Source: Candidatus Kaiserbacteria bacterium RIFCSPLOWO2_12_FULL_50_10 | GTDB lineage: Bacteria > Patescibacteriota > Minisyncoccia > Phycocordibacterales > UBA918 | Length of the DNA: 58,583 nt | Reading direction: 5' to 3' | Assembly: GCA_001783515.1 (NCBI GenBank) | Contig: MFMN01000015.1 | Coordinates: 1 to 58,583 of the forward strand | Shown: one piece after another, positions 1 to 58,583 of the stretch | Layout of the letters: the number at the start of each line of letters is the position of its first letter | Numbering within the stretch: the first letter of the stretch is position 1 | Program-made: the position numbers and the translations under genes | The notes under the pieces: model-generated | Database searches by the model: none | What the model was told of the DNA's origin: nothing | What the model saw: only the letters and a program-made list of their open reading frames with translations

Positions 1-52
1 TACCAAATCAAGTCGTTCGTCCAAAATACCAAATCAAGTCGTTCGTCCAAAA
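1..52. repeat. 26-bp tandem duplication TACCAAATCAAGTCGTTCGTCCAAAA x2
   Basis: Exact repeat at 1-26 and 27-52 at the window edge; possibly an assembly artefact. Confidence 0.8.
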
Positions 53-257
53 AATCGGAACGAACCCGCTGGTTCGTGACAAATCCGCCCATTTCGCCGC
101 ACCCGTCCCGTCCCAATTCATAGCTTCGCGACGGGCTCTTTTGCCCACTCCCGCGCCTTCGGCGCGGGCTTCTTCCCACCTTTCGGATTCGGAAGTTTCT
201 TTCTGCGGAGACGGAGGGATTCGAACCCTCGGAGGCTTTTACACCTCGGCACGTTAG
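27..257 (+). CDS. C-terminal fragment of a probable site-specific (serine) recombinase, reading into the tRNA-Ser 3' end
   Basis: Open frame YQIKSFVQKIGTNPLVRDKSAHF...CGDGGIRTLGGFYTSAR* stops inside the antisense tRNA. Resembles tails of tRNA-integrated CPR recombinases; the catalytic domain is outside the window. Confidence 0.4.
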   Translation, partial: YQIKSFVQKIGTNPLVRDKSAHFAAPVPSQFIASRRALLPTPAPSARASSHLSDSEVSFCGDGGIRTLGGFYTSAR

Positions 258-292
258 CAGTGTGCTGGTTTCAACCACTCACCCACGTCTCC
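206..292 (-). tRNA. tRNA-Ser(GCT)
   Basis: Reverse complement GGAGACGTGGGTGAGTGG...CT GCT AA...long variable arm...GGTTCGAATCCCTCCGTCTCCG. Confidence 0.95.
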
Positions 293-372
293 AACTTCAC
301 GACTATACTATAAAATGTCCTTTGATACAATTTTTTGTTATCACCTAACATAATCATGCTATACTCACCGCC

Positions 373-1551
373 ATGCAGTCTCTCGAATCAAATATTTGGA
401 AATACGGCATCATGCTCGTTGCAAATAAGCGGGTATTTGCCGCGGTGCTTGGCGCGTATTATCTCACTATTCCCAATGTTACCGCAGCGAGCGTGGGCAC
501 TATTATGCTTTTCAGTAGTCTCGCTGGGTTTCTTTTTGAAATCCCGAGCGGCTACCTCTCCGACAAAATGGGGCATAAACACGCGCTCGTGCTCGCGCGC
601 GTGTTTTTTGTAGCGTCATCACTGCTCTACCTTCTTTCGGAAAATCTCTTGCTCCTTATTCTTGCTTCTGTCGCGTTCGCGCTCGGTGGAGCATTTATGA
701 GCGGCACAGGCAGCGCGTTCATGCACGAAACGCTGAGGGCGCTTGGAAAAGACGACGACTACACACGAATTATGGGAAAACTCAGCTCGCTCGGCTTCGC
801 CATTCCCGTTATCCTTACCGCACTCGTACCGTTCCTTGTCTCTGTGAGCTTCAAACTCCCGTTCCTCGTCATGCTTATCATCGATATCGTCGCGCTTTTT
901 GTCACACTCTCGCTCGTCTCGCCAAAAGTTTCGCAAGAACATATTGACGAAATAGGCGCCACCAACTTCAAGCAGGTAATGCGCGAAGGTATTCGCCTTG
1001 GTTTTATGCCGTTCGCATTCTTTACCGGAACACTCTCGGGGCTTCTTATGATTGGTGGCGTCTTCCGCACGCTGTACCAAGTCGACCTTGGACTGCCCGT
1101 CGTTTGGTTTGGTGTTCTCCACGGTGTTGGGCGACTAGGCGCATCACTCATGCTTGCCTATAGCGGCAAGTTCCGCACATTCCTTCCCGAAAAACGCTTC
1201 TACTCCTTCGAAATAATCCTCTATGCAGCACTCTTTTCCCTCCTTGGCATCATCACCAACATGTGGATTATCGCCACAATCTTCATACTCCTGAACGCAT
1301 TCCAGTGGGGACTCACCCAAATCGAAAAAGGGTACCTGCTTAAACACATCGGGGGCAGCAAGTTCAAAGCAACCCTCCTCTCCGTTCCCGCCCAACTAGA
1401 CGCGCTCGTCGTCGCTGCCGGCAGCTTTATCTTCGGCTACGCCGTCACTGTCTTTGACTACCGCATCACCTACCTCCTCCTCGCTATCGCATTCATCTGT
1501 ATCATGCTTCCGCTCTACGCACGTCTCCGCAAAGAGCTTCACAAAAACTGA
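373..1551 (+). CDS. MFS transporter
   Basis: ~12 TM segments, motif EIPSGYLSDKMGHK. Confidence 0.9.
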   Translation: MQSLESNIWKYGIMLVANKRVFAAVLGAYYLTIPNVTAASVGTIMLFSSLAGFLFEIPSGYLSDKMGHKHALVLARVFFVASSLLYLLSENLLLLILASVAFALGGAFMSGTGSAFMHETLRALGKDDDYTRIMGKLSSLGFAIPVILTALVPFLVSVSFKLPFLVMLIIDIVALFVTLSLVSPKVSQEHIDEIGATNFKQVMREGIRLGFMPFAFFTGTLSGLLMIGGVFRTLYQVDLGLPVVWFGVLHGVGRLGASLMLAYSGKFRTFLPEKRFYSFEIILYAALFSLLGIITNMWIIATIFILLNAFQWGLTQIEKGYLLKHIGGSKFKATLLSVPAQLDALVVAAGSFIFGYAVTVFDYRITYLLLAIAFICIMLPLYARLRKELHKN

Positions 1552-1560
1552 CTATCGCAC

Positions 1561-1594
1561 GAAATAATCCCTCCGTTTATGGAGGGATTATTTC
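1561..1594 (+). terminator. Intrinsic terminator hairpin
   Basis: GAAATAATCCCTCC-GTTTAT-GGAGGGATTATTTC after the MFS gene. Confidence 0.7.
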
Positions 1595-1694
1595 GTAGCG
1601 CTTTACATTCCATACTACTATGGTACAGTTTCGCTGAAAGGTAATTCAGCCTTGTCTCGCTCTTTTTTGAACATTCACTTTTTGGAGAATCACT

Positions 1695-2240
1695 ATGGCA
1701 CAAGATGGCGCTATGCCAACCCCTGTGAGGATTGTTGTTGGCTCTATGAGTCAAATCAAGATCGAGGCGGTACGCGTCGCCTGTATAGAGCTCGATATTG
1801 TCGCCAAGATTTATTTCGTCGATTGCCCTTCTCGAGTTAACGAACAGCCTGAAGGCTACGCGGAAACCTTTGCCGGTGCCGCGCGCCGTTCTCGAGCAGC
1901 CCTGGCACATAACTCCGGGGCCGAAATTCATATCGGCATTGAGAGCGGACTGTTTTCGCATTACGGAATTTATGTTGATGTTGCAGTCATTCTTGTGAAT
2001 GACGCTTCCCGCAGGAATATTGTGACGACTTCTCGCGGAGTTCAGATTCCGGAAAACTTTGTTGACATTGCGCGAGAGCGCGGCTTCGAAACCACAACTG
2101 TCGGCTCCGTCGTCGCCGAAACGCTCGGTGGTGACAAAGCTGATCCGCACTCGACGCTGACAAACGGCAAGGAAAACCGCCTCGGGCTTCTGACGGAAGC
2201 GATTGTTTCCGCACTCCGTCAAGCCGACCTTGGCGCGTAA
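1695..2240 (+). CDS. yjjX: Inosine/xanthosine triphosphatase (DUF84 family)
   Basis: IVVGSMSQIKIEAV, SRVNEQP, GAARR, IGIESG motifs; GGAGA SD upstream. Confidence 0.8.
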   Translation: MAQDGAMPTPVRIVVGSMSQIKIEAVRVACIELDIVAKIYFVDCPSRVNEQPEGYAETFAGAARRSRAALAHNSGAEIHIGIESGLFSHYGIYVDVAVILVNDASRRNIVTTSRGVQIPENFVDIARERGFETTTVGSVVAETLGGDKADPHSTLTNGKENRLGLLTEAIVSALRQADLGA

Positions 2241-2284
2241 TCTTTTCTCAATTTCTTAAACCTCAACTACTATTGGAGAAGCTC

Positions 2285-2596
2285 ATGAGTGATCCTGCAA
2301 AACCCATCACCCCCGCCGAGGCAGAAGTTGCCAAGCGCGCATCAGTCCCTGACGTCATGATCCAGATCTTCAACGACCTCATTGTCATGAACCTGGATGG
2401 CCAGGACGCAATCATCGACATCACACATGTCTTTGAGGCGCTCAAGAAAGCAGGACACAGCGCAGGCGATGCCGCTGCGAACGGGTGGCTGAAGAGCATC
2501 AACACCATCTATGCTGAGGTGGGGTGGACTGTCCGATATGAAGACAACGGAGCACAACAGCTCATTATATTCAGGAAGCCTACTGTTAGTAAGTAA
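2285..2596 (+). CDS. Hypothetical protein
   Basis: GGAGAAGCTC-ATG start; followed by terminator AAAAGCCCGC-ACTGC-GCGGGCTTTT. Confidence 0.65.
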   Translation: MSDPAKPITPAEAEVAKRASVPDVMIQIFNDLIVMNLDGQDAIIDITHVFEALKKAGHSAGDAAANGWLKSINTIYAEVGWTVRYEDNGAQQLIIFRKPTVSK

Positions 2597-2670
2597 CCCG
2601 CCCGCTCTTTTCCGCTCAAAAGCCCGCACTGCGCGGGCTTTTTCTGTAGAGCAAGAAGAGTTACATCCAT

Positions 2671-2740
2671 GTGGATTTAACTACTTCTCGCACAAAAACA
2701 ATACACGTAACTTTTGTCATCCTGACGGGATCCAGGAGTC
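2671..2740. repeat. Repeat family A, half element
   Basis: GGATTTAACTAC...AAAACAATACACGTAACTTTTGTCATCCTGACGGGATCCAGG. Confidence 0.85.
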
Positions 2741-2775
2741 AGAGCAACAACGGTGATTGTTCGCAACGAATTATT

Positions 2776-3564
2776 TTATTTGAGAGAACGTGCAAGAGCC
2801 GTCCATTGTTCAATAGTGAGGTCTTCGCCGCGGACGGTGGGGAGGAGGTTTTGTTGTTTGAAAATTTCTTCGAGCGTTTGACGCGGATATGTCTTTGCAA
2901 GCGCACCGAGGAGTTGTTTGCGTTTGCCGCCGAGGCCTTGGTGGAGGAGTTCGAAGAATTTTGTACGGTCGAGGTTTACGAAGCGATTGTTCGTAATGTT
3001 ATGGACAGCAACAATAGCAGAATCAACTTTGGGTGCAGGGCTGAAATTGCCACGCTTTACGGTTTGTACATATTTCGGTGTACCGAACGCTTTCACGGAT
3101 AGTGAGAGGAGCGACTCCTTTTCATCGCGAGCAATGCGATGCGCGAGTTCCTTTTGAATAAGGAATACGATTGTTTTTGGCTGCTTCGCATGCTCGAGAA
3201 GTGTGCGGAATAAAAAGCCAGAGAGGTAATATGGGATATTTGCGACAACGGCGTAGTTTTCAGGAATACCGTTCATATCTCCCGCCAAAAACTCGCGAAT
3301 ATCTGCGTGCATGAGAGCGAGCTGCCCTGATGCGATTTCTTTTGCAAACACCTCGTAGAGAACTTCCACTGCTCGCTCATCTGCTTCGACAGCAACAACG
3401 TGTGCGCCTGTGGCAAGGAGTGCTTTGGTGAGCGCGCCCGTTCCGGGGCCTATTTCAAGTACGGTGTCACCCGCGGTAAGAGCACCTGCCGCAACCATTG
3501 CTGCTGGCACCGTAGGATTATTGAGGAAATTCTGCCCGAGCGACTTTTTTGCTGTTAATTTCAT
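2776..3564 (-). CDS. rsmA: 16S rRNA dimethyladenosine transferase
   Basis: KKSLGQNFL, VLEIGPGTGALT, ANIPYY, FSPAPKVDSA. Confidence 0.96.
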   Translation of the reverse strand: MKLTAKKSLGQNFLNNPTVPAAMVAAGALTAGDTVLEIGPGTGALTKALLATGAHVVAVEADERAVEVLYEVFAKEIASGQLALMHADIREFLAGDMNGIPENYAVVANIPYYLSGFLFRTLLEHAKQPKTIVFLIQKELAHRIARDEKESLLSLSVKAFGTPKYVQTVKRGNFSPAPKVDSAIVAVHNITNNRFVNLDRTKFFELLHQGLGGKRKQLLGALAKTYPRQTLEEIFKQQNLLPTVRGEDLTIEQWTALARSLK

Positions 3565-3702
3565 TACCGACACCGTACCACAAGGAACACACATGCGCTA
3601 GCGCAAACGCCACCTAACGAACAATCATATTGACAATACTCACCTACATGGTACGCTCTTTTTGCTTGTCCTTGATCTTTTACCTCTCAAAGGAGAAATT
3701 CC

Positions 3703-4362
3703 ATGAAAAAGTTCCTGCTCGCGGCATTTGTCGCGCTCGTGCTCTCGTTTTCTGCTTCTGCCGAAACGGTGCGGCTCGGCGCCGACGGCTCCATTTCCAT
3801 CGAAAACCCAGGCGGTGACCGCAAAATCGAAGTAGCCTTCGGTGACGGCGTCCTTGCGCTCGGCGATGCTTGGTGGAAAGCCGCAATTCGTAACCCAGGC
3901 GTCGTCGTGCCAGTTACCAGCCATGTGAAAGCCGAGCGCTCTGGGTTCTTCCATATCAAAAAAACAACCATCATTGATACCGGCGTCCTCTATGACGGCG
4001 CAGGAAGTGTTACGGTGGTGCGTGATGTCGTTCAGCCTTCGGAAATGGATTCCACGCCGTTTCTCATCATGGCATCCATATCGATATTCTTAGTGTCTGT
4101 GATACTCTATCGTAATCGCATCGGGAAACCCTTGCATTGGAGTTGTTATTTCGCCCCTTCCGGGGTCACATTTCTTCTCTTCTTGTCTTCGCTAGAGGTA
4201 GCTCTTGTTTTCAATTCCCCAAGCGTTTCCGTCTTTTCATTTTTTAGTCTTGCAGCTCTGGCTTGGCTTTTTCTGAAGCTTAAGAAAGAAACGGAGGCGA
4301 CTATTCTCAGCATCTATTACCTCTGTATGGTGGTAAGCGTGGGGACATTCCTCCTCAGCTAA
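3703..4362 (+). CDS. Secreted/membrane hypothetical protein (signal peptide plus ~4 C-terminal TM)
   Basis: MKKFLLAAFVALVLSFSASA signal; TTGACA promoter, GGAGA SD, terminator. Confidence 0.7.
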   Translation: MKKFLLAAFVALVLSFSASAETVRLGADGSISIENPGGDRKIEVAFGDGVLALGDAWWKAAIRNPGVVVPVTSHVKAERSGFFHIKKTTIIDTGVLYDGAGSVTVVRDVVQPSEMDSTPFLIMASISIFLVSVILYRNRIGKPLHWSCYFAPSGVTFLLFLSSLEVALVFNSPSVSVFSFFSLAALAWLFLKLKKETEATILSIYYLCMVVSVGTFLLS

Positions 4363-4436
4363 GCCACATCTTTCGCCTCGCGCTCCAAGAGCGCGGGGAT
4401 TTTTTGTGCGCCAATTACCTGTGGTATAGTTCCCTC

Positions 4437-6212
4437 ATGAAAACAATACCAAAACTCTCGACGTCACCCTGGCGTTTTGCGTGGGACATGTCGCTTAGGA
4501 GTCGAGGTCTCCTTGGTCTCACGCTCCTGCTTGTCCTTATTGGGGACATTATCAGCGGGCTACTTACCTACGTTTATAAAATCATTATTGACGGTGTAAC
4601 CAATGCGAATGTTTCAACTGCACTCCCCACAGGAACATTCATTACAATTTGGTCTGTCGTCTATCTTCTTGGATTTTTGATTGCCGTTCTCACGAAGCAC
4701 TCTGCAGCAGTAACGGGCACGCGGGGAGAAACCATGTCAGTCCTTCGCGCGCAAGCGTCTCTTATGTCGTACCTGTTTGGACACAGTCATCGTTTTTTCT
4801 CTGACGCTTTTTCAGGAACCCTCGGCGCGAAAGTTTCCCAGGCGGCAGACGGTGTGGGCGCTATCATTGAGGGTGCGGTATGGGAAATACTCTCACTAGT
4901 GCTCTCCGTTACTATTGCTACCTCTCTCATGTTCTCCATTGATTGGCGTGCGGGAATGGTCTTTTTGTTCCTCATTGTCATACTCGCCCTTATAAACATT
5001 CCTCTCTCTTCACTCCAGCAAAAAGCGGCTCGTGCACTTGCTGATGAAAACGCAAAAGTGTCTGGGTATTCATTTGATATGCTTGCGAACTTCCGTTCGA
5101 TTCGTACCTTCGCACAAAGCGAACCGGAGCTCGCACTCTTTGTCCGCCAGAACGATGCCGTCCGCAGAAAAGCAAATCACAGTATGGACATGTCGCAACT
5201 CGTCCTTGGGATAAACTCGCTCGCCATTATTTTTGCAACAGGTGTTATTGTGATGCTCCTCGTTACAGGATACAATCTCGGCACCGTAACTGCGGGTTCA
5301 TTTGTACTTATGTTCGCGGTTGTTTTAAATATTTACCAAGAACTTACTCGTGTAGGCTTTACCATCAATCGTTTCGTGCAAACGTACAGTGAAACCGCCG
5401 AGGCGCTCGAGACCCTCATTGTGCCACAGGAAATTCTTGATGCACCACACGCAGAGTCGATTGTTGTGTCAGGAGGAGCAATCGACTTCAAGGATGTCAA
5501 CTTCTCCTATGAACACACGTCTGTTTTCAAAGACTTTACCCTTAGGGTATCGCCACACGAACATCTCGGACTCGTTGGTAGAAGCGGTGCAGGAAAATCA
5601 ACACTTGTCTCGCTCCTTCTTCGTGAATTTGATATCGCCTCAGGCGTCATCACTATCGATAATGTCAACATTGCTTCTGTTACTCAGGATTCACTCCGTG
5701 CCGCTATCTCGATTGTGCCGCAAGAACCCGTCCTCTTCCATCGAACGCTTCGAGAAAACATCGCCTATGGAAAGCCGAGCGCAACCGACGCAGAAATACA
5801 CGATGCCGCAAAAAAAGCACATGCCCATGATTTTATCACCGCACTCCCGAACGGCTACGACACTCTTGTTGGTGAGCGTGGCACCAAGCTTTCAGGAGGG
5901 CAGCGTCAACGAGTTATTATCGCCCGAGCAATACTAAAAGACGCACCAATTCTCATCCTCGACGAAGCAACGAGCGCGCTCGACAGCGAGAGCGAAGCTG
6001 CAATTCAAGACGCGCTAAAAACTCTTATGCAAGGAAAAACAGTCATCGCCATTGCACACAGACTCTCAACCCTTAAGTCCATGTCTCGTATCGTTGTCAT
6101 CGACGGCGGCACCATTCTTGAGGAAGGCACCCACACTGAACTTGTGCAAAAAGACTCAGGCACCTACGCCGCACTCTGGAGCCACCAAGCTGGAGGATTT
6201 ATTCAGGAATAA
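4437..6212 (+). CDS. ABC exporter, fused permease/ATPase
   Basis: TM domain plus GRSGAGKS, LSGGQRQR, ILILDEATSALD, IAHRLST. Confidence 0.95.
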   Translation: MKTIPKLSTSPWRFAWDMSLRSRGLLGLTLLLVLIGDIISGLLTYVYKIIIDGVTNANVSTALPTGTFITIWSVVYLLGFLIAVLTKHSAAVTGTRGETMSVLRAQASLMSYLFGHSHRFFSDAFSGTLGAKVSQAADGVGAIIEGAVWEILSLVLSVTIATSLMFSIDWRAGMVFLFLIVILALINIPLSSLQQKAARALADENAKVSGYSFDMLANFRSIRTFAQSEPELALFVRQNDAVRRKANHSMDMSQLVLGINSLAIIFATGVIVMLLVTGYNLGTVTAGSFVLMFAVVLNIYQELTRVGFTINRFVQTYSETAEALETLIVPQEILDAPHAESIVVSGGAIDFKDVNFSYEHTSVFKDFTLRVSPHEHLGLVGRSGAGKSTLVSLLLREFDIASGVITIDNVNIASVTQDSLRAAISIVPQEPVLFHRTLRENIAYGKPSATDAEIHDAAKKAHAHDFITALPNGYDTLVGERGTKLSGGQRQRVIIARAILKDAPILILDEATSALDSESEAAIQDALKTLMQGKTVIAIAHRLSTLKSMSRIVVIDGGTILEEGTHTELVQKDSGTYAALWSHQAGGFIQE

Positions 6213-6293
6213 CGTGCTCTACATTCCTATAGATCAAAAAATCTCAAGACGGTACTGTCTTGAGATTTTCTTTTGCCTTTACACGAGTGAATA

Positions 6294-8297
6294 CTACAGC
6301 CACACAGTGGTTTCGGCGCCCCAGTCGTCGTCGAGGAGTCCTCGTTTTTTGTTTGGATCGGGAGTAAAACCTATGCCGCGGTGTTGTTGTACTACAGGCC
6401 GTTCTTCTTCAACGAGTTCCTGGGGGATGTCGCCAATGAACGGCGACGGTTCGTTGTAGCGTGTTGAACCAAAGACCATACGAGTCTGCGCCATCGAGAG
6501 ATACACACGCTTCCCCGCACGAGTGAGTGCAACATAGAAGAGTCGTCGTTCTTCTTCGTTGTCTCGCTTGGTGCCGGGGTCGAAGCCTTCGTGCGGGAAG
6601 AGCCCTTTTTCGAGTCCGGTGATGAATACATGTGGAAATTCAAGCCCCTTCGAGGAGTGAATCGTCATAAGACGCACCGCATCCACCACGTCTTCTTTAT
6701 TGCCTATTTCGTCTTGATCACTTTGCAGTGCCGATTCCTCAAGGAGCTGTTCAACGGCTTCGTTTGGCTGCAAGTGCGAATACTTTGTTGCAAGCGCTAC
6801 GAGTTCGTAGACGTTTTGGAGTCGTTCTTCACCTTCGTCGCCACCAGCACGAAGCGCTGCTTCAAGTCCAGTATCTTCAATAATTGCGCGAAGTGTTACA
6901 TCCACGGGCTGTTCATATACCTTCTCTCGAAGTTTACTTATGACCATATCAAAGTTCATAAGCGCACCTTTTGCTTGTGGTGTAATCGCCTGACGGTCGC
7001 CCGCAAGAATCTTATCCATTGATACTTTACCAATACCACGCTTCGGCACATTGATAATACGCGCGAAGTCGCCTTTATTTTCAGAGAGAATGTAGCGGAG
7101 GTAAGAAAGCACATCTTTAACTTCTGCACGCTCGAAGAACTTCGTGCCAAGAAGTTGATATGGCACACCTTTTGTAATCATTGCTTCTTCAAGGACGCGC
7201 GACTGGAAGTTCATGCGATAAATAATCGCGATTTCGCTCGGCTTCGTGCCTGCATCAATGAGTCCTTTGATTTTCTTTGCTACTTCTCGCGCCTCGTTTT
7301 TTTCGTTCTCTGCGTAGATACAGATAATCGGCTCACCTTCTTCGTTATTCGTATACACTGTCTTGTCGGGACGTTGCTTATTCTTCGCAATAATCGCATT
7401 CGATGCATCGATAATCACTTTCGTCGAGCGATAATTCTCCTCAAGCTTAATCTGCTTTACATCTGGAAAATGCTCCTCAAACTGCAAAAGATTCTTAATC
7501 TGCGCCCCGCGCCAGCTGTAAATTGACTGATCCACATCACCTACCACACAGACGTTGCCATGCTCGGCGAGAAGACGAAGGGTTTCCATTTGAATTTTGT
7601 TGGTGTCTTGGAATTCGTCGACGTGAATATATTGCCAGCGTTCTTGGTATCCTTTGCGGATATCTTCGTGGTCACGCAGGAGGTTGTAGGTCTTAATGAG
7701 AAGGTCGTCAAAATCGAGCGCGCCAGCTTCGCGCATGATGACCTCGTAACGTTTCCACACCTCTCCTGCCGCGCGCGCGCCGTACGACTTTGCATTCAAA
7801 AGGTATTGCTCGGGCGTTTCCCCTTCTCCTTTTGCTTTTGAAATTGCTGAAAGGATATTTTTTGGCTCAAATTCTTTAACAGAATAATTCGCTGCCTCCA
7901 TTGCGGATTTAATCGCGCGCATGGTGTCAGAGCGGTCATAAATCGCAAAGTGTTTTGGTAAGCCGAGCCGTTCATGATGCTCACGCAAAATCCGTACGCC
8001 GAGCGAGTGAAAGGTCGTTGCGGTCGGCATTGCGACTGAGACTTCGCCAAAATCATCGGGCTGCGCGGCAGAGCTGAGAAGCTGATGCAGTCGCTCACGC
8101 ATTTCCGCGGCCGCCTTGTTGGTAAAGGTAACCGCCAAAATACGGTTCGCCGGAACGCCACTGCGAATAATTTCAAGAATGCGGTGGGTAATAACTCGCG
8201 TTTTCCCCGACCCTGCACCCGCAAGCACTAGCACCGCGCCATTAATCGTACATACTGCCTCTTGTTGTGCCGCATTGAGCCCTTTGAGATGATCCAT
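6294..8297 (-). CDS. pcrA: ATP-dependent DNA helicase UvrD/PcrA
   Basis: AGAGSGKT, VDEFQDTN, LEENYRS, MTIHSSKGLEF, EERRLFYVALTRA. Confidence 0.96.
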   Translation of the reverse strand: MDHLKGLNAAQQEAVCTINGAVLVLAGAGSGKTRVITHRILEIIRSGVPANRILAVTFTNKAAAEMRERLHQLLSSAAQPDDFGEVSVAMPTATTFHSLGVRILREHHERLGLPKHFAIYDRSDTMRAIKSAMEAANYSVKEFEPKNILSAISKAKGEGETPEQYLLNAKSYGARAAGEVWKRYEVIMREAGALDFDDLLIKTYNLLRDHEDIRKGYQERWQYIHVDEFQDTNKIQMETLRLLAEHGNVCVVGDVDQSIYSWRGAQIKNLLQFEEHFPDVKQIKLEENYRSTKVIIDASNAIIAKNKQRPDKTVYTNNEEGEPIICIYAENEKNEAREVAKKIKGLIDAGTKPSEIAIIYRMNFQSRVLEEAMITKGVPYQLLGTKFFERAEVKDVLSYLRYILSENKGDFARIINVPKRGIGKVSMDKILAGDRQAITPQAKGALMNFDMVISKLREKVYEQPVDVTLRAIIEDTGLEAALRAGGDEGEERLQNVYELVALATKYSHLQPNEAVEQLLEESALQSDQDEIGNKEDVVDAVRLMTIHSSKGLEFPHVFITGLEKGLFPHEGFDPGTKRDNEEERRLFYVALTRAGKRVYLSMAQTRMVFGSTRYNEPSPFIGDIPQELVEEERPVVQQHRGIGFTPDPNKKRGLLDDDWGAETTVWL

Positions 8298-8508
8298 AGC
8301 CGCATCACTATACCACACGACCGCCATCAAAAAGCGTTGACAGTTCCTGCAACCTGCGTACAATTTTAGGCATAAGTCGCGCTTTGCGATTTTTCATGCA
8401 CTACTGCTTCTCCGTAACGATACTCCGGCGGCGCGTCCACCCTTTTGTATTCAATCTCTTGATACCCAAACTGATGGTTCCTTACCCAAAAGACCATCAC
8501 GACATATT

Positions 8509-9459
8509 ATGCGGATAGCAATCGGCACCTTAGGCATAAGCAGCCTCTCGTTTGTCGTTCCGCCCCTTATGAGTTCACTTGCCGCAAGCGAAAGTGATTC
8601 TCCCTATGTCATAGTACAGCCAATTCAGGATACTACCGCACAGAACATCCCCCTTCTTGGCACCACAACCGCAACACCTCTTGCAGTACCCGGGGGCGCC
8701 GACGGCTTTCTTTTTGCTGAAAACGACCGTTCATTTGAGAAATCAGGCACCGTAAGTGGTGAGATTAGCGTCTATGTTGTCCATGAGGGCGATACCCTCT
8801 CGCAAATTGCACAGATGTTTGATGTTTCGCAAAACACCATTCTTTGGGCAAACGATATCGCACGCGCCAACCTCATCAAGCCCGGCATGGTGCTGAACAT
8901 TCTCCCTATCTCTGGCGTCCGTCACACCGTGAAGAAGGGCGACACCATTGCATCCCTCGTCAAGAAGTACAAAGGTGATGCAGACGAAATCGTTGCCTAC
9001 AACCAACTCGAAGGTGACCTCAAAGTCGGCTCGGTCGTCGTGATCCCAAACGGTATCGTTGCTGAGGTTGCTGTCGCAAAAAGCACGAGCGGCGTGACGA
9101 GCGGCGGCAGTAGCAGTGCCGGACTCATCCATCCGCTTCCGAACGGTCGCAAAACACAAGGCATCCACGGCTACAATGGCATCGACATCGGCGCGCCTCT
9201 CGGCACTACCGTTCGTGCTGCGGCAGCAGGCACCGTTATCATTTCCGCATCGTCCGGCTACAACGGCGGCTACGGCCAATACGTCGTAGTCAAGCACGCA
9301 AACGGCACCCAAACACTCTACGCCCACCTCTCAAGCAACGCCGTTCGTGTCGGCGACAAGGTCTCGCAAGGCCAAAAGCTCGGCGGCGTCGGCAACACCG
9401 GCCGCTCTACCGGCCCACACCTCCACTTCGAAGTCCGCGGCGCCAAGAATCCGTTTTAA
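8509..9459 (+). CDS. LysM + M23 peptidase
   Basis: Two LysM repeats (VHEGDTLSQIA, VKKGDTIASL); HGYNGID, YAHL, GRSTGPHLHFEV. Confidence 0.92.
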   Translation: MRIAIGTLGISSLSFVVPPLMSSLAASESDSPYVIVQPIQDTTAQNIPLLGTTTATPLAVPGGADGFLFAENDRSFEKSGTVSGEISVYVVHEGDTLSQIAQMFDVSQNTILWANDIARANLIKPGMVLNILPISGVRHTVKKGDTIASLVKKYKGDADEIVAYNQLEGDLKVGSVVVIPNGIVAEVAVAKSTSGVTSGGSSSAGLIHPLPNGRKTQGIHGYNGIDIGAPLGTTVRAAAAGTVIISASSGYNGGYGQYVVVKHANGTQTLYAHLSSNAVRVGDKVSQGQKLGGVGNTGRSTGPHLHFEVRGAKNPF

Positions 9460-9502
9460 AGCACCGTGCGCAAGCATGGTGTTTTCGTGTTACTATACGG
9501 AT

Positions 9503-10612
9503 ATGGAACGCAAGTATATGTACCCCTCACTCATACTATTTGGCTCGTTGCTCCTTGTTATTCTTGCAACAACAGGAAGTTCGACATGCGTGCACCGGAA
9601 TACGTTTACAAAAATCGGTGAAACGGTCATTTCTTATAAAGTAGTCGACAATGCTACGCTTGCTCTTTATAGCGAGGTGAAAAACGAAGAGTGGCACATC
9701 CCGCTTAAAGACGCCTGCGCAGCAACACTACTTTCAGACACACTCATACAAACACCATCTGAACTGCATACCATACACGACAATCGTGATTCTTTTATAC
9801 TGAAGAAAATTGCAGATATCTCCGATACTCCTGCGCGCAATGTCGACTCGAATACGATAGTTATTGGTAAACAAGTATTTATGAATGGAACAGAGGTGCT
9901 TGCTCGCGACGCACAAACCCTCACTCGCATTTCGCCAGAAGAACAGTCTCTCTATAATGAAGTGTATTATAAAGACAGTGTGCAAGTGTATGTTCGCGAA
10001 GTTATTCCAAACCCCTTGCATACCGTACTGCATCCTTTCTCCGAAGTAGACCCCGCTACGTTTGAGGTAATCCCCGATTCCGACTATGTAAAAGACAAAA
10101 ATGCCGTCTATTATAAAAGAAGCTACATGTATGGTACAGACCCAGAAACCTTCGCAGTACTTCGCGAGCCCGACATCGGAAAACCATCTCTTCGTATGCG
10201 CTACAAGTATCCCTACGCAAAAGATAAGAATGGTGCATACTTTGAAGGTAACACCATAAATAGCGCAGACATCGAAACCTTCACTCCGCTCTATGAGAAG
10301 GGTGAAACCGTTGGCAAAACATTTGACTACGCACGCGATAAAAACAGCGTCTTCTATCACGAAACAACCATCAAAGGTGCAGACCCCGATACCTTCCAAA
10401 TACTCTGGCACTATATCTACGAAGGCTGCAATGCAGACCAGTATGCAAAAGACAAAAATGCCGTCTATTATAAACATCTTCCTCTCATCGGCGCCGACCC
10501 TGCAACCTTCGAGGCAACCGACAATATCCTCGGCAAGGATAAACACGGCTACTGGGAACATGAACTTCTAAAACCAGAAATCACCGAACCTCGCGTCTGC
10601 GAGTTCGCCTAA
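9503..10612 (+). CDS. DKNYY-repeat protein
   Basis: Repeated YAKDKNAVYY / ADPxTF units; N-terminal TM. Confidence 0.85.
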   Translation: MERKYMYPSLILFGSLLLVILATTGSSTCVHRNTFTKIGETVISYKVVDNATLALYSEVKNEEWHIPLKDACAATLLSDTLIQTPSELHTIHDNRDSFILKKIADISDTPARNVDSNTIVIGKQVFMNGTEVLARDAQTLTRISPEEQSLYNEVYYKDSVQVYVREVIPNPLHTVLHPFSEVDPATFEVIPDSDYVKDKNAVYYKRSYMYGTDPETFAVLREPDIGKPSLRMRYKYPYAKDKNGAYFEGNTINSADIETFTPLYEKGETVGKTFDYARDKNSVFYHETTIKGADPDTFQILWHYIYEGCNADQYAKDKNAVYYKHLPLIGADPATFEATDNILGKDKHGYWEHELLKPEITEPRVCEFA

Positions 10613-10650
10613 CAAAAACTCATACCATTCCTGGTATGAGTTTTTGTTAG

Positions 10651-12156
10651 TTATTGCACACGGTACTGCAATGCTTCGAGGATGTGCGATTCTTTAATGT
10701 CGTCGCTTCCTTCGAGGTCGGCGATGGTGCGGGAGGTTTTGACGAGGCGGTGGTAGCTGCGGGGTGAGAGTTTGAGGCGTTCGGCGGATTTGATAAGAAG
10801 CGTACGAACGGAGTCTGACAGTTCAATAACTTCATCGATAACACGCGCAGTCATTTCGGCATTGGCCGTGAGTCCGTGTTTTTTGAGGCGCTCTCTTTGG
10901 CGGGCACGTGCAGCTTTAATGAGGTCGCGCGCACGCTCTGTCTCTCCGCGCTGTGTGTTTATTTTTGCCAAATCTTCATGTGAGATATGCGGCACGGAAA
11001 GCCACAAGTCGATACGGTCGAGAATTGGCCCCGAGACTTTGTTTTTGTAAGTCTCGAGCATTTGCTCGGCATAATTATCGCCATCACTACCGCCGCGTGA
11101 CGGATTCATAGCTGCAATCATCATAATATTTGCAGGAAACTGCACCGATGACTGCGCGCGAGCAATCGTCACAATCCTGTCTTCAAGCGGCTGGCGAAGA
11201 CTGTCGATTGTTCTGCGGTCAAATTCAGGAAATTCATCCATAAAGAGCACTCCTCGATGCGCAAGCGTTACCTCGCCTGGGCGCGGAATTGAGCCACCGC
11301 CAACAAGCGCCACATGTGATGCTGAGTGGTGTGGTGAGCGGAATGGTGGTGTTGCGGTGATGCCACCCGAGAGCGTTCCTGCGTATGAATGGATGGCCAT
11401 AACCTCAAGCGCTTCGTCGAGCGAAAGTGCGGGAAGTATGCCGGGAAGCGCCCGCGCAAGCATCGTCTTCCCTGTTCCTGGCGGCCCTACAAGAATAGCG
11501 TTGTGCTTTCCCGCTGCGGCAATAATAAGCCCACGTTTTGCGGTCTCTTGCCCGCGTACATCTTCAAGCATAGTGACCGTCGAGGCGTAAGTATCGTCGA
11601 TGGTTGTTCGTGGCATGACAGGAAGCATCACGGTACCTTTTATATGCTGCGCAACCTCTACAAGTGACTGCGCCGCATACACCGTAAGCCCCTCAACAAG
11701 TGCAGCTTCAGCAGCATTTCCTTGCGGAACAATTATTTTTGTATACCCGGCTTTCTTTGCCGCGACCGCTGCAGGAAGCACGCCGCGCACCTCCCGAAGC
11801 GTTCCGTCGAGCGAGAGCTCCCCTAGAAACACCGTATCTGAAACCTCTACCGTAAGTCCCTCGCGCGCAATAAAATACGCAACCGCGATAGCTAAGTCGA
11901 AGAGCGACCCATCCTTTTTGAGCGCAGCCGGAGCAAGCGATATAATGGCGCGTATCGTCCCTTCTTTTGGCGTCAGCAATTTCGAATTGCGCAGCGCAGT
12001 GAGCACACGGTCACTCGCCTCGTCAATCGCTTTTCCTGCAAGCCCTACAATTGAGAATATCCCCGGACCATTCTTCACCGTCATAAAATCAGCTTCGACG
12101 GTAACAATAGTTCCGTCAAGCGCATTCGGTTGCACTGTGTGTGTTCTCGCAATCAT
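10651..12156 (-). CDS. comM: ComM/YifB Mg-chelatase-like AAA+ ATPase
   Basis: GPPGTGKTMLA, PFRSPHHSAS, GEVTLAHRGVLFMDEFPEF. Confidence 0.93.
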   Translation of the reverse strand: MIARTHTVQPNALDGTIVTVEADFMTVKNGPGIFSIVGLAGKAIDEASDRVLTALRNSKLLTPKEGTIRAIISLAPAALKKDGSLFDLAIAVAYFIAREGLTVEVSDTVFLGELSLDGTLREVRGVLPAAVAAKKAGYTKIIVPQGNAAEAALVEGLTVYAAQSLVEVAQHIKGTVMLPVMPRTTIDDTYASTVTMLEDVRGQETAKRGLIIAAAGKHNAILVGPPGTGKTMLARALPGILPALSLDEALEVMAIHSYAGTLSGGITATPPFRSPHHSASHVALVGGGSIPRPGEVTLAHRGVLFMDEFPEFDRRTIDSLRQPLEDRIVTIARAQSSVQFPANIMMIAAMNPSRGGSDGDNYAEQMLETYKNKVSGPILDRIDLWLSVPHISHEDLAKINTQRGETERARDLIKAARARQRERLKKHGLTANAEMTARVIDEVIELSDSVRTLLIKSAERLKLSPRSYHRLVKTSRTIADLEGSDDIKESHILEALQYRVQ

Positions 12157-12214
12157 AGAAATGAATATAGCATGAGAACAACAAAACGCCTTGTGGCGTT
12201 TTGTTGTTCATTAT

Positions 12215-12586
12215 TTACGACAAAGTATCCTCTTCGTCTTTGTGTGCAATACATGTCCTTGCAGCAAGATTTGCCTCAAGACGAGCTGTTTCGATTGGGT
12301 GTCCACTTATTTCGCAGATGCCGTAGGTGCCCTTCTCAATACGTTCGAGCGCACGACGTACGTCGTTATACCGACGCTCAAGCTCAGCTACTTCTCCTGT
12401 TCGCTCTGCCCACGCTTCTGTCTTGTCCGCAACATCAATCTCGTCAGCTTCGTCAGCGGCGATATCGTCTGTCTTTGGCACCCAGTTGTGCGCGTCCTTC
12501 GGGTCGCGAGCTGCAACTTCCTCCAAGAGTCGGGTCACTTCCGTAAGCTCCCCTTCTAGGGCAATTTTATATGATTCTGTTTCCAT
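12215..12586 (-). CDS. TraR/DksA family zinc-finger protein
   Basis: ALERIEKGTYGICEISGHPIETARLEANLAARTC. Confidence 0.88.
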   Translation of the reverse strand: METESYKIALEGELTEVTRLLEEVAARDPKDAHNWVPKTDDIAADEADEIDVADKTEAWAERTGEVAELERRYNDVRRALERIEKGTYGICEISGHPIETARLEANLAARTCIAHKDEEDTLS

Positions 12587-12644
12587 ACCTCTAGTATACT
12601 CCATATTTATAAAACAAAAACTCCTTGCGGAGTTTTTGTTTGAA

Positions 12645-12911
12645 TTATTTCTTGAGTCCGAGCTCTTTCACGAGCTTTGCGTATGACTTTGCATCCTTAC
12701 GTTCAAGATACTTAAGATGCTTGCGACGATCAGAAACCATCTTGAGGAGTCCACGACGTGAGTGGAAGTCCTTTGCGTTTGTCTTGAGGTGCTTTGTGAG
12801 CACTTCGATCTGCTTCGTGAGAAGTGCAATCTGTACCTCAGTTGAGCCGGTGTCACTGTCGTGACGACGGATGTCCTTGATAACACTTGCCTTTTTGCGA
12901 GGGGTAAGCAT
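12645..12911 (-). CDS. rpsO: 30S ribosomal protein S15
   Basis: DTGSTEVQIALLT, KDFHSRRGLLKMV. Confidence 0.98.
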   Translation of the reverse strand: MLTPRKKASVIKDIRRHDSDTGSTEVQIALLTKQIEVLTKHLKTNAKDFHSRRGLLKMVSDRRKHLKYLERKDAKSYAKLVKELGLKK

Positions 12912-13057
12912 GAGTTTATTCGTTAGTTACGTAATGTAATAGTTTACTTCTGCGTGAGAAGTTTTGGTTAGGGCTAGATACTGCCTCTTACCTGCGAAGG
13001 TAGACACAATATAACACATTTTTATAAAAAAGCAACAGAATGGTGTGCCTGCAGGCG

Positions 13058-14158
13058 TTATTCTGTTGCTTTTTCTGGAGTTGTTGTTGCCTCTGCCTTT
13101 GGCTGAGGGGCGGTTTCAACTACTGCTTCTGGTGCGGGAGTCTCAGGTATCACCTCTTCCTTAGGCACCGATTGACGGAGTGCAGTGTTCGAAAGATACG
13201 TGATGAGTGTTTTGATACGGGTGAGAATATCGTCAGATGCCCGAGGAGGTGTGCTGGTTGCTATTTCTGGTGCAACAAATGTTTGCACCACCACCATTTC
13301 GCTACTTGAGGCAGAAGTGGTCGACGCGGCCTCCGTGCTTGTTGCGAGAGCTACGGGAGTTTCTCCCCGGAGCAATGCCTCAATACGGCTAAAACGACGT
13401 GCAACCTCAGTTACTTCCTCTTCCGAAAGCTTTCTTTCAAGCGAAGCACGGAGCTCATACGCACGCGAGAGCTCGCGTTCGACATGCCCCATCACCTGCT
13501 CTTGCGAAGACGTTGCCGCGACGGTTGCGAGTTCTACCGCTACGTCTTTTGCCTCAGTTACCGCCTTCTTGAGTGACTCTGCTGGTTGGTCACTTACAAT
13601 AGCGGTTACAATATCTTGTGTTTTGGTAAGCTCGGCAGCGAGGTCAGCCTTTGCATAAATTGCTTCTTCGGTGTTCGTGGTCGCTATTTCTTCGATATTC
13701 TTTTGGATTTCTCCTGAATGTCGCTTAATGTTCTTTGAAAGATCTTCCTCTGCCTGTACGCTGAGCGTTCCTGTGTCAACAAGAAGCTGTGTTTCTAGTA
13801 CTCGCTTTTCGAGCAGCTTCATTTCAAATGCAATTTTCTCCTCTGGTGTTGAGAGCGTAATCCCCTGCAATGGCTCGTTTACTCGTGTCTTTACCGCATA
13901 AAGCAAGTCACCTGGATTTGCACTTTCTGCAAGGAATGGCGTTGCGATAATTGCAATGAACACAGCCATGCTTGCTGATGCAATCATACGGGCAGCATTT
14001 GCGCGCTGCATGATACGCTCAAGGAAGGGCACCCGCTGCGGCACAAGCACACGATACGGATGGTATTCCATGTATGCCAAAAGCCGCGCACGAAGTTCTT
14101 CGCGCTCGGTTGTGTTTAGCTTCGTATCCTGTACGTATGTCGACCAAGGTGATTTCAT
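13058..14158 (-). CDS. Putative anti-sigma factor (DUF5667-like, one TM)
   Basis: AESANPGDLLYAVK..VNE motif; overlaps the stop of the ECF sigma gene. Confidence 0.7.
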   Translation of the reverse strand: MKSPWSTYVQDTKLNTTEREELRARLLAYMEYHPYRVLVPQRVPFLERIMQRANAARMIASASMAVFIAIIATPFLAESANPGDLLYAVKTRVNEPLQGITLSTPEEKIAFEMKLLEKRVLETQLLVDTGTLSVQAEEDLSKNIKRHSGEIQKNIEEIATTNTEEAIYAKADLAAELTKTQDIVTAIVSDQPAESLKKAVTEAKDVAVELATVAATSSQEQVMGHVERELSRAYELRASLERKLSEEEVTEVARRFSRIEALLRGETPVALATSTEAASTTSASSSEMVVVQTFVAPEIATSTPPRASDDILTRIKTLITYLSNTALRQSVPKEEVIPETPAPEAVVETAPQPKAEATTTPEKATE

Positions 14159-14706
14159 TGTTTTGTTTCGAGAATTTTTTTGAGGGCTTTGAGTCCTCGG
14201 TGAATTCTGAGTGAAACAACATTTTCTGTTGTTTCAATAAGTTCGGCAATCTCTTTCGGCGAAAGTCCGTCTATATACCGAAGCACGACTGCTTCGCGAT
14301 ATTGTGGAGGAATGTCCTGAAGATATTCAAGTGCATGACGCGCATCGATGCTGGTTATGAGTGTTTCATGACTATGATCATGGAGCTCGGTCATATATCG
14401 CTCGTCGGATTCATCACCATCAATCATTGCATCGAGCGAAACCGACTTTTGTTTGCGGTATTCGTCGATGATTCTGTTGTTGAGAATCTTATAGAGGAAC
14501 GACTTGTACGAGCCGATAGCAACACCCTTGCAGACGTATGACCACGCTTGTATGTAGGTATCATGCACAAGCTCAATAGCTCGTTCACGATCAGACAAGC
14601 GAAAGAATGCATGGCGAAAGAGTGCATCGTTATATTCGTCAAATGCAGCTATGAACGCGTCTTCTTGATGACTGCCAGACGGTATGTCTAAATCGAGGAG
14701 AGACAT
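14155..14706 (-). CDS. ECF RNA polymerase sigma factor
   Basis: Region 2 (AIELVHDTY, FLYKILNNRIIDEYRK) and region 4 (LRYIDGLSPKEIAE...RIHRG). Confidence 0.92.
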   Translation of the reverse strand: MSLLDLDIPSGSHQEDAFIAAFDEYNDALFRHAFFRLSDRERAIELVHDTYIQAWSYVCKGVAIGSYKSFLYKILNNRIIDEYRKQKSVSLDAMIDGDESDERYMTELHDHSHETLITSIDARHALEYLQDIPPQYREAVVLRYIDGLSPKEIAELIETTENVVSLRIHRGLKALKKILETKQ

Positions 14707-14730
14707 GGCGAGTGGGAGTCATTATATAGG

Positions 14731-14757
14731 TAGACGTTTAATTGTCCATATCTTTCA
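14731..14757 (-). promoter_or_regulatory. Candidate ECF autoregulatory promoter
   Basis: Minus strand TGAAAG-N15-CGTCTA upstream of the sigma gene, similar to GAAAC/CGTC ECF promoters. Confidence 0.45.
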
Positions 14758-14758
14758 C

Positions 14759-14887
14759 CTTGACTTCCAAAACGGGCGAATTCGCGCTGTCTGAGCTGAC
14801 TTTTTAGCTTCCGCCGTACGTTAGGTACGTCTACAGCAAAAAAGTCACCTCTGCCAGACACGACTTCATCCCGTTTTGAAAATCAAG
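14759..14887. repeat. ~129-nt imperfect long hairpin
   Basis: CTTGACTTCCAAAACGGG...TGACTTTTTT...AAAAAAGTCA...CCCGTTTTGAAAATCAAG. Confidence 0.75.
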
Positions 14888-14930
14888 ATTGCTCTTCTCA
14901 GATTTTGGGGGCTCATTTTGAAGAAATGGG

Positions 14931-14960
14931 TGTGGATAAGCCTGTGGATACTGTGGGTAA
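14931..14960. promoter_or_regulatory. Satellite cluster of three DnaA boxes
   Basis: TGTGGATAA, TGTGGATAC and TGTGGGTAA in tandem. Confidence 0.7.
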
Positions 14961-15087
14961 TGGACATCCGCGGTCGTCAAGTCCTACAGAAACCGTTATT
15001 TTTCAACGTAAATATAGGACATGGCAAAATTAGCGTTTCACACTGAAACACTTCCCTTTTGTTCGGCTTGCACGTACTATGTTCCAT

Positions 15088-15507
15088 ATGAAACACCGAA
15101 TCGGTGAACTTGGCGAGTCTATTGCGGCGAAGCACCTTACTTCGCTAGGGTTTGAAGTGCTCGAGCGCAACTACTTTCAGCCGTGCGGCGAGATTGATAT
15201 TGTGTGCCGCAAAGGACGAACCCTCCATATTGTCGAAGTAAAGGCTACAGTATTTAGTAGTAGCGAGGAACTTCATCGAGCTGTTTCATATGAAACATAC
15301 CACATCAACGAACGTATCGACTACGAAAAGATGCGAAGTTTACGAAATGTCATCGGTATTTACCGGTCAGAACGAAAGTTTCATGGGAAACATGTCATAG
15401 ATGCCCTCTTTGTCTATCTTGTTCCCCATGAAACCTACGCGGCTGTTGAAATGCTTGAGGATTTAGAAGGTGAACTTACAAAGGGCGACGACTGGGATTT
15501 TGAGTAA
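15088..15507 (+). CDS. yraN: YraN family endonuclease (UPF0102)
   Basis: IGELGESIAAKHL..GFEVLERNY..GEIDIV..IVEVK; start could be 15079. Confidence 0.88.
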   Translation: MKHRIGELGESIAAKHLTSLGFEVLERNYFQPCGEIDIVCRKGRTLHIVEVKATVFSSSEELHRAVSYETYHINERIDYEKMRSLRNVIGIYRSERKFHGKHVIDALFVYLVPHETYAAVEMLEDLEGELTKGDDWDFE

Positions 15508-15741
15508 TGTCCTTTATGTCTTATATAAAAGGACATTGATGTCCTTTATACGAACACTAGTGAAACTAGCAGGGAATCGACCCGGAATCACGGCTACTTT
15601 TATTCGTGCGCCGCACTCAAAAGTAGACTCGTGTTCCTGGTCGGACACTCGCTCTGTTGCGCTTCTTCGCTACCGCTTCGAATGCTCACAGTAAGCTCCG
15701 TGTCTTCGATTCCCTGGCGTAGGCGAAGCAGTTCGCCTACT

Positions 15742-15805
15742 CTCCCCGACCAATATAAAGAAAGAGCAGTCAGAAGACTGCTCTTTCTTTATATTGGTCG
15801 GGGAG
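15742..15805. repeat. Perfect 30-bp inverted repeat including the tRNA-Pro 3' end
   Basis: CTCCCCGACCAATATAAAGAAAGAGCAGTC-AGAA-reverse complement. Confidence 0.9.
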
Positions 15806-15868
15806 CAGGGAATCGAACCCTGGCCACTCGGTCCCAAACCGAGTACACTACCATTATGCTACACCCCG
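15795..15868 (-). tRNA. tRNA-Pro(TGG)
   Basis: CGGGGTGTAGCATAATGG...TT TGG GA...GGTTCGATTCCCTGCTCCCCGACCA. Confidence 0.95.
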
Positions 15869-15893
15869 ATGGTGAAGTCTTATCTTACACGTG

Positions 15894-15965
15894 TGCGCCC
15901 ACCAGGACTCGAACCCAGAACGCTTGATCCGAAGTCAAGAATGATATCCATTTCACTATGAGCGC
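15894..15965 (-). tRNA. tRNA-Arg(TCG)
   Basis: GCGCTCATAGTGAAATGGAT...CT TCG GA...GGTTCGAGTCCTGGTGGGCGCA. Confidence 0.93.
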
Positions 15966-16022
15966 GTGCCTCGTATCATACGCAAAAACATAAAAAACGC
16001 AACTGTGTTGCGTTCCCTTATG

Positions 16023-16430
16023 TTACTTCATAGACAACTTCTCCGCGAACGCTTTCATTTCGCCATCTGCGTACACCTCATGTGTTGGCTTTTGGAATGG
16101 TTGTGCGTTTTCGTATCGAGGAATAACGTGCACATGAAAATAAAAGACTTCTTGCCCTGCGGCAGGCTCATTGTTACCGTGCACATTCACGCCGTCGGCA
16201 CCGAGCGCTTGCTTCATATGTTGTGCCACTTTTTGTGCCGTTTGATACACGCGCCCTACTGTTTCACTTGGACAGTCGAGAATATTTCGGCAGCGTGCCT
16301 TTGGCACAACAAGCGTATGCCCTTTGTGTACGGGGGTCATATCAAGGAACGCAACGGTTGCGTCGTCTTCATAGATAATGTGAGCGGGGATCTCGCCGCG
16401 CACAATCTTATCAAATACTGTTTCTTCCAT
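16023..16430 (-). CDS. HIT family hydrolase
   Basis: FDKIVRGEIPAHIIYED, GHTLVVPK, GQEVFYFHVHVIPR. Confidence 0.92.
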   Translation of the reverse strand: MEETVFDKIVRGEIPAHIIYEDDATVAFLDMTPVHKGHTLVVPKARCRNILDCPSETVGRVYQTAQKVAQHMKQALGADGVNVHGNNEPAAGQEVFYFHVHVIPRYENAQPFQKPTHEVYADGEMKAFAEKLSMK

Positions 16431-16466
16431 GCGTGAAGTATAGCACTGTGTTATGATATGTTCCAT

Positions 16467-18146
16467 ATGAAACACTATCGGGTTACTGAGCGCACTCAAG
16501 ACAACCTTGTTGAACAACTCTTGCAGAATCGGGGTGTTTCATATGAAACAAAAGGTGTGTTTCTCAACCCTGATTTTGAACGAGACTTGCACGATCCGTT
16601 TCTCATGACTGACATGCTTGTTGCTGTTGAACGTGTCCTTGTAGCACGTGAAACTAATGAAAAGGTTGTTATTTATAGCGACTACGACTGTGACGGCATT
16701 CCTGCCGGCACACTCATGCATGACCTTTTCAAAAAGGTCGGCATCACGAACTTCACGAATTATATTCCACATCGCCACAACGATGGCTTTGGACTCAATA
16801 TGAACGCCGTGAACACCTTTATCGAGGACGCTGTAACCCTGCTTATTGTGCTCGACTGCGGCACAGTATCCTTCGATGAAATTGCTCACGCAAAAGCGAA
16901 CGGTATCGATGTTATCGTTATCGACCACCATGAAACTGCGCAGGGAAGAATACCGGACGTTGTTGCACTGCTCAATCCGCGGCGCGACACAGCGTATCCA
17001 TGGCGAAGCTTATGTGCATGCGGTGTTGCATTCAAATTCGCACAGGCGTTTCTCATGAAACTTCGCGAGAGAGAACCTGCTATTGATATTCCACTTGGCT
17101 GGGAGCGCTGGCTCCTTGATCTTGTGGCGCTCTCCACGATTTCTGACATGGTACCGCTTGTGGATGAAAACCGCGTGCTTGTCACCTACGGACTCAAAGT
17201 GCTTCGTAAAACGCGAAGACATGGGCTTTTACGTCTTCTTCGCGACAATAAAGTGAATCCTGCGCATATTACCGAGGACGACATTGGTTTCACTATCGGG
17301 CCACGCATTAATGCTGCTTCGCGCATGGGCATTCCACGTATTGCTTTCACTATGCTTTCTGGTGACGACACAACAGGCCCCGAAGCAGCACAGGAGCTTG
17401 AAGATTTGAATAAGTCGCGAAAAGCAAAAGTTGCCGCCATGACTCGCGAGGTGCATCAAAAGTTTAAACACATGGATGAGATTCCTCCCGTGATTGTTAT
17501 TGGAAATCCTGACTGGATGCCGTCGCTTGCCGGACTTTTAGCAAACTCACTCTCTGAAGAATATAAACGCCCTGCGTTTGTCTGGGGGCGCGACGGGAAA
17601 GGGCATATAAAAGGCTCGTGTCGCAGCGCCTCTACCAGCGTCGTCGCACTTATGGAACATGCACAAGAGGCAATCCTGCAGGGCGGCGGGCATCATCAAG
17701 CGGGCGGTTTCGAGGTTGCTGATGATAAAATCCATACGCTTGGCGCAGCATTATGTGCAGCGCATGATGCACTTTCAGAAGATAGCGAGGCTGTTTCATA
17801 TGAAACAGTGGTAGACGCAACGCTTTCGCTTCATGAACTCACGAATGAAACCTATGCATCTATTGCGAGTCTGGCACCGTTTGGCATGAAGAATACCAAG
17901 CCGCTTTTTCAGATTCCAAATGTGACACCACACACCGTTGAGCTCTTTGGTAAAACAAAGGAGCACACCAAAATTACCCTCGAGGGCATGCAACACCATA
18001 TTCCCGCCATCGCGTTTTTCCGCACACCTGATTCGTTTCACATGGAACCTGAAGCGGGGAAGACCTGTACGCTTATTGCACACTTTGAAGAATCCTATTT
18101 TATGAACAAACGAGAGTTACGACTTAGAATTGTTGATGTTCTATAG
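16467..18146 (+). CDS. recJ: Single-stranded DNA exonuclease RecJ
   Basis: SDYDCDG, DCG, IDHH, GPRINAASRM, GGGHHQAGG, APFGMKN; start could be 16458. Confidence 0.95.
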   Translation: MKHYRVTERTQDNLVEQLLQNRGVSYETKGVFLNPDFERDLHDPFLMTDMLVAVERVLVARETNEKVVIYSDYDCDGIPAGTLMHDLFKKVGITNFTNYIPHRHNDGFGLNMNAVNTFIEDAVTLLIVLDCGTVSFDEIAHAKANGIDVIVIDHHETAQGRIPDVVALLNPRRDTAYPWRSLCACGVAFKFAQAFLMKLREREPAIDIPLGWERWLLDLVALSTISDMVPLVDENRVLVTYGLKVLRKTRRHGLLRLLRDNKVNPAHITEDDIGFTIGPRINAASRMGIPRIAFTMLSGDDTTGPEAAQELEDLNKSRKAKVAAMTREVHQKFKHMDEIPPVIVIGNPDWMPSLAGLLANSLSEEYKRPAFVWGRDGKGHIKGSCRSASTSVVALMEHAQEAILQGGGHHQAGGFEVADDKIHTLGAALCAAHDALSEDSEAVSYETVVDATLSLHELTNETYASIASLAPFGMKNTKPLFQIPNVTPHTVELFGKTKEHTKITLEGMQHHIPAIAFFRTPDSFHMEPEAGKTCTLIAHFEESYFMNKRELRLRIVDVL

Positions 18147-18163
18147 AATAACTGTATTGCTTT

Positions 18164-18299
18164 GACTCTGGATCCCTCCTGGATGACAAAAGTTACGTAT
18201 ATTGTTTTAGATAGACAATTAGTTAAAACGCAGATTTAACTAATTAGTAATCAAAAGCATTACGTTTTACTTTTGTCAGGAAGGATGGGATCCAGGAGT
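18164..18299. repeat. Repeat family A, full hairpin element
   Basis: CTGGATCCCTCCTGGATGACAAAAGT...AATTAGTTAAA/TTTAACTAATT...ACTTTTGTCA..GGGATCCAGG. Confidence 0.88.
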
Positions 18300-18349
18300 T
18301 GAAACGCTACTCACAGTAAAGGACACCTGAGTGTCCTTTACTGTGTCCT

Positions 18350-19066
18350 TTATGAGTTTTGTGTACTCCAAGCATAGAGCGCTACCGTTGCGGCAGACGC
18401 AGCATTGAGTGATTCTGCGGGGCCAGCCATAGGGATAGCAAGCATAGTATCGCAATGCTCGCGAGTTTTTTCGCGAAGTCCTTCTGCTTCATTACCAACA
18501 ACAATTGCGGTTGGTTTCGTGAAGTGTTCTTTATTAAGTGGTTCTCCCTCCATATCGAGCCCATACACCCAGAAGCCTTTGCCTTGGAGGTCTTTGAGCG
18601 CACTGTTGAGGTTTGCAACGACAACAATCGGGACGGCAAAGATAGTACCGACAGAAACCTTAACGGTTGCGGCGGTAATGCCTGCTCCACGGTGTTCTTG
18701 CACTAAAATCGCTGACGCGCCAAACGCAACCGCGCTGCGAATAATCGCACCGATGTTTTGTGGGTCATTCAGCTCCGCGAGCGCTACCACGCAGGTTGCT
18801 GCGTCTTTTTCTGCAAGCTCATGCTTCCATGTTTTAAAATCATGCAAGAGTTTTTCGATACTAATTTCCGCAACAATCCCTTGATGCACTGCATCTTTGG
18901 GAAGTTTCATAATCATATCCTTGCCTAGCGCTTTCACCGAAAGTCCTTGCAAGACTGGCTCGCTGTAGTATCGCTCGTCAGCATACACCGCAAGCACACA
19001 GTCCGGACGCTTTGCGACCGCTTCAAGCACGGCGTGCTTTCCATAGATTTTTTCCATATCTGGCAT
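18350..19066 (-). CDS. rlmB: 23S rRNA 2'-O-methyltransferase, TrmH/SpoU family
   Basis: IYGKHAVLEA, HQGIVA, DPQNIGAIIRS, GNEAEGL, SLNAASA. Confidence 0.92.
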   Translation of the reverse strand: MPDMEKIYGKHAVLEAVAKRPDCVLAVYADERYYSEPVLQGLSVKALGKDMIMKLPKDAVHQGIVAEISIEKLLHDFKTWKHELAEKDAATCVVALAELNDPQNIGAIIRSAVAFGASAILVQEHRGAGITAATVKVSVGTIFAVPIVVVANLNSALKDLQGKGFWVYGLDMEGEPLNKEHFTKPTAIVVGNEAEGLREKTREHCDTMLAIPMAGPAESLNAASAATVALYAWSTQNS

Positions 19067-19098
19067 AGAACCATAGTTTATGTTATGTTGCAAGGGAT

Positions 19099-19815
19099 AT
19101 GGCGAAAAAAGTACGACACGGCGCGACATTCTGGGACCACGAATATACTCATGCGGAGCATTTGAAACTTTCCGATGAAGTAAGCGAGGACCTGGAGAAA
19201 TTTGTGCGTTTTCTTGCGCGCCATAAAGATGCGCAAGTTCGTCTCCATCCGCACGTGCTCGATCTTGGCTGTGGCAACGGACGCAACCTTATTTATCTTG
19301 CAAAAAACGTCCAGGCACGAGGCTACGGCTACGACACCTCTGCCGCAGCTATCAAACAAGCAAAGATTGCTTCAGAAGGACTTCCGCTTACCTATGAGGT
19401 ACGTTCTATTGCAGGAGTAATCGGGCTTCCTGACAATTCACAGGACATCGTGCTTGATATGATGGCGTCACACTTCCTCGATAACGACGACCGTGAATTT
19501 CTTCGCAACGAAATTATGCGAGTCCTTCGCCCGGGCGGCTGGCTCTTTATGAAGACCTTCCTTCGTGATGAAGACATTCACACGTCACGACTCCTGAAAG
19601 AATCCGGCACTGATGAAGAGGGAACGTATATCCACCCCATCATTGGCGTCCCCGAACATGTGTATTTTGAACAAGAGCTCGCTCAGTTTATGCGCGATGG
19701 CGGACTCCTTGTGGAATACACCAGCAAATCACACCGTCACCGTACAGCAGGAGGCAAAGCAGGGAAGCGCCGCACCATCTCCCTCTACGCTCGCAAAGAT
19801 CCGTACGCAAAGTGA
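19099..19815 (+). CDS. Class I SAM-dependent methyltransferase
   Basis: VLDLGCGNGRN, RVLRPGG. Confidence 0.9.
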   Translation: MAKKVRHGATFWDHEYTHAEHLKLSDEVSEDLEKFVRFLARHKDAQVRLHPHVLDLGCGNGRNLIYLAKNVQARGYGYDTSAAAIKQAKIASEGLPLTYEVRSIAGVIGLPDNSQDIVLDMMASHFLDNDDREFLRNEIMRVLRPGGWLFMKTFLRDEDIHTSRLLKESGTDEEGTYIHPIIGVPEHVYFEQELAQFMRDGGLLVEYTSKSHRHRTAGGKAGKRRTISLYARKDPYAK

Positions 19816-19880
19816 CGACAGACAAAAAGAATCCCCCGTCTCTCTTGCGAGACTGGGGGATTTTATGAGGCGGGCGAATG

Positions 19881-20264
19881 TTATCGCCCGACCATGTGAG
19901 GTGGCACCATGCGGCACATTTGTCCGCGGCCATGCGGCCGGCACTCCTTGACCAGCCGCTGTTGTTGCGGACGCCTGATTCCGCCGCCGTAGCAGCTCGG
20001 ACCCCGCCCGTTGTGGTAGTTCGCGCAGAAGCTTGGCTGCTCGTACGAGCCGCCCCCTTGTTGCACGATGACGTTGTTGTTCACAACGTTACCACCGTTG
20101 GGTACTTGCACCATCGGTCGCGGGCGGTATTGCCCTTGACCCTGCTGGGGACTGACAGCAATCTCACCATAGAAGCGGCCGTTCGGCGCAATACCGAAGT
20201 GTCCGCCCGCACAGCCAGCGAGGAGTGTCGCAACCAGAAAGGTTGCAATAAGTTTAAAGGACAT
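19881..20264 (-). CDS. Small Gly/Gln-rich putative lipoprotein
   Basis: MSFKLIATFLVATLLAG-C lipobox; GGAGG SD and TTGACT/TACAAT promoter. Confidence 0.65.
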   Translation of the reverse strand: MSFKLIATFLVATLLAGCAGGHFGIAPNGRFYGEIAVSPQQGQGQYRPRPMVQVPNGGNVVNNNVIVQQGGGSYEQPSFCANYHNGRGPSCYGGGIRRPQQQRLVKECRPHGRGQMCRMVPPHMVGR

Positions 20265-20411
20265 AGAACCTCCAGAAGAAAGTGAGCAGAAAAGGAAGCG
20301 AAACGAATCTAAAATATTGTATAACATAAAACAGAAAAGTCAAGTATTTGGTAACACTTTGTCTCTTCTTGGTACACAAAAAGAACGCTGTCGCGTTCTT
20401 TTTGGCTACTG

Positions 20412-20483
20412 TGGGCGATGAGGGGATTGAACCCCCGACCTTCTCGGTGTAAACGAGCTGCTCTACCGCTGAGCTAATCGCCC
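20412..20483 (-). tRNA. tRNA-Val(TAC)
   Basis: GGGCGATTAGCTCAGCGGTAGAGC...TT TAC AC...GGTTCAATCCCCTCATCGCCCA. Confidence 0.95.
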
Positions 20484-20672
20484 CTGTTTTAGGAAATCTC
20501 CAAGTGAATAAACGCTATGGCGATCGCCTTTGTTTTTGGGAAATCTCCATAAGCGTAGACGCTATGGCGATCGCCCTTTCTGTGAGGTGCATAATACCTA
20601 TTTTTTAAGAAAACGCAAATTTTTTTGTGTGGCAGATGGGAAATTAAATGCTCGCAATGGAGTCTGTTGTCG

Positions 20673-20809
20673 GACTCCTGGATCCCTCCTGGATGACAAA
20701 AGTTGCGTGTATTGTTTTAGAGAGACACATGGTTAAAGCGAACGCGGATTTAACCATTGAGTAGTCAAGACAATATTACGTAACTTTTGTCATCCAGGAG
20801 GGATCCAAG
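20673..20809. repeat. Repeat family A, full hairpin element
   Basis: TGGATCCCTCCTGGATGACAAAAGTT...ATGGTTAAA/TTTAACCAT...AACTTTTGTCATCCAGGAGGGATCCA. Confidence 0.92.
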
Positions 20810-20822
20810 CCAATACGAATGG

Positions 20823-21152
20823 TTACTCTCCGCGAATACTCTTTGCGTATTCTTCGCACGTCTTCTCTTCCTTTGCACGCCAGGCGTTATATGCTGTCTC
20901 GTCTTTCGCCTGCAAAAGGAGCTGCGTTACGATTTTCGCTTGCACGCACGCTCGCACGAAGTCGCCATTTTTGTACGCCATCTCATATTGATCGATTGCA
21001 TCTTGCACAACACCTGCATACAGAGGTGTCTTTGTGCCATCAATACGTGCGGTTTCACTCGGCCGGTAGACGGCAATTGAAATAAATATAAGAAACGCAA
21101 CACCAAGCAGAGCGAGCGCTATTTTGTTGTGGAGAAGCTTCATGAATAACAT
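20823..21152 (-). CDS. Hypothetical membrane-anchored protein
   Basis: One N-terminal TM; TATACT-N6-ATG start. Confidence 0.65.
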   Translation of the reverse strand: MLFMKLLHNKIALALLGVAFLIFISIAVYRPSETARIDGTKTPLYAGVVQDAIDQYEMAYKNGDFVRACVQAKIVTQLLLQAKDETAYNAWRAKEEKTCEEYAKSIRGE

Positions 21153-21292
21153 ACTGTCAGTATACGCGGAAGGCAGGCCGTATTTTATTGACAAATGAGT
21201 ATATTATGCTATAATTTTGCTCTAGGTTCTTTGATATTCGGCATTACGCCATACGGTTTCGCAGCGTTCTGCGATATATGGAGGAGTTCCTC

Positions 21293-21919
21293 ATGTATAA
21301 AATCGTTATCGACGGCACGCCCGTTCTGTTCTCGGACTTTCTTTCGGAGGATGACTGCGCAAGCGTCATCGCCGAAGCGACGGGCGCAGCCCGGGTTGTC
21401 TTCATCGGCACGCCCTGTACGCCACTCCTCGTAAAAACCATCGAGGAACTCGTTTTCCGTGATAACTATGTTGTCGTCCGCGACAACAACGACATCTTGA
21501 GCCCGCGCGACAAGCGCGAGCGTGAGATCAAAACCTGTTCGGAATACGTACGCAAACTCACGAGCAGTGGCACAATCGTGCGAAGCCGCGAGACATGCCT
21601 CGGGTGCGCCTCGCTCGTGCGGGAGGGTGAGTTCAAAATTGAACAAACCGTCGTCGTCACTCAACTCGAAGTTCGCACGCTCCTCGCGACCATGAAGGCG
21701 CTCGGGGTTGTCTATGACGGCCTCGACGAAGACGATGCTATTCTCGAAGCGACGCGCCGCGAGCGGGCAGGGAAGAGTTTCACGGAACTACTGGTGCAGC
21801 ATTTGCTCGTAGAGCTCCCCCTTTTCGACTGGCAAAATCCTGAGCGGTACGAAAGCACGAAGGCTGCGCTCTTCGCTCAGTTCGTCGCAACCGTTCATGA
21901 TCTCACCTATTTGTCGTGA
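21293..21919 (+). CDS. Hypothetical protein
   Basis: TTGACA-N17-TATAAT promoter, GGAGG SD, GC-rich ORF. Confidence 0.7.
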   Translation: MYKIVIDGTPVLFSDFLSEDDCASVIAEATGAARVVFIGTPCTPLLVKTIEELVFRDNYVVVRDNNDILSPRDKREREIKTCSEYVRKLTSSGTIVRSRETCLGCASLVREGEFKIEQTVVVTQLEVRTLLATMKALGVVYDGLDEDDAILEATRRERAGKSFTELLVQHLLVELPLFDWQNPERYESTKAALFAQFVATVHDLTYLS

Positions 21920-22032
21920 CCTGTGTCACTTCGGAGAAACTTGCATCGCTTGTTTCTCCACTTTATTCGGCTTGCAACATTCTGTTGTGTGTCGATAGGG
22001 TTCTTTTTCATCAACCTTTTAGGGAGATTCCT

Positions 22033-22749
22033 GTGGCAAAAGATTCTGTTCCCGTGAAAAATCCTGGCACCATCAAAGTGCTGGGGGATGACATTCCCAT
22101 CGAGTACCTCCCGGGGCGCTTGCCCTGTGTACGTATTGACTTCTTGGGCGACAACGCTTATGCGTGGCAAAACCTTCCCGACGAAGGCGTCCGCTTGGCA
22201 GACGGCACCGAGGTTATGTTTTGCGCTCTCGTCGAGGGTTATCGCTATTATGTTGAGGCTAAGTCCTCGAAGTTCAAGAAGACGGCACGCGAATTCGTGA
22301 ACCACCAGGCGTGGCATGAGTTCTCGAAGCCCGATCTGCCGTCGCCGGAAGTCAGCATCCCCGAGATCGTTGCGTTCACCTACGGGAGCGACGCCATGAC
22401 CGGCGAGCCGCTCGTCGGCTACGGAACCTTTGTCTATGACTCGTGGTACAGCACCTTCTGGCGCCCGCACTTCACGTGTGACAAGGCCGAGGCGGAGCAC
22501 TTGCGCGAAAAGGCAATCGAGCGTTTCTCCTCGGAGCGAAATGTGGCAGACCGCAAAGCGCTCAAAAAGCGCCTCGGCGAGCTGCACGCGCAGCACTACG
22601 ACAACAGCTTGTTACCTCTCGAGATGCGCGAGCGGCTTCGCGTGATGTACTACGCGTTTCCGAGCGGCGTCTCGGCCGCGGAAATCCGCGCGTTCATCAT
22701 CACCGTGGAGGCTGAAGCCGAAACGCAACATGTTCTTTCTTCACTCTAA
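22033..22749 (+). CDS. Hypothetical protein
   Basis: GGGAGATTCCT-GTG start, GC-rich, terminator follows. Confidence 0.65.
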   Translation: MAKDSVPVKNPGTIKVLGDDIPIEYLPGRLPCVRIDFLGDNAYAWQNLPDEGVRLADGTEVMFCALVEGYRYYVEAKSSKFKKTAREFVNHQAWHEFSKPDLPSPEVSIPEIVAFTYGSDAMTGEPLVGYGTFVYDSWYSTFWRPHFTCDKAEAEHLREKAIERFSSERNVADRKALKKRLGELHAQHYDNSLLPLEMRERLRVMYYAFPSGVSAAEIRAFIITVEAEAETQHVLSSL

Positions 22750-22836
22750 AGCACCTCGTGCCTTAGAGAACACCCCAGCTCCGGCTCGGGTGTTTTTTTG
22801 CCAGCAATTTTCTCAATCTCATTGTATACTGGGCGC

Positions 22837-24621
22837 ATGGGTATTTTTGATTTTCTCTCTCCTGCAAAGCCACAAGCTGGTACGGACAGTGCACCAGCGC
22901 CGCTTGCGAAGCGTTTTTCTATTCAGGACACCATTGCGCCAGCGGCTATTGAAATTGCACCAAAGCACATCAATATCAGCGGTACGTACGCTCGTGTGCT
23001 CTATGTTGTTTCGTATCCACGCTTTTTAAACGACGGCTGGCTTGAACCTATTCTCAATCTCGACAAAGAGGTCGATGTATCTATTGCGGTAAATCCCGTC
23101 GACACCGCGCACCTTCTGAAAGATTTCCAGCGTAAGGTTGCTGAAGTAGAAAGTCAGATTTTTGAACGCGAATCAAAAGGTCTGGTGCGCGACCCGCAAC
23201 TTGAGATGGCATATCAAAACCTTGAAGATCTTCGCGACCGCCTCACGACCGCCGAGGAACACATTTTTGAAGTCGGTCTCTATATTTCTATCTACGCCGA
23301 CAGCGAGGCGCTCCTCGACAAGGCAGAGCAGGAGGTAAAGAACATTCTCGAAACAACCATGATCTACGCGAAAACTGCACTCTTCCAGCAAGAGCAGGGT
23401 TTCCGCAGCACGATTCCTATAGTTTCCGACGAACTCGAGGTACACACAAAATTCAACACGCAGCCGCTCTCAAGCTTCTTTCCGTTCACCTCATTTGACC
23501 TTTCCATGGACAAGGGGATTTTGTACGGCATCAACCGCCACAACTCATCACTCGTGCTCTTTGACCGTTTTTCCCTTGCGAACTACAACTCGGTAACCTT
23601 TGCAACCTCCGGTGCGGGAAAGTCCTACGCAATCAAACTAGAAATTCTGCGTTCTATGATGATGGGCGCCGAAGTGCTCGTTATCGACCCTGAACATGAG
23701 TATGAATATCTTGCCGAGGCAACCGGTGGTCGTTTCATTGATATTTCACTCTCGTCACCACACCACATTAACCCGTTTGACCTTCCCGACCCAACCGAAG
23801 ACGAAAGCCCGAAGGATATTCTCCGTACGCACATTATTGAGCTCACCGGTCTTTTCCGTATTATCCTCAGCGGCCTCACCCCTGAAGAAGAGGCAATCAT
23901 CGACCAAGCACTCCACGAAACCTACGCACTCAAAGACATCGACGGCACCTCGGACTTCAAGGAGCTTCCGCCGCCGCTTCTTTCTGACTTTGAGATGGTG
24001 CTCACCGGCATGGTCGGCAGCGAGTCGCTCGTGCAACGCCTCCAAAAGTACACGACCGGCACCTGGGCGGGATTCATGAATGAGCCAACGAACGTCGATA
24101 TTCAACAAAAGTTCATCGTATTCTCTCTCCGTGAAATGGAAGAGGACCTCAAGCCTGCTGCGATGTACATTATTATGAACCATATTTGGGCGCAGATTCG
24201 CCGTCGCCTCCAAAAGCGCCTTATGGTTATCGACGAAGCATGGTGGATGCTTAAATCGGAAGACACCGCGAAATTCCTCCACTCCCTCGCAAAGCGTGGT
24301 CGTAAGTACTACATGGGTATCGCTACCATTACGCAGGACGTAGACGACTTCCTTCGTTCGCCCTATGGCGTACCCATGATTACAAACTCTTCGATGCAGC
24401 TGCTCTTGAAGCAGTCCCCAAGTGCGGTAGATACTCTTAAAGAAGTTTTCAACCTCACCGACGAAGAAAAGTATCTCCTCCTCGAAAGCGGGGTAGGGGA
24501 AGGCATCTTCTTTGCGGGGCAAAAGCACGTCGCACTGAAGATTATCGCCTCGTATACTGAAGACCAAATCATCACCTCGAATCCTGAACAGATTCTCGCT
24601 ATGCAGCAGGCGCGGAAATAG
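22837..24621 (+). CDS. virB4: VirB4-like type IV secretion ATPase
   Basis: ILYGINRHN, Walker A ATSGAGKS, VIDPEHEY, INPFD, VIDEAW, RGRKY, ITQDV. Confidence 0.88.
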   Translation: MGIFDFLSPAKPQAGTDSAPAPLAKRFSIQDTIAPAAIEIAPKHINISGTYARVLYVVSYPRFLNDGWLEPILNLDKEVDVSIAVNPVDTAHLLKDFQRKVAEVESQIFERESKGLVRDPQLEMAYQNLEDLRDRLTTAEEHIFEVGLYISIYADSEALLDKAEQEVKNILETTMIYAKTALFQQEQGFRSTIPIVSDELEVHTKFNTQPLSSFFPFTSFDLSMDKGILYGINRHNSSLVLFDRFSLANYNSVTFATSGAGKSYAIKLEILRSMMMGAEVLVIDPEHEYEYLAEATGGRFIDISLSSPHHINPFDLPDPTEDESPKDILRTHIIELTGLFRIILSGLTPEEEAIIDQALHETYALKDIDGTSDFKELPPPLLSDFEMVLTGMVGSESLVQRLQKYTTGTWAGFMNEPTNVDIQQKFIVFSLREMEEDLKPAAMYIIMNHIWAQIRRRLQKRLMVIDEAWWMLKSEDTAKFLHSLAKRGRKYYMGIATITQDVDDFLRSPYGVPMITNSSMQLLLKQSPSAVDTLKEVFNLTDEEKYLLLESGVGEGIFFAGQKHVALKIIASYTEDQIITSNPEQILAMQQARK

Positions 24622-24731
24622 CGGGGATTCGTGCATACCCAACACAAAAGACGCCCGGGCGTCTTTTTTTATTCCCTATTACAAAAATGATTCGGGTAAT
24701 TCTCAATTATTATCACACAACAAAAGCACGA

Positions 24732-24894
24732 GTTATCCTCGGGATGTAGAAAGTAAACGGAGCAGGGCGGAGTATTACTTCCACATAACCGGGGATCCAT
24801 GGATACTATACAATGTTCTCAAGCCATGGATCCCCGGTTGTCTTGAAAATATATTCGGCAAAGCCTCATTATTTTCATAGACCCCGAGGATGAC
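24732..24894. repeat. Repeat family B element (paired GTCATCCTCGG...CCGGGGATCC units)
   Basis: Two inverted stem-loop units; homologous to 45116-45277 in opposite orientation. Confidence 0.85.
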
Positions 24895-24979
24895 AGGAAC
24901 TGGGATATTGTGCATGTAACGCATGAATTGAGGTATTTTAGTTATGCCTGGTAGCTTCCTTGTGTGGTATACTGCTCAC

Positions 24980-25705
24980 ATGGTCGCTCCACTTATTATT
25001 GGCGCTGCACGTGTAGCAGGGACTGCTGCGGTACGTACCGCGGGACGTTCGCGTATTGCTCGTGCGACAGCACTTCATGCAGAAAGAACAGGGGTATCTC
25101 GCTTTACGCAAAGCCAAAGCCTCTCGGCTCGCGCGGCATCAAGAAGCACGCCATCGCCTCTTGGCGACATCGCACCCGTTCGTACTAAAGAGCGCACATC
25201 CCGCACGCGCCTTCTCTCTAAAATCCCACGAAGTCTACGTGACATCGAACGACTCATAGAGAATGAAGACGAAGATGAACTTCTCCTGCATGGTGACCCT
25301 AAAAACCCTGCCGTCAAAGCACTCCGGTATGCACTCGGCCTCCGAAGGTTCTTTATGATTCTTCCGGTACTCGTGAAGGTTTCTATCCTTATTCCAGTTT
25401 TTAGCATTTTTGGACTTATTGCTATTTTCGGCGCCGAGACCTTAAGGTGGGGAACCTTTTCTGTGGTAGACATTACAAAAGTTGGTCACCTGTTTCTCGG
25501 GCTGGCTTTTGTAGCAACACTTATTGCATATGTTGCCCTCCTTCTTTTCCTTATGGTTATGCGACGCATACACCCCCTAGAGTTTCCCACCTTCCACTTC
25601 CTACTCTTTGTCTTTCTTCCTGTCTTTGACCTCATACCTGGACTTAATATCTTCCCTTGGTTTGTCCTCTGGGGATTTGTCCTTTGCACCGCACCGAAGA
25701 CCTAG
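24980..25705 (+). CDS. Membrane protein
   Basis: Basic N-terminus; C-terminal TMs with DLIPGLNIFPW. Confidence 0.7.
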   Translation: MVAPLIIGAARVAGTAAVRTAGRSRIARATALHAERTGVSRFTQSQSLSARAASRSTPSPLGDIAPVRTKERTSRTRLLSKIPRSLRDIERLIENEDEDELLLHGDPKNPAVKALRYALGLRRFFMILPVLVKVSILIPVFSIFGLIAIFGAETLRWGTFSVVDITKVGHLFLGLAFVATLIAYVALLLFLMVMRRIHPLEFPTFHFLLFVFLPVFDLIPGLNIFPWFVLWGFVLCTAPKT

Positions 25706-25743
25706 TGTTATGTAAAATCAGAAAGTGACGGTATACTTCATGC

Positions 25744-26652
25744 ATGATACGGACGCTGTCTTTTCTCCTCGTAAGCGCATGCATGCTTGCACTCATGCCG
25801 TTTTCGGTAGCTGCACAAAGTATTCCTCAAGGCGCTCAAGTTTCTATCGCTTCACAACCGAGGTATCCCGAGCCATTCACTCCGGTCACGCTCACTCTCG
25901 AAGCATACGGTCTTGCCATTTCTGACGACCAAATTGCCTGGTATGTTGATGGTGAGCTAGCTCAATCAGGTACACGCACGATTACACTTGAGCCGGGCGG
26001 CGTCGGAGTATCCATCCATGTTGCTGTACTTATCACTGCAAACGGGGCATCACGCACGGTAGAAAAGACAATAACCCCGGGCGTGCTTTCTGTCTTACTT
26101 GAATCGTCAATACCTTCTTCTCCTTTTGTAACCGAGAAGATGGGCGCTCCCGCAGGAACGCCGCTCACCGCAATCGCTGTGTATGGAAATGGTAACCCTT
26201 CCGTGAAGTACAACTACCGCTGGGAGCTTGGACAAAAAAATGGCGGCATAACAAGCGGGCAGCGTTTTCTGCTTACCATGCCGCTCTTTGAAACAGATCT
26301 TATTGTCACCGTAACTGATACTGCAGGCAACGTAGTACACCAAGGCGGCGTCACGCTTACCCCCGCTACACCACTTCTTTCGGTGTATAGTTTTGCGAAC
26401 GGGATAGTGTCGCCGTTTCCGCTTGCTGGTTCGTATCGACCGGTCGCCGATACAGAGTCCTTCCTTGCAATTGTTCGAAATAGCGGAGTAAGCACGCCGC
26501 GATGGTTTATGAACGATGCGCAGCTTACCACACCGAACCCACTCACGCTCACCAAGCTTTTAGCCACCGAGCGCGCAGAGCTTCGTGTTGAACTTCCGTA
26601 CGGGCCGTTTAATACGCTTATGGCAGAAAACACCATAACACTCACTCAGTAA
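25744..26652 (+). CDS. Secreted beta-rich (Ig-like) protein
   Basis: Signal peptide; P-x-P-F-T-x-V-T, IAWYVDG, YNYRW motifs. Confidence 0.7.
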   Translation: MIRTLSFLLVSACMLALMPFSVAAQSIPQGAQVSIASQPRYPEPFTPVTLTLEAYGLAISDDQIAWYVDGELAQSGTRTITLEPGGVGVSIHVAVLITANGASRTVEKTITPGVLSVLLESSIPSSPFVTEKMGAPAGTPLTAIAVYGNGNPSVKYNYRWELGQKNGGITSGQRFLLTMPLFETDLIVTVTDTAGNVVHQGGVTLTPATPLLSVYSFANGIVSPFPLAGSYRPVADTESFLAIVRNSGVSTPRWFMNDAQLTTPNPLTLTKLLATERAELRVELPYGPFNTLMAENTITLTQ

Positions 26653-26655
26653 TTT

Positions 26656-27366
26656 ATGTATTTCATTCGCCTCATCAGTCTACCCATCCTTGCACTTGCC
26701 CCGCTTTTTGTGCATGCGCAAAACAAGCTCTACACCACGCCACTCACCCGTATTCCTGGTATTACTGATGCACAGACGCTTTCAACTATTTCCACCTACG
26801 GGCTCGCGGGGTTCCTTAATGGTCTTATCACCTTTATTTTCACCGCTGCGGCTATTGCGTCCGTTGTTATGATTGTGATTATTGGTTTTCAATACGCAAC
26901 CACCGAACAATCTGGCCCCAACCTAAGTTTCTTGAAAGGGAAGATAAAATCTGTTGCGTTTGGCGTCGCGGTTATCGCGAGTATGTTCATTATCTTTAAA
27001 TTTATCAATCCGCAAATCGTCTCCTCGCTCGAAGTGCTCTCACCAACCAAAGACATAGGAAACGCCGGCGCCGCAGAGGGGACGTTTGTATCGGAGGAGG
27101 AGTATAAGGAGCTTGTAAAACAAGCAGATGATATGCAAAAGAATTTTCCTTTATCGGGCGAGGTTTTATCTGGTAATTTTAGCGAGGAAGCAGCCCAAGC
27201 ATCCGCTAAAGCAAGAGCGGAAGCTTATCAGAAGTCAATAGATGATAAATGTAGTAAACTGCCTGGTTTTACATTTGTAAAATATAATTCGTCATCTATT
27301 ATAATAAATAGTAGATATGAAGTATATTGCTATATTACCGTTGGGCAAGAAACGAAGAAAAAATAA
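26656..27366 (+). CDS. Pilin-like (VirB2/TrbC-type) membrane protein with C-terminal extension
   Basis: Signal, two TMs with IIGFQYAT...KGKIKSVAFG...INPQI. Confidence 0.6.
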   Translation: MYFIRLISLPILALAPLFVHAQNKLYTTPLTRIPGITDAQTLSTISTYGLAGFLNGLITFIFTAAAIASVVMIVIIGFQYATTEQSGPNLSFLKGKIKSVAFGVAVIASMFIIFKFINPQIVSSLEVLSPTKDIGNAGAAEGTFVSEEEYKELVKQADDMQKNFPLSGEVLSGNFSEEAAQASAKARAEAYQKSIDDKCSKLPGFTFVKYNSSSIIINSRYEVYCYITVGQETKKK

Positions 27367-27436
27367 ATGCACCCCACCAGTAAGACTGGTGGGGTGTTTT
27401 GGAGTACGTCATCTCGCTACCTATCTGCTTATCTGC

Positions 27437-27811
27437 TTATGAGCAGTACGTTTTCTTTTCATTGGTCGTTCGCCAAGTAGATGCACTTTTCACAATAGTG
27501 ATCCCGTCGATCAACTTACCATCACTCTTTGATCTCCAGCAGACTTGCACTTGATTGGAGTTTTCAATTTTTTTCTTCTCGAAGAGAACATTTTTGAAGC
27601 CCTCTTCATAGATAGGTTTCATTTTTTCTTTTTCGTATTCGCACAAAGCAACATTGCCGCGCGACCTGTCGAGGCATTTTTCAAAGTTCATAGTCAGAAA
27701 CACCACAAGCATTTCGTCGTCCGATGGTATCTCCGACTCCCCACAAGCGGCGAGGGAGATGGCGAAGAGGGCCGACAGGACAATGGTTTTGACGAAGGAC
27801 ACGAAGTTCAT
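27437..27811 (-). CDS. Putative lipoprotein
   Basis: LFAISLAA-C lipobox; TTGACA promoter and GGAGA SD. Confidence 0.7.
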   Translation of the reverse strand: MNFVSFVKTIVLSALFAISLAACGESEIPSDDEMLVVFLTMNFEKCLDRSRGNVALCEYEKEKMKPIYEEGFKNVLFEKKKIENSNQVQVCWRSKSDGKLIDGITIVKSASTWRTTNEKKTYCS

Positions 27812-27957
27812 GATTTTCTCCTTGAAGAAAAAGGTCGGGTTAAGGAAGAGAAAGGACTAACGTTATATTTATACACCATATTACAGTTTTTGTCAAGTAT
27901 TTTCTCTCCGTTGGTTTCTTATTTACTCCTGGCGATGGTATAGTTGCTCTATATAAT

Positions 27958-29184
27958 ATGCAGAAAAAATTTATTATCGCGGGCGGCTTGGTGCTTGTGA
28001 GTATCACTATCGCACTCTTTGTCTACGTGTTCTTTGTACAAAAAGCAGGAGAACCTCTTTCTTCGACACAAGAGGGGGTTTTTGCAACCTCCGACCAAGC
28101 AGATACCGTACAATCTCCATCAGGCACAGATACACAGAGCGCGGAAGTAAATCTAGCACAAGACACCCCATCAACTTCTGCGCTTACTGAGACAACCGGA
28201 GTTCAAGGAACTGAGACACAAGCTCCTCGCTCGCACTACACACAACTTTCAACCACTCCTGTTGCAGGAATGACCTTCATCGGAACGTCAACCGTACGCT
28301 ATAGCGAGAAGGGCACCGGAACTCTTGTTGATGTAAATCTCCTCACACAAGAAACAACCACACTCACCACAAATCTCAGCAATATTATTTCTGCGACATT
28401 CAATACGAACGGCTCACGGGTAATTTTTAAACTACATGATACTCTCACCACACGATTCTTTGTTGGTGTTGTTGCTAAGAATGCAGAAGGAATAAACGAT
28501 CTCCGAGGCTCATTCCTTCCTCAAGATACAGAAGATGCTATCTTTGTAGGGGACACCAATATTCGTTACCTTCTTGCAACCGCAGCTGGTGGGGAAGTGC
28601 ACACCTATGAATCTTCTACAAAAAAGGATTCTATTGAGGGTACGCTTCCGTTTAGTCAAGCGTCTCTTATTTCTTCCGGTAAAGACACCTATATTCTTTC
28701 TCGACCGTCCGCAAGTCAATTAGGTACTCTCTTCCGCTACACCCCTGAGGGAATTACGCCACTTCTTCCTTCTGCACGAGGCCTCACTGCGTTTGTGGCA
28801 CCCTATTCAGAGTCTCTCTATAGTACGGGATATTTCGACCGAGAACTTTCTACCACAGTACTCAAAGGCGATACACAGTCATACCTCGCGCAGATTATGA
28901 ATACCGATACCTGTACCGCAACACAAGCATCTGTCTACTGTGCACGACCAATAGTATTCGAAACCGCTGAATACCCCGACCGTTGGTATCGTGGGGAAGA
29001 GCGTCATGAGGATTTTATCTGGTGGCTGAACGAAGAATCTAACACGCTCCACCCTATCAGTAGCCCCGTAAAGGAAACAGGACAATCGTTTGATATTCTT
29101 GCTATGCAGGGTAATAAGGATGTAGACAATCTCCTGCTCCTCATCAATAAAAATAACGGAACGCTTTGGCTCTATACTCAATAG
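27958..29184 (+). CDS. Membrane-anchored extracellular protein (possible beta-propeller)
   Basis: N-terminal TM, Thr-rich linker, YPDRWYRG, INKNNGTLW. Confidence 0.7.
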   Translation: MQKKFIIAGGLVLVSITIALFVYVFFVQKAGEPLSSTQEGVFATSDQADTVQSPSGTDTQSAEVNLAQDTPSTSALTETTGVQGTETQAPRSHYTQLSTTPVAGMTFIGTSTVRYSEKGTGTLVDVNLLTQETTTLTTNLSNIISATFNTNGSRVIFKLHDTLTTRFFVGVVAKNAEGINDLRGSFLPQDTEDAIFVGDTNIRYLLATAAGGEVHTYESSTKKDSIEGTLPFSQASLISSGKDTYILSRPSASQLGTLFRYTPEGITPLLPSARGLTAFVAPYSESLYSTGYFDRELSTTVLKGDTQSYLAQIMNTDTCTATQASVYCARPIVFETAEYPDRWYRGEERHEDFIWWLNEESNTLHPISSPVKETGQSFDILAMQGNKDVDNLLLLINKNNGTLWLYTQ

Positions 29185-29205
29185 GGGGAGTACACAAAAA
29201 ATCGC

Positions 29206-29925
29206 CTATGCGGCGATTTTTTTGCGAACGTAGAGCTCTTGGGCAATTGAGGTGAGGTTACTTATCGTGAAGTAGAGCGAGATAACTGCTGCAAAGCTGT
29301 ATCCAAAGACAACGATAGTGACGGGGAGCACGTAGAGCATCATGGTACGCATACTGTCTTGCATATCTTGTGCAAAATCTGGCTTTGCGTCCTTTTTCTT
29401 TTCTTCTTTTGGTGGCAGTGACACTCTTGCTTGAAAGTGCATAGTGATACCCGCAAGGAGCGCAAGTCCCATATGTCGCGCGTCCATAGGAATACTTCCA
29501 AGGAAGAACATGTTCACCACGTCTGGTGTTGGCACGAAGGTGTAGAGGAGGCTACTAGTAATGTCGGGAAGAGAACGTACTGCAAAATAGAGGGCAAAGA
29601 GGACGGGGAGTTGAATAATAAGGATAAGGAGCGGCGAGAACGGATTAAGCTTTTCACGCTTGTACACTTCCATAAGGTGAAGTGCAAGCTCTTCACGCTT
29701 ATCTTTGTACTTTTCTTGGATTGCTTTAAGCTCGGGCTGCACTCGTTTCATGAGCTGGTTTGTGCGAGATGCTTTGAGCGCAATCGGGAGGAGTACTATT
29801 TTTACCAGCACTACTGTTGCAATAACCGCAAGGCCAACGTCGTGTGTGGTAATAGTGTCTACAAAGAATATAAGGGTGTTGTAGATAGGGTCAAAGAAAA
29901 AGGTGTGCCAGATGAACGAAAACAT
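29206..29925 (-). CDS. yidC: Membrane protein insertase YidC
   Basis: QPELKAIQEKYK, IIQLPVLFALY, SLYFTISN. Confidence 0.93.
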   Translation of the reverse strand: MFSFIWHTFFFDPIYNTLIFFVDTITTHDVGLAVIATVVLVKIVLLPIALKASRTNQLMKRVQPELKAIQEKYKDKREELALHLMEVYKREKLNPFSPLLILIIQLPVLFALYFAVRSLPDITSSLLYTFVPTPDVVNMFFLGSIPMDARHMGLALLAGITMHFQARVSLPPKEEKKKDAKPDFAQDMQDSMRTMMLYVLPVTIVVFGYSFAAVISLYFTISNLTSIAQELYVRKKIAA

Positions 29926-29930
29926 AGGTA

Positions 29931-30260
29931 TTAGGTATTTAATTGCTTAGCGAGCAGTTTTGTAATTGATTGCGAGAGTGTAGCATAGTTTGCACGGAGC
30001 GCTTCCTTTTTGAGGAGGAAAATATATGTTCCAGTGCGAGGCGCTACTTTTTGCGACGCCCGAACAATTTCATAGACTTGTCGACGGAGTTTGTTACGCA
30101 CAGGTTTTATATTTGTTGTTTTTCCCGAGACTACAACCGCTGCTTTTACTGTTGTGCTTGGCATATACAGCATTGTTGCAAGTTCACCATGAAAGCGCCT
30201 TCCGTTTTTAAAGGCGGTGTTGAATTCATGTGTGGTAAGCCTGTTTTGTTTCGCGAGCAT
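29931..30260 (-). CDS. rnpA: RNase P protein component
   Basis: MLAKQNRL, VVVS, VRNKLRR; synteny. Confidence 0.9.
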   Translation of the reverse strand: MLAKQNRLTTHEFNTAFKNGRRFHGELATMLYMPSTTVKAAVVVSGKTTNIKPVRNKLRRQVYEIVRASQKVAPRTGTYIFLLKKEALRANYATLSQSITKLLAKQLNT

Positions 30261-30308
30261 ATCTATTGCAAGTATACATGAAAAAACCCGTATTTCTACG
30301 GGTTGTTT

Positions 30309-30479
30309 CTATTTTGTTGTTACTCGTTTCTTCGTTGGAGTAACTGCGAGAACAGCGCGGCCTTTTCGGCGGCGTGCCTGAATAATGTTTGCGCCGCTTG
30401 GTGTTCCCATACGTACAAGGAATCCGTGCGTACGTGCACGCTTGAGTTTACTCGGCTGGTAGGTTTTCTTTGTTGCCAT
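30309..30479 (-). CDS. rpmH: 50S ribosomal protein L34
   Basis: [20 protein letters not shown]...ARRRKGR. Confidence 0.96.
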
Positions 30480-30574
30480 AATGGTGGTACTATACCTGCT
30501 TTTTATCAAAACGCAAGGGCGAAAAGAGGGTTAGTATTTTGCTTTTTAGTTTCCTATTGTTTATACTACGATGT

Positions 30575-31975
30575 ATGTATACCCAACATGGAACCGATCG
30601 AGAAGATGAGGACGTGTCGGCACTCTCACGCGACCTTGTCACCCTTTGGGATGAAACACTCCAAGAGTTAAGTACCCACACAAGTCCTGCAAATAAAGCA
30701 TGGTTTCGCGATACGTTTATTACAACCTATAACACCGGCACAGTAACGGTTGGCGTCCCCTCTATTTTTGTGCGTGATTATCTTCGTGATAAATTCAGCA
30801 CGCTTATCTTACGTGTACTTCGAGAGAAAGAGCAGGGGATTCGCGGGGTTGTCTTTAGTGTTACGCATCGCACGCCGCCCGACCAAGCAAAGCGTATTGA
30901 GCGTGAGAAGCAGCGCAGCACGACACCATCAGCGGTTATTCCTCTTGATGAGTATTATGTTGACCGCAATGACAACCTAAACCCGAAGTATCAGTTCGAT
31001 TCGTTTGTGGTTGGCCCTTTCAACCAGCTTCCTCATGCGGCCGCAAAAGCGGTTGTTGAGCGCCCTGGTGTTGTGTATAACCCACTCTTTATTTATGGCC
31101 AAACCGGGCATGGAAAGACACACCTTATCCAAGCGGTTGGCAACAGCCTTAAAAAACGCGGATTAAAAGTACTGTATGTTACCTCAGAGCGTTTTGCGGT
31201 TGATTATTTTAATGCAATTCAAACAGGGGACGCGAATAAATTTAAGGATAAATACCGTGCGTACGATGCTATTATTATCGATGACGTACAGTTTTTGTCG
31301 TATAAGGATAAAACGCAGGAGGAATTATTCCACCTTTTCAACGCGTTTCATGATTTGAATAAACAAATTGTATTTTCAAGCGATATTCACCCCGCACTTC
31401 TTGAAGGCCTTGAAGACAGACTTCGTTCACGTTTCAATCAAGGAATGATTATCGATATTCCAAAACCAGACCTTGAGTCACGCACCGCTATTATTTCTGC
31501 AAAGCTTGCGCATCGTGGTATTACCCTTGATGACCAAATTGTTGGGTATATTGCAAAATCAATCGAAGGAAACATTCGTGAACTTGAAGGAATGCTTAAT
31601 TCAATCATTATTCAGTCAGAAGTTTCTGAAAAGCCGCTCACATATGAAATGGTGAAGGGAATTGTTGAAGTAAGCCTTAAGCCAAAAACAAACCTTTCTA
31701 TTCGCGATATTATTGAGAAGATTGCTCGACTTTATAACTTAAGTATTGAAGATCTCCATAAAAAGACCCGCCAAAAGGAGATTATGCGCCCGCGTCAGCT
31801 TATTATGTATATCTTGCGTGAAGATTTCCAGATTTCATTCCCAAATATCGGTGCGGCGTTTGGTGGACGTGACCACACTACGGTTATTCACTCATGTGAA
31901 CGTATTAAGGAAGATCTCAAAAACGACCCCATGCTCCCTCGAGAGCTCAATCGTATCCGTGATTTGTTCCGATAA
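30575..31975 (+). CDS. dnaA: Chromosomal replication initiator DnaA
   Basis: YNPLFIYGQTGHGKTHL, DDVQF, RLRSRF, FGGRDHTTVIHS. Confidence 0.98.
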   Translation: MYTQHGTDREDEDVSALSRDLVTLWDETLQELSTHTSPANKAWFRDTFITTYNTGTVTVGVPSIFVRDYLRDKFSTLILRVLREKEQGIRGVVFSVTHRTPPDQAKRIEREKQRSTTPSAVIPLDEYYVDRNDNLNPKYQFDSFVVGPFNQLPHAAAKAVVERPGVVYNPLFIYGQTGHGKTHLIQAVGNSLKKRGLKVLYVTSERFAVDYFNAIQTGDANKFKDKYRAYDAIIIDDVQFLSYKDKTQEELFHLFNAFHDLNKQIVFSSDIHPALLEGLEDRLRSRFNQGMIIDIPKPDLESRTAIISAKLAHRGITLDDQIVGYIAKSIEGNIRELEGMLNSIIIQSEVSEKPLTYEMVKGIVEVSLKPKTNLSIRDIIEKIARLYNLSIEDLHKKTRQKEIMRPRQLIMYILREDFQISFPNIGAAFGGRDHTTVIHSCERIKEDLKNDPMLPRELNRIRDLFR

Positions 31976-31977
31976 TC

Positions 31978-32265
31978 TGTGGATAAGTCTGTGGATAGTG
32001 TGTAGATACTGAGGTATAAATCTGTGGATATCTCGAAGCTTCTTCTGGGGATAACTAAAAAGTTATCCCCAGCTAACACAGGGCGTGTTGTGGATATCTT
32101 AAAGTTATCCCCAGTCTCCACAGATTACAACGACGTCATCCTCAAGATATTCACAGCAGGCACTCGTGAAATGAGTGAGGAATTACGTGCTACAATCGTG
32201 TTATCCCCGCCATCCACCGTGCTAATAAGAGTAGTAAAAATTTTTTAAAAAGAAATAAGTAAGAG
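31978..32265. other. oriC: oriC: DnaA boxes, DnaA-trio-like run and AT-rich unwinding element
   Basis: TGTGGATAA 31978, TGTGGATAG 31990, TGTGGATAT 32023 and 32089, TGGGGATAA 32046, TTATCCCCA 32063 and 32105; then CTA ATA AGA GTA GTA and an A/T tract before dnaN. Confidence 0.88.
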
Positions 32266-32274
32266 AACTTCTGT

Positions 32275-33366
32275 ATGCATATTCACATCAAAACACAGGA
32301 ACTACGAGATATGCTCGAGACCGTCTCTCGGGTAAGTACGAAGCACCCCACACTGCCTATTCTTCAATGTGTGCACCTTACGGCACTTGAGGGAGGTACA
32401 ATAACATTTAAGGCAACAAACTTAGAAATTGGCGTAGAAGGAACACTCAGTGGCAAAGTTGAGATACCAGGCGCTATCGCGGTACCCGCACACATTCTTT
32501 TGCAAACCATAGCACTTATTACCCATCCCGAAGTATCCCTTAAAGAAGACGTAGGTACACTTACCATTACTACCAAAACTTCAAAAACTTCAATCGCTAC
32601 ACAACCTGCGGATGATTTTCCAAATCTCCCTGTTCTTGAAGGAGATGCACATACTATCTCTGGAAAGAATTTTGCGTATGGTATTAAGACGGTAGCGTTT
32701 GCCGCATCACAAAACTCTATTAAACCAGAGCTTGGCTGTGTGTATATTTACCAAAAGAAAGAAAATACCCTCACGTTCGTTGCAACTGACTCATTCCGCC
32801 TCGCAGAAAAAACAGTTCCCATGGCAAATATGGTACTTTCGAACCATATTCTTATTCCTGCAAAGAATGCGCTTGAGCTCGCACGACTCGCTGAAATGAT
32901 GCAAGCTGACTCGCAACTCACCCTTTCAGAGAATCAATGTGTTCTTTCTTGGGATACACTCCAGGTCACCTCTCGGTCAGTTGTAGGAAGCTTCCCTGAT
33001 TACAATCAGATCATGCCGAAGGAATTTTCAACCCACGCAACCATTCTTGTGCAAGACGTTATGAATGCACTGAGGCGTACGAATGTATTTCTTAATAAAT
33101 TCGCGCAACTTACCCTTAGCCTTGCTGGAGGTGCGCTTACTCTCTCTTCAAAAGGTGACACCGGCATGACTGAAGAAGTAGTTACCGTAGCGCAGGAAGG
33201 GGCTGATATTGCGATTTCCGTCAACCAAAAGTACCTCCAAGACATTCTTACCTATATCACTGATGATAGCCTTACGGTTCATTTTACAGGCATTGGAAGG
33301 CCTATGGTGGTGGAAGGGGTCTACGATAAAAGTTTGAGATACTTGGTAATGCCAATGAATAGGTAA
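32275..33366 (+). CDS. dnaN: DNA polymerase III beta clamp
   Basis: ATNLEIG, VATDSFRLA, FPDY, YLVMPM. Confidence 0.97.
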   Translation: MHIHIKTQELRDMLETVSRVSTKHPTLPILQCVHLTALEGGTITFKATNLEIGVEGTLSGKVEIPGAIAVPAHILLQTIALITHPEVSLKEDVGTLTITTKTSKTSIATQPADDFPNLPVLEGDAHTISGKNFAYGIKTVAFAASQNSIKPELGCVYIYQKKENTLTFVATDSFRLAEKTVPMANMVLSNHILIPAKNALELARLAEMMQADSQLTLSENQCVLSWDTLQVTSRSVVGSFPDYNQIMPKEFSTHATILVQDVMNALRRTNVFLNKFAQLTLSLAGGALTLSSKGDTGMTEEVVTVAQEGADIAISVNQKYLQDILTYITDDSLTVHFTGIGRPMVVEGVYDKSLRYLVMPMNR

Positions 33367-33385
33367 GGAATACTTTACATTATGT

Positions 33386-33685
33386 ATGCAGCCGAAGATT
33401 TTTAAAGCAACACAAGCGAAGCCGCTTAATAGTATGTTTGCGGCGATTGCGGCGCGTCTTATTGCGCCGCAAAAATCGGTGATTGAGGTGTTTTGTACTT
33501 CGGTTGCGGAGGTTATGCAGGTGAAGCTTGATACACGATTTGTTTCGTATGTACCTTCTTCAAAAACAATTCACTTAAACGCACCAGGTATGTTTAAGCA
33601 GGAAATAAAAATGCGAGAAAAAGAAATTTTTGAAATAATGAAGGCAACTATCGGCGCGAAGAATGTACCTAAGACTATTCTGTAA
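33386..33685 (+). CDS. Possible DciA/DUF721-like protein
   Basis: TIHLNAPGMFKQEIKMREKEI pattern; position after dnaN. Confidence 0.45.
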   Translation: MQPKIFKATQAKPLNSMFAAIAARLIAPQKSVIEVFCTSVAEVMQVKLDTRFVSYVPSSKTIHLNAPGMFKQEIKMREKEIFEIMKATIGAKNVPKTIL

Positions 33686-33700
33686 ATATTTCTTTTAAAA

Positions 33701-33840
33701 GTCTGGATTCCTCCTGAATGACAAAAGTAGCGAGTGGTGTTTTTTAGAAATAAGTAGTTAATTCGACGTCGATTTAACTACTTATACTTAGTAATTTAAA
33801 GCAATACCTGTTACTTTTGTCATCCTGGCGGGATCCAGGC
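33701..33840. repeat. Repeat family A, full hairpin element
   Basis: CTGGATTCCTCCTGAATGACAAAAGTA...TAAGTAGTTAA/TTAACTACTTA...TACTTTTGTCATCCTGGCGGGATCCAGG. Confidence 0.9.
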
Positions 33841-33896
33841 GCTAGAAATTAGACTATAAACAAAACAACACCTCCATGAATGGAGGTGTTGTTTTT

Positions 33897-36110
33897 TTAC
33901 TGCCCAATAACTTCAGTAGTTGTGGTGCTTAAAGAAGGGAAAGAGGTGTTATTTTGTCCAAGAAGTCCTTGGAGCCAGTTAAGTACACCGTATTCCCAAT
34001 ATTTAAACTGTGGGTCACTATTTGGATTGTTTGGCTGTGAACCTGTTGGATTTTCAGAATCTATAAAATAAAGTTCTGAGTGTATCTCTGGCTCACCATA
34101 GGTATTCATACCGAGCCATACGCCATCAAGAATAGGTTTTCCGGTCACCGTATGGGTTGGTTCCGGGAAAGATTCTGATGGTAATTCACGCAATGCTTCA
34201 TCCATAAACGCACGCCAAAGCGGAGTGATAATAAGTCCAGAAATCTCCTTCATTTCAACGTTGTTATTGTTGCCTGCCCAGGCACCCGCGACGAGATTTG
34301 GTGTGTAGCCAATAATCCACACATCTTTTTTGTCGTTGGTGGTACCTGTCTTTGCGGCGACATCACGTTCTCCAAAATGAAGCGGAGAATTTGCACCAAA
34401 GAGCGGTGCGCGCGCTGCGTTGTCAGAGAGAATACTTGAAATATTAAGTGCGGTATTTCGTTCAAGTACACGTCCTGCGTTCACTTCATCAAATTCCTTC
34501 AGAACAGTACTGCGGCTATCTTCAATACGAAGGACGGTGCGAGGTTCAATTTTTATGCCTTCACTTGCAAAGACAGCATATGCGGAGACCATTTGATATA
34601 AGGTAACTTCACCAGAACCAAGCACTAAGTCGAGCGAAGGGGTTGTGTCAGGAAGTGTGGTAATTCCCATATCTCGCGCTGTTTTTACCGATGACTTTCG
34701 GCCGGCGAGATAAAACATTTTTACCGCAGGAACGTTGAGCGACTGTGCGAGGGCGTTACGAATAGAGACAGGTCCGCGGAACTGGTGGTCGTAGTTTTTT
34801 GGTGAGTAGCAATTCGGGTCCTCACTATTTGTTTTGAAGTTATCGACAGCACATGCGGTAGAGAATTGTGTTTCAACATCAAAAAGAATTGAGTCCGGTG
34901 TATATCCCTTTTCAAAGGCTGTCGCGTAAATGAACGGTTTAAAGGATGACCCCGGCTGACGTCCAGGCGTTTCATTTGTTGCAACATTGTATTGTCCTGC
35001 AACACGAGGGTCATCGATATTTTCCTCAAAGAAGTCGCGTGAACCAACAAGTACCAAAACATCACCATTTTTTGGGTCTTCAGCAACAAGCGATGCATTT
35101 GCCGCATTGTACGCAGCATCATTTTTAAGTGCGTATTCCTTCACAATTGCCTCAGCTTTTTCTTGAAGGGGGAGGTCAACGGCGGTGATTATTTTATACC
35201 CTTTATTAAGGTACTCGTCGCCGTACTTTTCTTGGAGCTGTTCAAGGACATACATAACATAATGCGGCGCACGAATAGTTGCAGATATATATGGCTTCCA
35301 AGCAACTTCCTCAGCACGGGCGATTTCCGCTTCGTCCTTGGTAATCATACCTTCTTCTTCCATACGGGTGAGGACGTAATTTTTACGGACTTCAAGTTGA
35401 CTCACTTCGCGTGTTTGTGGGTCGCGGAAGGATTGTGTGTAGGGCGAAAGACGCGTAGGCGCCTGGGGGAGCGACGCAAGATAAGCTGCTTCTGCAAGGG
35501 TGACCTCATTCGCATGCTTTCCAAAGAATGCTTGCGCAGCTTCTTCAACACCATACAACGTGCCGCCATAGGGAGATTCATTGAGGTAGGTGAGAAGAAT
35601 CTCATCCTTTTCCATCACTTGTTCTAGCCGTATAGCGAGAATTGCCTCTTTAATTTTACGAGTGAGTGATCGTTCCTGCTGTAAAACCGAGTTTTTAATC
35701 ACTTGCTGGGTAATAGTTGAGCCGCCACCACCACTAAAGACGCCTTTTCCTTGTGAAAGTGAGGTAATCATCGAACGAACGATTGCTGTCGGGCGAACGC
35801 CGGCATGTGTCCAAAATTCAGCATCTTCAATAGCAATCGTGGCATTTTTCAAGTATTCAGAAATCTCGTCGTAGCGAACAACGGTGCGACGAACGTCACT
35901 GTTGGTGTCATAGAGGATTGTTTCTCCGGTGCGGTCATAGAGTTTTGTAGATTGTGCAACAAGGCGCTGATTAAACGCAGAGAGGTCAGGAATATCGAGT
36001 GTTGCAACCCAGACAAAAAGTGAGCCGATCGCAACAAGAAAGAATACCGTACCAAAAAGTACAATATCGCTCGCAATACGACGCATGCGTGAAGGTGATT
36101 TTTTCTTCAT
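33897..36110 (-). CDS. Class A penicillin-binding protein (PBP1A family)
   Basis: AIEDAEF, GGSTITQQ, RKIKE; QPGSSFK, SLN, KTGT. Confidence 0.95.
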   Translation of the reverse strand: MKKKSPSRMRRIASDIVLFGTVFFLVAIGSLFVWVATLDIPDLSAFNQRLVAQSTKLYDRTGETILYDTNSDVRRTVVRYDEISEYLKNATIAIEDAEFWTHAGVRPTAIVRSMITSLSQGKGVFSGGGGSTITQQVIKNSVLQQERSLTRKIKEAILAIRLEQVMEKDEILLTYLNESPYGGTLYGVEEAAQAFFGKHANEVTLAEAAYLASLPQAPTRLSPYTQSFRDPQTREVSQLEVRKNYVLTRMEEEGMITKDEAEIARAEEVAWKPYISATIRAPHYVMYVLEQLQEKYGDEYLNKGYKIITAVDLPLQEKAEAIVKEYALKNDAAYNAANASLVAEDPKNGDVLVLVGSRDFFEENIDDPRVAGQYNVATNETPGRQPGSSFKPFIYATAFEKGYTPDSILFDVETQFSTACAVDNFKTNSEDPNCYSPKNYDHQFRGPVSIRNALAQSLNVPAVKMFYLAGRKSSVKTARDMGITTLPDTTPSLDLVLGSGEVTLYQMVSAYAVFASEGIKIEPRTVLRIEDSRSTVLKEFDEVNAGRVLERNTALNISSILSDNAARAPLFGANSPLHFGERDVAAKTGTTNDKKDVWIIGYTPNLVAGAWAGNNNNVEMKEISGLIITPLWRAFMDEALRELPSESFPEPTHTVTGKPILDGVWLGMNTYGEPEIHSELYFIDSENPTGSQPNNPNSDPQFKYWEYGVLNWLQGLLGQNNTSFPSLSTTTTEVIGQ

Positions 36111-36151
36111 AATAGTTGTCACTATACGTACTTTATAGTAGCATGCAATCT

Positions 36152-37324
36152 ATGATAACAGATGTTCATAAGGTAGATGCAGTGCTCTCACGTGGTGTCA
36201 GCGAAGTGATTGGTCGCGACGAGCTCAGAAAGCGTATGCTTGCCGGAGAAACCTTGCGTATTAAGCTTGGTATTGACCCAACGAGTAAAAATGTCCATGT
36301 TGGACGTTCGATTCCGCTCTTAAAATTGCGCGACTTTCAAGAACTAGGACATCAAATTGTGCTTATTATTGGTGATGCAACAGGAGTTATTGGCGACACC
36401 TCTGACAAAACAGCAGAGCGCCCTATGCTTGATCAAGCGACGATAGATGAAAACAAAGAGGCATATTTTGCACAAATCGGCAAGTTGCTCGATATGGAAA
36501 AGGTTGAGTTTCGCTATAATTCAGATTGGCTCAACAAACTTTCCTTTAAAGAAATAGGCGAACTCGCAAATCTCTTTTCTGTGGCGGAGTTTACCGCACG
36601 TGAGAATATTAAAAAACGTCTCGATGAAGGCAAACGTGTCTCGCTTCGTGAAATGCTGTATCCACTTATGCAAGGATATGACTCTGTTGCGATTAAAGCA
36701 GATGTCGAAATTGGAGGCAGCGACCAACGTTTTAATAATCTCGCAGGACGCACCATGCAGCCACATTTCGGACAATCACCACAAGCAATTGTACTTGGGC
36801 CAATTGTGAACGGTACCGATGGTCAGAAAATGTCATCATCACGCGGGAATGTGATTGCGCTCACTATGGAGAGAGAAGAGATGTACGGTAAGGTTATGAG
36901 TATGCATGATGACGACATTGTGACCTATCTCACTGTCTGTACTCGTATCCCGCTCGAAGAAGTTGCAGAGCTCTCTCAAGAACTCTCGCAAGGAGTAAAT
37001 CCTCGCGACATCAAAATGCGTCTTGCCTATGAACTTGTGAAGATGTATCACTCAGCTGAAGCGGCGGACAAGGCACAACAAGCATTTATTTACACCTTCC
37101 AAAAAGGAGGCGTCCCCGAGGAGGTAGAAGAAATTACCGCGCCATATATTGATGCACTGCTTGCAAAGGAAATCGTGAAATCAAAATCTGAACTCCGCAC
37201 CTTGCTTATGGCGGGCGGTGTACGTAATCCAGAGACAAATGAAAAATACGAAGCGTTCCCTGAAACAGTAGAGGAACCAACCGTGATAAAAATCGGAAAA
37301 AGACGGTTTGTAAAACTTATTTAG
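36152..37324 (+). CDS. tyrS: Tyrosine-tRNA ligase
   Basis: GIDPT..HVGR, YPLMQGYD, GGSDQ, KMSSS; start may be 36143. Confidence 0.96.
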   Translation: MITDVHKVDAVLSRGVSEVIGRDELRKRMLAGETLRIKLGIDPTSKNVHVGRSIPLLKLRDFQELGHQIVLIIGDATGVIGDTSDKTAERPMLDQATIDENKEAYFAQIGKLLDMEKVEFRYNSDWLNKLSFKEIGELANLFSVAEFTARENIKKRLDEGKRVSLREMLYPLMQGYDSVAIKADVEIGGSDQRFNNLAGRTMQPHFGQSPQAIVLGPIVNGTDGQKMSSSRGNVIALTMEREEMYGKVMSMHDDDIVTYLTVCTRIPLEEVAELSQELSQGVNPRDIKMRLAYELVKMYHSAEAADKAQQAFIYTFQKGGVPEEVEEITAPYIDALLAKEIVKSKSELRTLLMAGGVRNPETNEKYEAFPETVEEPTVIKIGKRRFVKLI

Positions 37325-37338
37325 GAAAAACTCCAGCA

Positions 37339-37398
37339 TTAACTCCCTGTCTCTTTAAAACAATACACATTACTTTTGTCATCCTGGAGGGATCCAGG
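37339..37398. repeat. Repeat family A, half element
   Basis: TTAAC...AAAACAATACACATTACTTTTGTCATCCTGGAGGGATCCAGG. Confidence 0.85.
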
Positions 37399-37448
37399 CA
37401 ATACAACAAAATACCCAATGTTTAATAACATTGGGTATTTCATACATT

Positions 37449-37655
37449 CTACAAAAGGTCGCGGTCTTCAAATGAGTCGAAGAGGGGATCCTCGTCATCA
37501 TCATCGCCATATTCGTCACCATCCTCGTCACGAATAAGATTTTCAGGCGTACGGCCTTCTACCGGCGCGTCGAGCTCCTCATCGTCGATAGGGAAATCGT
37601 CGCTGTCGAGTACGGCGTCGTCGAGACTGTTTTCATCTGCAAGATCTTGAAACAT
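37449..37655 (-). CDS. Small, highly acidic protein
   Basis: ~68 aa dominated by D/E, ends FDSFEDRDLL. Confidence 0.65.
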   Translation of the reverse strand: MFQDLADENSLDDAVLDSDDFPIDDEELDAPVEGRTPENLIRDEDGDEYGDDDDEDPLFDSFEDRDLL

Positions 37656-37736
37656 ATGCATTGATTATTTGATTGGGAAAGTTGTAGCAAAAAAATCTTT
37701 CTTGCGCAAGTCCTTGAAGGGGGGTATGATACCGAT

Positions 37737-38549
37737 ATGGAACAAGAACACATTTCGTCAATAGACACGCCCGCACCAAAGCGCGCATTCGCTCTTTCAC
37801 CAAAGGTACTCATGAGCGCACTTACCCTCGCCGTAGCACTTATAGGGAGTTATGTAGCCTATCAAAACGTAGTGCCGCAGTACCCGCCACTCCTTCCTGA
37901 AGTGCTTCGAGAAAGCCGTTTTGGAACAGTCGCGACGGTCAACGGAGATGGAATTTCTCGCGAGCGCTACAATAGCGCGCTTGCAGCAGTTGCAAACCTT
38001 GCCGCAACAAACGGCATTAGCCTCGAAGACACCGCGGTGCTTACTGAAATCAAGAACGTCGCACTCACCAGTGTTATCGAGAACGAAGTGCTCCTCCAGG
38101 CAGCTCGCACAGCAAACGTTACTGTTGATGACGCAACCATAGAGGAACAAATTCTTGCGACCTCAATTCAAATCGGAGGCAAGGATGCGTTTGAGGCAGA
38201 ACTTGAAAAAGCAGGCGTTACCGAGAAAGCATACCGCACTTCAGTGTTTGAACAGGCGCTCTTGAGCAGTTATATCGCGCAAGCGGTACCAACAAGCACG
38301 ATTGCAATTAGCGACGACGCAGTAAAGGCATTTTATAAAGAACGAACTGCTCTCGCAGAGAAAGGAACAGAAATTCCTGCATTTGACGAGGTGAAAGACC
38401 AGGTGCGTGCGTATCTCGAAAATACTGAGCACGAAACACTCGTGCGTGCACATATCGAAGCACTTGTCGCAGCGGCAACTATTGAAAAGCATATCACTAT
38501 CGAAGCTGCTCCTGTAGCAACGTCGACAGAAGAAGTGCCAACCGAATAA
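37737..38549 (+). CDS. SurA N-terminal/PrsA-like chaperone
   Basis: TM, VATVNGDGIS, LLQAA..VTVDD, PAFDEVKDQV. Confidence 0.8.
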   Translation: MEQEHISSIDTPAPKRAFALSPKVLMSALTLAVALIGSYVAYQNVVPQYPPLLPEVLRESRFGTVATVNGDGISRERYNSALAAVANLAATNGISLEDTAVLTEIKNVALTSVIENEVLLQAARTANVTVDDATIEEQILATSIQIGGKDAFEAELEKAGVTEKAYRTSVFEQALLSSYIAQAVPTSTIAISDDAVKAFYKERTALAEKGTEIPAFDEVKDQVRAYLENTEHETLVRAHIEALVAAATIEKHITIEAAPVATSTEEVPTE

Positions 38550-38606
38550 TAAAAAGAACCACAACGCGCCATGGCGCGTTGTTTTCTTTCATGGTATCGT
38601 CCCTCT

Positions 38607-38882
38607 ATGCTCTCAGAGTTACATGCAGTTATTTCAGGAAAAGTACAAGGTGTCGGCTATCGTGATTTCGTGCGCGAAAGCGCCGAGTCGCTAAGGTTGT
38701 ATGGGTGGGTGAAAAATAAAGAAGACGATACCGTTGAACTACTTGCGCAAGGGTATCCCGAAAAACTCCGCGAACTCGCCGAACTTCTCCAAGAAGGCTC
38801 GGTGCTTGCAAAAGTAACAGGCGTTGCGACAGAGTTTCGCACACCGCGCGTGCTCTATGAAGACTTTTCAGTAAAAGCTTAA
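38607..38882 (+). CDS. acyP: Acylphosphatase
   Basis: SGKVQGVGYR, GWVKN..DTVE. Confidence 0.93.
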   Translation: MLSELHAVISGKVQGVGYRDFVRESAESLRLYGWVKNKEDDTVELLAQGYPEKLRELAELLQEGSVLAKVTGVATEFRTPRVLYEDFSVKA

Positions 38883-38893
38883 AGCGCGCCCGC

Positions 38894-38954
38894 TTTAACC
38901 ATTTGTCGCTTTAAAGCAATACCTGTTACTTTTGTCATTCAGGATGAATCCAGG
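38894..38954. repeat. Repeat family A, half element
   Basis: TTTAACCAT...TTTAAAGCAATACCTGTTACTTTTGTCATTCAGGATGAATCCAGG. Confidence 0.85.
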
Positions 38955-38971
38955 CTAAAGAACACCAAACC

Positions 38972-39706
38972 ATGCAAACCATAGAAATACTCGAAGAGGA
39001 CGATAACGTTTTGGTTATCAATAAACCAAGCGGTCTTTTAGTGCATGAAGAAAAGCAAGGGAGTGCGGAACCAACAGTGGTAGCGTGGTTTCTTACTACC
39101 TATCCTGAAGCAAGAGGCGTTGGCGAACCGCAGTATGATATGCAAGGGAACCTCATTGAACGAAGCGGTGTAGTGCATCGCCTCGACAAAGGCACCTCTG
39201 GCGTACTTATCCTCGCAAAAACACAAGAGGCATACAATCACCTCAAGTCACAATTCCACGACCGTCTTGCACAGAAAGAATATCAAGCGATTGTCTATGG
39301 TTATTTCAAAGCAATTAAAGGACGTATCGAAGCAAAAATAGGTCGCGCAAAAAGCGACCCACGCAAACGCTCCGCATTTAAAAACGCCGTCGGCACCCTC
39401 CGTGACGCAGTGACTGACTGGGAACTTATCACCCAAAATGCACAGTTCGCTCACATTCGTCTCATGCCGAAAACAGGTCGCACTCATCAGCTTCGTGCGC
39501 ACCTCACCTTCCTCTCCCACCCCATAGTTGGCGACGGGCTCTATGCAACCAAAGAACAGTTCCGCAGTACACAAGAAGTATCACGAATACTTCTGCATGC
39601 GCACTCGCTCACGATAACCCTTCTTAATGGCGAACAGAAAAAATTCACCGCGCCACTCCCGGGCGACTTCACCCACTTTATCCACAAAAAAATAACCCCT
39701 GCGTAG
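38972..39706 (+). CDS. RluA/RluD family pseudouridine synthase
   Basis: NKPSGLLVH, VHRLDKGTSG, TGRTHQLR, HPIVGD. Confidence 0.94.
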   Translation: MQTIEILEEDDNVLVINKPSGLLVHEEKQGSAEPTVVAWFLTTYPEARGVGEPQYDMQGNLIERSGVVHRLDKGTSGVLILAKTQEAYNHLKSQFHDRLAQKEYQAIVYGYFKAIKGRIEAKIGRAKSDPRKRSAFKNAVGTLRDAVTDWELITQNAQFAHIRLMPKTGRTHQLRAHLTFLSHPIVGDGLYATKEQFRSTQEVSRILLHAHSLTITLLNGEQKKFTAPLPGDFTHFIHKKITPA

Positions 39707-39740
39707 TTGCAGGGGCTTTTGCGGCCGGAGCCGCAGTAGT

Positions 39741-40037
39741 TCATCCGAAGATGGACCAGAGGAACAAAAATGGGCTAAAGACAGTCCCGAGGAATGCGTC
39801 GGCGTGAAGCATTTTATCGGGCGGGGTATCTCCAGGGAGCACCATCGCGAAGAAGAAGAGCACGAGGTTCGCTACGATCCACACCGCGAAGACGCCCGGA
39901 AGAGCCCACCGCAGACGGATCATTGTTCCATCCTCGGTGAAGACACCGAGTTCCGTCGTCGCGCCGTAGCGAAATGCGTGATAGACGAGGGGCAGAGCAG
40001 CAATGAAAACAATCACCAAAAACGAAATTACGGACAT
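39741..40037 (-). CDS. Small membrane protein
   Basis: 2-3 TM; TTGACT/TATAAA promoter, TTGATCTTTT, GGAGG SD. Confidence 0.65.
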   Translation of the reverse strand: MSVISFLVIVFIAALPLVYHAFRYGATTELGVFTEDGTMIRLRWALPGVFAVWIVANLVLFFFAMVLPGDTPPDKMLHADAFLGTVFSPFLFLWSIFG

Positions 40038-40209
40038 GGAAGCCTCCAAAAAAGAAAAAGATCAAAACAAGGTGCTTAATTTATAGCACATATTTGTAAA
40101 TAAGTCAACATATCTCGCTCTGAACTGTTGACATTTTACATATGGCGTGCTAGTTTGTTTCCGCATCACAACCGTGACGCATTGATCTTTTACATCACTG
40201 GAGAAATTC

Positions 40210-40638
40210 ATGAAATTGATGAACGTTTGGGCAATCGCCCTCAGCGCTCTCATGGGCATGGGAACCGTCACTGTCGCTTCGGCGGCGGACGGTGCTCGCG
40301 CGTGGGGTTCCACGACGAAGCTCTCGCCGAAAAGCGAGGTCACTGACCTCGCCCTCAAGGAGCACATGCTCCGCGAGGAGCTGCTCGGGAGCCGCACCAC
40401 GATGAACCACTACGGCGACAACAACATGACGAGCAACACCGTGTGCGCTTCTGTGGACGCCTGCCAAACGCAGGATTCCTCGGTCACCAGCGTGAACGGT
40501 TCGACCTTCACCTCGGTGTCGTCGTCGGACCAGTCGAGTGTCGGTATCAATACCACCATCACGACCGGTCAAACCGACCAAACCGGGACCGCGCAAAGCA
40601 ATTCGCGCGTCTCGGGCAATCAGCTCATCATCAAATAA
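40210..40638 (+). CDS. Secreted S/T/N/Q-rich protein, HfaA/curlin-like
   Basis: Signal peptide, low-complexity beta-prone C-terminus, directly upstream of a CsgG-like gene. Confidence 0.55.
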   Translation: MKLMNVWAIALSALMGMGTVTVASAADGARAWGSTTKLSPKSEVTDLALKEHMLREELLGSRTTMNHYGDNNMTSNTVCASVDACQTQDSSVTSVNGSTFTSVSSSDQSSVGINTTITTGQTDQTGTAQSNSRVSGNQLIIK

Positions 40639-40650
40639 GGAAGAAATCTC

Positions 40651-41466
40651 ATGCGTGCAATCATCATTGCTCTCCTCATGTCCTTGTCCGGCTTTGCCTT
40701 TGCGGCGGAGCAGGATCAAGAAGCGGCCATTGAGTCGCACGTCGGCATCGCCGAAGCAACCTCGCCGTACGCGGACGCCATGTTCTGCGTGCGTGAGTTC
40801 ATGCAGCAAGCGCCGACTCGCATCGGCGTTGCCGACATTGCCGACAAAACCGGCAAAAACAACTACGCCGAGGGCGGCACCGGCACCATGATGACCCAAG
40901 GCGCAACCGACATGTTCTACACGTCGCTCGCGAACTTGGGCATTCGTGGCACCGAGGCAACGCCGCAATTCCGCGGCGCGATTGACTGGTACCAGCAGAA
41001 GGGTGCAAAGATTTCGATTGAACTCCCGACGTACATGATCATGGGTTCGCTCGACGTGCTCGACCTCTTGCCGGGAACGGCAAAAAGCTTTGGCATTCTC
41101 GGCCTCGGCGCCGATACCGTCGCCTACAAAGCCGTTGGCGGGATGGACGTTCGTCTCGTGAAGATGCTCGGCGAAGGCGGAGAAACCGGTCGTGTTCTCT
41201 ACAACGTGGCTCCGAAGAAGGAGTACCTCGCTGTCGAAGACCGCGCCGGCTTCGGTCGCTTCGTGGGCAAGGGGCACGGGCTCAGCATGTTCAGCTTCGA
41301 GCTGGCACGCGGCGCTCGCACCCCGATGCAGCTGACAACTCGCTGGCTCATCGACTACGCAGCGACGAGCCTTGTGCTCGACCTTGCCGAAGACAAGCTG
41401 GCGCACTCCGCAGAAACCAAGGCATACCTCACGGGTTGCCGCGGCAAACTGCGCAGTGCGTTGTGA
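40651..41466 (+). CDS. CsgG/HfaB family secretion channel protein
   Basis: TSPYADAMFC, IGVADIADKTGK, TQGATDM, YMIMGSL, GMDVRLV..TGRV, P-M-Q-L motifs. Confidence 0.75.
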   Translation: MRAIIIALLMSLSGFAFAAEQDQEAAIESHVGIAEATSPYADAMFCVREFMQQAPTRIGVADIADKTGKNNYAEGGTGTMMTQGATDMFYTSLANLGIRGTEATPQFRGAIDWYQQKGAKISIELPTYMIMGSLDVLDLLPGTAKSFGILGLGADTVAYKAVGGMDVRLVKMLGEGGETGRVLYNVAPKKEYLAVEDRAGFGRFVGKGHGLSMFSFELARGARTPMQLTTRWLIDYAATSLVLDLAEDKLAHSAETKAYLTGCRGKLRSAL

Positions 41467-41570
41467 CCTAGTCACAAAGCGTTTGACATTCCTTCCACCT
41501 CGTGCTATCTTCCAAATGCTTTCACGCCGTGAGAGCTTTGATCTTTTTCAATCCACAGGAGAAATTCCCC

Positions 41571-42236
41571 ATGCGCAAGCATTTCCTCGCCATCTCCCTC
41601 GCCATGTTCGCCGCCTCTGCCTTCGCCGCCCCCGGTGTCCACGTCGACGTTGACGTCACCACAGCCGACACGGTTATCCAGGGTGTCGGCGCCACTGCGA
41701 TGTCGACCGCCCACAGCGGCGACTTCAACGCGGTTGCGTCCGGCACCACGGGCAACGGCATTTCGAGCATCACGCTCGACCTGCCGCAAACCTTCAACGA
41801 CGACGTCGATGTCTCGGTCTACACCAACGGTCTGGTCCTCCAGGGCGTCGGTGCGCTGGCCATGAGCTGGTCTGGCGACGCGACGGCAACCGCCACGGCG
41901 CTGAACGCCGTGTCGACCATTGCCGGCTCCATGGGTGGCGGCGCCGACTCGATCGATGTGAACATCGCATCGGAGGCCCCGGTCATCCAGGGCGTCGGCG
42001 CCAGCGCGATCGTCATGAGCAACAACAGCGGCAACGATGCTGCGGTTGCCTCGGGCACCGCGGCGAACAGCCTCTCGTCCATCGACGTCTCGCAGGTCGG
42101 CTATGCTGACCATGTGGGCGTGCAGGTGGGCACGGGCTTCGTCCAGCAGGGCGTCGGCGCCTTCGCGATCTCGCAAGGCCCGGCCACCGCGACCGCCACG
42201 GCGCTGAATGCCGTCTCCGCCATCAACATCAACTGA
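41571..42236 (+). CDS. Secreted repeat protein, HfaD/functional-amyloid-like
   Basis: Signal peptide plus four ~50-aa repeats with QGVGA and A-x-N-x-(I/V/L)S motifs. Confidence 0.65.
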   Translation: MRKHFLAISLAMFAASAFAAPGVHVDVDVTTADTVIQGVGATAMSTAHSGDFNAVASGTTGNGISSITLDLPQTFNDDVDVSVYTNGLVLQGVGALAMSWSGDATATATALNAVSTIAGSMGGGADSIDVNIASEAPVIQGVGASAIVMSNNSGNDAAVASGTAANSLSSIDVSQVGYADHVGVQVGTGFVQQGVGAFAISQGPATATATALNAVSAININ

Positions 42237-42350
42237 TGGGGCGCGGGAGAGTCTCGGCTCTCCCTGCCATTGTTCTTTGCCTTCGGGCACTCTGTAAAAC
42301 CGCCTCCTTCGGGACGCGGTTTTTTCTTGGTTGTAAGGTATACTGTGCGT

Positions 42351-42770
42351 ATGCGGTACGAAGTGCCACAATTTATTGAAGTTGAACAGAAAGTTATTGG
42401 GCCATTCACGTGGAAGCAATTCGTGTATCTCGCGGGTGGCGCGGGCGCGCTCCTTATCACGTTTCTCCTCCTACCGTTTCTCCTTTTTGTGCTGCTTGGC
42501 GTGCCGGTTGCTGCGCTTGCGGTCTTGCTTGCGTTTCAAAAGGTAAACAACCGCCCGTTCGAGATACTCCTCGAGGCCGCGTTTAACTATATGGTGAAAG
42601 CACGCTTCTATCTTTGGAATATCGAAGAAGCACGCAAATACACCATTATTGGAAACGATACAAAGGCAGTAGAAAAAGAAGAAGCACCACAAGAATTGGC
42701 GCCCCGAAAAGAAGGCGGCATCTCAAGCCTTGAAACAAAACTCATGGAAGCTGAAACAGGCACCATCTAA
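42351..42770 (+). CDS. PrgI family (VirB3-like) protein
   Basis: MRYEVPQFIEVEQKVIGPFTWKQF, two TM, NNRPFE. Confidence 0.85.
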   Translation: MRYEVPQFIEVEQKVIGPFTWKQFVYLAGGAGALLITFLLLPFLLFVLLGVPVAALAVLLAFQKVNNRPFEILLEAAFNYMVKARFYLWNIEEARKYTIIGNDTKAVEKEEAPQELAPRKEGGISSLETKLMEAETGTI

Positions 42771-42791
42771 TCTAGATAATCTCTTTGTCTT

Positions 42792-43421
42792 ATGGCACAA
42801 AAAACAACACCAGCAACACAAACGTTTGTTCCGATTAAGGAAATCACTGATGATGTGGTGGTTCTTCAGAATGGCCAGCTCTGCGGTATTTTGCTCACCA
42901 CCTCGGTGAACCTTGCGCTGAAGTCAGGTGATGAGCAGAACGCGGTTATCCGCCAGTTCCAAGGTTTTTTAAACTCGCTTGATTTTTCGATACAAATTTA
43001 CGCACAGTCGCGTCGGTATGATGTGCGCCCGTATCTTTCGTACCTTCGAACACTTGAAAGTACGCAACACAATGACCTCATGCGTGTACAGCTTCGTGAG
43101 TATACGGAATTCATTAAGACATTCGCCGACGATGTCGCGATTATGAAGAAGAACTTCTTCGTTATCGTGCCCTATCACGCAGCGCCTATCTCGCAGGGAA
43201 AATCGTTTATTCCAACCACGTTCCAAAAGAATACAGACACTGAAGTACAGCAATCTTTCAATAAAAGCAAAGAACAGCTCAATCAACGTGTCACCGCAGT
43301 TGCCTCGGGCCTCCAAAGCATGGGTATTAAGTCGGCACGTCTCGGAAGTGCAGAGATTATCGAACTCTTCTACCATATTTACAATCCGAGCGAAAAAGGA
43401 AACGCACCACGTTCTGAATAA
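42792..43421 (+). CDS. T4SS-associated protein (VirB4/TraC N-terminal-like)
   Basis: TQTFVPIKEI, SVNLALKSGDEQ, FLNSLDFSIQI, FFVIVPY; follows prgI. Confidence 0.7.
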   Translation: MAQKTTPATQTFVPIKEITDDVVVLQNGQLCGILLTTSVNLALKSGDEQNAVIRQFQGFLNSLDFSIQIYAQSRRYDVRPYLSYLRTLESTQHNDLMRVQLREYTEFIKTFADDVAIMKKNFFVIVPYHAAPISQGKSFIPTTFQKNTDTEVQQSFNKSKEQLNQRVTAVASGLQSMGIKSARLGSAEIIELFYHIYNPSEKGNAPRSE

Positions 43422-43462
43422 GAGACATGAAAAACATCTTCTCATTGAGAAGATGTTTTTCA

Positions 43463-44977
43463 TTATCGTGCCCACGTGACCACGCGGGTCTCGCGGATGA
43501 CATGTACTTTGATTTCGCCAGGATAGCGAAGACGTTCTTCAATCGTTGCGGCGACATCACGCGCAAGTTTCTCGGCACCATAGTCGGAAATCTTGCTTGG
43601 ATTCACCATGATGCGCACTTCGCGTCCTGCTTGAATGGCATATGCCTTTTCAACGCCAGGAATCTCAGTGGCTATTTCTTCGATTTCACGGATACGCTTA
43701 ATGTAGTGTTCGAGCGAGTCGCGGCGTGCGCCCGGGCGACCGCCCGAGATTGCGTCCGCAACCTGCACGAGCATCGACTCAATAGTTTCATACGGGTACT
43801 CCTCGTGGTGTGCGCGCATCGCGAGAATGACGCGCTCATCGACATCGAATTTCTTAAGAATGCGAATGCCGATTTCAACGTGTGTGCCCGCGACTTCTTG
43901 CGACACGGTTTTGCCAATGTCGTGCAAGAGTGCGCCCGCCCGCGCAATAGCGACATCTGCGCCGATTTCTTCTGCAAGAATGGCGGCAATGTGTGCCATT
44001 TCGACAGAGTGCCAGAGGACATTTTGTCCATACGACGTGCGGAAATGAAGGCGTCCAAGGATTTTTATAAGGTCAGGATGAAGGTTCGGCACGCCAGCTT
44101 CAAAGGCAGCTTTTTCGCCCATGCGACGCACGGTTTCCGCAACATTTTGACGAGCATGCTCGAGCACCTCCTCAATTTTTGCGGGCTGAATGCGTCCGTC
44201 GGCGATAAGTGCCTCGAGCGCGACGCGAGCGATTTCGCGACGAACCGGGTCAAACGAGGAGAGGGTGACGGCACCGGGTTGTTCATCAATGAGCACATCA
44301 ACGCCCGAGGCGTGTTCGAAGGCGCGAATGTTGCGCCCCTCACGGCCGATGATTTTACCTTTGATATCTTCCGAAGGAATTTCTACCGTTGAGGTCATGA
44401 TGTCCGGCGAGAGCGTATTGCCGATGCGGTGTATTGCTGCGGTAAGGAGGCTTCGTGCACGGTCGTCGAAGGTGTCGGTCGAGGCGGTTTCAAGCTTACG
44501 AAGCCGAGCAAGAAGGTCGGATTCGTTTCGCTGTTCAAGCTCTTTGACCATACGTGCGTATGCTTCCTCGCGGGAGAGTCCAGCAACTTCCGCGAGCTTT
44601 GTATCAAGCGATCCCGCGCGGGCGTCGAGTGCGGCTTTAATAGCTTTTATTTCTTCTATCTTGGCGCGGACGTTTTCTGTTTCTGACGAAAGGCTGTTCT
44701 GCCGCTCGTCGAGAAGTTCTTCTTTGCGGATAAGGTGTTCTTCACGTTTTTCTTGACGTTTCGTGATGTCACTGAGTTCTTGTTTTGTTGCACGTTCGAG
44801 TTCGCTGACTTTTTCTTCGGCTTTTGCAATGATGCGTGCGGCGGTGTCGTGCGCCTCAAGTTCGCGGCGCTCAAGGGTAAGCTCAAGCGATGATGCGCGC
44901 ACGCGCGAATGGATATAGCGCGCGCCATATCCTAGGAAAAAGCTACTGACCACAAACGCAATGAAAGGGACGGTCAT
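43463..44977 (-). CDS. rny: Ribonuclease Y
   Basis: TM, coiled coil, KH (KGKIIGREGRNIR), HD (LLHDIGK), RPGAR. Confidence 0.97.
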   Translation of the reverse strand: MTVPFIAFVVSSFFLGYGARYIHSRVRASSLELTLERRELEAHDTAARIIAKAEEKVSELERATKQELSDITKRQEKREEHLIRKEELLDERQNSLSSETENVRAKIEEIKAIKAALDARAGSLDTKLAEVAGLSREEAYARMVKELEQRNESDLLARLRKLETASTDTFDDRARSLLTAAIHRIGNTLSPDIMTSTVEIPSEDIKGKIIGREGRNIRAFEHASGVDVLIDEQPGAVTLSSFDPVRREIARVALEALIADGRIQPAKIEEVLEHARQNVAETVRRMGEKAAFEAGVPNLHPDLIKILGRLHFRTSYGQNVLWHSVEMAHIAAILAEEIGADVAIARAGALLHDIGKTVSQEVAGTHVEIGIRILKKFDVDERVILAMRAHHEEYPYETIESMLVQVADAISGGRPGARRDSLEHYIKRIREIEEIATEIPGVEKAYAIQAGREVRIMVNPSKISDYGAEKLARDVAATIEERLRYPGEIKVHVIRETRVVTWAR

Positions 44978-45115
44978 AGTATGTGTGTATTAAAAATAAG
45001 TGTTGGGCGCCCGAGGAAATGAAAAAGAAACGATTCGTGCGCCTTCATGCACTCTACCACGAAAACTGGCGATAACAAGGGAATCGTAGGAAACAGGCAA
45101 GATACTCACACCGTA

Positions 45116-45277
45116 GTCATCCTCGGGGCTTATGAAAGCACTGAGCGATAGCGACCATGCTTTCAAAGAGCCCGGGGATCCAAGGCTGTACTGGATACAT
45201 TTTAAGCCATAGATCCCCGGATATATGAAAGTAATACTTCGCTCTGCTTCGTTTACTTTCTATATTCCGAGGATGAC
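45116..45277. repeat. Repeat family B element
   Basis: GTCATCCTCGGGG...CCCGGGGATCC...GATCCCCGG...CCGAGGATGAC. Confidence 0.85.
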
Positions 45278-45336
45278 GGCGTATGGTCGTGGTGTGCCTG
45301 TTTCGTGAATTCTGTAAGAGAGAGTATACTGATGCC

Positions 45337-46197
45337 ATGGATGGGAATACGCTTAAGATTGCGGCGGCTGGTTGTTTTGGGCTCATTATTGTCGCTACGT
45401 CCGTTTCGGCGCGCTTTGATGTGCATGGCTCTCTTGCGAATGTATTTACAACACTTGGCGGTAGCGAGCAAACAGAAATAGCAACAGGAGTTCCCGTGCC
45501 GACCACACAAGAATGGCGCTCATCGCTTTCAAAGTACACAACTATAAACCCTGATATCGCCAGCAGCACCGCTGCCATCGCGTCATCGAGTATGACGATG
45601 ACCGACACGTTCACGCGGTCAATGTTTGAAATGTATTTGCGAAATCGTGAAGACATAAACACTCCCGAAGCACGCGCGGCATTTGGCGAAGAATACGGGC
45701 GGGTGTTTCGGGCGTCACTCGAACCCATACAACACACAGAGAAAGATATCGTTGTACAAAATAGTGTAGCACTGTATGACTACGTCATTGCAGTAACGGA
45801 AGCACTAAGAACAACAAGCGAGCCACATGAGAACGAAATGATTATCTACGAAAGACTCCTTCGAAACACTGAAACAGCTGAAACAGACATGGCTACCATT
45901 CTGGCAACGGCAAAGGATTATGAAGATATTGAACAGAGACTCCTTGCTGTTGCAGTGCCAATACGCGCAGCAAAAATACACCTTGCCCTTCTAAATGCAA
46001 TAACAAGTGTACACACACACCTCTATAGTATGGTTTCATTCGAGCTTGATCCGTTCCGTGCCGCAGGAGGGTTCGTCGGCTACCGTAACGCAGCAACACA
46101 GTTAGGAATAGCGATTGCAACACTGCGGCTGCAAGTAAACATTGAAGGTGTCTCCTTTCCTGAAGGCTCGGCAGCAGCACTCCTTATGCAACTATAA
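45337..46197 (+). CDS. Secreted/anchored helical hypothetical protein
   Basis: N-terminal hydrophobic segment; VP..AAKIHLALLN, DPFRA. Confidence 0.7.
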   Translation: MDGNTLKIAAAGCFGLIIVATSVSARFDVHGSLANVFTTLGGSEQTEIATGVPVPTTQEWRSSLSKYTTINPDIASSTAAIASSSMTMTDTFTRSMFEMYLRNREDINTPEARAAFGEEYGRVFRASLEPIQHTEKDIVVQNSVALYDYVIAVTEALRTTSEPHENEMIIYERLLRNTETAETDMATILATAKDYEDIEQRLLAVAVPIRAAKIHLALLNAITSVHTHLYSMVSFELDPFRAAGGFVGYRNAATQLGIAIATLRLQVNIEGVSFPEGSAAALLMQL

Positions 46198-46203
46198 AAG
46201 ATT

Positions 46204-47541
46204 ATGATACGTTTTGGACAAAAAACACTCGCGACACTCCTTATCCTCAGTAGTTTTTTTGTGGGTGCGCAGCGTGCGAATGCAATAGATGCGGAAGACT
46301 TCGGAACATGGGCGTTGGTAGGTCTACAGAATGTTTTTACGTTGATTGGAAATGGGATTGAAGGTGCTACCGCATGGGCAACGGGAAGTCTTGTGGAAAA
46401 GGAGTGGATTGCAGACGGTGCATCAACTGTTCTGCTTGAAATGGCGCGAGCCACCTTGGTGAGAAGTATTCTTGATTGGGCGCGAACGGGTTTTAATGGC
46501 AGCCCTGCTTTTGTGCAGAATCTTAAAGGGTACTTTGAAGGAATAGGCGATGAAATCGCTGCTGAGTTTATTACAGGTGCTGGACTTGATGCACTTTGTT
46601 CGCCGTTTGCGTTAGATATCCGTGCAGCGCTTATCTTACAATTTGAGAAGGATCGTAAGAATGGCGAAGGTATCAACAAGTGTACGTTTACTGACATCAG
46701 CAAAAACATCAAAAATGCAGGGAAGAGTGGTAAAAAAGCATTTACCTCAGAAGATTTCTTTAAGGTATACTCAAGCCCAGTAAACACCCCGCAAGGAGCC
46801 TATGCTGACGCGCTTGGCGCGCTCAGTATTTCCATCACCAACAAGAAAGGAGAGCGTACAAAACTCCTCGATTTTGGCAAGGGCCTCCTCTCAAAAGAGG
46901 AATGTTTTGACCTTGGGCCAGATAAGCAGGTGTGTCAGATAATTACACCAGGGGATACGATTGCAAACTCTATCAATAAAACACTTGGTCTCGGACAAGA
47001 CGCCCTCGTAACGGCAGATGAAATAAACGAATTTGTTGGCGCGTTTATCGGACATGTTATGCAGAAAACGCTCCAAGAAGGTATTACGAAGATAGACCTC
47101 AATGCGACAGGTACGCCAGCAGGATTTGCTGCATCATTGCCAGAGTTTGATGGTGGGCAAACAGCCGCCGCACTTGACCAGATGATCGTAAAGCAAAAAG
47201 AGGCAATTGGAAAACTAGATGCACTCCTCAAAAAACTCGCAGCACAGTGTTCATCTGCACAAGATGAAAACCAGCGTATCGCGCAGTATAAACAGCGTGG
47301 TGTCTATGACATTTACCAAGACGTGCTTGCGAGAAAGAAAGGTGCGGAGGGAAAGCTCGGCGAAATGGAAGCCCTTAAAAAGAAGACAGAAGGAGCAACA
47401 GCAACGGAAACAATAGAAATCACGAACCAGGCGACAGCCATGACTTCGCAACAAAATGTCTATGTAAACAATCAGGATCTCGACAAACTTATCAAAAAAT
47501 ACGAAGCAGAAATCAATCAAAAGTGTCGTGTCGACAACTAA
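46204..47541 (+). CDS. Secreted hypothetical protein, probably T4SS-associated
   Basis: Signal peptide; WARTGFNGSPAFVQN, CSPF, IITPG, ADEINE; operonic with a VirB6-like gene. Confidence 0.65.
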   Translation: MIRFGQKTLATLLILSSFFVGAQRANAIDAEDFGTWALVGLQNVFTLIGNGIEGATAWATGSLVEKEWIADGASTVLLEMARATLVRSILDWARTGFNGSPAFVQNLKGYFEGIGDEIAAEFITGAGLDALCSPFALDIRAALILQFEKDRKNGEGINKCTFTDISKNIKNAGKSGKKAFTSEDFFKVYSSPVNTPQGAYADALGALSISITNKKGERTKLLDFGKGLLSKEECFDLGPDKQVCQIITPGDTIANSINKTLGLGQDALVTADEINEFVGAFIGHVMQKTLQEGITKIDLNATGTPAGFAASLPEFDGGQTAAALDQMIVKQKEAIGKLDALLKKLAAQCSSAQDENQRIAQYKQRGVYDIYQDVLARKKGAEGKLGEMEALKKKTEGATATETIEITNQATAMTSQQNVYVNNQDLDKLIKKYEAEINQKCRVDN

Positions 47542-47550
47542 GAGAACACC

Positions 47551-49776
47551 ATGAACAAAAGAACAATCCATATACTTATCTTCGCACTCATCACGCTCGC
47601 TACTCTTCCAGCGCCTGTTTTTGCGATTGATATTGGTGGTGAGGTTGGCAACTTGCTCGCACAACTTGGCGCGCTCTTCTTTGGGTTCTTTGCACTCATT
47701 TTTCAGAAGTCCATCACCTTTCTCGTATTTGAGATTGGACAGAACATGACCGGGCAACTCGGGTTTGTGGTAAACACCACGTGGGCTATCGTGCGCGACC
47801 TCTGCAACCTCGTGTTTATTTTCCTCTTCCTTTACGTCGGCGTGCGACTCGTGCTTACGGTAGAAACGGTCGACCGTGCACGAACGGTGCTGGTGAAAAT
47901 TATTGTTGCGGCACTCCTTGTCAATTTCAGCCTCTTCTTCGCGAAGGCAATTATCGATATCGCGAACGTTGCGGCAGTTGCGGTGTATGGGCTCTTCCAA
48001 GACGCTTCTGGCGAGGCAGATGTAGCTGCTGCGGTTGCGGCATCGCTCGGGCTTCACACCTGGTTTGGCGCTACCGCGCAGCAGCTTCCTCTCATGAGCT
48101 TTACCAAAGGCGTCATGATGATGATTTTCTTCCTCGTTGCCGCACTTTCATTCCTTACCGCGTCAGTCGTACTCTTTAAACGATACGTGATACTGCTCTT
48201 CGGTATGATAGTGTCGCCGCTTGTGCTCATCTTCAAGCTTTTGCCAACGAAGGACTTTTCCTTTATGTCGAGTGTGGTGAAAAAAGTCGAGGGTCTGTAT
48301 TCGCAGTTTATATCGAGTGCGTTTTTCCCGGCGGTATTTCTCTTCCTTATCTACATTTCGCTCCAGATTATTAAATCATACGCGGGTGAGCCGCAGTTCG
48401 CGAAGTCAATTCTTGGTGAAGACGAAAATGCCGTCGGTACGCTTCTTGTGTACTTTATCGGTATTGCGCTTCTCCTCGCCTCGATTCGTGCAGCAAGTAT
48501 GGTTTCCGACACCGCCGCAAACATGTCAATGAGTTTTGCTCGTAAGGCGGGTGGTGCGGCAACGCTTGGTGTGGGTGCGTGGGCAGGAAGAAATCTCGGA
48601 GGACGTCTCGGGAAAATCGCGCAAGAAGGACTACAAAACGGCAAAGTGCCTACGACACGTGTTGGGCGCCTCTTTAAGACCACAGCGATATCTGGCGCGG
48701 AGAAGATGCGTACCGGCAGCTACGATGTTCGCGGCACAAAAGCTTACGCTGGTGCCGCAAAAGCAGCAGGCGTACCCGTTGGTGGCGGCTGGGGTGTAAC
48801 CGACAAGGGGTACGAAGACGTCTATACAGAGAAGGTTAAGAAGGAAAAAGAACTCGCCGAAAAGCAAGCGGCAATCCTCGCGGGCGTTTCGAAAACAGAA
48901 CAAGAAGAAAAAGAAAAGAAGGCAAAGGAAGAGTTCGACAAGACGAAGGAAGCGCTCAGAGACGCATCTTCCTATCGAAAGATTATTGAAGAGAGAAACA
49001 AGGCAGCCGGCACGAGCGGTACTCCTGAAGAGGCAAAAGCGCGCGCAACTGAGCTTGCCGACGCAGACAAGGCAGTTAGTGAAGCACTCCTCAAACAAAG
49101 GAAAGCAAAAGAGGAACACGAAAAAGTTAAGAACGAATACAAAGAAAAGGTTGAAAATGTGCTCGTGGGTACGAAGGAGGCGCGTCAGGCAATCCATCTC
49201 GAGGATACCGCTGCGAAGCATGTCGCTGCAGAGGAGGCGCGCAAGGCGCTCCTTGCACAGCGCGAGGGCACCGTTGCACGTATGGCACAAGCATCACCCG
49301 AAGAACGCGCAGAGCTCCAGAAAAAGGTTGATGAGCTCGAAAAGAAGATAACCGAACAAGAAACAACCATCGAATCCGCAAAGGTGGCAGGCGAAAAGAT
49401 GGTTACTGCAGAGCGTGCCAAGAAAGCCGAAGAAGCGACACTTCAAGTAAAAGCAACCCAAACAGCGCTCACCGGAGCTAAAGAAGGAGGAGAAGTACAG
49501 GCGAAGCTTCAGGCAGAACTTGCGTCACTTCAGGAAAAAGCAGCGCAAGCACAGCAACACGTTGCTGCACCAGCAGGACGAGATACTGATGTCGCGCAGC
49601 GCATGCGTGACGCCGCAAAGGCAGCTCGCAATATGCGGGCAAAGCAGGGAGGTATTGCTGGTTCACAAGAAACCGAAGGTGCTGTGGGCAGAGCGCTCGG
49701 AGGAGGGGCACCATTCTCATCCGCAGGACGCACCGCGGGTACAGAACTTCGAGAAAAGCATAAGCCAAAATACTAA
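47551..49776 (+). CDS. VirB6/TrbL-like polytopic membrane protein with coiled-coil tail
   Basis: WAIVRDLCN, AALLVNFSLFFAKAIID, RYVILLFGMIVSPL, FFPAVFLFL. Confidence 0.65.
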   Translation: MNKRTIHILIFALITLATLPAPVFAIDIGGEVGNLLAQLGALFFGFFALIFQKSITFLVFEIGQNMTGQLGFVVNTTWAIVRDLCNLVFIFLFLYVGVRLVLTVETVDRARTVLVKIIVAALLVNFSLFFAKAIIDIANVAAVAVYGLFQDASGEADVAAAVAASLGLHTWFGATAQQLPLMSFTKGVMMMIFFLVAALSFLTASVVLFKRYVILLFGMIVSPLVLIFKLLPTKDFSFMSSVVKKVEGLYSQFISSAFFPAVFLFLIYISLQIIKSYAGEPQFAKSILGEDENAVGTLLVYFIGIALLLASIRAASMVSDTAANMSMSFARKAGGAATLGVGAWAGRNLGGRLGKIAQEGLQNGKVPTTRVGRLFKTTAISGAEKMRTGSYDVRGTKAYAGAAKAAGVPVGGGWGVTDKGYEDVYTEKVKKEKELAEKQAAILAGVSKTEQEEKEKKAKEEFDKTKEALRDASSYRKIIEERNKAAGTSGTPEEAKARATELADADKAVSEALLKQRKAKEEHEKVKNEYKEKVENVLVGTKEARQAIHLEDTAAKHVAAEEARKALLAQREGTVARMAQASPEERAELQKKVDELEKKITEQETTIESAKVAGEKMVTAERAKKAEEATLQVKATQTALTGAKEGGEVQAKLQAELASLQEKAAQAQQHVAAPAGRDTDVAQRMRDAAKAARNMRAKQGGIAGSQETEGAVGRALGGGAPFSSAGRTAGTELREKHKPKY

Positions 49777-49814
49777 CCAAAAGAAAAACGACCGTGCACG
49801 GGTCGTTTTTTGCA

Positions 49815-50378
49815 TTACAATCCAAGGCGAGTACGGAGCGCTGCGATACCGCGTCCCTCGCGTGAGGAAATCATGCAGTATTCTTGGTGATGGAATGCTT
49901 GTTTGAATGCACGCTCTGCCTTGATGGTTTCTGATTGGTTGAGCTTGTCCATTTTGTTGTGGACAATAATGAGGGGGAGGTTTTCTTCAGTGGCAACCTC
50001 GAGGAGTTCGCGGTCGAATTTTGTCATGCCGACACTGCCGTCGATAATAAGAACGAGTTGCTGAAGGTGCGGACGCACTTCAGGAGAGGTGAGATACCAG
50101 AGAATGTAGCCACGGATTTTATTCGCCGTTTTTACGGAAGTCTGTGCGTAGCCAAAACCGGGAAGGTCGACAATATATTTTTCAGCATCAACCAAGAAGA
50201 AGTTGATTTCTTGCGTGCGTCCAGGCGTTGCGGAAACCTTTGCTGCCTTTTCATTCAGAAGCGCGTTAATGGTCGAGCTTTTCCCCGCGTTACTACGCCC
50301 CACAAAAGCAATATGTGGAATTTCATCCTCAAGAATTTCATTTGACCCCGTGATGCCTTTTATAAACTGGACTTTCAT
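49815..50378 (-). CDS. engB: Ribosome biogenesis GTPase YihA/EngB
   Basis: GRSNAGKSS, TPGRTQ, DLPGFG, NKMD. Confidence 0.95.
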   Translation of the reverse strand: MKVQFIKGITGSNEILEDEIPHIAFVGRSNAGKSSTINALLNEKAAKVSATPGRTQEINFFLVDAEKYIVDLPGFGYAQTSVKTANKIRGYILWYLTSPEVRPHLQQLVLIIDGSVGMTKFDRELLEVATEENLPLIIVHNKMDKLNQSETIKAERAFKQAFHHQEYCMISSREGRGIAALRTRLGL

Positions 50379-50420
50379 GCTGCAACCATATCACAAAAGC
50401 AACATATGTCACGCTGAACC

Positions 50421-50487
50421 GTGGATTTAACTACTGAGTAATCAAGTACACACAATTTCCCTTTTGTCATTCAGGAGGAATCCAGAG
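50421..50487. repeat. Repeat family A, half element (left flank of GIY-YIG gene)
   Basis: GGATTTAACTACTGAGTAATC...TTTCCCTTTTGTCATTCAGGAGGAATCCAGAG. Confidence 0.9.
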
Positions 50488-50535
50488 CTAAAACAAAATA
50501 CTTAGTCTTTTAAGAAAAAGGAATATACTGCAAGA

Positions 50536-50838
50536 ATGGCATGGAAGAAATACAACTTCTGGGTATATATGATGGCAAGCGGTCGGAACGGTACTATTTA
50601 TGTTGGTGTTACCAACAGTCTCTCACGAAGAGTGCTCGAACACAAACTAAAAGAGAAGAAGGGGTTTACTGAAAAATATGATGTTGCTAATCTCGTGTAT
50701 TCTGAGCACCATACGTATATTATCAATGCAATAGACCGGGAGAAGGAGATAAAAGATCTTTCACGAGCTAAAAAGATAGCGCTCATAGAGGTAGAGAATA
50801 TTTTTTGGAAAGACCAATCAATTGACGAAGGACTCTAG
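50536..50838 (+). CDS. Stand-alone GIY-YIG nuclease (Ssn-like)
   Basis: WVYMMASGRNGTIYVGVTNSLSRRVLEHK, GFTEKY, AIDREKEIK, KIALIE.EN..WKD. Confidence 0.9.
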   Translation: MAWKKYNFWVYMMASGRNGTIYVGVTNSLSRRVLEHKLKEKKGFTEKYDVANLVYSEHHTYIINAIDREKEIKDLSRAKKIALIEVENIFWKDQSIDEGL

Positions 50839-50966
50839 ATTCCTCCTGAATGACAAAAGGGAAAGATAATGCCTTGGATTACTGAGTAGTTAAATCCATA
50901 CCGATTTAACTATGTGTCTCTTTAAAACAGTACCCGTCACGTTTGTCATCCTGACGGGATCCAGGC
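50831..50966. repeat. Repeat family A, full hairpin element (right flank; contains the nuclease stop codon)
   Basis: CTCTAGATTCCTCCTGAATGACAAAAGGG...TAGTTAAATC/GATTTAACTA...TTTGTCATCCTGACGGGATCCAGG. Confidence 0.9.
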
Positions 50967-50967
50967 G

Positions 50968-51978
50968 TCAAAGCACGTATTGTCCATGCTCAAAAATCAC
51001 CACGCCGTCGGCGATGACGCGATCGATGACGGGAAAGACGTCGATATGGTATCGTGCTTTGTATGCTTTAATCCCTGGCTTTTTGTAGATACTATGCTTT
51101 TCACCGATTGAAAAATGCATGCCGAGATTGCGTTCAAAGGCGGTGATGTCGTTCAAGAAGCGTTCGCGAGTAATTGCTCTATTTAATCCAAAGCCAAGCT
51201 CGCGAATAATTGGGCGCTCTTCAAGGCGAACCTTTTCAATAATATCCTTGAACGCTTGTGGTGCATTCTCACCAAATCCAGCAATTTGTCCGTGAGCAAT
51301 ATCGACACGAAACGGCTCGTGTTTTTCTATCTCAAAATTCGTATCGGCAAAAATATCGATGTAGAATGAGCCGTTTATAAGCTCAAGACTTCTTGCCTCG
51401 GTAAACACTTCACCAATAGGGAAAGCACCACCAACGTTTTCCATACCGGTGTAGTCGCCAATGTTGAGGCTTGCTGGTTCGAGTCCTCCACTCACGGAGA
51501 GTGTTGCATTACACGATTCATATCGAAGCTCCTCTGCGCTATCAAGAATATGTTTGAGTCCCTGCCCTGTCTCGCGATACCACGTTTTGTCGTACGCAAG
51601 CGCATCAATATACGTGCCCCATGTCGCTTCAGTATTTCGACCAAGTCGCGCGTGTTCAATCACCTTAATTTTCTTCGCAAAAAGATGGAGCCTAATACGA
51701 AAATCATTGAGTCGAAAGTTCGTCGACTGCACCATGACTACCAAGTCTTGAGGAGAAAGCGTTTCGAACACCGCAAGAATCTCTTCCTTTGATGAGGTGT
51801 CGAAATCAATAGTGGTCGCAGAGGGAAGTGCTGCCTTATACGCATCCGCTACAATCTGCGTGAGTCCCCACTGCGCATCATAAATAATCACCGCTTTGTG
51901 CGAGGCGTCATGCTGCAATGCGCTTGTCAAAATATCTGATACATTTCGCACCGCCCGCTCAGTAAGAGTAAGACTCAT
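50968..51978 (-). CDS. M29/leucyl aminopeptidase-like protein
   Basis: FPIGEVFT, RELGFGLN, ER..GMHFSIG, HIDV. Confidence 0.6.
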   Translation of the reverse strand: MSLTLTERAVRNVSDILTSALQHDASHKAVIIYDAQWGLTQIVADAYKAALPSATTIDFDTSSKEEILAVFETLSPQDLVVMVQSTNFRLNDFRIRLHLFAKKIKVIEHARLGRNTEATWGTYIDALAYDKTWYRETGQGLKHILDSAEELRYESCNATLSVSGGLEPASLNIGDYTGMENVGGAFPIGEVFTEARSLELINGSFYIDIFADTNFEIEKHEPFRVDIAHGQIAGFGENAPQAFKDIIEKVRLEERPIIRELGFGLNRAITRERFLNDITAFERNLGMHFSIGEKHSIYKKPGIKAYKARYHIDVFPVIDRVIADGVVIFEHGQYVL

Positions 51979-52037
51979 ACCTGCACAGTACAAGAAGTAC
52001 GGTGAGAACGCAAACAAAATACGACCAGGGGTCGTAT

Positions 52038-55000
52038 TTAGTTTGGTGAAGATATTCGTGTTGATTGTGAAGTGCTGTGTATGAGTCCGCCAAAAGTCTT
52101 ATTGTTGGTAGTTTCTACCGTTTTGATTCGTCCATCAGGAAGAGTTTCTTGAGTAATGGTGGTGGTGCCGGGTTCTCCTGTGGCGATGGTGGAGCCCACA
52201 TGTTGGAGGCTCGGCAGTTTTTCAAGGTCAAAGACGGGGCCAAAACGCTCATTGAGTCGCTCCAGATTTTGGTGTACGCGCGAGAGAATTTCTTGTGCCT
52301 GTGCAGCGTTTCCTGCTTGCAGAGACTGCTGATATTTCTGCATGTCCACTGCGACTGCGTTGCTAATTTCTTGCGCTTTTGCAAGATCTCGTGCGCTACC
52401 ACCGTGCTCCGCTATGAGCCTCTCTGCATCAGGCGAGAGGTATTCATTGCCAGAAATACCTTGAAGATTGTTTTCGACAGTAGGTACTGTTCCTTCGTTT
52501 TCATACCAATAGGGAGAAGGCTTTTGGCGAAGAGCTTCTTGCATGGCATGCAGGCGATTCGTAAATTCGTTCGGCGCCTCTGGTTCAGTAGCGTTCAGAG
52601 GGATTTGGAATCCGCCAGAGCTGCCCACAACCGTCTCGGGTGCAATTTCTCCTGAAGCAAATTTCTGCTTCAGCGCCTGCGTTGCCGCTTCGTCCTTTTC
52701 AAGGAGGGGATCACTGACTGGGGCGGCACCCCCTGTTTCAGGAGTAGAAAATTTTTGCATGAGTGCATCCATGGCAGCTCCATCTTTTTCGGGGAGAGGG
52801 AATTTGTCATTCAAGGCAAAGGTGTTTGTGCCGCGAATATCTGCGATAGCGTTGCGGACTGTATTGAACGCTTCACTTTGCTCTATGCTTTGAGGCATGG
52901 AGAGCTTCACGCGGGGGAGGTTTTCACTAAGGATACTGCTAAGCGCTGCACCCGCAAACGTGAATCCTGCACCGAGTGCTGCTCCTTCAAGTGCAGCACG
53001 TTTCCGCTGAAGCAATCGCGCTGCGTCAACTTTTTTGTCGCGGCCAGCAAGTACTCCAGAAACTTCTCGGAGGTGCGCTCGCATCGAAGCCTTTAATCCA
53101 GAGTTATGCAGCGCGAGCGTTGTTTCGGCAGTGCCGATTTCAAGGGCGAGCTGTGAGAGCGTGCCGGCGCGAAGCGCGGGAGTGCCCCCGATGTCAACGC
53201 GTTGCTGCATAAGGCGCTTTTGTGTGTAGTCGATACGTGCCGCGAGTCGCTCGGTAAGCGCGGCGACTTTTGTGCGCTGTGCTGCAAGAAGTGCGGGGTC
53301 AGCATTTTGGGACTCTTGCGTGCGGAGCTCCTCATTTGCACGGGTGTATTCATGTGAAAGACGAGAAAGTTTGTCGCGGAGAACCTGCCCGTTGTCGAAT
53401 CCAAATCCTCCTTCGGGAAGTGTGGCTGGAAGAGGAGTGCTTTGCGGCGCTTGCTTTGGCGCCTCGAGCTGCGCGTCGTATTCTGCAAGGCGTTGACTGA
53501 GCACACGCACCTCAGCATCATTGTCCTTTTTGAGCTTTGCGGCAGTGAGACGTTCCTCGACGCCTTTGCGGAGTACGGCGAGATATGCAGGGCTAACGTC
53601 AGGTCCCTTCGGAGCAGCTTCTTTTACAGGAATTTTTTCTCCCATGCGCGCAAGAAGGTCGGCATCGCTTTGCTCGGCGGCCTTGCGTCGCCACCCCGTG
53701 AAGCCTCCGATGCCCGCACCCACAAGAGGAAGTGCGAGGAAGCCGCACATGGTGCCTAGGACGCCTCTTCCTGCGAAACCTGCTGCCATAAGGCCGCCGC
53801 GCTCAACGAAGGCTGAACGTGCAAATCCACGAGAAGCTTCGTCGCCTCGCAAGCTTTCTTCAAGGCTGCGGTTCTTTTCGAGGAAGGTGCCGAGCACTAC
53901 TTCGCGTCGTGCACGAAGCGCCCACTCTGCCGCGAGCCGCTCGAAGGCTGCTTCGTGTTCGGAGCTGAGCGTTTCGGGGAACGTTTTGCGAAGGCTTACA
54001 ATACCATCTTCGATAATAGAGCCGAGCTTGCTGAGCCGCTCTTGCGCGCCGGCTTCGCCGAGTGCTGGTTTTTCACGAATGAGCGCATTGAGTTTTGTAT
54101 TGAGGTCAGGGATGCCGGTGTCATCGGTACTGAAATCGATGCGTCCGTCGGGAAGTACTCCGAAAGCATCTTCTGCGCGAATGCTTTGGGTGAGGGTCGC
54201 GAGGAGTCGTAACTTTTCTTTTTCTTTGCCGCTGTAGGGCGAGCTCCATGCATCGTGGAGTCCTTCTTCGCGTTTTCCAATTTGGTAACTACGGGTTGCG
54301 GTGTGCCAACTGCGACGCACGACACGTTTGAGTTTGCCGAAACGTGTTGCTGCAGGAGTGCGGTCAATCGTAGCGAGATTTTCAAGGTGGCCTGAGACAG
54401 CCTTTGTGTGCACATCTTCGCGTACGAGTGAGGAAAAGCGTTCAAGAACAAGGCGTTGCTGCGACTTGTTTAGATTTTGAAAGCCGGGTGTTTCGCGAAG
54501 GGTTGCGCTATCGACTGAAAAATTCCTAGTAAACGCATCTTCGACATCTTTTGCAAGTTCATGTACGGGCTCGTTTGTGGAAGGAAGTACTTCTGGACGC
54601 GCGGGGGTAGATGGTTTTTCCGAGGCTTCTGTTGCGGAGACTTCGGGCGACTGAGGTGGCGTAGACGGTTCAGAGAGTGGCGCCTCCTCTGAGGAGGCTG
54701 GCTTCTCCATCGGTTCAAGCTTCCAGGTCTTCGGGTCATGCAGGTCTCCTCTTTCTTCAGAGGCTTTTTGGAGCGGCTCAAGTTCCCAGGTGGTAGGGTC
54801 ATTGGGGTCGCCCCTTCCTGCTTTTCTCTCTTCACTATGAGGTAGAGGTGCAGAAGCCTTTTTCTCCATCGGCTCGAGCTTCCACTTTGCTGGATAGCCG
54901 AGCTTTTCTTTTTTTGGTGGGACGGTTGTAGCGGAAGTGGTTACTACGGTTGCGTCAGGTATAGAAGTTACCTCGGCAATCTCGGGCGGCAGCGGTGTCG

Positions 55001-55634
55001 CTGTCTCAGGATGTGACTTCGAGCCTTGTGTAATAATTTTGTCAAAAACCCTGAGTTCCTCTTGGATGCGCCAAGGGACACGCTCCATTTTTTTTGCTCG
55101 AGCAGCAAGTTCTTTGCGCTTCTTTTGTACGGTAGGGAGGAGGCGCTCAAATTCTTGAGGTGATGCCTCAGAAAAGTTTTCAAGTATGGCGAGATACGCA
55201 GAAAAAGAGTCTTTTGTAGGAGCTTCTGCATAGGCAATATCAGCAGCATTGAGTGTATCGATGTAGGGGGTTTTAGAAACCTCGGGAGAGGCGAGGGGTT
55301 TCTCAGCGGGGTTATTTTTTTCCCGTGTTGGTTTCTCATCTACTACCGAGTCAGGCATGCTGGTGTCGCCACGAAGATCTGAAAAAGGATTGATAACTGC
55401 GGAGGTGTCGACATCTTCCATTTCAGCGTGTAGTTCCGTGTGTATCTCCGTGTCGAGAACCGGTTCTGCGGGCAAGGTCTCTTCAGGGGGTGTTGCAGCA
55501 GGAGTTTCCTTCGGGAGGTCTCTGTTTTTAACAAATTTAGGGGAAGGAGAATCTTTGGGGGTATCGTCGGAAAAATCGGGAGACGTATCGCGTCGTCCTT
55601 TCCCGCGAGGCTTTTTTTCAAATCCTTCGTGCAT
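52038..55634 (-). CDS. Large hypothetical protein (disordered N-terminus, central Gly/Ala hydrophobic segments)
   Basis: ~1198-aa ORF; TATACT-N6-ATG start. Confidence 0.75.
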   Translation of the reverse strand: MHEGFEKKPRGKGRRDTSPDFSDDTPKDSPSPKFVKNRDLPKETPAATPPEETLPAEPVLDTEIHTELHAEMEDVDTSAVINPFSDLRGDTSMPDSVVDEKPTREKNNPAEKPLASPEVSKTPYIDTLNAADIAYAEAPTKDSFSAYLAILENFSEASPQEFERLLPTVQKKRKELAARAKKMERVPWRIQEELRVFDKIITQGSKSHPETATPLPPEIAEVTSIPDATVVTTSATTVPPKKEKLGYPAKWKLEPMEKKASAPLPHSEERKAGRGDPNDPTTWELEPLQKASEERGDLHDPKTWKLEPMEKPASSEEAPLSEPSTPPQSPEVSATEASEKPSTPARPEVLPSTNEPVHELAKDVEDAFTRNFSVDSATLRETPGFQNLNKSQQRLVLERFSSLVREDVHTKAVSGHLENLATIDRTPAATRFGKLKRVVRRSWHTATRSYQIGKREEGLHDAWSSPYSGKEKEKLRLLATLTQSIRAEDAFGVLPDGRIDFSTDDTGIPDLNTKLNALIREKPALGEAGAQERLSKLGSIIEDGIVSLRKTFPETLSSEHEAAFERLAAEWALRARREVVLGTFLEKNRSLEESLRGDEASRGFARSAFVERGGLMAAGFAGRGVLGTMCGFLALPLVGAGIGGFTGWRRKAAEQSDADLLARMGEKIPVKEAAPKGPDVSPAYLAVLRKGVEERLTAAKLKKDNDAEVRVLSQRLAEYDAQLEAPKQAPQSTPLPATLPEGGFGFDNGQVLRDKLSRLSHEYTRANEELRTQESQNADPALLAAQRTKVAALTERLAARIDYTQKRLMQQRVDIGGTPALRAGTLSQLALEIGTAETTLALHNSGLKASMRAHLREVSGVLAGRDKKVDAARLLQRKRAALEGAALGAGFTFAGAALSSILSENLPRVKLSMPQSIEQSEAFNTVRNAIADIRGTNTFALNDKFPLPEKDGAAMDALMQKFSTPETGGAAPVSDPLLEKDEAATQALKQKFASGEIAPETVVGSSGGFQIPLNATEPEAPNEFTNRLHAMQEALRQKPSPYWYENEGTVPTVENNLQGISGNEYLSPDAERLIAEHGGSARDLAKAQEISNAVAVDMQKYQQSLQAGNAAQAQEILSRVHQNLERLNERFGPVFDLEKLPSLQHVGSTIATGEPGTTTITQETLPDGRIKTVETTNNKTFGGLIHSTSQSTRISSPN

Positions 55635-55699
55635 ATGCAAAGTATACCACATCACATAAAAAAATTTTGATGAGTGGTGGTATACTGCACACGAAAGCT

Positions 55700-56623
55700 A
55701 TGGATCCGTATACTGGCAACGAAGAACTGGATACGCTCGTAAGAGAACGTATGGATACGCTTGCGCCAGAGGTAAAGCGTGTTTTCGACGATCCTGCAAG
55801 CTCTATTTATATCGAGAGTTTTGCGGCGAGTGCAGGCCTCGACGTTGAGAAAACAGAAGGGCTCAAACACGAAATCATACTCATGATGCTCGGCTTTACC
55901 CCCGCCGACGATTTTTCGTTCGTGCTTATGACTGAGCTTGAAATGCCGCCGCGTCAAGCGTTTGCGGTAGAGCACTGGGTGAAGGGCGTCTTTTTGAAAG
56001 AGGTCATGCCATATCTTGTTTCGTCACAAGGAAGTGCAGTGTCGCCAGAAGCTCCGTCGCCCGTACTGCCCGAAGTTTCGCCTGCACCAGTTGCGGTGTC
56101 CGCACCTGCACCAACGCCAGAACCAGTTGTTCTAGAGCCGCAAGAAGAACCACTGCCCGAGCCAGCGCTTCGTACAGAGCCAGAAGCTGCTCCTGTGTAT
56201 GAGCCCGAGCCAGTGCAGGCGCCTGAAAGAGAAGCTCCACAAGAAGTAGCCCTTGTGGCACCGGTAATTCCTACCTATACTGCGCCAGTCCCCGCTCCAG
56301 TTCCACCACCGTCAGCACCTATGCCGGCGCCACACCCCGTAGCGGCGACTCCTCTGCCGGTAGCGCAACCTGCTGTGACTGTGCCAAAAGTTATGATGGC
56401 CCCGCCGCTTCCCAAAGCAATGACACCATTGCCGATCCCGACAAAACAAATACCGGCAATACCTTCAAGTGCCCCAACACTTGCATCTATGCTGCAGACA
56501 TCATCCACGCCAAAACCCCGCACCATGCTTGAAGACGTAGCACGCGCACGAGGCGCCATTACCCCCGAGGGTATCGCCCGCTACGACCGCCCCCTCGCAC
56601 AAACCCCTTCATATGCAAAATAA
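55700..56623 (+). CDS. Pro/Ala-rich hypothetical protein
   Basis: Helical N-domain followed by a long Pro-rich linker. Confidence 0.7.
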   Translation: MDPYTGNEELDTLVRERMDTLAPEVKRVFDDPASSIYIESFAASAGLDVEKTEGLKHEIILMMLGFTPADDFSFVLMTELEMPPRQAFAVEHWVKGVFLKEVMPYLVSSQGSAVSPEAPSPVLPEVSPAPVAVSAPAPTPEPVVLEPQEEPLPEPALRTEPEAAPVYEPEPVQAPEREAPQEVALVAPVIPTYTAPVPAPVPPPSAPMPAPHPVAATPLPVAQPAVTVPKVMMAPPLPKAMTPLPIPTKQIPAIPSSAPTLASMLQTSSTPKPRTMLEDVARARGAITPEGIARYDRPLAQTPSYAK

Positions 56624-56725
56624 AATCGCCCATGGTAGGCGTTTTTATAAACTTAAATATTTGTCCGCCCAATGGGACGATGTGGGAACTTACATTAGTG
56701 GGCAACTAGTCTAGCGACACGGGTA

Positions 56726-57178
56726 TTATGAAGCCTTACTTTTCTCCTTTAGTGCATGGCTTTGGAGTTCTCGCCACTTCGTATGCTCTGTGGAGACAAA
56801 GAGTTCGGTTCTCTCTCCTAGAAGTTTTAATGCCTCTTTGTCGTCTAGGTCTGTATAGTCTGCAAAACGTCCAATGTATGAATATTTTTCATGGCGGAGA
56901 GATTCGCAGTTTGAGCGGTATGAATTCCATTTATCTCCCCATTTATTAATGTGCTGCAGTCCTTCCAAAATAATGACACAAGCACCAAGGACTGCTGTAA
57001 TAGTAGGGAAAGAAAATGCTGTAACTGGAATAAAAGCAGATAGTGCTATTTCAAGTACTTTTGAACGTTTGAACATTTTCTGCATGTGTCCAGCTTTTGA
57101 GTCGTACCACTTTATTTGCTGCTCGAGTCTTTCGTAGCCTGAGGTAGGCTCGGATTCGACTGCTCCTGGTGTCTTCAT
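56726..57178 (-). CDS. DUF4231 / SLATT-type two-TM protein
   Basis: RLEQQIKWYDSKA, two TM, WNSYRSNCESLRHEKYSY, EHTKW. Confidence 0.8.
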   Translation of the reverse strand: MKTPGAVESEPTSGYERLEQQIKWYDSKAGHMQKMFKRSKVLEIALSAFIPVTAFSFPTITAVLGACVIILEGLQHINKWGDKWNSYRSNCESLRHEKYSYIGRFADYTDLDDKEALKLLGERTELFVSTEHTKWRELQSHALKEKSKAS

Positions 57179-57182
57179 AATG

Positions 57183-57767
57183 CTAAACTCTTACCTTGAT
57201 TTGCTCAGCAATCTCATGCGCCCTTTTTTCAAATGCCATCTCTATGTATTCTTCTGGACTAACTAGAAAATTATCCCACCTTACAAGAATGCAGTAGCGA
57301 TCATTCTCGGTATAGTGACACTTGTTTGGGTCAATGTGGTAATTCTTGTGAAACTCCGCAATTGTTGTTTCGTCATTGACTCTTACGGTGGCTATACCAT
57401 TCCCGCACGACATGCAGATGCCGGAACCTGTATATACTCTTGAGTACATATCAGGTAAAACAATGCCAAGTATTCCATTTCGAGTATTTCCCTCACCATG
57501 ATATAGGGAAGATTGAAGTTCACGCTTAATGTATTTTTGTTCTTCTTGTCCAAGTGTCTCAGCACTTTTGGTGCCAATGAGGTGAATTGTTACTGTTGAA
57601 TCTGCAAGGTAGTCTTCTCTAATTTTCCGCATGATATAGTTCTCATCTTCTGAGTCGATTGGCTCGTTGAGGGATTTGTCTATGATGTCGAGATTTTGAA
57701 TCCCTTGAATGTGTTCCTTGTATGGGGTATCTTCCGTTTTGAAAGAAATGAAGCATTTGCGTGCCAT
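57183..57767 (-). CDS. TIR domain protein (ThsB/MTH538-like)
   Basis: RKCFISF, IMRKIREDYLADSTVTIHLIG, YIKREL(Q)SSL, NGILGI. Confidence 0.85.
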   Translation of the reverse strand: MARKCFISFKTEDTPYKEHIQGIQNLDIIDKSLNEPIDSEDENYIMRKIREDYLADSTVTIHLIGTKSAETLGQEEQKYIKRELQSSLYHGEGNTRNGILGIVLPDMYSRVYTGSGICMSCGNGIATVRVNDETTIAEFHKNYHIDPNKCHYTENDRYCILVRWDNFLVSPEEYIEMAFEKRAHEIAEQIKVRV

Positions 57768-57937
57768 ATATCTGTTTGGTTATTGTTAATCTAGTAGCAG
57801 CACTAATGGTGCCTTATTGCATATCGTACTACTATAAAAAATAAAGTAAAGGCAAAAATCATAGTTGCTCTCCCGCTTGGGTTCCATGCAAACGGAGCGG
57901 AGCGGAGTTTGTAGGGGCGGGGAGTTGCGCTGTTTTA

Positions 57938-58447
57938 CTAGACTGTTTCTGCTGTTGAGGCTGTGATGGGTAGAAGACTTTTGATTTTTACTGCATAGTC
58001 ATCTCCAACAGTAACATGCTCAAGGCGAACACCTATTCGTGCATATAGTTTATTCACAAAAGCATCACGTTCTTGCATTTTCTGACTGTTGTGTGAGCTT
58101 CCGTCTAGTTCTATGGCGAGAGCTATTTTGTTTTCCTGTGCGTCCCAGATGAGATAATCGATGTGTTTTGCTCGTATCTTATTCCACCACGTTTGGTATT
58201 CCTTTCCCGTAGCTGTTACCTCGATAAAGTCCGCAAGGCGCATTTTTGGAAATATCAGATACCGTTTTGTATCGATATGTTCACGAAGTGCTTGTAAAAA
58301 TTGAAGTTCTGAACGTGAAAATATATATAATTTTGCACGGTAGGGTAGTAGTTTCTCTGTTGTCTCATTCATGTTGAGGTGTTTGATTACCAATAAGAGA
58401 GCGGCGATAAGAATCAGCAACGCAAGAACTATATAAATGTTTGTCAT
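57938..58447 (-). CDS. DUF2726 family protein (PD-(D/E)xK-like)
   Basis: N-terminal TM; SELQFL, FPKMRLAD, KHIDY, AIELDGSSH, RD..V. Confidence 0.85.
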   Translation of the reverse strand: MTNIYIVLALLILIAALLLVIKHLNMNETTEKLLPYRAKLYIFSRSELQFLQALREHIDTKRYLIFPKMRLADFIEVTATGKEYQTWWNKIRAKHIDYLIWDAQENKIALAIELDGSSHNSQKMQERDAFVNKLYARIGVRLEHVTVGDDYAVKIKSLLPITASTAETV

Positions 58448-58583
58448 ATGTAATGCTAACTATAGTCTGTAGAAGCAAAATAGGCAATAGGCTATTGTTT
58501 TTGCATGAGTACGCCTACTCTCAAAAAATTAGCAGTGAAGATTCAGGACGAGCGCAAGAAGCGTGGTTTTTCGCAGGAGTCTT

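Follow-up and report, generated by a model that had tools for sequence, protein, structure and literature searches.

In which membrane would a CsgG-fold channel work in ultra-small groundwater bacteria that carry no signs of an outer membrane? Proteins of the CsgG/HfaB type are regarded as lipoprotein channels of the outer membrane, and one trait of the CsgG superfamily is a nonameric, 36-stranded pore in that membrane. The question arises from three co-oriented genes (g1, g2, and g3) on the plus strand of an 819-kb, 95%-complete genome. They lie in a stretch of 58,583 nucleotides that was analyzed as a whole and is referred to here as the window. The original prediction had described them as an hfaABD/curli-like amyloid secretion locus immediately upstream of the T4SS gene prgI.

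Gene cassette, transcription signals, and surroundings

The cassette and its accompanying signals comprise the following features.

40128-40209, plus strand: g1 promoter-like site with 5' leader, read from the sequence
40210-40638, plus strand: g1, open reading frame of 142 amino acids (aa)
40651-41466, plus strand: g2, open reading frame of 271 aa
41483-41570, plus strand: g3 promoter-like site with 5' leader (promoter scan, 10/12 matches)
41571-42236, plus strand: g3, 221 aa counted from the ATG (the open frame begins at GTG 41502)
42240-42330, plus strand: two hairpins past the g3 stop codon, at 42240-42268 and 42296-42323

The genes were expected to be co-oriented and GC rich, and both expectations were borne out. 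The open reading frames occupy 40210-42236, and the block 40128-42330 has a GC content of 0.607, compared with a genome mean of 0.504 (SD, 0.034; 2.2-kb windows), making it the 2.2-kb window with the highest GC content genome-wide. The GC3 values of g1, g2, and g3 are 0.80, 0.75, and 0.87, respectively, versus 0.543 (SD, 0.077) for 399 open reading frames of at least 250 aa. High GC was set aside as proof of recent transfer, because GC3 exceeds that of the flanks at most loci at any genome GC; codon bias or an old transfer within the CPR fits the GC3 excess of the cassette as well.

Promoter-like leaders precede g1 and g3. The g1 leader consists of TTGACA (40128-40133), 17 nt of spacer that include TG (40148-40149), TAGTTT (40151-40156), a hairpin at approximately 40163-40180 followed by a T-rich run, and GGAG at 40200-40203; the promoter scan, for which its -10 hexamer is too weak, did not list this site. 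In the g3 leader, TTGACA (41483-41488) is followed after 17 nt by TATCTT (41506-41511, with TG just before it), a hairpin at 41518-41536 that the scan recorded as terminator-like, a T run, and GGAG ahead of the ATG. These leaders are alike over most of approximately 80 nt (repeat families D7 and D8) and also resemble both leaders of a sister species (alignment A5). Their consensus hairpin is weak (5 pairs, 2 with changes on both sides, from just 4 sequences). The start of g2 lies 12 nt past the g1 stop codon and has a Shine-Dalgarno sequence only, with no promoter-like leader; the claim that all three genes have their own promoters and Shine-Dalgarno leaders thus holds for g1 and g3 but not for g2. 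Past the g3 stop codon, the RNA fold of 42234-42335 has an energy of -40.8 kcal/mol (z = -2.71 versus shuffles). The second hairpin (42296-42323) leads into a U tract and is likely the end of the g3 transcript. A simple scan did not list the hairpins at 42240-42330 as terminators. We read g1-g2 and g3 as two probable transcription units under near-identical promoter/leader sequences.

The genes flanking the block are housekeeping genes. The gene downstream of the cassette does match PrgI (PF12666; E = 3.4e-9), but its adjacency is restricted to this genus, and the neighbors are unrelated in other carriers. A 209-aa VirB4-N/TrsD-like gene adjoining prgI is present in 35 of 37 family genomes. 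Six genomes from other genera had no upstream match to the window's neighbors, so that no pre-insertion site was definable. No tRNA gene was found at 30 to 50 kb in the window, and no direct repeats suggestive of an integration site flank the cassette.

The CsgG-fold protein and its two secreted partners

The CsgG/HfaB-like identity proposed for g2 agrees with Pfam, Foldseek, profile, and NCBIfam comparisons. Residues 144-247 of g2 matched Pfam CsgG (PF03783) at 35.6 bits (cutoff, 20.8; E = 7.9e-9), and a six-frame genome search with this model gave 21 bits, which is also above the cutoff. The AF2 model of g2 (pLDDT, 90.7; pTM, 0.81) contains two long beta-hairpins at 128-171 and 189-223 (strands 128-149/152-171 and 189-205/212-223), both of which are full-length throughout the clade described below. 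Its best Foldseek rows were membrane-form CsgG (E = 2.2e-14 to 1.4e-12), among them 6l7a_A (E = 2.2e-14; TM, 0.60/0.65), and the TM score for 4q79 was 0.80 by target. Identity to solved CsgG is only approximately 20%, and the single g2 sequence gave chance matches only against PDB sequences, whereas the g2 family profile (A1) aligned almost end to end with solved CsgG (E = 1.5e-22). The fold of g2 is that of CsgG, and within the superfamily the protein falls in the HfaB-like branch. The NCBIfam HfaB model (NF037935) matched residues 11-102 only of g2 (E = 3.9e-11), at 42.7 bits against an equivalog cutoff of 300 bits, and 57 of 60 aligned g2 relatives also matched it (best E = 3.5e-51). By these scores, g2 is HfaB-like and not an HfaB equivalog.

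The g2 signal is, as originally read, of the signal-peptidase-I type without a lipobox Cys (...GFAFA followed by AEQ). A pattern search found a lipobox-like Cys in 9 of 10 CPR g2 proteins, the exception being that of the window. Among the Cys residues of g2, Cys46 is invariant and Cys263 almost invariant. As a weak lead, one g2 relative (P0011) carries a fused polysaccharide deacetylase domain.

The description of g1 as a secreted S/T/N/Q-rich protein was likewise accurate: its signal peptide ends ...VASA followed by ADG (read from the sequence), and the mature protein contains 16% S, 15% T, 7% N, and 6% Q. The N-terminal part is conserved and the C-terminal half is S/T/N/Q-rich; W32 and the Cys pair C79 and C85 (CxxxxxC) are invariant (alignment A3, 8 homologs). 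The signal peptides on all three proteins and the conserved Cys residues of g2 and g1 are signs of an extracytoplasmic location. Profile searches with g1 and its family A3 gave no match in Pfam, NCBIfam, or PDB sequences, and the genome holds no second copy of g1. A complex prediction for g2 (residues 19-271) and g1 (residues 26-142) scored 0.00, which gives no verdict and is evidence neither way.

g3 is rich in Ala, Gly, Val, Ser, and Thr and is secreted by a signal peptide that ends ...SAFA followed by APG, as read from the sequence. The four repeats of approximately 50 aa that had been reported in it are present, at residues 25-78, 79-127, 128-180, and 181-221 (approximately 41 to 54 aa). 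QGVGA occurs at residues 37, 91, 140, and 193 (VIQGVGA, VLQGVGA, VIQGVGA, and VQQGVGA), and ATATATALNAVS occurs at residues 104 and 205. The repeat consensus is NVGVxTxNVxQxAxAxAxSGxAxAxATAANAVVSI, and a Gln and an Asn recur without exception in the repeats of seven homologous proteins (22 of 22 repeats, 3 to 4 in each protein). A beta-solenoid of stacked strand-arc-strand repeats with Gln/Asn ladders, as in curlin, is at most a candidate fold for g3: its AF2 model consists of four similar units and is all-beta, at low confidence (pLDDT, 53.9); with this poor model, Foldseek returned nothing at E <= 1e-3, the best rows being FapC (E = 0.61) and CsgA (E = 5.2) at TM scores of approximately 0.1. 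NCBIfam gave no match to g3, and a Pfam release older than Pfam 38 gave none beyond a chance-level E of 0.49 and none to Curlin_rpt; its family profile (A4) found only a fimbrial protein (E = 0.012) among PDB sequences. There is no second genomic copy of g3, and comparison of the g1 and g3 family profiles revealed no similarity.

The assignment as an hfaABD/curli-like locus is accordingly borne out by the g2 fold and the gene order, but g1 and g3 fail the HfaA, HfaD, and curlin models. The NCBIfam models for HfaA (NF037934) and HfaD (NF037936) matched nothing in the genome at E values up to 10 and no members of A3 (g1) or A4 (g3), and both matched Caulobacter controls. These equivalog models are narrow and also miss the flanking proteins of an alphaproteobacterial plasmid locus. 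Feature neighbors in the ESM Atlas offer weak leads to an HfaD cluster for g3 (0.84) and an HfaA cluster for g1 (0.79, rank 20); the corresponding families that the Atlas points to (PF27277 for HfaD and PF27294 for HfaA) belong to Pfam 38, which postdates the Pfam release searched here.

Of the known systems, HfaA-HfaB-HfaD of Caulobacter crescentus has the same order of a small secreted protein, a CsgG-like protein, and a (larger/repeat) secreted protein, and shares with the cassette the HfaB model matches and the Atlas leads. It differs in that g2 scores far below the HfaB cutoff, the window's g2 has no lipobox, the HfaA/HfaD models are silent, and the carriers are 0.5- to 0.8-Mb CPR genomes in which no outer-membrane markers were found, not Caulobacterales. 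Two reports describe HfaA and HfaD as SDS-resistant, amyloid-like multimers dependent on HfaB (PMC6707917; bioRxiv 10.1101/2022.07.20.500906). As a further weak lead, the Pacificitalea manganoxidans plasmid pDY25-D (NZ_CP021408.1) carries a trio of like architecture centered on a CsgG/HfaB family protein, with an upstream S/T-rich signal-peptide protein that has a ...RSWSGS... start and a downstream signal-peptide repeat protein. Its central protein is 24.7% identical to g2 and 508 aa long with a C-terminal extension, it belongs to a diderm alphaproteobacterium, and the profile similarity of its flanking proteins to the g1 and g3 families is not significant (E = 0.021 and 0.2).

Escherichia coli curli are alike in the CsgG fold and profile homology of g2, in the Sec export of the putative clients, and in the invariant Gln and Asn of the repeats. 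In contrast to curli, the cassette has no CsgE-, CsgF-, or CsgC-like genes, g3 has no Curlin_rpt match, and its repeat is approximately 40 to 50 aa long versus approximately 22 aa in CsgA. g1 and g3 are also mutually unrelated, whereas CsgA and CsgB are homologs of each other. FapC of Pseudomonas is, like g3, a secreted repeat-built protein, in its case a functional amyloid; it was the top row for the g3 model, yet not significantly so (E = 0.61; TM, 0.10), and FapF, the channel of the Fap system, is not known to belong to the CsgG family. We judge it slightly likelier than the contrary that g1-g2-g3 is a self-contained HfaABD/curli-type surface fiber or anchor module native to a few Paceibacteria-class CPR lineages.

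Distribution, selection, and integrity of the locus

The three genes keep their order and shared orientation at 11 of 11 recovered loci (the window, genome G001, five further genome loci, and four metagenome loci, of which L013, on a 262-kb contig, repeats the proteins of G001). The carriers are Kaiserbacteria/Paceibacterota-type genomes of 0.5 to 0.8 Mb, with GC contents from 0.40 to 0.64 and flanking genes that differ between lineages. The cassette is rare, being found in 1 of 60 relatives and in none of 400 other genomes of the class and 400 of the phylum that were sampled. All 10 CPR g2 sequences fall in one 20-row clade with a local support of 99, together with ten further clade-mates (P0003, P0007, P0008, P0010, P0011, P0013, P0014, P0015, P0017, and P0029). 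g1, g2, and g3 are under purifying selection, with dN/dS values of 0.15 to 0.22, 0.09 to 0.13, and 0.14 to 0.25, respectively, in unsaturated pairs (0.09 to 0.25 overall); the flanking HisS control has a value of 0.10. As to the patescibacterial distribution that the original prediction had proposed to check, the cassette recurs, under such selection, in other small Paceibacteria-type genomes.

Two origins would make the cassette foreign to these cells. The block is visibly richer in GC than the sequence around it, as contaminating DNA of a diderm organism or a chimeric join with such DNA might be, but the junctions proved sound. In runs X1 and X4, one Logan contig each spans 39400-43000, and in X5 one spans 39400-42961, all crossing both junctions with 0 differences; the source samples may be among these three runs. 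A fourth run, of low depth and belonging to a different study, contributes a piece over the left junction (39930-40184). A sister species has the same insertion among the same neighbors (80 to 86% identical), also on the 262-kb metagenome contig, the contamination estimate for the genome is 0.18%, and the flanks are housekeeping genes; an artifact of this kind is extremely improbable. Horizontal transfer of a passenger from an outer-membrane bacterium, with no working role in the CPR, would suit GC and GC3 values far over the genome background and over the flanks at most loci, the patchy, rare distribution, and the lipobox-like signals in genomes where Lgt and LspA were not found. We nevertheless regard it as very unlikely: all three genes are intact at 11 of 11 loci, their dN/dS values are like that of the housekeeping control, and a single CPR g2 clade across genomes of such different GC contents points to long residence in such genomes.

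Membrane context and mode of action

The original prediction presumed a cell without BamA/LPS machinery, which is consistent with our searches: Omp85, LpxC, secretin, and TolC/OEP gave no family match in this genome (G000) or in four other carriers, and Lgt and LspA were not found in these five genomes. These searches thus gave no indication of an outer membrane in which a CsgG-type pore could sit, and we know of no place for a CsgG-type barrel in a cell without one. A full-text search of a limited literature set found nothing on CsgG systems in the CPR or other single-membrane bacteria.

Under the preferred reading of a native fiber or anchor module, g1, g2, and g3 would all be exported by Sec, as their signal peptides suggest. 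g2 would then build a CsgG-type oligomeric beta-barrel ring, with g1 and g3 as putative clients released or held at the ring; assembly of CsgG itself needs no BamA (PMC13067283). By stacking, the two clients may form a beta-rich surface polymer in the manner of curli or Hfa, with a possible role in attachment to a partner cell, a polysaccharide, or a surface. In a cell with a single membrane, Sec alone would put g1 and g3 outside, so that a secretion channel seems unnecessary.

An alternative is that g2 has ceased to be a pore and is a soluble or wall-associated ring, like non-lipidated pre-pore CsgG, that would act on the g1/g3 polymer at the wall or S-layer as a chaperone, nucleator, or anchor. 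The missing lipobox Cys in the window's g2, the failure to find Lgt, LspA, and outer-membrane markers in the carriers searched, and the existence of a solved non-lipidated pre-pore CsgG (4uv2) all fit such a ring, as does the view, put forward in a preprint, that Caulobacter HfaB does more than translocate HfaA/HfaD (bioRxiv 10.1101/2022.07.20.500906). The g2 model, however, is nearer the membrane form (TM, 0.58 to 0.65) than pre-pore 4uv2 (TM, 0.46/0.52), both long hairpins are kept full-length across the clade, and the lipobox-like Cys is kept in 9 of 10 CPR homologs; we consider a non-pore role rather unlikely. It is unlikely, to a somewhat greater degree, that g2 is a CsgG-family barrel adapted to life without an outer membrane of its own, either as a pore into a partner's envelope with g1 and g3 as the tether or within an unseen outer lipid layer in some Paceibacteria. 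The specific proposal of a host-aimed cassette, in which g2 is a self-inserting, BamA-independent barrel in the partner's envelope and g1 and g3 tether the cells, is still less probable. The carriers' genome size of 0.5 to 0.8 Mb is typical of host-dependent CPR, and the fast evolution of g3 (30% identity between sister species versus 80 to 86% in flanking genes) fits a partner-facing protein. According to a review, CsgG also assembles and inserts without BamA (PMC13067283). Against this proposal, the lipobox-like Cys in 9 of 10 homologs suggests tethering to the producer, and the cassette is too rare for a general CPR host-interface device. Action of the cassette on a host envelope is pure conjecture.

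In several CPR lineages, purifying selection maintains a CsgG/HfaB protein together with two secreted partners of its own. This forces a choice among an unrecognized outer layer, a CsgG fold at work at a single-membrane envelope, and a barrel made for another cell's membrane. Each option has consequences for the ways in which host-dependent ultra-small bacteria attach to their partners and exchange with them, as well as for the reach of the curli/holdfast secretion principle, and the g1 and g3 families are new candidates for functional amyloid-like fibers.

Gene composition and the fold of g2

The cassette consists of three genes in a genome (G000) of 819,113 bases in 28 contigs (completeness, 95.09%; contamination, 0.18%):

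40210-40638, forward strand, g1 (142 aa)
40651-41466, forward strand, g2, CsgG-like (271 aa)
41571-42236, forward strand, g3 (221 aa)

The original prediction of three co-oriented, GC-rich genes was borne out. Block 40128-42330 had the highest GC content of any 2.2-kb window in the genome (0.607, versus a mean of 0.504; standard deviation [SD], 0.034), and GC3 was 0.80, 0.75, and 0.87 for g1, g2, and g3, respectively, versus 0.543 (SD, 0.077) over 399 long open reading frames (ORFs). Each protein starts with a Sec-type signal with an AxA end, as read from the sequence.

The g2 protein is a CsgG-fold protein of an HfaB-like branch, that is, a CsgG superfamily member and not an HfaB equivalog. 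It was matched by the Pfam CsgG model (E value, 7.9e-9; 35.6 bits, with a cutoff of 20.8) and, over residues 11 to 102, by the NCBIfam HfaB model at 42.7 bits, far under the equivalog cutoff of 300. HMMER, run exhaustively against 1.84 billion representatives, yielded 118 relatives at E values of ≤1e-3 and 8 at ≤1e-30; the top nonself relatives were 41 to 42% identical, and NCBI names one close relative as a Candidatus Kaiserbacteria protein. Sixty proteins were aligned (alignment A1: g2, 2 from another relative search, and 57 of the 118 HMMER hits, omitting fragments and most fused proteins longer than about 360 aa); the HfaB model matched 57 of them (best E value, 3.5e-51) and the CsgG model matched 6. 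Using A1, AlphaFold2 modeled g2 with two long hairpins (pLDDT, 90.7; pTM, 0.81). CsgG ranked first in a Foldseek search of this model against the PDB (6l7a_A, E value of 2.2e-14 and TM scores of 0.60/0.65; 4q79, TM score of 0.80 by target), with higher scores against the membrane form than against the prepore form. The A1 profile matched solved CsgG over nearly its full length (E value, 1.5e-22), and the CsgG/HfaB-like identity first proposed for g2 is thus upheld. Cys46 is invariant and Cys263 almost invariant. The lipobox Cys is missing from this g2, as originally noted, though the other 9 of 10 homologues from the candidate phyla radiation (CPR) have one.

The g1 and g3 families and their leaders

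Neither g1 nor g3 was matched by Pfam or NCBIfam. The HfaA and HfaD models found nothing in G000 at E values up to 10, and both matched the Caulobacter controls; these models are narrow, having also missed the proteins on either side of CsgG/HfaB at an alphaproteobacterial locus. Unrelated to each other, g1 and g3 are two new families. In the g1 family (alignment A3, n = 8), one Trp is invariant, and a CxxxxxC pair and an S/T-rich tail are retained. Each protein of the g3 family (alignment A4, n = 7) has three or four repeats; the four repeats and the motifs originally quoted are exact in the g3 sequence. One Gln and one Asn are unvarying across 22 repeats of the seven proteins, recalling the Asn/Gln-flanked strand-arc-strand of the curli repeat as described in a review. 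The g3 model consisted entirely of beta structure, in four similar units, but at a pLDDT of just 53.9, and a fold search with it gave no significant match. Among ESM Atlas neighbors, g3 lay near a cluster with the HfaD family in 70% of members (score, 0.84), and an HfaA cluster appeared at rank 20 for g1 (score, 0.79), both scores being below the trustworthy level.

Promoter-like sites with leaders were located as follows:

40128-40209, forward strand, g1 promoter-like site and leader, similar to the g3 leader (about 80 nt)
41483-41570, forward strand, g3 promoter-like site and leader, similar to the g1 leader (about 80 nt)
9287-9385 and 7904-8010 of L005 (the cassette locus of the sister species in the same genus), reverse strand, leaders before g1 and g3, same layout

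In this layout, a 17-nt spacer with TG separates TTGACA from a TA..TT hexamer, after which come a short hairpin plus T run and GGAG. The near duplication of the layout before g1 and g3 is also kept in the sister species. The proposal that each gene has its own promoter therefore stood for g1 and g3 and failed for g2, which starts 12 nt past g1 and is preceded only by a Shine-Dalgarno sequence. Support for the leader hairpin is weak (5 pairs, 2 of them changed on both sides; n = 4 sequences). The hairpin plus T run could coregulate the g1 and g3 units, acting as an attenuator or as a binding site. Two hairpins lie 3' of g3, the second continuing into a U tract.

Occurrence, divergence, and descent

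A pattern scan of genomes (one per species; 185,579 species) matched 16 stretches, with 6 loci confirmed: 1 in the sister species, 3 in genomes named Candidatus Paceibacterota, and 2 in genomes named only "bacterium." A metagenome scan matched 116 stretches and gave 4 further confirmed loci, one of them on a 262-kb contig with the sister species' proteins. The trio is conserved, with the order g1-g2-g3 on a single strand at all 11 loci, including that in the window; at L009, a locus where g3 was assigned by position, that protein was just 20% identical to the window's g3. Five carrier genomes measured 0.5 to 0.8 Mb. Among 60 relatives searched for g2, the sister species was the single carrier. 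No g2 was detected in 400 further genomes of the class or in 400 of the phylum, two samples that partly overlap.

Neighboring genes, read from translations (with a Pfam check for those of the window), were a pseudouridine synthase and prgI in the window's genus; an RRM protein, a methyltransferase-like gene, and a HisS-like gene at three other loci (L007, L008, and L010); and an EF-G-like gene at L009. Because neighbors differ between lineages, the adjacency to prgI is limited to the window's genus; the cassette lies directly upstream of this type IV secretion system (T4SS) gene there, as first described, and beside other genes elsewhere. The downstream pair is as follows:

42351-42770, PrgI-family gene, paired with the gene directly after it
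42792-43421, 209-aa gene matching the VirB4 N-terminal part and the TrsD/TraD family

Relatives of the 209-aa partner occur in 35 of 37 family genomes as stand-alone frames of about 204 to 277 aa, which makes the partner part of the family's core and not a mobile T4SS remnant. At 45283-49776, downstream of RNase Y, lie three ORFs of large size and the same orientation (304, 445, and 741 aa) that had no Pfam match at E values of ≤1e-5.

The trio is under selection. For pairs with dS values of 0.27 to 0.69 (Nei-Gojobori), dN/dS was 0.15 to 0.22 for g1, 0.09 to 0.13 for g2, and 0.14 to 0.24 for g3, and it was 0.10 for a flanking HisS-like gene used as a control; one g3 pair (L010/L016) gave 0.25 at a saturated dS of 1.35. 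These values disfavor the explanation that the cassette is a functionless passenger, which is unlikely. Identity between the window and the sister species was 50%, 63%, and 30% for g1, g2, and g3, versus 80% and 86% for flanking genes; the cassette evolves faster than its surroundings, with g3 the fastest. Such divergence of g3 within one genus is very fast for a surface protein. The g3 repeat motif reads QGVGA / ATATATALNAVS in the window (41571-42236) and ASAVNAAGVVSV in L005 (7256-7906).

That the cassette is contamination is very unlikely, given the junction and synteny evidence. Chimeric junctions had been raised as a concern, and none was seen in assembled contigs: single Logan contigs span 39400-43000 in sequencing runs X1 and X4 and 39400-42961 in X5, covering both junctions in all three runs, with 0 differences and a depth of 35 to 57. 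These runs may be source samples; in a low-depth run of another study, one piece crosses the left junction.

Descent was examined with a FastTree phylogeny of 114 rows (10 CPR g2 proteins, a Pacificitalea protein, and 103 HMMER hits of at least 230 aa trimmed to the first 330 residues, with two duplicates and shorter fragments omitted). All 10 CPR proteins fell in one 20-row clade (local support, 99), the remaining ten rows being other HMMER hits. Cassette GC3 exceeded flank GC3 at most loci regardless of genome GC, which is consistent with codon bias or with an old transfer within the CPR and does not fit a recent arrival. One clade member (P0011; 531 aa; 36% identical to g2) lacks a lipobox Cys and carries a fused polysaccharide deacetylase domain (PF01522; E value, 2.8e-13); the fusion hints that the HfaB-like clade is tied to surface polysaccharide, like the holdfast anchor. 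A trio of the same architecture as the cassette lies on the alphaproteobacterial plasmid pDY25-D of Pacificitalea manganoxidans (NZ_CP021408.1, 4289-7404), where a 508-aa CsgG/HfaB family protein is preceded by an S/T-rich protein and followed by an acidic repeat protein, both with signal peptides. Its flanking proteins are unannotated, and the HfaA and HfaD models missed them.

Envelope machinery and the role of the cassette

BamA or lipopolysaccharide machinery would speak against the monoderm cell assumed in the original prediction. Six-frame searches of the draft genomes by family, with a loose first pass, did not find Omp85 in G000 or in the carrier genomes G459 to G463 (0/5), and LpxC, secretin, OEP/TolC, Lgt, and LspA were each likewise not found, as distinct from absent, in G000, G459, G460, G462, and G463 (0/5). 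All six were recovered from the expected control genomes. The carriers searched thus gave no indication of an outer membrane or of lipoprotein processing. A review (PMC13067283) counts CsgG among the small number of barrel proteins whose assembly needs no BamA; missing BamA alone is therefore no bar to a g2 barrel. A lipobox-like Cys is retained in 9 of the 10 CPR g2 proteins, while Lgt and LspA are unmatched in the five carriers. Either this Cys serves another purpose, or it is lipidated by an unseen route, or divergent enzymes were missed by the searches.

The best-supported reading is that the cassette is a self-contained HfaABD/curli-like surface-fiber or anchor module. By analogy with curli and the Caulobacter anchor, g2 would form a CsgG-type ring, g1 and g3 would be its secreted clients, and these would assemble into an extracellular beta-rich polymer, with attachment as its most likely role. 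That g2 is instead a non-pore scaffold at the wall is a minor possibility, and that it is a pore set into a partner cell's envelope is a slimmer one. For a fiber or anchor module, the puzzle is where a CsgG barrel would act in a cell with apparently one membrane.

Follow-up and report, generated by a model that had tools for sequence, protein, structure and literature searches.

The window, a 58,583-nt stretch of DNA, is contig C15 of genome G000 (819 kb in 28 contigs, 95% complete, ∼88% coding by a rough ORF call); coordinates without a contig label are window positions. G001 denotes the sister species, the sole congener compared. A small nuclease gene lies between engB and a conserved protein gene, enclosed by inverted copies of a repeat that we term family A:

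49815–50378, minus strand: engB (YihA/YsxC GTPase), left neighbour; TIGR03598, 179 bits against a cut-off of 124
50422–50487, plus strand: left arm, a family A unit, found as an inverted repeat; nhmmer unit 50420–50489, E 3.8e-15
50465–50485, plus strand: SRM-like core of the left arm, TGTCATTCAGGAGGAATCCAG, found as a core match
50536–50838, plus strand: ssn-type gene for a 100-aa single-domain GIY-YIG nuclease
50833–50898, minus strand: right arm, an inverted family A unit, found as an inverted repeat and by nhmmer; core at 50835–50855
50887–50970, plus strand: third family A unit, which makes a standard '-+' palindromic pair with the right arm
50968–52017, minus strand: right neighbour, a conserved Patescibacteria protein of 336–349 aa; no Pfam or NCBIfam model match

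A preliminary description had reported inverted arms of ∼65 bp, and they are real: 66 nt each, 83% complementary and 345 nt apart. The arm strings that it quoted occur in the window solely at these two places, with 0 matches in 100 shuffles. The stop codon does fall inside the repeat, the TAG at 50836–50838 being provided by the terminal CTAG of the right arm. The third unit had been overlooked; it abuts the right arm, giving the layout unit(+) - gene - unit(-) unit(+), and its CCAG end stops 3 nt before the stop codon of the neighbouring ORF 50968–52017. The engB assignment stood, but the profiles gave no support for calling the other neighbour a peptidase; its homologues are mostly named 'hypothetical' and in a few cases 'aminopeptidase', and the closest named one, at 79% identity, belongs to a Candidatus Kaiserbacteria bacterium, which marks the host as a member of Patescibacteria/CPR. 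Rfam had no match in 50300–51100, and a promoter/terminator scan at the locus called neither a plus-strand promoter for the ssn-type gene nor a terminator.

The encoded protein is a stand-alone GIY-YIG nuclease, as had been proposed: Pfam PF01541 covers residues 8–80 of its 100 aa (E 7.4e-15), with no second Pfam domain beside it. The reference for comparison is SsnA of Neisseria meningitidis, 94 aa long, which consists of a single GIY-YIG domain and has been assigned to cd10448 (Chenal et al., Nat Commun 2025, PMC11893778). The target of SsnA is the NTS (CGTCATTCCCGCGMAVGCGGGAATCYRG); cleavage is confined to ssDNA and falls a few nt upstream of that motif, with dsDNA left uncut. It was lost in mutants Y6A, Y17A and E64A, and binding depended on both the sequence and the structure of the hairpin (PMC11893778). 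The same paper reports the NTS-ssnA-NTS arrangement as frequent, publishes a degenerate SRM search pattern, and in its Discussion presents Ssn enzymes as the sole reported nucleases with site-specific ssDNA cutting.

Kinship with this family, which the preliminary description had proposed, was borne out by identity, catalytic residues, profile search and tree. Compared by tblastn with Neisseria-genus genes, the protein showed 44–47% identity at 8 of 10 loci and 38–40% at the other 2 (E 1e-15 to 1e-25), and 6 of the 10 loci carry exact NTS matches. One Neisseria-genus homologue is a 94-aa ORF with Y6, Y17 and E64 and with an NTS 2 nt past its stop, and in size, residues and NTS it fits the description of SsnA in PMC11893778; Y11, Y22 and E69 of the 100-aa protein align with these three residues. 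A3, a profile built from homologues of the 100-aa protein, matched 24 places (E 1e-34 to 1e-41) in 21 of 61 genomes of the genus of N. lactamica NS19. The single-protein query had found no match in the genomes of N. lactamica and N. mucosa to which NTS loci had led; their small GIY-YIG gene belongs to the UPF0213 type, with no NTS close by. The genus-wide profile search then recovered ssnA genes in the Neisseria genus. Among 120 NTS-bearing loci from many phyla, two encode a homologue at E ≤1e-5, one with an exact NTS within 50 nt.

A quick IQ-TREE phylogeny of 47 rows placed the query inside the clade of NTS-flanked Neisseria-genus genes. A single branch with 100% SH-aLRT unites it with 2 Ssn-type paralogues from the same genome, 8 Neisseria-genus genes and 26 other homologues; outside that branch fall the fourth small GIY-YIG gene of G000 (on contig C9) and 8 genes of related CPR genomes. 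These comparisons show family membership and conservation of the catalytic residues. Profile scores are bimodal, with the three G000 genes at 137–153 bits and nothing above 68 bits in 39 relatives outside the genus; a broken G001 copy scores 98.5 bits. Because of this gap, the scores suggest that the ssn genes were acquired by transfer. The nearest database relatives (53–59% identity) belong to Alphaproteobacteria, Acidobacteriota and other groups rather than to the CPR relatives.

A free-standing homing endonuclease of the I-TevI type, cutting dsDNA with its GIY-YIG domain, would be another source of such a gene, and NCBIfam TIGR01453 (group I intron endonuclease) did give a weak match (E 8.6e-4). 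That match amounts to 19.4 bits against a cut-off of 56 and spans residues 10–43 alone, the 100-aa protein has no DNA-binding extension, PHROGs and PADLOC returned no match, and the position is within the Ssn clade; we regard this explanation as barely credible.

The repeat itself shows motif kinship with the NTS. The family A core reads TGTCAT-CCnGnnGG-ATCCAG, with a stem ATCC/GGAT of 4–5 bp: it has the non-palindromic flanks of the NTS, GTCAT and ATCCAG (ATCYRG in the NTS), and the palindrome alone is shorter. The motif gives no support to the new specificity that the preliminary description had proposed. Across 83 units the stem covaries from ATCC/GGAT to ATTC/GAAT, with C-G at the varying pair in 57, T-A in 18, T-G in 1 and no pairing in 7, all counted as copies rather than as independent events. 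Flanks of this kind recur around homologues elsewhere. When the 80 closest homologue loci were examined, 48 proved to have flanks that form an inverted repeat with each other; ∼25 of the repeats printed for these loci show GTCAT and/or ATC(C/T)(A/G)G (by eye, unscripted), and many read (T/C)GTCAT - palindrome - ATC(C/T)(A/G)G. The published SRM pattern itself was present within 350 nt at 11 of the 80 and on both sides at 5; four of these five loci have a (+) match nearest on the upstream side and a (-) match nearest downstream, the arrangement of the window locus.

Within G000 the published SRM pattern has just 2 matches, none in a unit of family A or of the second family, B (below), compared with 2–10 in each of 20 shuffles; it misses both because the A stem is too short and the B loop too long. 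On its own, the family A core does not form a stable hairpin as ssDNA (-1.3 kcal/mol, z 0.49). Folding is good for a complete '-+' pair (-18.6 kcal/mol, z -3.06), in which a single long hairpin can pair the two cores; this would turn the cores into dsDNA, a form that the Neisseria enzyme leaves uncut.

The proposed layout of one gene plus dispersed repeats was confirmed: the arms belong to family A, for which an iterated nhmmer profile over G000 found 88 units in 51 elements. These comprise 34 '-+' pairs (∼130–140 nt), 15 solo units, one '+-' pair and one element broken by an assembly gap. Apart from the three units at the locus, the window holds:

2664–2739, plus strand: family A solo unit, found by nhmmer
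18164–18299, no strand: family A '-+' pair, absent from the orthologous 18-nt G001 spacer
20674–20810, no strand: family A '-+' pair, found by nhmmer
33699–33842, no strand: family A '-+' pair, common to G001 (C17:49775–49908)
37336–37399, plus strand: family A solo unit, found by nhmmer
38881–38956, plus strand: family A solo unit, absent from the orthologous 9-nt G001 spacer

The '-+' pairs are near-palindromes centred on the junction of TAGTTAAATCCAC and GTGGATTTAACTA, with their CCAG ends outward. Conservation along the unit peaks in GGATTTAAC and most of all in the final ∼25 nt, CTTTTGTCATCCnGnnGGATCCAG, and information content drops right after CCAG. The arms had been called unusually long, but a 66-nt arm is simply one family A unit, strongly conserved in its last ∼25 nt alone (TTTTGTCATCCnGnnGGATCCAG). 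They had also been described as each other's nearest copies; inside the window they are, but genome-wide each arm ranks only third of 85 copies for the other. Arm-to-arm identity is 0.809, whereas copy C16:7423 matches the two arms at 0.824 and 0.838, and copy C7:28599 at 0.809 and 0.824.

Several individual units deserve mention. The sole '+-' arrangement (C13:24387–24555) has a cassette-like end topology with ∼17 nt between its units, and could be a gene-less counterpart of the cassette or a pair of chance neighbours. Units C7:28577–28648 and C11:37588–37656 both end inside the core and continue with an identical 12 nt, GGAGGTGAATTG, resembling a ribosome-binding site. Past CCAG, many family A units have a weak extra motif (GCGCTAGAGCA or AGTCAAAGCA; e.g. 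50965–50975), whose CTA, TCA or TTA is sometimes the reverse-complement stop of a gene running towards the unit; in 5 cases the stop is exactly at +3. The idea that family A units generally hug stop codons was dropped, since a converging ORF stop lies within -6 to +24 nt of 25 of 74 units.

The window gene has close company in its genome. At C23:20301–20594 lies a paralogue with 83% identity and the same layout, unit(+) - gene - unit(-) unit(+). The two genes differ at 15, 6 and 49 sites in codon positions 1, 2 and 3; since synonymous sites are saturated for a Jukes-Cantor dS, we used pN and pS. The pN/pS of 0.14 indicates that both copies are under purifying selection, and the pS of 0.77 that the duplication is old, with both copies kept. 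A third Ssn-clade gene (C23:16990–17271), with 51% identity, takes a different position in the clade, closer in the tree to the Neisseria genes, and directly downstream of it are two '+-' pairs of family B (C23:17307–17663). The fourth small GIY-YIG gene of G000 (C9:22333–22578) is of the UPF0213/YhbQ type and has no flanking family A units.

Family B units, of ∼72 nt, consist of TGTCATCCTCGGG, a long imperfect hairpin and CCCGGGGATCCAGG (-17 kcal/mol, z -4.3); the ∼60-nt hairpin is bounded by TGTCATCC and GGATCCAGG, and the units form convergent '+-' pairs. Between families A and B the flanks are identical, as is the base of the stem. G000 holds 56 B units in 28 elements; the two families together number about 144 units, ∼1.3% of the genome. 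In the window we found:

24732–24895, no strand: family B '+-' pair of long-hairpin SRM-like units
45116–45277, no strand: family B '+-' pair

We consider it probable that the ORF at 50536–50838 encodes an Ssn-family GIY-YIG nuclease and that its arms are copies of the genome's own Ssn-related repeat. The repeats might instead be independent elements of a REP-, NIME- or MITE-like kind, serving as mRNA 3'-end or terminator structures or being selfish DNA moved by host recombination, with the nuclease gene merely among them. They are indeed mostly intergenic in a genome that is 88% coding, where overlaps of >30 nt with a rough ORF are limited to 5 of the 51 elements of family A and 2 of the 28 of family B; convergent gene contexts are enriched (17 of 51 A elements, against 141 of 745 background intergenic gaps); the A pairs and the B units fold well; and units persist in G001, where no intact ssn gene was found (below). 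Against this, hairpins flanked by GTCAT and ATCCAG bracket homologues in many phyla, and both of the 83% paralogues and the third ssn gene each adjoin repeats of this kind. A role at 3' ends also fits poorly with the lack of any terminator-like call at the locus and with the converging stop at just 25 of 74 units. We judge this explanation very unlikely.

The distribution of genes and repeats was compared across 41 genomes: G000, its congener G001, 23 members of their family and 16 further genomes from their order. Family A pattern matches numbered 69 in G000, 28 in G001 and 0 in the other 39; family B matches numbered 34, 19 and 0; and Ssn-clade genes were found solely in G000 and G001. The co-occurrence of gene and repeats, which had been put forward as a check, is observed, with both repeat families and the Ssn-clade genes confined to one genus of the 41 genomes, although a single genus counts as one evolutionary event. 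In G001 we found no intact Ssn-clade gene, yet 28 A and 19 B pattern matches remain, so the repeats persist without the enzyme. Its single Ssn-clade copy is a pseudogene syntenic with the third G000 gene, frameshifted and missing the GIY-YIG motif region:

L007 (G001:C23:22485–25706), about 1440–1740: G001 ssn pseudogene

Counting against the Ssn/SRM reading are the weak A stem, the mismatch to the published pattern, repeats that outlast the gene and co-occurrence in a single genus.

Unit turnover between the two species was followed over ∼53 kb of synteny and three G001 loci. Common sites are window 33699, the engB site, and G001 L018 (G000 C25:8887); the pair at G001 L024 is partly common, being a solo unit in G000 C27. 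Units present only in G000 include the 18164 pair and the 38881 solo unit, both with clean boundaries, and those at 2664, 20674 and 37336, whose boundaries are unclear. Both family B pairs of the window are likewise missing from the syntenic G001 region. Present only in G001 are the L020 pair, in a diverged spacer where boundaries are unreadable, and the C17:39800 solo unit. Alignment of the two species thus indicates directly that units have been gained or lost between them, and without target duplications. Among 24 pairs, direct duplications of k = 2 matched 4 times (∼1.5 expected) and those of k ≥3 once, at k = 4; the two clean empty sites (18164 and 38881) showed none.

Elsewhere in the window, the intervals 15742–15805 and 15785–16002 drew attention for an inverted repeat, perfect over 30 nt and with a loop of 4 nt. 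The adjoining stretches of ∼90–110 nt are 93–96% identical to G001 but inverted relative to their flanks; they may be RNA genes. At 41673–42223, copies of 29–41 nt are spaced ∼141–162 nt apart (repeat families D4 and D7).

At the engB site, G001 lacks the gene, as might be expected of an empty site, but the site is not cleanly empty: the right-hand pair is kept. Its inner unit is without its last bases, and a 33-nt stub that by eye resembles the start of the left arm abuts it. The gene-less G001 site looks like the product of an internal deletion, with polarity unproven. The G001 site downstream of ftsK was considered as an empty site for the second cassette and rejected, because unrelated DNA lies there.

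These comparisons bear on the description of the locus as the master element of its repeat family. In that picture, unit(+) - gene - unit(-) would be an autonomous mobile element whose nuclease spreads the cassette or the units, by homing-like copy-in or by a transposition-like route without target duplication; it would be compatible with the Ssn reading. It could account for two cassettes on different contigs having the same three-unit layout, for units gained or lost at conserved spacers (18164 and 38881, and the G001-only units too), and for there being more units in G000, with three intact genes, than in G001, with none found intact. No alternative agent was found either: the Y1/HUH transposase PF01797, of a kind that could move hairpin repeats, had 0 matches in G000 (95% complete), and control genomes were positive in 6 of 14 cases. 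A resemblance of the ssn cassette to insertion sequences is raised in the Discussion of PMC11893778, with comparisons to RAYT/REP-BIME and IS200/IS605.

The master-element claim fared poorly nonetheless. The arms are not each other's closest copies, no target-site duplication accompanies the units, and no clean empty site exists at engB, where G001 retains a truncated right arm and the apparent left-arm stub. End topology differs as well: gene-less pairs have their CCAG ends outward, whereas the cassette has GTCAT outward. The cassettes appear old, given the pS of 0.77 and an arm identity near the family median, and G001 has gained units of its own without an intact gene. A metagenome scan found no independent close relative, the sole match at ≥83% identity (L249) being the same DNA as G000 C23. 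Finally, the GIY-YIG fold is not known to have strand-transfer activity. A mobile master element is, on this evidence, unlikely.

We return to the Ssn reading and its consequences. By analogy with the characterised enzymes of Neisseria, N. elongata, N. wadsworthii and Wolbachia, the protein would bind GTCAT - short palindrome - ATCCAG solely in ssDNA and would nick a few bases 5' of the motif, on ssDNA supplied by uptake, replication or repair. The uptake genes ComEC and DprA are present in G000, which makes ssDNA uptake plausible. With ∼144 sites, three ssn genes and ComEC/DprA, cutting of repeat-bearing ssDNA would be a likely outcome; it could influence how incoming or exposed DNA recombines, and perhaps also repeat turnover. 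Cleavage at the A and B repeats and the biological role we infer from these enzymes only.

A further step would make Ssn nucleases the engine that multiplies palindromic elements with SRM ends, a GIY-YIG counterpart of RAYT/REP that acts without target duplication, and would make a minimal Ssn site of the 21-nt family A core, with its two flanks and 4-bp stem. We think this quite unlikely. The species pair is nevertheless a natural experiment for it, with three intact ssn genes of two lineages and ∼144 units on one side, and on the other none found intact and fewer units; the link between enzyme and repeat turnover becomes testable by comparing species with and without intact genes.

The pairing of Ssn with repeats, including the insertion-sequence-like layout, is already known (PMC11893778). 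Full-text searches of literature from 2024 on turned up no description of an Ssn system in Patescibacteria, with the qualification that the supplementary tables of PMC11893778 may list such genomes. This locus adds an Ssn member from an ultra-small Patescibacteria genome. It also brings SRM variants that escape the published pattern, a single genome with both two lineages and two repeat families, and decayed genes in a sister species. Because the published pattern misses these partner repeats, surveys probably undercount such systems. The short family A core and the long-hairpin sites, with their identical flanks, could help to define Ssn recognition, and are relevant to ssDNA tools.

Of known systems, SsnA and the NTS come closest. 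Shared with them are a single-domain GIY-YIG protein of ∼94–100 aa with the same Tyr/Tyr/Glu spacing, an oriented hairpin repeat on both sides of the gene with many intergenic copies, the GTCAT and ATC(C/T)(A/G)G flanks of that repeat, and a symbiont-type host with DNA-uptake genes. The palindrome differs, at 4–5 bp (ATCC/GGAT or ATTC/GAAT), and fails the published SRM pattern, and the family A core stands at the outer ends of palindromic composites of ∼130–140 nt. GTCAT ends face outward here, whereas at one Neisseria-genus locus they face the gene. A second repeat family with a ∼60-nt hairpin and a second ssn lineage in the same genome also set this case apart.

Most relatives have one UPF0213/YhbQ protein (PDB 1zg2), which G000 encodes on C9. 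It resembles the window protein in size and fold family, but a long branch with 100% support separates the two, the match to 1zg2, the sole one in a PDB sequence search, has an E of 0.0048, and family A flanks are missing there. The dRS3/NIME elements of Neisseria are intergenic blocks bounded by inverted short palindromic repeats. Family A elements are likewise intergenic blocks between such repeats, but with other internal sequence, in another host phylum and with the opposite end topology (dRS3 is described in PMC11893778). With RAYT/REP-BIME and IS200/IS605 the locus has in common a small gene between inverted hairpin repeats, many gene-less copies and no target-site duplication. It departs from them in having a GIY-YIG nuclease rather than an HUH Y1 transposase, in a genome from which PF01797 is absent, and in carrying its two flanking motifs on opposite strands. 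From a classical MITE or DDE insertion sequence it is distinguished by having no direct target-site duplication.
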